The notes beneath the pieces were generated by a model. That model had not been told where the DNA came from and made no database searches. It saw only the letters and a program-made list of their open reading frames with translations. A program made the position numbers and the translations under genes. This document shows, piece by piece, positions 1 to 30,020 of a stretch of 30,020 nt of DNA (positions within the stretch are counted from its first letter, which is position 1; each line of letters starts with the position of its first letter). The stretch comes from Nanobdellati archaeon. GTDB lineage: Archaea > B1Sed10-29 > WALL01 > WAMD01. The stretch lies in the NCBI GenBank assembly GCA_015522495.1, contig WAMD01000010.1:1-30020 (forward strand), given 5' to 3'.

Positions 1-76
1 GAGATTGTAACTCCATAGACGTTCTACAATAGTTAATTTTTAATTAAGTGCTGCAATTAACCTTTTAGGTGATACT

Positions 77-583
77 ATGCCAAGATTTATGGAGCATAAG
101 AAGCCTTACGAGAGAAAACCTGTTGGACCTAAGCCTAGAGGTAATCCATTTAGCTTGGAGATAACGCACGAGTCGTATCCAGGAGCAAAAAAAGAGGTAA
201 CCCATAAAAGGATAACATTGGAACCTGGCACATATCATATAGGTCGTGCAGAAGGATATAACTTAGCTTTGAAGGATGAAGCAGGGAAGGTTTTACACTA
301 CCTTGGCAAGACTGATGCCACTGTCTCAAGAAAACACTTAAAGATTGAAGTTACACCTGAGGGTAGAATAAAGGTAACTGATGTATCCACAAATGGAACG
401 TTGGTTAGAAAAGGAGGGATGTCCTCCAATCAGGCTACGACCATCAGTGAAATGAAGGATGAGGAGCATATAGGCTCCAATAGGAAGGGGTTTTACCTGG
501 GTGTGAGGGATGTACCTTCACTGATCACTATGAAGCCCTCAATGGTGACAATAAAGAAGATAGAGAAAGACTTAGGTATTTGA
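77..583 (+). CDS. Stand-alone FHA (forkhead-associated) domain protein
   Basis: FHA signature residues in order: HIGR, VSRKH, DVSTNGT. Shine-Dalgarno-like AGGTGA lies just upstream of the ATG. Confidence 0.85.
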   Translation: MPRFMEHKKPYERKPVGPKPRGNPFSLEITHESYPGAKKEVTHKRITLEPGTYHIGRAEGYNLALKDEAGKVLHYLGKTDATVSRKHLKIEVTPEGRIKVTDVSTNGTLVRKGGMSSNQATTISEMKDEEHIGSNRKGFYLGVRDVPSLITMKPSMVTIKKIEKDLGI

Positions 584-614
584 ATTTTAAACCAGAACCA
601 ACATAACTTTCTGA

Positions 615-2717
615 ATGCGGTTGATAATTGCTGAAAAAGACAAGGCAGCTGCTAGGATCGCTGAGATACTTGACAAAGGAGTTCAAGTCATTAAAGAGGG
701 AAAGCTCAGGGTATACAAGATAAGGTTGGGTGGTGAAGAGGCAATTGTACTGCCTTTGGCTGGTCACATAGTTGACGTGGAGTTTAACAATGATTTTTCA
801 TCGTGGAAAAATACAAATCTATATGATATAATTGATTCTAGTTTTGTTTACAGACCTAGCAGGATGGATATTGCCAGAGTTTTGAGAAAGTACGGCAAGA
901 TGGCTGATAGGTTGACAGTTGCTACAGATTTTGATAGAGAGGGGGAGGCAATAGGAAGGGAAGCTGTGAGCATAATTCGTAGAGTGAACCCAAATGTGAA
1001 GGTAGATAGAGCTAGGTTCTCTGCAATAACAGATGAAGAGATAACCAATGCATTCAAAGAGGAGAACCTTTATGAGCTAGATGAGGCTTTGGCTGACTCT
1101 GCAGACGCTAGGAGAGAGATAGATTTAGTGTGGGGAGCAGTCCTTACTAGGTTCATATCTCTAGCGTCTAATATGCTTGGAAAAAACTTTTTATCTGTTG
1201 GAAGGGTGCAGACACCAACGCTAGCTTTGATAGTAAACAGGGAAAAAGAGATAAAGAAGTTCGTACCTGAGAAATTTTGGGTAGTCAATGCTTTACTTGA
1301 AAAAGCCGGGGCTAAATTCAAAGCGCTTCATAAAAGAGAAAAATTCAAGGACAAGGAGAAAGCATTCGCTGTAAAGCAGAAAACCGTTCATTCTAAAGAA
1401 GGAGTAGTAAAATCAGTTGACCTGAGAAAAAGGAAACAAAGCAGACCAGTGCCATTTAACACAAATGAGTTTCTTAGAGCAGCTGCATCGCTTGGGGTGT
1501 CCCCTGTAAAGGCGATACAAATAGCCGAGAACTTGTATATGTCTGGGTACGTGTCTTATCCAAGGACGGATAATACAGTTTATCCAAGCTCAATAAATCT
1601 GAAGGAGATAGTGAGTAAGTTCTTGAAATCTGAATTTTCAGAAGAAGCTAAAACACTCTTGCAAGGTAAGTTGATTCCAAGTAGAGGAAAGATGAGGACA
1701 ACAGATCATCCACCTATCCATCCAACAGGAGTGGCCAAAAAGTCAAAACTTGATTCTCAGTCATGGAAGATATATGAGTTAATTGTCAGGCGTTTCTTTG
1801 CGACTCTTGCAGAAGACGCTCAGGTTGCTAGCACTAGAGTTGAGATTGATATTAATGGTGAAGGGTTTGTTGCAAAGGGTCAAACAATAGTAAAAAGAGG
1901 TTGGTTAGAGTTCTACCCATACTCTAAAGTAAAAGAGGAGGAATTACCTGGGATGAATAAGGGAGACGTTGTGCAGGTTATTTCGGTTGATGTTGTTGAG
2001 AAGGAAACCCAACCACCAAACAAGTATACCCCTGCATCCCTCTTAAAGGAAATGGAGAAGTTGGGGCTTGGGACTAAATCAACTAGGCCAGCTATAATTC
2101 AAAAATTGATAAACAGAAGTTACATCTCTGGGAAGAAGAATTATCAACCGTCAGACATTGCATTTAGGGTAGTGGACAGCTTGGAAAAACATGCTAGAGA
2201 TATAACTCTCCCAGATATGACTGCTAAGCTTGAGAAAGAAATGGAGAAGATAAGTGCAGGTGATATTCTAAAGTCAAGTGTTGTTATTGATTCAAAAACT
2301 CTCCTGAGAAAGGCTCTGTCTGAGCTCGAGGCGAATAAAGAAGTAATTGGTGCAGATATAAAGGAGGGTGCAAAGCTAGATAGGATTAAAGCGAGGATGA
2401 TTGGAAAGTGCAAGTGCGGCGGTGAGTTAGTTATACGGAGGTCTAGAAAGACAGGAAAGAGGTTTGTTGCGTGCAACAGGTATCCAGATTGCAAGGAGAT
2501 ATACCCTCTACCTCAAAAAGGAAAAGTTGTCCCCACAGGCAAAACCTGTCCGAAGTGTGGGACTCCAGTAGTGCGTATATACACAAAGAGGGGTAGTTAC
2601 GAAATGTGCCTAGATCCAAACTGTGAAACAAAAAAGGACTGGGGAAAGAGGAATAAGAAGCATGAAGTGAGGGCCAATAGGTCTAAGTCAAAGAAGGTGA
2701 AGAAGGGTGAGAGTTGA
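615..2717 (+). CDS. topA: DNA topoisomerase I (type IA) with C-terminal zinc ribbons
   Basis: TOPRIM IIAEK and DFDREGEAIG, GRVQTPTL, catalytic SYPRTD, GLGTKSTR, C-terminal Cys clusters (CKC...CNRYPDC, CPKC...CLDPNC). Confidence 0.97.
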   Translation: MRLIIAEKDKAAARIAEILDKGVQVIKEGKLRVYKIRLGGEEAIVLPLAGHIVDVEFNNDFSSWKNTNLYDIIDSSFVYRPSRMDIARVLRKYGKMADRLTVATDFDREGEAIGREAVSIIRRVNPNVKVDRARFSAITDEEITNAFKEENLYELDEALADSADARREIDLVWGAVLTRFISLASNMLGKNFLSVGRVQTPTLALIVNREKEIKKFVPEKFWVVNALLEKAGAKFKALHKREKFKDKEKAFAVKQKTVHSKEGVVKSVDLRKRKQSRPVPFNTNEFLRAAASLGVSPVKAIQIAENLYMSGYVSYPRTDNTVYPSSINLKEIVSKFLKSEFSEEAKTLLQGKLIPSRGKMRTTDHPPIHPTGVAKKSKLDSQSWKIYELIVRRFFATLAEDAQVASTRVEIDINGEGFVAKGQTIVKRGWLEFYPYSKVKEEELPGMNKGDVVQVISVDVVEKETQPPNKYTPASLLKEMEKLGLGTKSTRPAIIQKLINRSYISGKKNYQPSDIAFRVVDSLEKHARDITLPDMTAKLEKEMEKISAGDILKSSVVIDSKTLLRKALSELEANKEVIGADIKEGAKLDRIKARMIGKCKCGGELVIRRSRKTGKRFVACNRYPDCKEIYPLPQKGKVVPTGKTCPKCGTPVVRIYTKRGSYEMCLDPNCETKKDWGKRNKKHEVRANRSKSKKVKKGES

Positions 2718-3492
2718 AATAGATATGAAGAAGAGTATACCAGAGAACGCATCTAGATATTATGAGCTAGCGAAAAAGGCTAGGAGAAAGATACCCAGGC
2801 TTAGAGAAGAGATAGAAAAAACAAAAGCCTTGATAAAAAAGCAAATTAAATTGGCAGAAAAAAAGCCACAGATAAAAAGAGACAAAGATTGGTACGAAAA
2901 ATTTCATTGGTTTTTTACTTCTGATGGATTTTTAGTTCTTGGAGGGAAGGACGCAAAGTCAAATCAGAGGCTGGTACGGAACTATATGGATAAAGGGGAT
3001 TTGTTTCTTCACGCTGACATAAAAGGAGCATCTGCTGTTGTCATAAAGTCTAATGGTAAAACAATCTCTGAGACCGCGAAGCAAGAAGCAGCCAATTTTG
3101 CTGCAGCATTCTCAAAGGCGTTCTCTCTTGGTTTGAGGGCTGTGGATGTATATTGTGTTTCTCCAAGTCAGGTAAAGCTGGCCGCCAAGTCAGGGGAGTT
3201 CCTGCCAAAAGGTGGTTTTGTTATACTCGGCGAGAGGGAATGGTTTAAAGATGTTCCAGTTGAAATTGCTGTTTCTTATGATACTGAAAATAAGAGGATA
3301 GTCTCAGGCCCAGTTGATGCAATCAAAGTGTATAATGAATATGTCCTAGTTATCCCAGGTGGTGATGATAAAGGAAAGGTTGCCAAGCAAATAAAAAAGT
3401 TAGTAGATGGTTGGTTTTCTGTTGATTCATCCTTGGACGAGATACTAGCATCGCTCCCAGCAGGTAAAGCAAAGGTTATTACTAAAAAGTAG
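2707..3492 (+). CDS. Short NFACT-R (DUF814) domain protein, Rqc2/NEMF-like, lacking the NFACT-N region
   Basis: SIPENASRYYELAKK coiled coil, WYEKFHWFFTSDGFLVLGGKDAKSN, FLHADIKGAS and GEFLPKGGFVI match the C-terminal half of archaeal Rqc2 homologues. The GTG start overlaps the topA end. Confidence 0.85.
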   Translation: MRVEIDMKKSIPENASRYYELAKKARRKIPRLREEIEKTKALIKKQIKLAEKKPQIKRDKDWYEKFHWFFTSDGFLVLGGKDAKSNQRLVRNYMDKGDLFLHADIKGASAVVIKSNGKTISETAKQEAANFAAAFSKAFSLGLRAVDVYCVSPSQVKLAAKSGEFLPKGGFVILGEREWFKDVPVEIAVSYDTENKRIVSGPVDAIKVYNEYVLVIPGGDDKGKVAKQIKKLVDGWFSVDSSLDEILASLPAGKAKVITKK

Positions 3493-3500
3493 TAGCTGGT

Positions 3501-4166
3501 TCACACAAGACCTGATCCTATTATCCTAAACCTGGCTGTTCCTTCTTTTCTAAATGGATGCTTTACAAGCCTCCCAATCCTAGCATCTCCACTCCTCAAT
3601 AACTCTACTATTACTTTTGCTGAATAACCTAAGACTTCCCTGGCAAGTGGTTCGTACCTACCTCTGAAGTCTGAATAGACCTGGTTTGTAACAAGCACAG
3701 CAGCATTCTTTTCTCTAGCATGCCACGCAAGTAGCGCAAGCTGCTTTGCAAGGACTTGGTTTATTGGGAATGGGTCTGTTCTGTCCAATTCAAGTCTGTA
3801 GTGATATGTTACTGGGTCTGCCACTATTAGTGAAAAGTCTCTACCAACCACATTAGTTATCATTTCCCCTTGTTCTTGGAGACTTTTTGGTTCTAGCAAA
3901 ACAGTTCTTTCTAGAACCTTATCATACTTACTTCCTGCTATTTGTTCAACTCTTTCAAAATGGAATGATCCTTCTGGGTCTATGTAAGCGACCCTCCCAT
4001 TGGCCTTTATAGCGTTGACAGTCGCCTGGATGGCAATATTACTTTTTCCAACACCTGGGGGGCCGTAAAACTCAGATATAACACCAGTAGGTATCCCCCC
4101 ACCAAGGAGATTATCCAGTGAGCACCCAAGCGGGATGGCCCTTCTCCCTGTAATAGCTTTTTCCAT
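3501..4166 (-). CDS. radB: DNA repair protein RadB (RecA-family paralogue)
   Basis: 221 aa RecA core with no N-terminal HhH domain: LDNLLGGG, Walker A GPPGVGKS, VLVTNQVY. It has KHP where RadB usually has KHR. Confidence 0.85.
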   Translation of the reverse strand: MEKAITGRRAIPLGCSLDNLLGGGIPTGVISEFYGPPGVGKSNIAIQATVNAIKANGRVAYIDPEGSFHFERVEQIAGSKYDKVLERTVLLEPKSLQEQGEMITNVVGRDFSLIVADPVTYHYRLELDRTDPFPINQVLAKQLALLAWHAREKNAAVLVTNQVYSDFRGRYEPLAREVLGYSAKVIVELLRSGDARIGRLVKHPFRKEGTARFRIIGSGLV

Positions 4167-4249
4167 GCAATTATTCTAAATTTCCTTCCTAATAAGCTTT
4201 ATATCCTTGTTAATCTATAAACATCTATTACGCTATTGCTTCTCCTGGG

Positions 4250-6598
4250 GTGATGATAATGGCAAAGAAAGAAATAATTCTTAAGGTTGCAGAAGCTTTT
4301 AGGTCTGACGCTGGTAGGGGGATAGTCAGGTTAGACACAGAATCCAGGCAGGCACTTGATGTTACGTCAGGTGATATAGTAAAGATAACAGGAAAGAGAG
4401 AGACAGCAGCGATAGTGTGGCAAGCACATCCTCAGGACGAGGGGCTTGGTGCTATTAGGATGGATGGAATTCTTAGGCAAAACGCAGATGTTTCTATTGG
4501 GGATAAGGTTAAAGTGGAAAAGTTTGAGCCTGGTGAGGCTGCAAAGATAGTTTTAGCCCCATCCCAACCAATTAGATTTTCACCTGGTTTTGAAGACTAT
4601 GTTAGGAACAGGCTTGTAGGGAGGCCAGTTTCTAAGGGAGACAGAGTGCTCATAGGAGTGTTTGGTCAGTCTTTGATGTTAATGGTTGTAAATACCAAGC
4701 CAAGGGGCATAGTCCAAATAGGTGAGAAGACAAGGATAGAATTGAAGACAGAGCCGGTTAAGGAGTTAGCTGGCGTGCCACAGGTAACTTACGAGGATAT
4801 TGGTGGACTAAAGGATGCAATACAAAGAGTTAGAGAAATGATCGAAATCCCAATGAAACATCCTGAGTTGTTCGAAAGGCTAGGTATAGAGCCACCTAAA
4901 GGTGTTTTGTTATATGGCCCTCCTGGAACAGGAAAGACACTGCTCGCGAAGGCTGTCGCTAATGAGACAGATGCACACTTCATTGCGTTGAATGGTCCAG
5001 AGGTCATGAGTAAATTTGTTGGTGAGGCTGAGGAGAGATTGAGGCAGATATTTAAGGAAGCCCAAGATAATGCACCAGCAATAATATTCATTGATGAGAT
5101 TGATGCCATCGCTCCAAAGAGGGAAGAAACAGTTGGGGAAGTTGAAAGGAGAGTGGTTGCGCAGCTACTTGCTTTAATGGACGGGTTGCAGTCTAGAGGG
5201 CAGGTGGTTGTAATAGCTGCCACAAACAGGCCTAATGCCATCGATCCTGCTTTGAGGCGACCTGGTAGGTTTGATAGGGAGATAGAGATAGGGGTGCCTG
5301 ATAGGAACGGCAGGAAGGAGATATTGCAGATACACACAAGGAATATGCCTATAGAGCCAGAGTATAACAAGAAGGTGGTAGTTGAGGAAATAAAGAAATT
5401 AAAGATGGATAACAAATTGAAGCCGAAGATTTTGAAGAAACTGTCAGACGCAAAAGACATTGCAAAGGTTACTATGTCTTTCCCATCGAATGTCAAATAC
5501 GAATTGAATAGGAGGCTAGTTGACAAACTGCTTGAAGAGCTGGCGGATAAGACATACGGCTTCGTTGGTGCTGACCTAGCGGCCTTGTGTAAGGAGGCCG
5601 CTATGAAGGCCTTGAGGAGAATACTACCTAAGGTTGATCTTGAAAAGGAGGAGATACCAAAAGAGATACTTGAGAGTCTGAGGGTTACAAAGGATGACTT
5701 CCTCAACGCGCTTAGGGAGATACAACCGTCTGCAATGAGAGAAGTCCTTGTTGAAGTACCCAAAGTCAAGTGGACAGATATAGGTGATTTGAAAGATGCC
5801 AAACAAGAGTTAAAGGAAGCTGTGGAATGGCCATTGAAATATCCCAAGATGTTTGAGAGAATGGGGATAAAGCCACCTAGTGGGATCCTCATGTTTGGAC
5901 CACCTGGAACAGGAAAGACACTACTTGCCAAGGCAGTTGCAAATGAGTCCGGTGCAAACTTCATAGCAGTTAAGGGACCAGAACTTCTGAGTAAATGGGT
6001 TGGAGAAAGTGAGAAGGGAATCCGAGAAATATTCAGAAAGGCAAGACAGGTGGCGCCGTGTGTTGTATTTTTCGATGAAGCAGACGCAATAGCCCCTAGA
6101 AGAGGTATGTACGAGGGAAGTCATGTTACTGAGAGCGTTGTTAATCAATTGTTAACAGAAATGGATGGCATTGAGGATACTAGGGGAGTTGTAGTTTTAG
6201 GAGCAACTAATAGGCCAGATCTCATAGATCCTGGATTGCTAAGGCCAGGGAGATTTGATAGGTTGATATTAGTTCCAGCACCGGATAAGTCAGGGAGAAT
6301 GGAGATACTGAAGGTGCATACAAGGAAGGTTCCTCTTGCGAAGGATGTTAGCCTAGAAAAACTTGCAAAGGAAACTGATGGATTTTCCGGTGCAGATATA
6401 GAGGCATTAGTTAGAGAAGCAGTTATGACTGCCCTTAGGGAGAACAAATCAGCCAAGGAGGTCAGGATGAAACATTTCAAGAAAGCCATGGAGAGGATAA
6501 GACCGAGTATTAGGCCAGACGATAACAAGAAATACAAAATGTTTCTTGAGGGTTATAGAAAGGATAAATCAAGAGATGAACTAGGGTATTATGGTTAG
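4250..6598 (+). CDS. cdc48: CDC48/VAT family AAA+ ATPase
   Basis: N-domain plus two AAA modules (GPPGTGKT twice, FIDEID and [15 protein letters not shown] and LLRPGRFDR). The real start may be ATG 4253 or 4259, behind GGGGTGA. Confidence 0.97.
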
Positions 6599-6615
6599 TA
6601 GCTAGGGCTAGGTTT

Positions 6616-7227
6616 CTAGAGCTTTTGCTGGCTTTCAGTGTGGTCTTCAGTCTTCTTTTTTAGCACTAGGTATATCTTTCTCTTTCTTGGATTTTTTGGG
6701 TTATCTATTGCAAACTCTCCATCAAATCCAGCAGAGACAAAGGCTTTACCTACTGCAATCATGTCTTTTTCTGATTTAGGATAGAATTGTATGACAACTG
6801 AGCCATTACTGGTTAGAACTCTGTAAAACTCCTTAGCGACTTTCTTTAAGTCTTTCCTAGGTATCCACTGCAAAGCAGATATAGATAATATTCCATCGAA
6901 GCTATTATCCTCAAATGGGAGCTTTCTCATATCAGCCACTAATGCATCGAACCCGTTTTTCTTAGCCTCTTTTACCATTTTTTCAGATAGGTCTATCCCT
7001 ATGGTATTAAAACCATTATCCAGAAGAACTTCCATTGAAAACCCAGGCCCACATCCAACATCAAGTATTCTCCCAGATTTCCATCCAATCAGCTCTAGAG
7101 CTCTTAGGGTTATCCTCTTTTGTATTGTCTTAATTGCATTGGAAGTAGAATAAGCATCTGCATATTTGTCAAAGTATTCCTTTGCAGTGGTCTTTTCTTC
7201 AGGTCTCTTCTTTTTTACTTTCCACAT
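6616..7227 (-). CDS. Bud23/WBSCR22-like class I SAM methyltransferase (putative SSU rRNA m7G methyltransferase)
   Basis: ILDVGCGPG SAM motif plus Bud23-type segments RPEE, IQKRITLRALELI, SISALQW, QFYPK and AGFDGEFAIDNP...KIYLVL, compared from memory with yeast Bud23. Confidence 0.8.
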   Translation of the reverse strand: MWKVKKKRPEEKTTAKEYFDKYADAYSTSNAIKTIQKRITLRALELIGWKSGRILDVGCGPGFSMEVLLDNGFNTIGIDLSEKMVKEAKKNGFDALVADMRKLPFEDNSFDGILSISALQWIPRKDLKKVAKEFYRVLTSNGSVVIQFYPKSEKDMIAVGKAFVSAGFDGEFAIDNPKNPRKRKIYLVLKKKTEDHTESQQKL

Positions 7228-7236
7228 TTTTACCCC

Positions 7237-7812
7237 TTAAAATAACCCAAACAGCAACACACTTGGTATTGCTATGCTTATCAACCAAATAGCTGGATTC
7301 CAACCCATTACCTTGTACCCGTCAAGTGGTGGGAATGGGATTAAATTAAACGCAGCCAGGAAAAAGTTTACCCAGGCACCATAAATCCCAATTATTGTCA
7401 ATATCTTTGCTGGTGACACAACTGCTAGCCCCATAAATAGTATGCCTAGTATTATGTTAACCCCAGGCCCAGCGAGGCTTATAAGTCCGTTTTCCCTACG
7501 CGTTATTGGCCGCCCACCAATATATACTGCACCAGGGGCTGCAAAAATGAATTTTCCAGCTGTTAACAGTGCCATGGCCAGGGCTAGTATGAGACCAGGC
7601 ACCCACGCCCTATAAAACGCGTGGAGGCCGAACAACCTTGCAACTGTTCTATGACCAAGTTCATGGAAGATAAAACCAGCACCTAAAACTAACAGTAAGA
7701 TAGCGAAGTCTTGAATAAACTTGTTTATTCCGAGAAAAATAGAGTCCATTGAGAATGCCAGGGTAATTGTTATCCAAGATACTGTTAGGTGGATTATTTC
7801 TGTTCTATCCAT
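7237..7812 (-). CDS. M50 (site-2 protease-like) membrane zinc metalloprotease
   Basis: HELGH zinc motif, AGPGVN, NLIPFPPLDG and several hydrophobic helices. Confidence 0.92.
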   Translation of the reverse strand: MDRTEIIHLTVSWITITLAFSMDSIFLGINKFIQDFAILLLVLGAGFIFHELGHRTVARLFGLHAFYRAWVPGLILALAMALLTAGKFIFAAPGAVYIGGRPITRRENGLISLAGPGVNIILGILFMGLAVVSPAKILTIIGIYGAWVNFFLAAFNLIPFPPLDGYKVMGWNPAIWLISIAIPSVLLFGLF

Positions 7813-7855
7813 GGCATGAATTTTATCATATGAACTTTATATTAGTAACACGGCA

Positions 7856-8977
7856 TTAGCCTATGTAAGCCTCCCATGGTTTTTTCTCTGGTTTGTTGTA
7901 CATATCTCTTTTGTTAAGGATATCTTTGATGGTTTCCATTTCCCTAGTTAGGTCGCTTACATCTACACCACTACTTTCTAATACCCTTGACGCTATATTT
8001 ATCTGTGAAATCTTTGCATCCATGGCAGCTATAGTCCTGAGAGAATCTTTCATTAAGTCGCGGGTTTCAGACTTACCTTTTATTCCTTTCGCCTTCTTTT
8101 CGTTCTCTAGTAATCTGTTTGCATTTTCCCTAAGTTCAGACAACATGTTTTCAACTTCATTGACTGCATCTTCTTTTGGTTTTATCCCTACTCTCTTCGC
8201 GACAATTAAATGGTCAAGTACATCAGCAGTTACATTTTTTTCACTGGCTTTGAACGCTTGGATACTACCGTTTCCACCCGTTTTTTTCATATTCATTATA
8301 TCATTGACTATGCTATCCTCAAGTTTGCTCCTTTCTACAACTAGTTCATCTAGCGGTTTTTTCCAGTATTCATTTAACTTCTTTTTCTTCAACAGTTTTA
8401 GATATACGTCGATATTTGCTTCTATCTTTATGAAGAATTTTCCATGTTGCTTTGGTATGCTCCCCCCCATTTTATCTACCTTGGATAAATCCCCTAAAAC
8501 CTTTTCTCTAAGCTTGTCTAATCCAATTATGCGACCGTACGCCTTTGATAGTCTTCCCTTTCTTTTTACGGCAACACCATAGAGGATGTTTGTAAATTCA
8601 TCGATTGTTTTTTCTTCCTTGAGAATCCTTGGTATTATTGGCAGATCAGCCTCTAACTGCATTTGTCCATTTGGATCGATCACCATCTCACTTTCATGTT
8701 TTTTTATGTAATCTGTGATTATAGCGTTTCTCATAGTTTCCAGGTCAACTTGTTTCTTCATCAAATCCTCAATCCATCTGACTAGCTTACCAAACCTTAC
8801 CCTTTTCCCTTTCTTTTTTATGTACTCTTTAGTTAGAGACTCTCTTCTTATCTCGTTTGTTTCTTCTGCTATTTCCTTTGCAAGGCTACCAAGTAGCACA
8901 TGTCTAGGACTTAGCCTGGCGAGTTTATTCATTAACTTCTTGGCACTACCTGCGCGTGCTTTTTCCTTTGCTGGCAT
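7856..8977 (-). CDS. Hypothetical basic, helical soluble protein
   Basis: Long ORF filling the space between two real genes, with K/E-rich composition. The start is placed at ATG 8977 (MPAKEK) because GGTGA precedes it; the track start is 9019. Confidence 0.7.
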   Translation of the reverse strand: MPAKEKARAGSAKKLMNKLARLSPRHVLLGSLAKEIAEETNEIRRESLTKEYIKKKGKRVRFGKLVRWIEDLMKKQVDLETMRNAIITDYIKKHESEMVIDPNGQMQLEADLPIIPRILKEEKTIDEFTNILYGVAVKRKGRLSKAYGRIIGLDKLREKVLGDLSKVDKMGGSIPKQHGKFFIKIEANIDVYLKLLKKKKLNEYWKKPLDELVVERSKLEDSIVNDIMNMKKTGGNGSIQAFKASEKNVTADVLDHLIVAKRVGIKPKEDAVNEVENMLSELRENANRLLENEKKAKGIKGKSETRDLMKDSLRTIAAMDAKISQINIASRVLESSGVDVSDLTREMETIKDILNKRDMYNKPEKKPWEAYIG

Positions 8978-9079
8978 CTTATCACCAACAAAATTAATTT
9001 TGGCAGGGTTTTTATACATTCATTAGGAGTAACCTTTCATTAGTTATAACAATATGACTATCTAATTCTCAGCTAATAC

Positions 9080-9928
9080 CTATGCTAGTATCATCATCGC
9101 TCCAACCATCATTATGATACCACCAATGAACCTTTGCTTTATCTCTATTTTCTCTTTAAGTATGAAAAAGCTCAGTAGGATAGTTATGAGTATAGACAAC
9201 TGTAAGAGTGGAAATACTAGGCTAACATCAGCTAGTTTGAAAGCCGTTATCTGCATGTAGTACATGGATGCATAGCAAAAGGCGGATGCCAGAACGAGCT
9301 TCCAGTTTTTACCTACGAATTTCATTACATTGTTTATGTTCCTGTTCTCTGGGAGCAATCCATAGATAAGACCAGGAACGAAATACATGGTAAATCCGTA
9401 AAATACAGGATTAACACCAACCCCCATGCTAAACTTTTCGACTATTGCAATTATTGCAATTATGAAAGCTGTTAGTACAGTAAGCTGTGGTCCATGTTCC
9501 TTGAGTCTCTTGAACGCTCCTAACTTCCAAGTTATCACCATTGCGCCGATGAATATGAACACTGTTCCCCAGAACTTTGTAATTGTTACCCTTTCGCCTA
9601 GTATTAACCATGATAATATGAGCAAGAACAAAACCCTTAGAGAGCCAAGCGGAGCGCCTAAACTAGCTTCAGTATGCCTAACTGCATAGAATCCAGTGAA
9701 CCCACCTATTGCATAAAGTACTATACCTGCGATTACTCCAATCCACTGCAAATTGCCTGTGGGCATGGAGAAACCAATGAAAATGGCAGCAGGTATGTAA
9801 AAAAGGGAACTGGTGATCCTCCATACGAACATGTATTCACGAACATTGCCCTCCTTCAGTATTATCCTGTTTATGATAATACCTAAAGAGTGGAGTATCA
9901 CAGCCCCTAGAACAAGGATTCCCCACAT
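9080..9928 (-). CDS. EamA/DMT family transporter
   Basis: About ten hydrophobic helices in two repeats, with LILSWLILGERVT and LLSFFILKEKI motifs. Confidence 0.9.
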   Translation of the reverse strand: MWGILVLGAVILHSLGIIINRIILKEGNVREYMFVWRITSSLFYIPAAIFIGFSMPTGNLQWIGVIAGIVLYAIGGFTGFYAVRHTEASLGAPLGSLRVLFLLILSWLILGERVTITKFWGTVFIFIGAMVITWKLGAFKRLKEHGPQLTVLTAFIIAIIAIVEKFSMGVGVNPVFYGFTMYFVPGLIYGLLPENRNINNVMKFVGKNWKLVLASAFCYASMYYMQITAFKLADVSLVFPLLQLSILITILLSFFILKEKIEIKQRFIGGIIMMVGAMMILA

Positions 9929-9987
9929 AAGTCTATTACGAAAAAGATTTAAATAACCTTTATTCCCAAGTTATGTGGGGGAGAGGA

Positions 9988-10164
9988 ATGGATGATAAAG
10001 GACAAATATCTGCTGAGTTTTTAGTTTTGTTTGCTGCTGTTTTAGCGCTTGCAACCCTTGTTGTAACCCACTTGTACTCTACTGGGAAATCTTTTACTAA
10101 GTCTAGTGCTGAATCTACAGATAAAGCAATGAAAGTTGTTAAAAAATTAAATGGAGGCAAATAG
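9988..10164 (+). CDS. Small type IV pilin-like protein with class III signal peptide
   Basis: MDDKG/QISAE followed by a hydrophobic helix (Q+1, S+3, E+5). Start reassigned to ATG 9988 behind GGGGGAGAGGA. Confidence 0.85.
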   Translation: MDDKGQISAEFLVLFAAVLALATLVVTHLYSTGKSFTKSSAESTDKAMKVVKKLNGGK

Positions 10165-10177
10165 GAGGGAGAGGGAA

Positions 10178-10348
10178 ATGGATGATAAAGGTCAAGTATC
10201 CGCGGAGATGTTGGTTTTAATGGCAGCTGTCCTGGCTGTGGCTTGGTTGGTTCTTTCCAGCCTAACCAGCACTGCAAAGTCAACAACGCATTCTATCAAC
10301 AAGACGTCTAAAAAGATACTAAACAAGGTTGAGGAGATAACCGGATGA
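10178..10348 (+). CDS. Small type IV pilin-like protein, paralogue of the preceding gene
   Basis: MDDKG/QVSAEMLVLMAAVLAVAWLVL. Shares ATGGATGATAAAGG(A/T)CAA with the previous gene. Start reassigned to ATG 10178. Confidence 0.85.
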   Translation: MDDKGQVSAEMLVLMAAVLAVAWLVLSSLTSTAKSTTHSINKTSKKILNKVEEITG

Positions 10349-10740
10349 AAGGCCAGTCTAGCCTAGAGTACCTAGCCGTGCTTGCTGCTGTTCTGGCATT
10401 CCTAGCGGTCTGGGCAGGAACAGCAGCAAGCACTGGAAATCTAGTTTTTTCTAGTTTGAACTCGATGGATGTTAGGACGTCTGCTAAGCAGTTAGTTAGT
10501 GAGATAGATTCCACTTGTCTTATGGCACCAGGCTCTAGTGTGACATCTGAATTTGTTTTTCCTACTAGAACAAACATAAAATACCTGAATAATAGCATAC
10601 TCTTTTTCTGGGGGAATAATACATATGCCTCCAAAACAAGGTGTAGTGTGAGTTTACCTACCAGTATGTATGGCACTGTCCGTGTTCGAATGGTGAGGTA
10701 TAAGTTTGGGGTTGTGCTCTATGAAATAAATCAAACTTAA
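10345..10740 (+). CDS. Type IV pilin-like protein with class III signal peptide
   Basis: MKG/QSSLEYLAVLAAVLAFLAVW. ATGA overlap with the previous stop codon. Confidence 0.85.
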   Translation: MKGQSSLEYLAVLAAVLAFLAVWAGTAASTGNLVFSSLNSMDVRTSAKQLVSEIDSTCLMAPGSSVTSEFVFPTRTNIKYLNNSILFFWGNNTYASKTRCSVSLPTSMYGTVRVRMVRYKFGVVLYEINQT

Positions 10741-11117
10741 TACCCAAAATAAAAATAGACGTCCTCAATTGCTTGTCCAGAGAAATCAGATCTCTTCAAG
10801 ACTATAATATCCTTAGGAGAGTCCCATTTTATCACAATCTCTTTGTTATTCTTTACAATTTTCATCTGAAGGTCTGGATTTGTCAGCTCCAGCACCTGCC
10901 TTGTTGCGATGGGGTCAAGATTAAGGTCTAACACTAGTTCTGAAATATCACTCCCTTGTTTGTATATCACAGCTTTATCTAATGTCGCGTGATGTACAGG
11001 TCTAGCTATCAGAAGGATAAGCACCATCAATGATACTATTGCCTCTATACTAAACACTGCTCTTGAAGGTTTTAGTATTGTCCTAAACCCTGATAAATAC
11101 AATTTTTTTGTTTTCAT
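10737..11117 (-). CDS. Pilin-like protein with class III-like signal peptide
   Basis: RA/VFSIE (E+5) followed by hydrophobic AIVSLMVLILLIA. Last gene of the minus-strand operon. Confidence 0.65.
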   Translation of the reverse strand: MKTKKLYLSGFRTILKPSRAVFSIEAIVSLMVLILLIARPVHHATLDKAVIYKQGSDISELVLDLNLDPIATRQVLELTNPDLQMKIVKNNKEIVIKWDSPKDIIVLKRSDFSGQAIEDVYFYFGY

Positions 11118-11418
11118 CTATAACAACCCTGGTCATGGTTCCATTCCCACATATCTTGCAGTTTCCAAATTTTTCTTTTAGTTTTTTGCTAGATACTGTC
11201 TGCGGTTCTACAGATTTAATATCATCTGAGAAATATGCTAATCCAGTTATGTAGTTGTTTACCAACTCATCTGATTTTATTATTGACCTAGCTTGTTCCA
11301 TGGCTATCGACTGTGTCGAGGCTATGGTCGATGTATACACTAGGATATGCACCAGTGCTATGGCAGTCATAGCTATTGTTATTCCTGTCCACACTTGTAA
11401 GTCAATCATCTCTAGCAT
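11083..11418 (-). CDS. Small protein with one N-terminal membrane helix inside the pilin-like operon
   Basis: Hydrophobic WTGITIAMTAIALVHILVY segment with no canonical class III cleavage site. Start placed at ATG 11418, 7 nt after GGAGG. Confidence 0.6.
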   Translation of the reverse strand: MLEMIDLQVWTGITIAMTAIALVHILVYTSTIASTQSIAMEQARSIIKSDELVNNYITGLAYFSDDIKSVEPQTVSSKKLKEKFGNCKICGNGTMTRVVIDENKKIVFIRV

Positions 11419-11608
11419 ACTGAAACCTCCGATAACTTGAGTTGCCAATCCCCAGTGCCCAGTAATCTTTTTCTATTAACCTAGTTTCGTTCATTTTTGG
11501 TTGGTTTAATATAGTAGCTAGCGGGGATATTGCACTAACAATCACAAGTACAACAATCAATACTAGTGCAATCACTACTAGCGTTTCAATGCTCACCTGT
11601 GCCCTCAT
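11402..11608 (-). CDS. Small type IV pilin-like protein with class III signal peptide
   Basis: MRA/QVSIETLVVIALVLIVVLVIV (Q+1, S+3, E+5). Confidence 0.85.
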   Translation of the reverse strand: MRAQVSIETLVVIALVLIVVLVIVSAISPLATILNQPKMNETRLIEKDYWALGIGNSSYRRFQYARDD

Positions 11609-12014
11609 ACCACACCCCCCTGTTTATTATAACTGTAGTTGGTCCTGTCATTGTTATTCCATAATTCGATATATTTCTTTTAGGCCTTAAAACAGCCTTT
11701 CCATTAACTATATCTACATTTATACTATCCTTAATACCAGTATGGGTATCCCCAGAGAATATAGTGAATCCTTCCTTGCTCCAATACACAATCCATTCTG
11801 AAATGTATACCTTACAGTCTCCATCGGATTTACAGTGAGATAACGCCTGTCGAAAAGTACGTATAACATCATTTTGCAGGTTTACTTTCATTTGATTATC
11901 AATGAACTTTGCTTCTAATGTTGATATTCCAGAGGCAACTTTGCTTTCTGTAGCTATAATTGGGACCATAACCAGAACTAGGACAATTACTATTACAAAG
12001 CTGAATCCTCTCAT
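11586..12014 (-). CDS. Pilin-like protein with class III-like signal peptide (no E+5)
   Basis: MRG/FSFVIVIVLVLVMV. First gene of the operon, preceded by GGGGAGAGGGAA. Confidence 0.65.
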   Translation of the reverse strand: MRGFSFVIVIVLVLVMVPIIATESKVASGISTLEAKFIDNQMKVNLQNDVIRTFRQALSHCKSDGDCKVYISEWIVYWSKEGFTIFSGDTHTGIKDSINVDIVNGKAVLRPKRNISNYGITMTGPTTVIINRGVWYEGTGEH

Positions 12015-12040
12015 TTCCCTCTCCCCGGTATTTTCTGGGC

Positions 12041-12057
12041 AAAAGCTTTATAAAAAG
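12041..12057. promoter_or_regulatory. Probable archaeal BRE/TATA element between divergent genes
   Basis: AAAAGCTTTATAAAAAG contains the palindromic TTTATAAA (12047-12054), about 33 nt from the minus-strand start at 12014 and about 45 nt from the plus-strand start near 12097. Confidence 0.55.
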
Positions 12058-12096
12058 ATTATCTCAAAATAAACCTAGCTTTTGGTTGATTTTTGA

Positions 12097-12876
12097 GTGA
12101 TGGCAATGACATCTGATTTGAAGAAGTCAAGGGAGAAAATGGCAGAGGTTACCTCTAGAATAAGAAGACTCAGGTCAAAGGTAAGGGAGCTCAAGCAGAA
12201 GAGAGATCTGGCTAATGAAAAGGTAAAAGAGCTAAAGGACAAGAGGGACAAGGCAAATGTCGAGCTAAAGAAGCTGAAAGACAAGCTAAAGGAAGTTGAC
12301 AAGGAGATATCAGAGAATAGATCAGAAGGTTTAAGCAAGACCCAGGTGAAAAGGAGGATTGACAGCTTGGATTGGAAGCTTCAAACCAGTGTCTTAAAGC
12401 CTAAGGAAGAAGAGAAGATAGTTAAGGAGATAGCAAAGTTAGAGGAAAAGCTAAAGGCGTTTGATACTATTGATAAATTATTCTCAGAAAGAAAGCGTCT
12501 AATAGCAGAGATCGAAAGAGTGAGGAAAGAAGCACAGGCATTCCATGAAGCAGTGATGCATTACGCAAAGGAAAGTGAGTTTAATCATTCAGAGATGATG
12601 AAGTTGATTGCCCAATTAGAAAAGTTGGAACCAGAGATAAAGGAAGCTAAGAAAGCACTTGAAGAAGCTAGAAAGAAGGCAGAGATAGTTAAATCAGAAG
12701 TGGAGAAGAGGAAAAAGGAAATTGCAAGGGAAACATCAGAAAAGATAGAGAGGACATATGAAAAGATGAAGAAGAAGGCAGAAGAATTATTATCAGAGCT
12801 AAAGAAAGGGAAGAAGCTCACAACAGAGGAGTTGATGATAATCCAAACATACCTTGATAGGGAGGAGTCTGCATGA
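12097..12876 (+). CDS. Archaeal coiled-coil protein (COG1340-like)
   Basis: Heptad-rich K/E sequence with LDWKLQTSVLKPKEEEKIVKEI and terminal KGKKLTTEELMIIQ, typical of this family. Confidence 0.75.
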   Translation: MMAMTSDLKKSREKMAEVTSRIRRLRSKVRELKQKRDLANEKVKELKDKRDKANVELKKLKDKLKEVDKEISENRSEGLSKTQVKRRIDSLDWKLQTSVLKPKEEEKIVKEIAKLEEKLKAFDTIDKLFSERKRLIAEIERVRKEAQAFHEAVMHYAKESEFNHSEMMKLIAQLEKLEPEIKEAKKALEEARKKAEIVKSEVEKRKKEIARETSEKIERTYEKMKKKAEELLSELKKGKKLTTEELMIIQTYLDREESA

Positions 12877-13094
12877 AGAGTTACCTTACTTTATGGTTTT
12901 CTAGCGATGGTGCTAGTCCCGTAGAAGTGGTGGATGCCTTAAAAGAGATAGGTTTTAACCCGATATCTGGCAACTATGATATGGAGTACGTATGGGACAA
13001 AAAGCCAAGTGTTGATGACATACTTTACCTTGCTGATCTAATTAAGAAGAAACTAGGGGACAAAAAGGTGTTGTTTAAGATAGAAACTATATAA
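12873..13094 (+). CDS. Small conserved archaeal hypothetical protein
   Basis: FSSDGASPVEVV...GNYDMEYVW...LFKIETI resembles a small archaeal family recalled from memory. ATGA overlap with the coiled-coil gene. Confidence 0.7.
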   Translation: MKSYLTLWFSSDGASPVEVVDALKEIGFNPISGNYDMEYVWDKKPSVDDILYLADLIKKKLGDKKVLFKIETI

Positions 13095-13143
13095 CTCAGA
13101 TAGGTTTTTTAATCAATATTCCATTATTAGTTTGGGGATTGAA

Positions 13144-13443
13144 ATGGAAGAGGATGATCTTGCTTATAGACTGGTTGAATTGTACGTCAAGGAGGTTTCA
13201 GCTACTCATGAAAAGAGGCAGATGGGCCTTGATACTATACTAAATGCTTATTTCTACGCTTTGTTGAGGATAACTAGAAAGAAGGAGGAAATGCTCGCAA
13301 TGAAACGGGCAGTTGAAGCAGGTAAAGCAACACCGGCATCAGTCCCAACACCAAAGGGTACAGCGGAAGCTCCAGAGGATGTTAAGGCAGAAAAAGAGTC
13401 AAAGATAGTTGGAGAAGGAGAAGACATTGAATTTGAATTTTAG
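13144..13443 (+). CDS. Hypothetical protein with acidic C-terminal tail
   Basis: Helical N-terminus (LAYRLVELYVKEV...ILNAYFYALLRI). ATG 13144 follows GGGGATTGA; the track start is TTG 13132. Confidence 0.7.
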   Translation: MEEDDLAYRLVELYVKEVSATHEKRQMGLDTILNAYFYALLRITRKKEEMLAMKRAVEAGKATPASVPTPKGTAEAPEDVKAEKESKIVGEGEDIEFEF

Positions 13444-13653
13444 TCACATCTTAGTTAAGAGGATTAAAATCAGTGTTATCAGGACTAGGCCAGATGCTAC
13501 CAGGATTAGAGATTTTGAGTTTCCAAATATCAAGGGGATTGGTCCGAGCATAACAACTCCACCATATTTTACACTCCCTTCTTGAAGGCCGGCAAGAGCC
13601 AATACAACCAACCCTATGATTATGAATCCAATGCCCACCAGTTCTATTCTCAC
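13444..13653 (-). CDS. DUF131 (TIGR00304-like) small membrane protein
   Basis: GGVVMLGPIPLIFG motif between two hydrophobic helices. Confidence 0.85.
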   Translation of the reverse strand: MRIELVGIGFIIIGLVVLALAGLQEGSVKYGGVVMLGPIPLIFGNSKSLILVASGLVLITLILILLTKM

Positions 13654-13661
13654 TCAATCAC

Positions 13662-14828
13662 CTATTTTTTGATAATCACTCTTATTATATCACCATTCTT
13701 TAGTACGTGGTCTTTACCTATTTTTCTCTTTGTTCTGGCGTCTATTGCTCCAATGAAGTTTTCCCCTATATCTGTGTGTATCTTGTAGGCCAGGTCCAGG
13801 GCAGTTGCACTTTCAGGGAGCAAGATAGCATCAGGTAGGACGTTCCCGTTTTTGTCAGTCCAATGGTTCTCATCTTCGACAGGAAAAACTACTTTCATCT
13901 TTAGTTTGCCAAAAACCATTTCTTCAATAGCCTTTTGTACTCCAGTGCTTCCGAATGGCTCAAGGACGTTTTTCCTTATATAATCTAATGCCTTTTTTCT
14001 CTTTTCATTTAATTCTGAGATAATCTTGAAACCACTGCCCCCTGGGACATACTCTATTAGCCCTGCCTCGCTGGCCCTCTTCAGGGCCAGCTCGGATTCA
14101 GCAGATACTGGGATTACATTCTTGCTCAGTATTTTATAGTTTTCTTTTGCTTCAGGCAGATCTATTTTATTCCCAGCGATGATAATTGGTTTGTTCCTTT
14201 TCCTAATTTCAGATGACAATGTTAATAATTCATCCTTACTTGAATCCGTGGATATGCTTAGTTCTTTTACTATCTCTTTTATCTCATCTCTGTTAACGTT
14301 TAAACCAGACACTTGTTGGTATATCAATTCATCCATCTTCATTCCAGTTTTCACTCTTCTCTGTATGCTATCCCAGCTCTTTGTTAAAATCTTTAGAATC
14401 CAGTAATCAATCTCTGCCTCCAGGAAGGATATATCTTCCTTTGGGTTATGACCAGTGGTAGGGTTCCCCTCAGCATCAGTTTTTCCAGACATATCTACCA
14501 CATGGATTAGCCCGTCTGCATCCATCAGGTTATCTAGGAACTGGTTTCCTAGCCCTTTCCCTTCATGGGCTCCAGGTACAAGGCCAGCCACGTCTAGGAG
14601 TTGCACAGGGACAAACCTAGTTCCGTTTACACATACCGAATTTTTTGGATTGCATTCTTTTCCGATCTCCTTATGGGGACAGGGCACCCTCACAAATGCT
14701 GTTCCCAGGTTTGGCTCTATGGTTGTAAATGGGTAGCTGGCTATCTGTGCATTGCCCATTGTAGCTGCATCAAAGAAGGTTGTTTTCCCAGATGAAGGTT
14801 TCCCAACCACTCCAATTTTCATAATCAC
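13662..14828 (-). CDS. ychF: Archaeal YchF-like Obg-family NTPase with TGS domain
   Basis: GKPSSGKTT, YPFTTIEPN, DVAGLVPGAHEGKGLGNQFL, NKID and C-terminal TALDLAYKIHTDIG...DIIRV. Confidence 0.93.
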   Translation of the reverse strand: MIMKIGVVGKPSSGKTTFFDAATMGNAQIASYPFTTIEPNLGTAFVRVPCPHKEIGKECNPKNSVCVNGTRFVPVQLLDVAGLVPGAHEGKGLGNQFLDNLMDADGLIHVVDMSGKTDAEGNPTTGHNPKEDISFLEAEIDYWILKILTKSWDSIQRRVKTGMKMDELIYQQVSGLNVNRDEIKEIVKELSISTDSSKDELLTLSSEIRKRNKPIIIAGNKIDLPEAKENYKILSKNVIPVSAESELALKRASEAGLIEYVPGGSGFKIISELNEKRKKALDYIRKNVLEPFGSTGVQKAIEEMVFGKLKMKVVFPVEDENHWTDKNGNVLPDAILLPESATALDLAYKIHTDIGENFIGAIDARTKRKIGKDHVLKNGDIIRVIIKK

Positions 14829-14949
14829 ACCCTATCAGCCTTTATTGTATCTTGCTACATAAAACTTTAATATATGGTTTTTTAAAATTTTGAAAAATAT
14901 TAAATATTAGCTAAGCCTTAGATTAGACTTAGTATCTATTTGCATTTAG

Positions 14950-16476
14950 GTGGTTTTAATGGAAGAGGAAGTAAGGCAAACATATTCAGTATGTCCTGAG
15001 TGTTTCAGGATGATACCTGCTAAGATAGTCAATAGGGATGGAAAACTTTTTATGGTGAAGGAGTGTCCAGAGCATGGAAAGTTTGAAGAGCTGTACTGGG
15101 CAGACTATGATTTATACAAAGACTTTATGTCTAGGCTTAAAACTGGAAAAGGGATAGATAACCCCCAAACAAAGGCAGAAAAAGGCTGCCCTTGGGACTG
15201 TGGGCTTTGCCCCCTACACATGTCCTCTTCTGTTCTGGTCAACATAGACGTGACGAACAGGTGCAACTTTAGATGCCCCATATGTTTTGCAAATGCCGCA
15301 GCGTCAGGTAAGATATGGGACCTGTCTAAGGACGAGGTTGCAAAAATACTCGATAATATAATGTCTGAGGTTCCCCCTGCATTGGCAGTCCAGTTCTCTG
15401 GAGGTGAACCAACTGTTAGAGATGACCTACCTGAATTGGTTGCTTTAGCAAAGGAGAAAGGGATAAGGCAGATAATGATTGCGACCAATGGTGCTAGGCT
15501 AGCAGAAAAACCAGATTTTCTTAAAGCTCTTGCGGATGCAGGAACATCTACACTCTACCTTCAGTTTGATGGCGTGACAGAGAAACCATATAAATTGGCA
15601 AGGGGATTTAATGCGTTTCCTTTAAAGAAGATGGTCATAGAAAATGTTAGGAGGATAGGAAGGCCCAACATTGTCCTAGTTCCAACGGTGGTTAAAGGTG
15701 TAAATGACTCGCAGGTTGGCGACATAATCAGGTTCGCTGCCCAAAACTCCGACGTCGTTAGGGGAGTTGATTTCCAGCCAGTTGCATTGACTGGAAGGCT
15801 TCCTCAGGAGGAAAGGGAAAAGATGAGGATAACAATTCCTGAGTTGTTTGATGCTATTGAAGAGCAGACTAATGGAGATATAAAAAAGAGAGACTTTTAC
15901 ACAATACCATCAATGTTTCCGATAATTGAATGGCTGAGAGTAGTCTCGGGTAACGGCTCTAACTACCCACGTGTGAGGACCCACCCTCTTTGTGGGGGAG
16001 GTACTTATGTATTTGTAGATGGGGGTAGGTTTATCCCGATAACTAGGGTAATAGATGTTGATAAATTCATTAAACTAACGGAGAAAGGGGTATCAAAAGC
16101 AGAGATGGTCCTGAGGCTCCCAACGATTATAAAACCCAAGGCACTCACAAAGGTACCGGAGTTCTTGAAAGTTTTGAAGGCAATAGTTACACGGGGAGAT
16201 TTCGCCTCAGCAGCGACAATGCATAACATAAAAAACCTGCTCTTTATAGGGACTATGCATTTCCAGGATCCATACAACTTTGATGTTGAGAGGGTTATGA
16301 GGTGTGTTATACACTACGGCCTCCCAGATGGAAAAGTTATTCCATTCTGTGCATACAACAACTTCTACAGGAAGACTTATGAAGAAAAGTATTCAAGGGA
16401 ACCAACCCCAGAGGAAAAGGAACAATTCAAAAAGGAAGTTGAACAGATAGCTAAGTGGAGAAAGCAGTTTGGTTGA
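14950..16476 (+). CDS. tes: Tetraether lipid synthase (Tes / GDGT-MAS, MJ0619 family) radical SAM enzyme
   Basis: CPEC...CPEH, GCPWDCGLCPLH, radical SAM CNFRCPIC, FSGGEPT, YLQFDG, FQPV, HPLC, TMHFQDPYNFDVERVMRCVIHY and IPFCAYN are colinear with MJ0619 as recalled. Confidence 0.88.
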   Translation: MVLMEEEVRQTYSVCPECFRMIPAKIVNRDGKLFMVKECPEHGKFEELYWADYDLYKDFMSRLKTGKGIDNPQTKAEKGCPWDCGLCPLHMSSSVLVNIDVTNRCNFRCPICFANAAASGKIWDLSKDEVAKILDNIMSEVPPALAVQFSGGEPTVRDDLPELVALAKEKGIRQIMIATNGARLAEKPDFLKALADAGTSTLYLQFDGVTEKPYKLARGFNAFPLKKMVIENVRRIGRPNIVLVPTVVKGVNDSQVGDIIRFAAQNSDVVRGVDFQPVALTGRLPQEEREKMRITIPELFDAIEEQTNGDIKKRDFYTIPSMFPIIEWLRVVSGNGSNYPRVRTHPLCGGGTYVFVDGGRFIPITRVIDVDKFIKLTEKGVSKAEMVLRLPTIIKPKALTKVPEFLKVLKAIVTRGDFASAATMHNIKNLLFIGTMHFQDPYNFDVERVMRCVIHYGLPDGKVIPFCAYNNFYRKTYEEKYSREPTPEEKEQFKKEVEQIAKWRKQFG

Positions 16477-16509
16477 ACCGTTAGATAAGCCACTGAATAA
16501 ATTGAGTAT

Positions 16510-17046
16510 TCATATGAGTGACTTCAAGATACTAAACACAATGTTGATTATTGCAGATAGAATGTCAGTTTGATTTTGCTGTTTTTGCTGTTCTGTGGCT
16601 AAGTTGCGGGATGTGTTGTTCTCGTATGATTGATTGGATGTATGTGGCTGGTTGTTTTTTGCACAACATGATGAAGTAGACGTGCTCTCGTCGTTGACAA
16701 AACCACTTTCTTTTGGAGGTGGAACCGGTCTAACGGTTATATTTTGGATTGTACCAGTTATGTTTACAATCCTTGGTTTGTAATTCTGTGCTGGTGGCGG
16801 TGTGTATCCTGGTTCGTTTTTTTTCTCTTCCAGATATCTATCCCACTCTTTGTTTGCATCTTTTGGGTAGTATGCATAAGAGGTGTTATACACTTTTAAC
16901 TCCGGTTTTACTATTTTTGCACCTTGGCTAAGTGCCTCTTTGAACTCGCAAAGTCCAGGGTTTGTTGAATTTTCGCACTCTGCCAGAACCACGTGGACAA
17001 CGCTAAGTAAGATTATACCAACAAATACAAATTTGTGTAGGTTCAT
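16510..17046 (-). CDS. Secreted or surface glycoprotein of unknown function
   Basis: Signal peptide MNLHKFVFVGIILLSVVHVVLA (start placed at 17046), eight N-x-S/T sequons, a Pro/Ser/Gln-rich linker and an amphipathic C-terminus. Confidence 0.7.
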   Translation of the reverse strand: MNLHKFVFVGIILLSVVHVVLAECENSTNPGLCEFKEALSQGAKIVKPELKVYNTSYAYYPKDANKEWDRYLEEKKNEPGYTPPPAQNYKPRIVNITGTIQNITVRPVPPPKESGFVNDESTSTSSCCAKNNQPHTSNQSYENNTSRNLATEQQKQQNQTDILSAIINIVFSILKSLI

Positions 17047-17166
17047 ATAATTAGTCATTCTCAGTTGGTACATAAAAATTTAAGTTTTTGTCATTAATAT
17101 AAAATCTTTTAGCACTTTGTGTTGCATCCCTCAAACTAATAAACTACTTGGAGTATAAACACTAAC

Positions 17167-18378
17167 ATGAAAATTGCCTTCATATCCGACACGCATTTAG
17201 GTTATGGTTGGGGAGGCCCACTTGCAGATGACTCAATAAGGCAGGCGAGGGAAGCTTTTCTAAAAGCAATAGAGATGAAAGTCGATTTTATAGTTCATCC
17301 AGGGGACGTGTTCGATGAGCGTATACCAAAACCAGAAGTGTGGGCAGAGGCGCTTAGGCTTTTCTCTTTGACTTCTATGATTGAAGACACCGGAGTTAAA
17401 CCAGTTAGTAAAGAAGTATCTCCTCTTCCATTTAGGGGGATACCTGTCCTAGCAATACATGGTAATCACGAGCGTAGAAGTGAAGGTTATACAAACCCGG
17501 TTGAGGCCTTGGAGGCGTCAGGTCATCTAGTCTACTTAAACGACTCAGGAGTAACACTTGAAAAAGATGGTGATAGGGTCTATGTTTTTGGTATGGGGTA
17601 TACCCCAGAATCACATGTGCTTGAAAGGCTAAAGGAACTAGGCCCAAAAAAACAAGATAACGCATATAATATATTTGTCTTGCACCAAAACATAAAAGAA
17701 TTCCTACCTGAGGATATATCTTTCTTATCATTGAATGACTTGCCTGAGTTTGATCTCGTTGTTAATGGTCATATACATTGGAACGAATTTAGGGATATGG
17801 GAAGTTGGAAGTTTATGATGCCTGGAAGCACAGTAACAACTCAGTTAAAGAAACAAGAGGCGTCTAGAAAAAAAGGATTTTACGTTGTTGATACTGACAA
17901 GGGTAAATTTGACTTTGTGGAGCTTGAGAGTTCGAGGCCTTTTGTATTCAAGGAGCTGTCTTTCTCAGACGCAGATATAACAGATGTTGTATCTGAAGTC
18001 AGGGATGCACTAGAAAATGTTTTATCGAAAGAGTATACAATGAAACCAATAGTAAAGTTAAAGCTTACAGGTTCTATGAAAACAAAGAAGAACGTGGATA
18101 AAAATTCGCTAGTAAGGGGTTTCTCTGATGATGCGATTATTGTGGTGGATAACCAATTGGAAACTGAGAGCCTTAAGAGAAGAATAGAAGAACTTAGGGA
18201 TTTGCAAACCAAGAGATTGTCAGCTGAAACGCTCGGTTTATCCATATTGAAAGGTGAACTCAGCAGGTTAGGTTATAATGGAATGGATCCAGAGGCCATA
18301 TTTGAATATCTGATTAACGGAGACATTGATAAACTTCTAGAGGCTATGGTTAAGTACCACTCAAAATCTACTTCTTGA
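17167..18378 (+). CDS. mre11: Mre11 double-strand-break repair nuclease
   Basis: Metallophosphoesterase motifs SDTHLG, GDVFD, IHGNHE, LHQ and GHIH, plus a capping domain (KPIVKLKLTG). Confidence 0.88.
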   Translation: MKIAFISDTHLGYGWGGPLADDSIRQAREAFLKAIEMKVDFIVHPGDVFDERIPKPEVWAEALRLFSLTSMIEDTGVKPVSKEVSPLPFRGIPVLAIHGNHERRSEGYTNPVEALEASGHLVYLNDSGVTLEKDGDRVYVFGMGYTPESHVLERLKELGPKKQDNAYNIFVLHQNIKEFLPEDISFLSLNDLPEFDLVVNGHIHWNEFRDMGSWKFMMPGSTVTTQLKKQEASRKKGFYVVDTDKGKFDFVELESSRPFVFKELSFSDADITDVVSEVRDALENVLSKEYTMKPIVKLKLTGSMKTKKNVDKNSLVRGFSDDAIIVVDNQLETESLKRRIEELRDLQTKRLSAETLGLSILKGELSRLGYNGMDPEAIFEYLINGDIDKLLEAMVKYHSKSTS

Positions 18379-19588
18379 AGTATTTATTTGGATTAGTGAT
18401 GAACTGTATCATAGCTATTATGCCTGATATACCCATAACTATCCATCCATATATAGGGTAAAATAGTAATAACAGGATATCAACAAGATCAAATTCTATT
18501 TCAGACCTTAACATACCAATTATTAACACTAACAATGAGAACAAACCTATAGTTATCCCAGTTGCCGCGGGTATGGGGAATCCCCACTCTGGGAGTTGTA
18601 TGAAACCTAGGGGCACACCAATAAAACTAATCCACCTCAGTATGTAGGTGGTGACCTCTGCAATAGATTTTGCGTTAAACCAGTATGTGAATATATAAGC
18701 GTTCAACAACAAGGACAACCCAGTTCCAACCGGCCAAAATCCGAACAATGGTAAGACATACATCCCTGCTAGCCCATTACCAAACTTATGTACGTGTTCC
18801 TTGATCACTTGAAGGCCACCAAACATCCATCTGATTCTTTGTTTTACTAACGCTGCTAACGATTTTGCAGGTTTTGTTTCAATCATCGCATCAACAGCTT
18901 TTGCTTTCCAACCTTTGAATATAATTTCTAGGTATGTATCACTGTCTTCAACTAATGTTTTTCCCTTAAATCCACCTATATCCTCTAATGCCTTTTTTCT
19001 GAACGCGGATACCGCCCCATATACAAATGGGATAGGAATGCCAACATTTGAGTGTTGTTTTATCAGTGCGGATACGAATGCATATTCTATCTTTTGAAAT
19101 CTTTCAATTATTGAGCTTCCACCTGTTTTTACTAAACCAGATGCAACACCAACGTCTTTGTCATTGAACTGTGAAGCTAATTTTGTCAGAGCGTCTTTTT
19201 TTATTTTGGAGTCAGCATCTATCACAACTATTATATCTCCGTTAACTTTTCTCAATCCATCGTTTAGTGCACTTGCCTTTCCGAGGTGATTAGTTTTTAT
19301 GACTCTAACCCCATTTTTTTTAGCAATTTCGGATGTTTTATCAGTACTCCCATCGTCAATGACTGTTATCTCTACCTTGGGATAGTTTGAAGCAAGCACT
19401 GCGCGTATGCACTCACCAATAGTTTTTTCCTCATTGTATGCTGGTATAAGGACACTTAGTTTCGGATTGTAGTCCTTGTCTATGACCTCTTTTCCTGGGA
19501 GTAACAGTACCAAAGTCCATATAGTGAATAGGATGAGCATGGGTATGTTTATCAACAACAACAACCAGTTGATTATATCAATTAACAT
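18368..19588 (-). CDS. Processive GT2 glycosyltransferase (PgaC/IcaA-like)
   Basis: IPAYNEE, DDGSTD, GKASALN, DAD, VED and QRIRW motifs, with N- and C-terminal membrane helices. Confidence 0.9.
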   Translation of the reverse strand: MLIDIINWLLLLINIPMLILFTIWTLVLLLPGKEVIDKDYNPKLSVLIPAYNEEKTIGECIRAVLASNYPKVEITVIDDGSTDKTSEIAKKNGVRVIKTNHLGKASALNDGLRKVNGDIIVVIDADSKIKKDALTKLASQFNDKDVGVASGLVKTGGSSIIERFQKIEYAFVSALIKQHSNVGIPIPFVYGAVSAFRKKALEDIGGFKGKTLVEDSDTYLEIIFKGWKAKAVDAMIETKPAKSLAALVKQRIRWMFGGLQVIKEHVHKFGNGLAGMYVLPLFGFWPVGTGLSLLLNAYIFTYWFNAKSIAEVTTYILRWISFIGVPLGFIQLPEWGFPIPAATGITIGLFSLLVLIIGMLRSEIEFDLVDILLLLFYPIYGWIVMGISGIIAMIQFITNPNKYFKK

Positions 19589-19591
19589 ATC

Positions 19592-20797
19592 CTACGCCCT
19601 GTGTTTCTTAGTTACATACCAGGGAAGTTCTCTACCTGAAAAGAATCTTAGTATGGCGTATGTATTTGCTGCAGATATAACTACTCCCATTAGCAGGGTG
19701 GATAGTATACCTTTGGGTGCTAGTCTAGAGTGGCCTTCATTTGTTAAGGCGTAGCTTATACCAGCGAAGTATCCACCACCAAGTATTGGGATAATCCACC
19801 ACATCTGACCAAATGGTAGTATGTTTAGTATGCCAAGTGTTAAACCAGCTAGTAGTTGAAATAGTATTAGCATGTAGTTGAAATTCAGAGAAACTATAAA
19901 TGAAAGAAATGCTTTTTGCAGTGGAGTTAGATATTTTGACTTGAGTATATCATCTGCCCTAGCTTTGAAAGCTTCTAACCCTCCATATGTCCATCTCATT
20001 TGTTGTTTTACTAAGGAGCTGACGGAGAACGGAGCTTGGCAGTGTGCTGCAAGCTCCGGGTCGAACACTATCTTGTATCCGTTGGCAATTATCCTTAGAC
20101 CTAGTTCCATGTCCTCTGCCTTCATGTATGGTGTCCAACCTCCAACTTTCTCCATTGCATCTTTTCTGAATACAACAGCAGAGCCAGATAATAGAGGAGT
20201 TCCTATCATGTCCTTGGCAGGGTAGACTAAGTATTGGTAGCTTAGTACACTTAAGCCAGCAAATATAGATACCATGTTTTCATCTATATTGAAGAATCTC
20301 CACCTTCCTTGGACAACTGCAACATTTGGATCCTTGAAGTGCGCCACTGCTCTTTTTAAGAAGTCCTTTGGAGGGATGAAGTCTGAGTCAAACAGGACAA
20401 TTATCTCCCCTTTAGAGTATTTCATTATATTGTTTAGTGCCCCTGCCTTAAAGCCAGATCTATCTTTCCTTCTTACAACATTTACACGCGGATGACTTTC
20501 GTATTTATTAGTTTCATTCAGCACCTCCGGGTCAGTGGAGTCATCTGCAACTATTATCTCATATCTATTTTTTGGGTAGTCCATATTTAGGCATGCTTCT
20601 ATTGATTTTCCTATTACTGCGTCGTTATAAACTGGTATTTGTATAGTGACAAATGGATAATTAGATAGTGGTTCAATTTCCTTCTTTGGCTTTGATAACG
20701 CTAGAGTAACAGATAAAAAATAATAAAAGAAGGACAGCCCTATCGATGGGATAAAACTAAGTAGGTAAATATTGGTTAATAAACTTGTTAAATCCAT
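19592..20797 (-). CDS. Processive GT2 glycosyltransferase (cellulose-synthase-like)
   Basis: QIPVYND, DDSTD, GFKAGALN, DSDF, VVQGRW, AED and QQMRW. Start moved to ATG 20797, which removes the head-to-head overlap with the divergent gene. Confidence 0.9.
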   Translation of the reverse strand: MDLTSLLTNIYLLSFIPSIGLSFFYYFLSVTLALSKPKKEIEPLSNYPFVTIQIPVYNDAVIGKSIEACLNMDYPKNRYEIIVADDSTDPEVLNETNKYESHPRVNVVRRKDRSGFKAGALNNIMKYSKGEIIVLFDSDFIPPKDFLKRAVAHFKDPNVAVVQGRWRFFNIDENMVSIFAGLSVLSYQYLVYPAKDMIGTPLLSGSAVVFRKDAMEKVGGWTPYMKAEDMELGLRIIANGYKIVFDPELAAHCQAPFSVSSLVKQQMRWTYGGLEAFKARADDILKSKYLTPLQKAFLSFIVSLNFNYMLILFQLLAGLTLGILNILPFGQMWWIIPILGGGYFAGISYALTNEGHSRLAPKGILSTLLMGVVISAANTYAILRFFSGRELPWYVTKKHRA

Positions 20798-20831
20798 ACA
20801 TTTATTTACCAGGGATGATATTTTTATATCT

Positions 20832-21431
20832 ATGCTCCAGAAACACATTTTGCTGTTTGTTTTGCTGTCAAGCTTAGTCCTCTATGTAGCAGGTGTAGGA
20901 ACAGGTTGGCTGATAGGGCAAACCTATTATTCATCTGCTGAGGAAAAGCTTAATCAGTTGGAATCTCAGATGAAAGATTTAAGATCAGTATCATCTACTC
21001 CTGATTTGTGTCAGTATGCTGAGGCAAGGTACTACTTATTACTCTCGAGCTTAAAGTATTTTGAGCTACCGTATCGGCTAGAAGGAGCTAGAGTTGATGA
21101 AGGGACCTTAGACAGGTATATGCAGGTTGAGGCTGAGGCGTTTATAACAGGACAGATACTCGCAACCTCCTGTCACGTGCAACCTAAAATAATTCTTTAT
21201 TTCTTTGAAAGAGACAAGCCAGAATCTTTAGAAGCAGGTAAAGTGTTGGACTCATCAAAAGGTGAGTTTGTTGTTCTTGCATTTGTTATGGACACTAATT
21301 CTAGTTCTGCCAAGTCACTTGCTGAATACTTTAATGTTGTTAAGTATCCCACTGTCGTAATTTGTGGGGACACTTTCGTTTGGCCATTTACTGATGGCGA
21401 TATTCAAGGAGCTGAGAAAGCATGCAAATGA
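20832..21431 (+). CDS. Membrane-anchored exported protein with possible thioredoxin-like C-terminal fold lacking CxxC
   Basis: N-terminal hydrophobic helix and a coiled coil, then IILYFF...VLAFVMD...YFNVVKYPTVVI (a cis-Pro-like motif). Start moved to ATG 20832. The fold call is an inference. Confidence 0.55.
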   Translation: MLQKHILLFVLLSSLVLYVAGVGTGWLIGQTYYSSAEEKLNQLESQMKDLRSVSSTPDLCQYAEARYYLLLSSLKYFELPYRLEGARVDEGTLDRYMQVEAEAFITGQILATSCHVQPKIILYFFERDKPESLEAGKVLDSSKGEFVVLAFVMDTNSSSAKSLAEYFNVVKYPTVVICGDTFVWPFTDGDIQGAEKACK

Positions 21432-22090
21432 GGGAAAAGTTGGCATACGCGTTTCTCCTACATTTTTCCGCTTTGATGATAGTTTTTTTACTTGCAGGTG
21501 TAGTCCAACTGTTGCTAGGTAGTTACTTGGATGTTCAACTACACAACCCTGTGATATCTGCAATGGTTAGCTTAGCCAGGGTTAACCTGAGTTACCCAAT
21601 TGATAAAATATTAATCGGGATTATTACGTTTGTGTTTTTTATCCCACTGGACATTTCGATATTGTACACAGTGACTAGAGAGCTATTTGAAAAAGATGAC
21701 ATATACTCTGGTATTGAAGAAGGAATATCATTGTACCCACTTTTCCTCGTGTTTATATCTGACATGTATTTCTTTTCATTTACCTATGCATTTTTTGCAC
21801 CTGTTGTTTTGTATATAATCCTTAGGTACCTTGAACCAAAGGTGCCAAGAAAAATTCATATTCTCTCTACGATACTTATAGGTAGTTGGTTTGTACCTAT
21901 ATCCCTTGTTGGAAAGATCCCGAGTATCGTGGTTAGGAATACAGTCTCGTTTGTTTTATACCTAGCACTAGTCTTGCCATTTTTTGTTCACTCGTGGATG
22001 ATTAGTACTGAAATAAAGCAAGCTGAAGAAAAGAAGAAAGAAAAGAAAGTTCGAAAAAAGAGGAGCACTCGCGTCCATTCAAAGAGGTGA
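21428..22090 (+). CDS. Multi-pass membrane protein of unknown function
   Basis: About six hydrophobic helices and a basic C-terminal tail. ATG 21428 overlaps the upstream stop (ATGA). Confidence 0.7.
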   Translation: MREKLAYAFLLHFSALMIVFLLAGVVQLLLGSYLDVQLHNPVISAMVSLARVNLSYPIDKILIGIITFVFFIPLDISILYTVTRELFEKDDIYSGIEEGISLYPLFLVFISDMYFFSFTYAFFAPVVLYIILRYLEPKVPRKIHILSTILIGSWFVPISLVGKIPSIVVRNTVSFVLYLALVLPFFVHSWMISTEIKQAEEKKKEKKVRKKRSTRVHSKR

Positions 22091-22094
22091 TTAA

Positions 22095-23372
22095 ATGAAG
22101 GTTACTTTACTTGGGGCTGCCAATGAAGTTGGTAGAAGTGGAGTTTTAGTTGAATCAGGAGATAATAGGTTTTTGTTTGATTATGGTGTAAAACTTCAAG
22201 ATCCAAAACCTGCTTATCCACTTCCAGTTCACGGTTATCTAGATTTTGTTGTTTTATCCCACGCGCATTTGGACCACTCTGGTGCGCTGCCATTGCTCTT
22301 CAAGGGGAGGGAACCGAAAGTGTTCACACCCTCAGGCACACCAGACCTGGTTGATATACTACTTAGAGATTTCTTAAAGATAGCCAGGATGAAAAGGCAG
22401 GAGGTATGGTTCGAAAATCATCTCAAGAGGTTAAAGAGGAGTTTGCAAGGTGTCGATTATGAAAAAGAGACAAGTGTTGGTGAAGTAAATTTTAAGTTCT
22501 CAGATGCTGGTCACATACTAGGAGCTGGAATGACACATGTGCAGGCAGATACAACTTTTGTTTATAGCGGTGATTACAAGGATACTGAGACTAGACTTCA
22601 TGCCCCTGCAAAATTAGAGAATATACCTACCGCTGATGTTTTAGTGACTGAAACAACATATGGAAATAGAGAGCATCCAGATAGGAAAGCTCTGGAAAAG
22701 GAGTTTGTCAATGACGTGAAGTCTGTTATAGAATCTGGTGGAAGGGTTATATTACCGGCCTTTGCGGTGGGAAGGGCTCAAGAGATAGTTGAGATGCTGT
22801 ATGCGAACAATGTGGATGTCCCCATATACCTGGACGGAATGGCTCAGGATGTTGCAGAGGTTTATCTAGAGTATCCAGAATTACTTAGGGATTACCAAGA
22901 GCTGTACAATGCGATGAAAGAGGTTAATTGGATTGCAGATGAAAGGGAGAGAAAGAGGGTATTTGATGAACCAGGCATTGTTGTCACAACTGCTGGGATG
23001 TTGAATGGTGGACCTGCACTTTACTACTTACTCAACTTTAGAAAGCTTGGGGAGGATCTTGCGATATTTCTCACAGGTTATCAGGTTGAAGGTACACCTG
23101 GAAGAAGACTGTTGAAGACAAAGGTAATGGATATCGATGGAAATACAGTTGATTTTTCAAAGTCAAGAATAAAGTATTTTGACTTCTCAGCTCACTGTGA
23201 TAAAAATGGGATATTTAGATTGATAGATAAAGTAAAACCACAAGTGTTAATACTTAACCACGGTGATCCAGACGCAGAGCAAGCAGTGAAGGAAAAGGCA
23301 GAGGATAAAGGTGCATATGTCTTCTCCCCAAAGCCAGGCGAAACAATAGATATATCCAAATATGTGAAATAA
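22095..23372 (+). CDS. beta-CASP metallo-beta-lactamase ribonuclease (CPSF73-like, no KH domains)
   Basis: HAHLDH, AGHILG, YSGD, ETTYG, FAVGRAQE, FSAH and NHGD. Confidence 0.92.
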   Translation: MKVTLLGAANEVGRSGVLVESGDNRFLFDYGVKLQDPKPAYPLPVHGYLDFVVLSHAHLDHSGALPLLFKGREPKVFTPSGTPDLVDILLRDFLKIARMKRQEVWFENHLKRLKRSLQGVDYEKETSVGEVNFKFSDAGHILGAGMTHVQADTTFVYSGDYKDTETRLHAPAKLENIPTADVLVTETTYGNREHPDRKALEKEFVNDVKSVIESGGRVILPAFAVGRAQEIVEMLYANNVDVPIYLDGMAQDVAEVYLEYPELLRDYQELYNAMKEVNWIADERERKRVFDEPGIVVTTAGMLNGGPALYYLLNFRKLGEDLAIFLTGYQVEGTPGRRLLKTKVMDIDGNTVDFSKSRIKYFDFSAHCDKNGIFRLIDKVKPQVLILNHGDPDAEQAVKEKAEDKGAYVFSPKPGETIDISKYVK

Positions 23373-23398
23373 CCTGGCAATGCGTTATAACAATAGGT

Positions 23399-24034
23399 GT
23401 GGGTATGAGATGTCCAAGGTGTGGAAAAGAGACAAATGTCCTTGTTGAAGGGGTCTGTCCTGATTGTTATATTGAAAGGGAAAAGATTTCGTTAAAAAAG
23501 AAGGTTGTACACTTGTGTCCTAGATGTGGTAGGATAAAAGTTGGCAAAGACTGGAAGAGTATTGGTAGTATAGGGGAGTTTATATCCTCAAACTTGAAAA
23601 CCAAGATAAATGAGCCAAAGGTGAAAGTGGAAAAAGTTGAGATTGAAAAAGATAGATTACATGTTCTTTTTGTTGTATATGGAATGCTTGGTGGCAAACA
23701 CGTATCAAAGGAAGTAGATACAACAATAAAGATAATTAGGGAAGTGTGTCCTAGTTGCTTAGCCCCAGATAGCTTTGATTTTAAGTTACAGTTTAGGGGG
23801 GATTACCAGAAACCACTTGACGAGGCTTTGAGGATAGTTGATCGTTATAAGCTAGAGAAAAAGAGGGAAGGGATTGATTTATTGGTGAGAGACAAGAAAG
23901 CAGCGAGAGATATTGTAAAATCTTTGAGGAAGAAATTCAACTTTGAAATCAAGGAGAGCTACAAGCTAGTTGGTGAGGACGTGCACTCTGGGAGGAAAAG
24001 GTACAAGGCTACCTTTCTCCTAAGATTCAAATGA
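23399..24034 (+). CDS. nmd3: Nmd3-family large-subunit maturation factor, short form
   Basis: CPRCG...CPDC, CPRCG...W and CPSC zinc motifs, ending in ESYKLVGED...RYKATFLLRF. Start is GTG 23399 or ATG 23405. Confidence 0.8.
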   Translation: MGMRCPRCGKETNVLVEGVCPDCYIEREKISLKKKVVHLCPRCGRIKVGKDWKSIGSIGEFISSNLKTKINEPKVKVEKVEIEKDRLHVLFVVYGMLGGKHVSKEVDTTIKIIREVCPSCLAPDSFDFKLQFRGDYQKPLDEALRIVDRYKLEKKREGIDLLVRDKKAARDIVKSLRKKFNFEIKESYKLVGEDVHSGRKRYKATFLLRFK

Positions 24035-24754
24035 AGCTTTGCACGTGCGGCGTATTGGGCATCCTTCACATGCTGGCTTTTTCCTGCAATGTCGCTTTGC
24101 GTGTTCAACTAGGAGAGCGTGAAATTCATTAAAGGTTGTCCTCTGCTCATCCTCTGGTTTATCAAAAAACGCATTTTCGACAATACACCTTATCTCATCA
24201 TAGTCAGCTTTTTCATCTATCAACCCTAACCTGTTGAATACCCTCCTAGTGTACGCGTCCACTACGAATATTGGTTTTTTTCCAGCGTAGAGCAGGATGG
24301 AGTCGGCAGTTTCCCTCCCAATCCCTTTTATTGACAGCAGTTCCTTCCGTATTTCTTCAACAGGTCTGTCAAAGAAAGCCCCTAACTTGCCGTCCCACAC
24401 CCTTTTCATGTACCTTGCAAGTGTCTTAAGCCTTTTTGCCTTTTGATTGTAGTACCCACTTGGCCTTATCCACACTGCCAATGCCTTTGCATTTGTTTTC
24501 ATTATGCAATCAATGTCTAGGCAGTTATTTTCGATAAGGTTGAGAATTGCCTTTTCAACGTTCTTCCAAGATGTGTTCTGGGTTAGTATGGCTCCAACAA
24601 TTACCTCCCAGGCCTCTCCAGCGTTCCTGGGATGAGAGTAGTCCCCTGGAAAGTACTCTGGGCCCTTCTTAGGGTTGACTGTAACTGGCCACCATCCCTG
24701 GGGGCCGTACGCGTCCAGTAAGGCTTTGTAAATGCGCTGGATTTTACTTTTCAT
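24020..24754 (-). CDS. Endonuclease III-related HhH-GPD protein (COG2231-like)
   Basis: YGPQGWWP, GAILTQNTSWKNV, HhH LLSIKGIGRETADSILLY, VVDAY and the Fe-S motif CRKKPACEGCPIRRTC. Confidence 0.88.
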   Translation of the reverse strand: MKSKIQRIYKALLDAYGPQGWWPVTVNPKKGPEYFPGDYSHPRNAGEAWEVIVGAILTQNTSWKNVEKAILNLIENNCLDIDCIMKTNAKALAVWIRPSGYYNQKAKRLKTLARYMKRVWDGKLGAFFDRPVEEIRKELLSIKGIGRETADSILLYAGKKPIFVVDAYTRRVFNRLGLIDEKADYDEIRCIVENAFFDKPEDEQRTTFNEFHALLVEHAKRHCRKKPACEGCPIRRTCKASFES

Positions 24755-25749
24755 TTTTCCACCTTTAATCTTGACCAGTCGTCGTAAGGCAGATAGCCTA
24801 TCTTTATTGTTTCTCTCAAAACTGTGATGTCGTGGTCCCTTATCAACCTAGGAAACTTTGCCTTCAGCTTTTTCATAAACTCAAACATCTCATCGTAGGA
24901 GCCTAGCATTATTTCAAAGTCTATGTCAGACAGGCCGATCTCCTCGACAATGTAGTTGACGCCAGCAGATACTAGGTACCTCTTCAACGCATTGTAATTT
25001 TTCCTAGTCAAGTCTTTTAGGTAAAGGAATACCTTGAAATGAACTAGACCTAGTTTTCTGTGGTTTATATCTGGCCTGAACCCAACTAGGACGCCTTTCT
25101 CCACCATTCTTCTTATCCTGTTCTTCACTGAGTTTGGAGATATACCAACCTTTTCTGCAATGTCCACCGTTGGCATTCTAGCGTCCTCAGCCAGCTCCCT
25201 CAGTATGGCAATGTCCTTTTCATCCAATTCCACGTTTCCTGAGTAGGATGTTATGTACACGGCATTGTCTGGTTTTTTGATTATTGAGTTAAAGAACGGC
25301 AAGTGGAGCACCGACAGCCCAATGGACTCTCTCTTTTCCTTTATATATTCACCGAACTTGAAGATCAGGTCCTGCGTGGCATCTTTGAACTCAGTCAGGT
25401 TTTTGGTCCATGTGGACATCATGAACTCATACCTTCCTTCCCCAATCATTGCCCATACCCACTTTTTGTCGTTTACAACATATTCCTTCATTTCATCCTC
25501 AACTTTTGGAGTTGTGTTTTGGAGGCTCAAGAACAGCCTGCAGTAGAAGTATCCACGCTTACCGTTGTCTATGATTGGATAAAACCCATTTACTATACCT
25601 TTCTCCTTCAGCCTGCTTATTCTATACCTTACGTTCTGCTTGCTCATTCTTGTTTTTCTTCCTATCTCTGCATCAGAGGCCCTTGCGTTAAAGTCAAGTG
25701 CGTTTAGGATACTGATGTCCTTTGAGTCCAAGCTCTTTAGTCTATCCAT
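24751..25749 (-). CDS. Tandem (double) Lrp/AsnC-family transcriptional regulator
   Basis: Two wHTH modules: LDSKDISILNALDFNARAS...VRYRISRL and LDEKDIAILRELAEDARMP...VKNRIRRM. Confidence 0.88.
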   Translation of the reverse strand: MDRLKSLDSKDISILNALDFNARASDAEIGRKTRMSKQNVRYRISRLKEKGIVNGFYPIIDNGKRGYFYCRLFLSLQNTTPKVEDEMKEYVVNDKKWVWAMIGEGRYEFMMSTWTKNLTEFKDATQDLIFKFGEYIKEKRESIGLSVLHLPFFNSIIKKPDNAVYITSYSGNVELDEKDIAILRELAEDARMPTVDIAEKVGISPNSVKNRIRRMVEKGVLVGFRPDINHRKLGLVHFKVFLYLKDLTRKNYNALKRYLVSAGVNYIVEEIGLSDIDFEIMLGSYDEMFEFMKKLKAKFPRLIRDHDITVLRETIKIGYLPYDDWSRLKVEK

Positions 25750-25842
25750 ATTTTACATATCGAACTTATCCAATAAAAATTTATCATTTTGACAAAAAAT
25801 TTTAATGAAATGTTAATTATATTGTGTTACTACTAACTAGTT

Positions 25843-26517
25843 ATGACAAATGAGATGGGCAATAGGCGTGTAGATAAGAAGTCTGTATATGATGTTGATT
25901 TTGATTATTATATCAATAACGCAACTCCAGCATATATTGATTTCATGAACTCAGAACACGATTACTTAAGGAATAGCATATCCAGGGGCAGGCTTTTGGA
26001 GCTTGGTGCGGGTAGTGGTAGGATACTAAAAGCTGTCCATGATATTGTAGACTCAGCAGTAGGTGTTGACAAGTCAAAAACGCAGATCTCTGCGCTGAAG
26101 AGGAACGTCCCTCATGGGAATATTGGCGTGGTCCATGCAGATATGCGGGATCTACCTTTCAAGGAGGGCTACTTTGACTACGCAACTCTCATGTTCAGCA
26201 CATTAGGGAATTTCCATGATGAAGACAAAGCCAAAATACTGAGCGAAGCTAGGAGGATCTTGAAGAAGGGAGGAAAGCTGTTTGTTAGTGTTTACGCTGA
26301 GAACGCATTTGACTACCAAAGAGAGTTTTATACAGGACTCGGCTTTGATGTCCGCAACGAAGGAAGTTTAACGATAGTCTCTGGAGAAAATGGCGGTTTT
26401 GTCTCTGAACGATTCACAAGAGAAAAGCTAGAACAGCTGGCTAGATCAGCAGGTTTCTCAGAGGTTCGCATTACTCCTCTAACCGAGTGGACGTACATGT
26501 GCGAGATGGTGAAGTAA
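25843..26517 (+). CDS. Class I SAM-dependent methyltransferase, substrate unknown
   Basis: LLELGAGSGR, GVDKS, DMRDLPFKEGYFDY and RILKKGG. Confidence 0.88.
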   Translation: MTNEMGNRRVDKKSVYDVDFDYYINNATPAYIDFMNSEHDYLRNSISRGRLLELGAGSGRILKAVHDIVDSAVGVDKSKTQISALKRNVPHGNIGVVHADMRDLPFKEGYFDYATLMFSTLGNFHDEDKAKILSEARRILKKGGKLFVSVYAENAFDYQREFYTGLGFDVRNEGSLTIVSGENGGFVSERFTREKLEQLARSAGFSEVRITPLTEWTYMCEMVK

Positions 26518-26522
26518 CATTA

Positions 26523-27539
26523 TTAGCTAATCCTATACCCAAGCCTCCTCAACGCCTGAATCTCTTCCTTTCTCCCTAGCTTTGCCATCTCAACAGCTTC
26601 CCTCAGCGTCAGCGTGGCCTCGTCCATCGCCTTCCTGTCTACTGGGAAAGGCACACCGTCCTTTCCACCAACTGCGAATGCATACCTTATCGGATCCTTG
26701 TAACTGGGCGGCTTCCCGAAGACGACATCTGAGATTAAGGCAAGTGCTCTCAGAGTGGACGGTCCAACTCCCTTAACTAGGAGGAGCTCCTCGAAGTTCC
26801 TGGGCTGGATCTCGTAGACCTCCTTCAAAGCGCTCCAGTTGGCCCTCTTAGGCATTTCAAGCCTAGCCCCAAGTTCTGGCATCTCTAGCTTTGGCCTTTC
26901 CCTAGCTAGGTTTAGCACTGTTTCCCTAGCCCCCTCAGATTCACTGGACGCTAGGTTCATGACCTTGTTTTCCACCTTCTGACCTGCAACCAGCTGGGGG
27001 TCGTTCAGGAAGTCGTCTGCATTGAACCAGTGGTACCTCCTGGCCCATCTGGAATTCATGCCCTGCTGGATCACAGTCCAATTACCTTTCTCGTCGAAGG
27101 CCAAGGTGTGGTGGTATAGCTGGTATCCGTCCTGGACGCATGCGTTGTCAACCTTGGCAACTAGTCTGCTGGCCCTGACTAGCTCCTTCAATCGCCTAGT
27201 CCCTAGCCCTAGCTGGTCTCCTAGCTTAACTATCTCATCTGGCGTCTTCCTGCTAGCTCTCCCCTTCCCACCAGCCACGACCAGGCCTAGCTCTGGGCCT
27301 AGAGCGGCTTTCAAAGCACCCATTGTTACGGTGGTTGTCCCAGATGAGTGCCAGTCAAATCCCAGGACTAGGGAAAGGCTCTGGAACCAGTAGGGGTGGG
27401 CTAGCCTCCTCAACAGCTCTTCCGTCCCGTACTCGTTTACTATGACCTCTGATATTGCTTTCCCTAGCTTTACCATCTTTCCAAACAGCCATGGTGGTGC
27501 ATGTCCTGTATGCAGTGGAAGGTCTGCTGTCCCTCTCAT
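26523..27539 (-). CDS. DUF763 family protein
   Basis: ADLPLHTGHAPPWL, GFDWHSSGTTT, DGYQLYHH, WTVIQQGMN, HhH-like LLLVKGVGPSTLRALAL and FAVGGKDGVPFPVD. Start placed at ATG 27539 (MRGTAD). Confidence 0.88.
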   Translation of the reverse strand: MRGTADLPLHTGHAPPWLFGKMVKLGKAISEVIVNEYGTEELLRRLAHPYWFQSLSLVLGFDWHSSGTTTVTMGALKAALGPELGLVVAGGKGRASRKTPDEIVKLGDQLGLGTRRLKELVRASRLVAKVDNACVQDGYQLYHHTLAFDEKGNWTVIQQGMNSRWARRYHWFNADDFLNDPQLVAGQKVENKVMNLASSESEGARETVLNLARERPKLEMPELGARLEMPKRANWSALKEVYEIQPRNFEELLLVKGVGPSTLRALALISDVVFGKPPSYKDPIRYAFAVGGKDGVPFPVDRKAMDEATLTLREAVEMAKLGRKEEIQALRRLGYRIS

Positions 27540-27591
27540 ATTCTCACAATATGTTTTTAACACAGAATTCAATAAACCTATCGGTGATTCT

Positions 27592-27819
27592 ATGAAGGTG
27601 GATGTGGTCGTTGAAGAGGATGAGGAAGGAGGGTATGTTGTCTATGTTCCTGTGCTTCCTGGTTGCCACTCCCAAGGGGATACTCTAGATGAGGCTTTGG
27701 CAAACATAAAAGAGGCAATAGAACTTTACTTAGATGTCCTAGATCCGGATGAGAAGGAGGCAGCGTTGTACGCCATCTCCCACGTCAGAGGAATGAAAAG
27801 GGTGGAAGTCAATGCCTAA
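27592..27819 (+). CDS. hicB: HicB-family antitoxin (short, no DNA-binding C-domain)
   Basis: EEDEEGGYVVYVPVLPGCHSQGDTLDEALANIKEAIELYL. ATG 27592 follows GGTGA. Confidence 0.9.
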   Translation: MKVDVVVEEDEEGGYVVYVPVLPGCHSQGDTLDEALANIKEAIELYLDVLDPDEKEAALYAISHVRGMKRVEVNA

Positions 27820-28039
27820 GATAAAACCGATGCACAGCAAAGCGTTAATTGAAATTCTAGAAAAATTGGGTTTCAAAACCATAAGGCAGAAGGGATCCCA
27901 TCTGATAATGAGAAAGGATGGGCATATTGTAGTTGTCCCTGTCCATGAAAAACCTTTAAAACCTGGATTGATTCATGCTATATTGAGGGAAGTAAAGGTA
28001 CCCAGGTCTGAATTCATGCATATGGTAGGTGAGGTATGA
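27812..28039 (+). CDS. hicA: HicA-family toxin (mRNA interferase)
   Basis: LEKLGF...RQKGSHLIM...VVVPVH...GLIHAIL. Overlaps the hicB stop. Confidence 0.92.
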   Translation: MPKIKPMHSKALIEILEKLGFKTIRQKGSHLIMRKDGHIVVVPVHEKPLKPGLIHAILREVKVPRSEFMHMVGEV

Positions 28040-28305
28040 TGTGGTTGGATGTTGCTAGGAATTTGGATGCTAAGATGAGGAGATATGTGGCTGAGCGCAA
28101 TTTGAGGTATGGTGTATTCCTTGTTTTCTCAGGGATTTTGTGGGCTGCCCAGGTAGAAGGGTACATAGAATTTCAGCTTCTCATGCCAGGGCTCTTAGGG
28201 TTGGCAGGCCTCCTTATGATTGCAGAAGGGTTTGCAATGGAAAAGGTCAAGTTTAAGCAGAGGAAATTGACCAGTGTAAAGAAGAGAAAAAAGAGGAAAA
28301 GATAG
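28036..28305 (+). CDS. Small two-helix membrane protein with very basic C-terminus
   Basis: Two hydrophobic segments and the tail KKRKKRKR. ATGA overlap with the hicA stop, with GAGGT upstream. Confidence 0.65.
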   Translation: MMWLDVARNLDAKMRRYVAERNLRYGVFLVFSGILWAAQVEGYIEFQLLMPGLLGLAGLLMIAEGFAMEKVKFKQRKLTSVKKRKKRKR

Positions 28306-28482
28306 CAGTTTTCAATTATCATAAGCCCATACTTGAATTTACGATATTAATTGGATTAGTTAACGGCCCATCCTACCCAATATTTTTAAACTTCTTCTCG
28401 ATTAATCTAACGAAAATCATTTAAAGAAGTATATTTAGAAAGTATTGTAACCCGTTAGTGGTTACGTTTAGGGGGATTGAGA

Positions 28483-30020
28483 ATGCCGTTATTCAAAAGA
28501 GCAAAAAAAGCTACAATGGGAGGCATGTTAAGAGACATGGCAAAACAAAGATGGAAAGCCATGAAGTCTGCCTACAGGAGAGGTGATATACTCTATTCTG
28601 ATTATCTTGCAGAGAAGGAGAGATGGAAGAGGGCAAAGCTGACGGCTAAGAAGCTGAAGGCGTGGGAGAGGCCGAGCGCGGTTACTAGGGCTTTAGATGC
28701 TATCATAGGGAAACCCCACCAGGTTGAGGTCAGCGGTGAGGCCTTGAAAAAGATAATTGAGAGGCAGTTTGGTGAGCAATTGAATATCCCTGCCCCTGCT
28801 AGGGTGAGTGTTAGGTACTTCCCAGGTTTTACTAGGATGAGTGATATCGAGGCTGGAGTGCTGAAGGCGTTGCGTGACATGGGTGCGCAGTTTAACAAAC
28901 CCTGGGAGGAGGGCGTTTCGTGGAAGAGGGGTTCACTTCTAATGTCTGAGAACGCCCGCCAGATAATGGAGGGCTTACAGAACGTTGACTTTGACCAGCT
29001 GGCCAGGGAAGTTGAGAGGGGCATGGAACCAGCCCAGCCTCAGCCACAAAAGCAGCCAAGACAACCTGCTGAGGGAGTAGTTCAACCCCAGTTTAGTGAA
29101 GTAGATGTTGAAGAGATAGTGAGGAGGGTTATGAATGAGATGGCGAGTAGGGGTCCGGGTATGGTGCAAGCCACAAATGTTAGTGTTAGTGCTCCACCCA
29201 GGCCTGAAGACGAAACAACTAGGGCGTTGGTTGATGTACTCAGGAGATTAGCTGCTAGTGGAGAACGCAATGAACTTGCTAATAGATTGAATTACCTAGC
29301 TGAACAGATAGAGAAAGGGGAGGTTAAAGTAAGTACTCCTATATCCTCAGAGGAATTAACAAAGAAGGTGGAGGAGACTAGAGTACCAAGTATAGACAGA
29401 GATGAGTTGCTTAAAGAAATAGATGATATAATAGGTAAATTACGACATAACATAAGGCGGAGCGTAAAACATAAGGATATTCCAGATGCTATAAAAGGCA
29501 CGTATTTTGTTCATAATAGGCTTGGAGAAAAGAAGAATTTATTAGCTTTGTTAACAGCAATGGGGGATATTGATAAGGTTCACACTAGTTTTGATAACAT
29601 TGCTAGGAAATTGAACAGTGGTATGCCAGTTCCCATAAAGTTTGGAGATGGTAGAATAATTTTGCCTAGTTCTATCGTAGATGAGATCGCGAGAAGGCAC
29701 TACAACTACAATAAGAAACCAGGAGCTTTGAGTTGGGAAAAGCTTACCCCAAAGGAGAGGGAAAAGAAGATTGAAGAAGTTTATGATGCTGCAAAAAATC
29801 AAAAATTTGAGGATTTTTTGAAAGGATTGTTTGGTGAAGACGAAATAAGTAAAATCAAAAATGTTGCAAAGAAAAAGAAGTGGACTGTTAATGAGCATGA
29901 AGAGGATTTAAAGAGTTTACTCAGCTTGTTAAACGATCTTAAAGAGAAAGTAGAATCTGGAAAGATAGACTTAAGTATAATAGGAGTTAAACCAGGGGCG
30001 CCAGCTCCAGCACCAGGAGC
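28483..30020 (+). CDS. Large hypothetical protein, partial (runs off the window end; absent from the ORF track)
   Basis: Hand translation from ATG 28483 (after GGGGGA) is stop-free for 512 codons: MPLFKRAKKATMGGMLRDMAKQRW...GVKPGAPAPAPG. Confidence 0.85.
   Translation, partial: MPLFKRAKKATMGGMLRDMAKQRWKAMKSAYRRGDILYSDYLAEKERWKRAKLTAKKLKAWERPSAVTRALDAIIGKPHQVEVSGEALKKIIERQFGEQLNIPAPARVSVRYFPGFTRMSDIEAGVLKALRDMGAQFNKPWEEGVSWKRGSLLMSENARQIMEGLQNVDFDQLAREVERGMEPAQPQPQKQPRQPAEGVVQPQFSEVDVEEIVRRVMNEMASRGPGMVQATNVSVSAPPRPEDETTRALVDVLRRLAASGERNELANRLNYLAEQIEKGEVKVSTPISSEELTKKVEETRVPSIDRDELLKEIDDIIGKLRHNIRRSVKHKDIPDAIKGTYFVHNRLGEKKNLLALLTAMGDIDKVHTSFDNIARKLNSGMPVPIKFGDGRIILPSSIVDEIARRHYNYNKKPGALSWEKLTPKEREKKIEEVYDAAKNQKFEDFLKGLFGEDEISKIKNVAKKKKWTVNEHEEDLKSLLSLLNDLKEKVESGKIDLSIIGVKPGAPAPAPG

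Follow-up and report, generated by a model that had tools for sequence, protein, structure and literature searches.

The locus described here raises the question of whether Bud23, the 18S rRNA (guanine-N7)-methyltransferase of eukaryotes (S. cerevisiae Bud23; human BUD23, or WBSCR22; KEGG K19306), has an orthologue in archaea and, if it does, which nucleotide of the archaeal ribosome that orthologue would modify. Around the decoding and P sites of the eukaryotic small ribosomal subunit only two base methylations are conserved, one of which is made by Bud23/WBSCR22; the protein is also a 40S assembly factor that has been linked to human disease. Bud23 is usually regarded as eukaryote-specific, as the original prediction from this DNA had remarked, and that view is stated in both Bourgeois et al. 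2017 (PMC5372719) and van Tran et al. 2018 (PMC6144793), according to which no archaeal protein has significant similarity to Bud23. In the supplement of Birikmen et al. 2021, BUD23 is dated to 'LUCA' if orthology is called loosely and to 'LECA' if the filtering is strict; the archaeal orthologues are not identified there. A full-text literature search for an archaeal Bud23 (Asgard, DPANN, Lokiarchaeota) found no published report.

The gene under study lies in a window of 30,020 nucleotides, by which we mean the whole stretch of DNA that was analysed. The assembly that contains it comprises 345 kb in 37 contigs with an estimated completeness of 61%, and the nearest named relatives of the source genome are Micrarchaeota metagenome bins. 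The gene and the spacer that precedes it are as follows.

6616..7227, minus strand: coding sequence of a 203-amino-acid Bud23-like class I SAM-dependent methyltransferase, hereafter P0001 (ORF list and translation; the best PDB, Swiss-Prot-model and profile matches are Bud23)
7228..7236, minus strand: 9-nt spacer leading from the M50-peptidase gene to the P0001 gene, with GGGGT ahead of the ATG (read from the sequence; function putative)

The open reading frame is intact, with its ATG at 7227, its stop codon at 6616-6618 and 203 codons, and the ORF list and translation confirm that its predicted placement at 6616-7227 on the minus strand is exact. Upstream on the same strand, 9 nt away, lies a gene for an M50-family peptidase (7237-7812). 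The short spacer with its GGGGT suggests that the two genes are co-transcribed and that translation of P0001 begins at a Shine-Dalgarno-type start. A gene identified from its sequence as a Cdc48-type AAA ATPase (4250-6598, plus strand) is convergent with the P0001 gene.

When P0001 was compared with all PDB sequences using phmmer, yeast Bud23 was matched at E = 2.5e-27 over residues 8-193, and the human protein and a third, fungal Bud23 were matched at E of approximately 1e-23. The top five distinct PDB sequence matches are all Bud23 (E = 2.5e-27 to 5e-23), and seven orders of magnitude separate them from the next family. The best non-Bud23 chain is PH0226 of Pyrococcus horikoshii (PDB 1VE3), an uncharacterised class I methyltransferase of the Methyltransf_11 type, which has the same Rossmann core and is matched at E = 4.5e-16; this match spans residues 17-150 of P0001 only and leaves out the N-terminal RPE and the C-terminal motifs. 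Thus, the original claim that the likeness to Bud23 extends beyond the generic SAM motif is borne out far above chance, and the yeast Bud23 strings that had been quoted in its support are correct, being reproduced in the HMMER alignment to PDB 4qtt_B.

We also compared two profiles, one built from 26 archaeal homologues and the other from 27 eukaryotic representatives. An hhalign comparison of the two gave a probability of 100%, an E-value of 1.1e-58 and 34% identity over 198 columns, which amounts to the whole catalytic domain. Reciprocal searching, which had been proposed as a check, was carried out with a eukaryotic protein (P0201) that matches human BUD23 at E = 7.6e-91. Its sole match in the genome that contains the window is the P0001 ORF, at E = 1e-27.

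The general-purpose family databases lend themselves to a different reading, namely that P0001 is a generic UbiE/BioC/MenG-type small-molecule methyltransferase whose likeness to Bud23 stems from the shared Rossmann fold alone. Both Pfam, in which the match is to Methyltransf_11 (E = 6e-25), and NCBIfam place P0001 in generic class I methyltransferase families only, and some databases call its relatives 'UbiE'. However, the scores of P0001 against the NCBIfam equivalogs all fall far under the cut-offs (70.5 against 185 for BioC, 45 against 158 for MenG/UbiE and 79 against 155 for DVU_1556), and Bud23 leads over these families by 7-8 orders of magnitude in sequence and structure searches.

The structure searches were based on an AlphaFold2 model of P0001 with a mean pLDDT of 92.5 and the alternating strands and helices of the class I fold. 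The best eight Foldseek matches in the PDB are all Bud23 (4QTT/4QTU, 6G4W and 7WTS/T/W), with TM-scores of 0.75-0.91 and rmsd values of 1.3-1.8 A over 169-199 columns. All later matches exceed 3.4 A in rmsd, and their E-values are poorer by about six orders of magnitude; PH0226 superimposes with an rmsd of 3.4 A. The seven best-scoring Swiss-Prot models are likewise Bud23 (human, yeast, S. pombe, Dictyostelium, cow, Arabidopsis and mouse). P0001 and Bud23 share a fold, the SAM motifs and the RPE, SISxxQW, QFYP and D.P..K[KR] motifs across the whole catalytic domain (compare PDB 4QTT/4QTU, 6G4W and 7WTT), with an identity of 31-37%. The two differ in that P0001 lacks an insertion of approximately nine residues that Bud23 has after the QW motif, and in length, P0001 having 203 residues and Bud23 275-281.

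The conserved motifs of P0001 are given below, each with the evidence that defines it.

7195..7206, minus strand: RPEE, residues 8-11, N-terminal and Bud23-family-specific (conservation against a generic methyltransferase outgroup)
7087..7125, minus strand: helix IQKRITLRALELI, residues 35-47, ahead of the Rossmann core (alignment; the model has a helix at 30-47)
7042..7068, minus strand: SAM-binding motif I, ILDVGCGPG, residues 54-62 (Pfam match, conservation)
6991..6993, minus strand: D79, at the end of strand beta2, aligned to the invariant eukaryotic D77 (invariant in the archaeal and eukaryotic sets)
6865..6885, minus strand: SISALQW, residues 115-121, after strand beta4 (conservation; S115, S117, Q120 and W121 are Bud23-specific)
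6775..6789, minus strand: QFYPK, residues 147-151, on strand beta5, Bud23-specific (alignment, conservation)
6676..6705, minus strand: DNPKNPRKRK, residues 175-184, a basic C-terminal loop conserved with the eukaryotic D.P.S.KAKK (alignment, conservation)

The motifs first noticed in the sequence (RPEE, the pre-core helix, ILDVGCGPG, SISALQW, QFYPK and DNPKNPRKRK) all occur where they had been placed. Conservation reaches 85% or more in the archaeal and in the eukaryotic set alike at thirty alignment columns; at 28 of these the two sets have the same consensus residue. Approximately 13 of the 28, among them R8, P9, E10, R42, S115, S117, Q120, W121, Q147, P150 and D175, are absent from the generic outgroup methyltransferases. 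R8, P9 and E10, for example, are invariant in the 26 archaeal homologues and 85-100% conserved in the 27 eukaryotic Bud23 proteins; the position of W121 is occupied by H in generic methyltransferases. Q36 and R42 of the pre-core helix are likewise conserved with eukaryotic Bud23. The family-specific columns that archaea and eukaryotes have in common map not to the SAM site but to the N-terminal segment and the loops that follow strands 4 and 5, and it is with these same parts that class I methyltransferases bind their substrates. Within the SAM site, D56, G58, G60, G62, D79 and D99 vary little or not at all across the archaeal family; the acidic residue of the D79 type binds the ribose of SAM in class I methyltransferases.

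Phylogenetic analysis, which had also been suggested as a check, gave the same assignment. Two maximum-likelihood trees, one quick and one careful, both place P0001 in a Bud23-like clade that is set apart from generic methyltransferases with a branch support of 100/99. Given the equivalog scores, the gaps in the searches and this branch, the identification of P0001 as a generic UbiE/BioC/MenG-type enzyme is largely refuted, and we consider it very improbable. Instead, the sequence searches, the reciprocal search, the predicted structure, the family-specific residues and the phylogeny together support the homology with Bud23 that was originally proposed, and it is highly probable that P0001 is a member of the Bud23 family. 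Within the clade, P0001 belongs to a four-member Micrarchaeota group that is starred in the quick tree (99*), and it stands beside the same relatives in the careful tree. Eukaryotic Bud23 and the main Asgard group are each monophyletic (both 100/100). Neither tree settles how the large clades branch, and the outgroup attaches on the branch of P0001 itself, which is probably an artefact because the outgroups were chosen by their likeness to the query. Since the clade order is unsettled and the root unreliable, we make no claim regarding a sister archaeal group or a donor lineage, and a sister relation between the Asgard and eukaryotic proteins, which we had entertained, was dropped on the same grounds.

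Given that the family has been thought to be confined to eukaryotes, a Bud23-like gene in a metagenome bin might reflect eukaryotic contamination or a recent transfer from a eukaryote. The surroundings of the gene speak against this. Besides Cdc48, the 30-kb contig encodes archaeal housekeeping proteins, including a topoisomerase, NFACT, a RadA/RadB-like protein, NMD3 and a beta-CASP nuclease, and the neighbourhood of M50 peptidase and Cdc48 around the Bud23-like gene is common to three related genomes. Moreover, no archaeal sequence is nested among the monophyletic eukaryotic Bud23 proteins in the careful tree, and none of the archaeal homologues examined has the C-terminal domain of the eukaryotic proteins. 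Synteny and phylogeny thus refute contamination and recent transfer, an explanation that we regard as barely credible.

The neighbours of the P0001 gene in the window (the M50 peptidase, Cdc48, a 387-aa protein and an EamA transporter) offer no hint as to its function and do not point to the ribosome. The 387-aa protein is Lys/Glu-rich, lacks a Pfam match and is encoded at 7856-9019 (minus strand), upstream of the M50-peptidase gene and on the same strand; further upstream, within 9960-11448 (minus strand), are four ORFs of 108-126 aa, also lacking Pfam matches. Elsewhere in the window, a beta-CASP/RMMBL ribonuclease gene (22095-23372, plus strand) is followed directly by a gene of the NMD3 family (23399-24034, plus strand; E = 4e-33). 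In eukaryotes, NMD3 is the 60S export adaptor. The window also contains a second, generic class I methyltransferase (Methyltransf_25/11, 224 aa; 25843-26517, plus strand) and a gene for a DUF763 protein (26523-27572, minus strand; E = 4e-122), and its G+C content, approximately 40% overall, rises to 0.49 at 26001-28000.

P0001 is not isolated among archaea. Among 1.84 billion cluster representatives there are 42 matches at E <= 1e-30, and a pattern scan of 185,579 species genomes found at least 121 related loci. The best 80 of the 121 loci are all archaeal and belong to Micrarchaeota, Iainarchaeota, unclassified DPANN and Asgard groups, the last represented by Promethearchaeota (Loki), Hermod-, Hod-, Odin- and Thorarchaeota; one further sub-clade contains an Aenigmarchaeota protein. 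Counting orthologues with the family profile at E <= 1e-25, we found a Bud23-like gene in 16 of 25 genomes of the window's phylum (all at least 80% complete) and in approximately a quarter of the sampled Asgard genomes (42 of 151). Since the gene is missing from the other nine of the 25 phylum genomes, the Bud23-like family is patchily distributed and therefore not essential. The NCBI name for these homologues is just 'class I SAM-dependent methyltransferase', and the automatic annotation in IMG calls some of them '18S rRNA (guanine1575-N7)-methyltransferase'.

Many of the Asgard genomes that carry the gene (G041, G044, G083 and others) have a second, more distant Bud23-like paralogue. The full-length, RPE-type Asgard gene matches the family profile at E of approximately 1e-80; the paralogue, of approximately 220 aa, matches from about profile position 23 onward at E of approximately 1e-35 and lacks the N-terminal RPE segment. 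In two genomes (G177 and G118) the two genes are adjacent. The Asgard gene also occurs in a recurrent block, observed at L057:3912-12278 and approximately 50 other Asgard loci (L020-L084), that consists of a 93-aa ThiS/Urm1-like protein, a Gtr1/RagA-like GTPase, the Bud23-like protein, a protein of approximately 1470 aa and one of approximately 370 aa. Pfam gave no match above cut-off for the ~1470-aa protein and no match at all for the ~370-aa protein. In 18 of these Asgard loci, a gene encoding the ribosomal protein eS25 sits immediately upstream of the Bud23-like gene, on the opposite strand. This adjacency hints at a ribosomal role, and the hint is a weak one because the loci are kin.

Some members of the family depart from this architecture. 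Two metagenomic proteins, P0121 (412 aa) and P0128 (382 aa), carry another class I methyltransferase domain fused to the Bud23-like one; this extra domain is N-terminal in P0121 and C-terminal and Methyltransf_23/DREV-like in P0128. In relatives, several Bud23-like matches (G022:C15, G024:C63, G008:C12, G014:C2 and G017:C25) contain one in-frame TAA or TAG or lie in open frames of 356-435 aa. The former may be matches that end past the stop codon, and the latter may be fusions.

Eukaryotic Bud23 has two attributes that bear on how P0001 could work: a C-terminal extension that is tied to nuclear and processome functions, and a dependence on Trm112 for both stability and activity. As predicted, P0001 ends with its catalytic domain; a Pfam search found no match to the extension (PF12589, WBS_methylT). 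Likewise, PF12589 does not occur in the precomputed Pfam lists of 120 listed homologues, whereas it is present in 18 of the 27 eukaryotic representatives. The WBS_methylT extension is a eukaryotic accessory part that lies outside the catalytic core, and P0001, which lacks it, gives the Bud23 family an archaeal member of minimal architecture.

With respect to Trm112, a Pfam PF03966 search confirmed the earlier statement that the window holds no gene for it. We extended the search to the entire source genome (G000, 61% complete) and five relatives that are 85-96% complete. No Trm112 above the Pfam cut-off was found in the source genome or in G002, G003, G010 and G019. The single match above cut-off, in G001, is the zinc ribbon of TFB, as is the best match in G000, and several sub-threshold matches are the zinc ribbon of Csl4, so these matches were rejected as Trm112. 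PF03966 matches above cut-off do occur in two Asgard genomes. The TFB (TFIIB-like) protein of the source genome (G000:C7 = L001:58-1428, plus strand), like that of G001 (L085), is unusual in having a Lys/Glu-rich N-terminal extension of approximately 170-240 aa before its zinc ribbon.

One small gene of the source genome, on a separate contig (G000:C17 = L002:1186-1338, minus strand), encodes, at L002:1189-1338, a 50-aa zinc ribbon with the arrangement CPKC-X18-CPRC followed by TFTIEDGIV, a Trm112-like tail. The signature of Trm112 is a [C/D]P.[C/D]-X19-36-C..C zinc knuckle and, after it, a Y-P-I-x-D-G-I-P-type strand at the C-terminus (PMC5372719). The 50-aa protein scores 18.2 bits against PF03966, for which the cut-off is 22, and many other zinc-ribbon families score equally. 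Its Trm112-like C-terminal motif is lost in relatives, a profile of those relatives found no Trm112 in the PDB, and small zinc-ribbon-like ORFs occur in 28 of the 31 genomes of the class that were searched, including genomes that have no Bud23-like gene. Judged by its sequence, the 50-aa protein is a weak candidate for a mini-Trm112. Its gene is flanked by a 258-aa gene and a beta-lactamase-fold RNase gene, which look like those of a D-Tyr-tRNA deacylase and an aCPSF1-type nuclease, respectively.

Archaeal class I methyltransferases that depend on Trm112 pair with it through a beta-zipper on strand beta3 (PMC6144793). The Hvo_0019-Trm112 complex of Haloferax volcanii (PDB 6F5Z) does appear among the structural matches of P0001, at ranks 20 and 24, and the match is a generic one of fold (E = 1e-11, rmsd of approximately 5 A) to a protein of another family. 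Whereas Bud23 has Trm112 as its partner, no clear Trm112 was found in the genomes of the P0001 lineage that were searched, and the enzyme of this lineage may be Trm112-independent or may work with a very diverged mini-Trm112.

What, then, would P0001 do? We put at roughly 0.6 the probability that P0001 is the archaeal orthologue of the Bud23/WBSCR22 catalytic core and methylates N7 of a guanine in helix 29 of 16S rRNA, the substrate and the modified atom being predicted from homology. P0001 would use motif I and D79 to bind S-adenosylmethionine; the conserved guanine in helix 29 would be flipped out and methylated at N7, probably on a late precursor of the small subunit, by analogy with eukaryotes. 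Its predicted target is the second G of GGAAUC, or of the GG in GGAAUCCCUAG, and we hold m7G formation by P0001 at this equivalent of E. coli G1338 to be about as probable as the reading as a whole. By our own count on the E. coli sequence, we take the second G of GGAAUC to be E. coli G1338, which corresponds to G1575 of yeast, according to the literature, and to G1639 of human. The guanine at this position is universally conserved and contacts the P-site tRNA. The target context, GGAAUCCCUAGUAAUCG, is present in the 16S rRNA of a genome of the same family that carries an orthologue; it was read from that genome since the 16S rRNA is missing from the assembly that contains the window, and the window itself has no Rfam match.

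P0001 combines membership in the Bud23 family with an intact SAM site and with family-specific residues that are retained around the predicted substrate pocket. A true member of the family might nevertheless modify something else, for example another guanine of rRNA, a tRNA or a protein, if specificity shifted on either the archaeal or the eukaryotic branch. An identity to eukaryotic Bud23 of just 31-37% or so is compatible with such a shift, and the existence of several archaeal sub-clades and of a second paralogue in many Asgard genomes suggests functional diversification. In addition, no m7G has been reported at the G1338-equivalent of archaeal 16S rRNA, the few model archaea that have been analysed including no DPANN or Asgard species (PMC5372719, PMC6144793). 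On the other hand, RPE, the Q and R of the pre-core helix, SISxxQW and QFYP are conserved outside the SAM site, at the positions where class I methyltransferases bind their substrates, and the target is a universal nucleotide in a universal sequence context. We therefore consider a different substrate unlikely, though deserving of serious attention.

Methylation of rRNA guanines at N7 is not in itself foreign to prokaryotes. Bacterial RsmG/GidB (16S m7G527) and TK0008 of Thermococcus (m7G in the 23S P-loop) carry out the same chemistry, but their protein families and rRNA positions differ from those of Bud23, and neither targets the G1338-equivalent. The RsmG family is not among the listed Pfam and NCBIfam matches of P0001. 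The case of TK0008 illustrates that m7G sites in archaeal rRNA are still being discovered (PMC12124282).

Finally, P0001 might serve mainly as a non-catalytic factor in small-subunit assembly that binds the 3' basal subdomain of pre-16S rRNA; methylation would then be dispensable or already lost. In yeast and human cells, 40S biogenesis requires the Bud23 protein and not its activity (PMC5372719, PMC7758049), and since the essential role of yeast Bud23 is non-catalytic, the function of P0001 need not equal methylation. However, the invariance or near-invariance of the SAM-binding residues across the archaeal family argues for retained catalysis, and the eukaryotic partners of such a role, Dhr1 and the U3 processome, are missing along with the C-terminal extension. 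To our knowledge, archaea have no U3 or Dhr1 processome; therefore, the role that Bud23 could share between the two domains would be methylation or rRNA binding only. For these reasons, we find a mainly non-catalytic role improbable and favor methylation of the helix 29 guanine as the activity of P0001.

Orthologues of Bud23 in archaea contradict the statement in the specialist literature that no archaeal homologue exists (PMC5372719, PMC6144793), and they add a ribosome-biogenesis enzyme to the 'eukaryotic signature' proteins that have archaeal roots. As a tentative proposal that may well prove wrong in part, we suggest that Bud23 could be an archaeal rRNA methyltransferase that eukaryotes inherited, that its Asgard and DPANN orthologues would make a hitherto undetected m7G at the P site of 16S rRNA, that the Micrarchaeota enzyme may be free of Trm112, and that the C-terminal extension, the dependence on Trm112 and the processome roles may be later eukaryotic additions. 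The Micrarchaeota and Asgard orthologues predict a new modification of archaeal 16S rRNA at a functionally central nucleotide, and the minimal, possibly Trm112-independent form represented by P0001 would offer a way to separate the catalytic role of Bud23 from its role in assembly.
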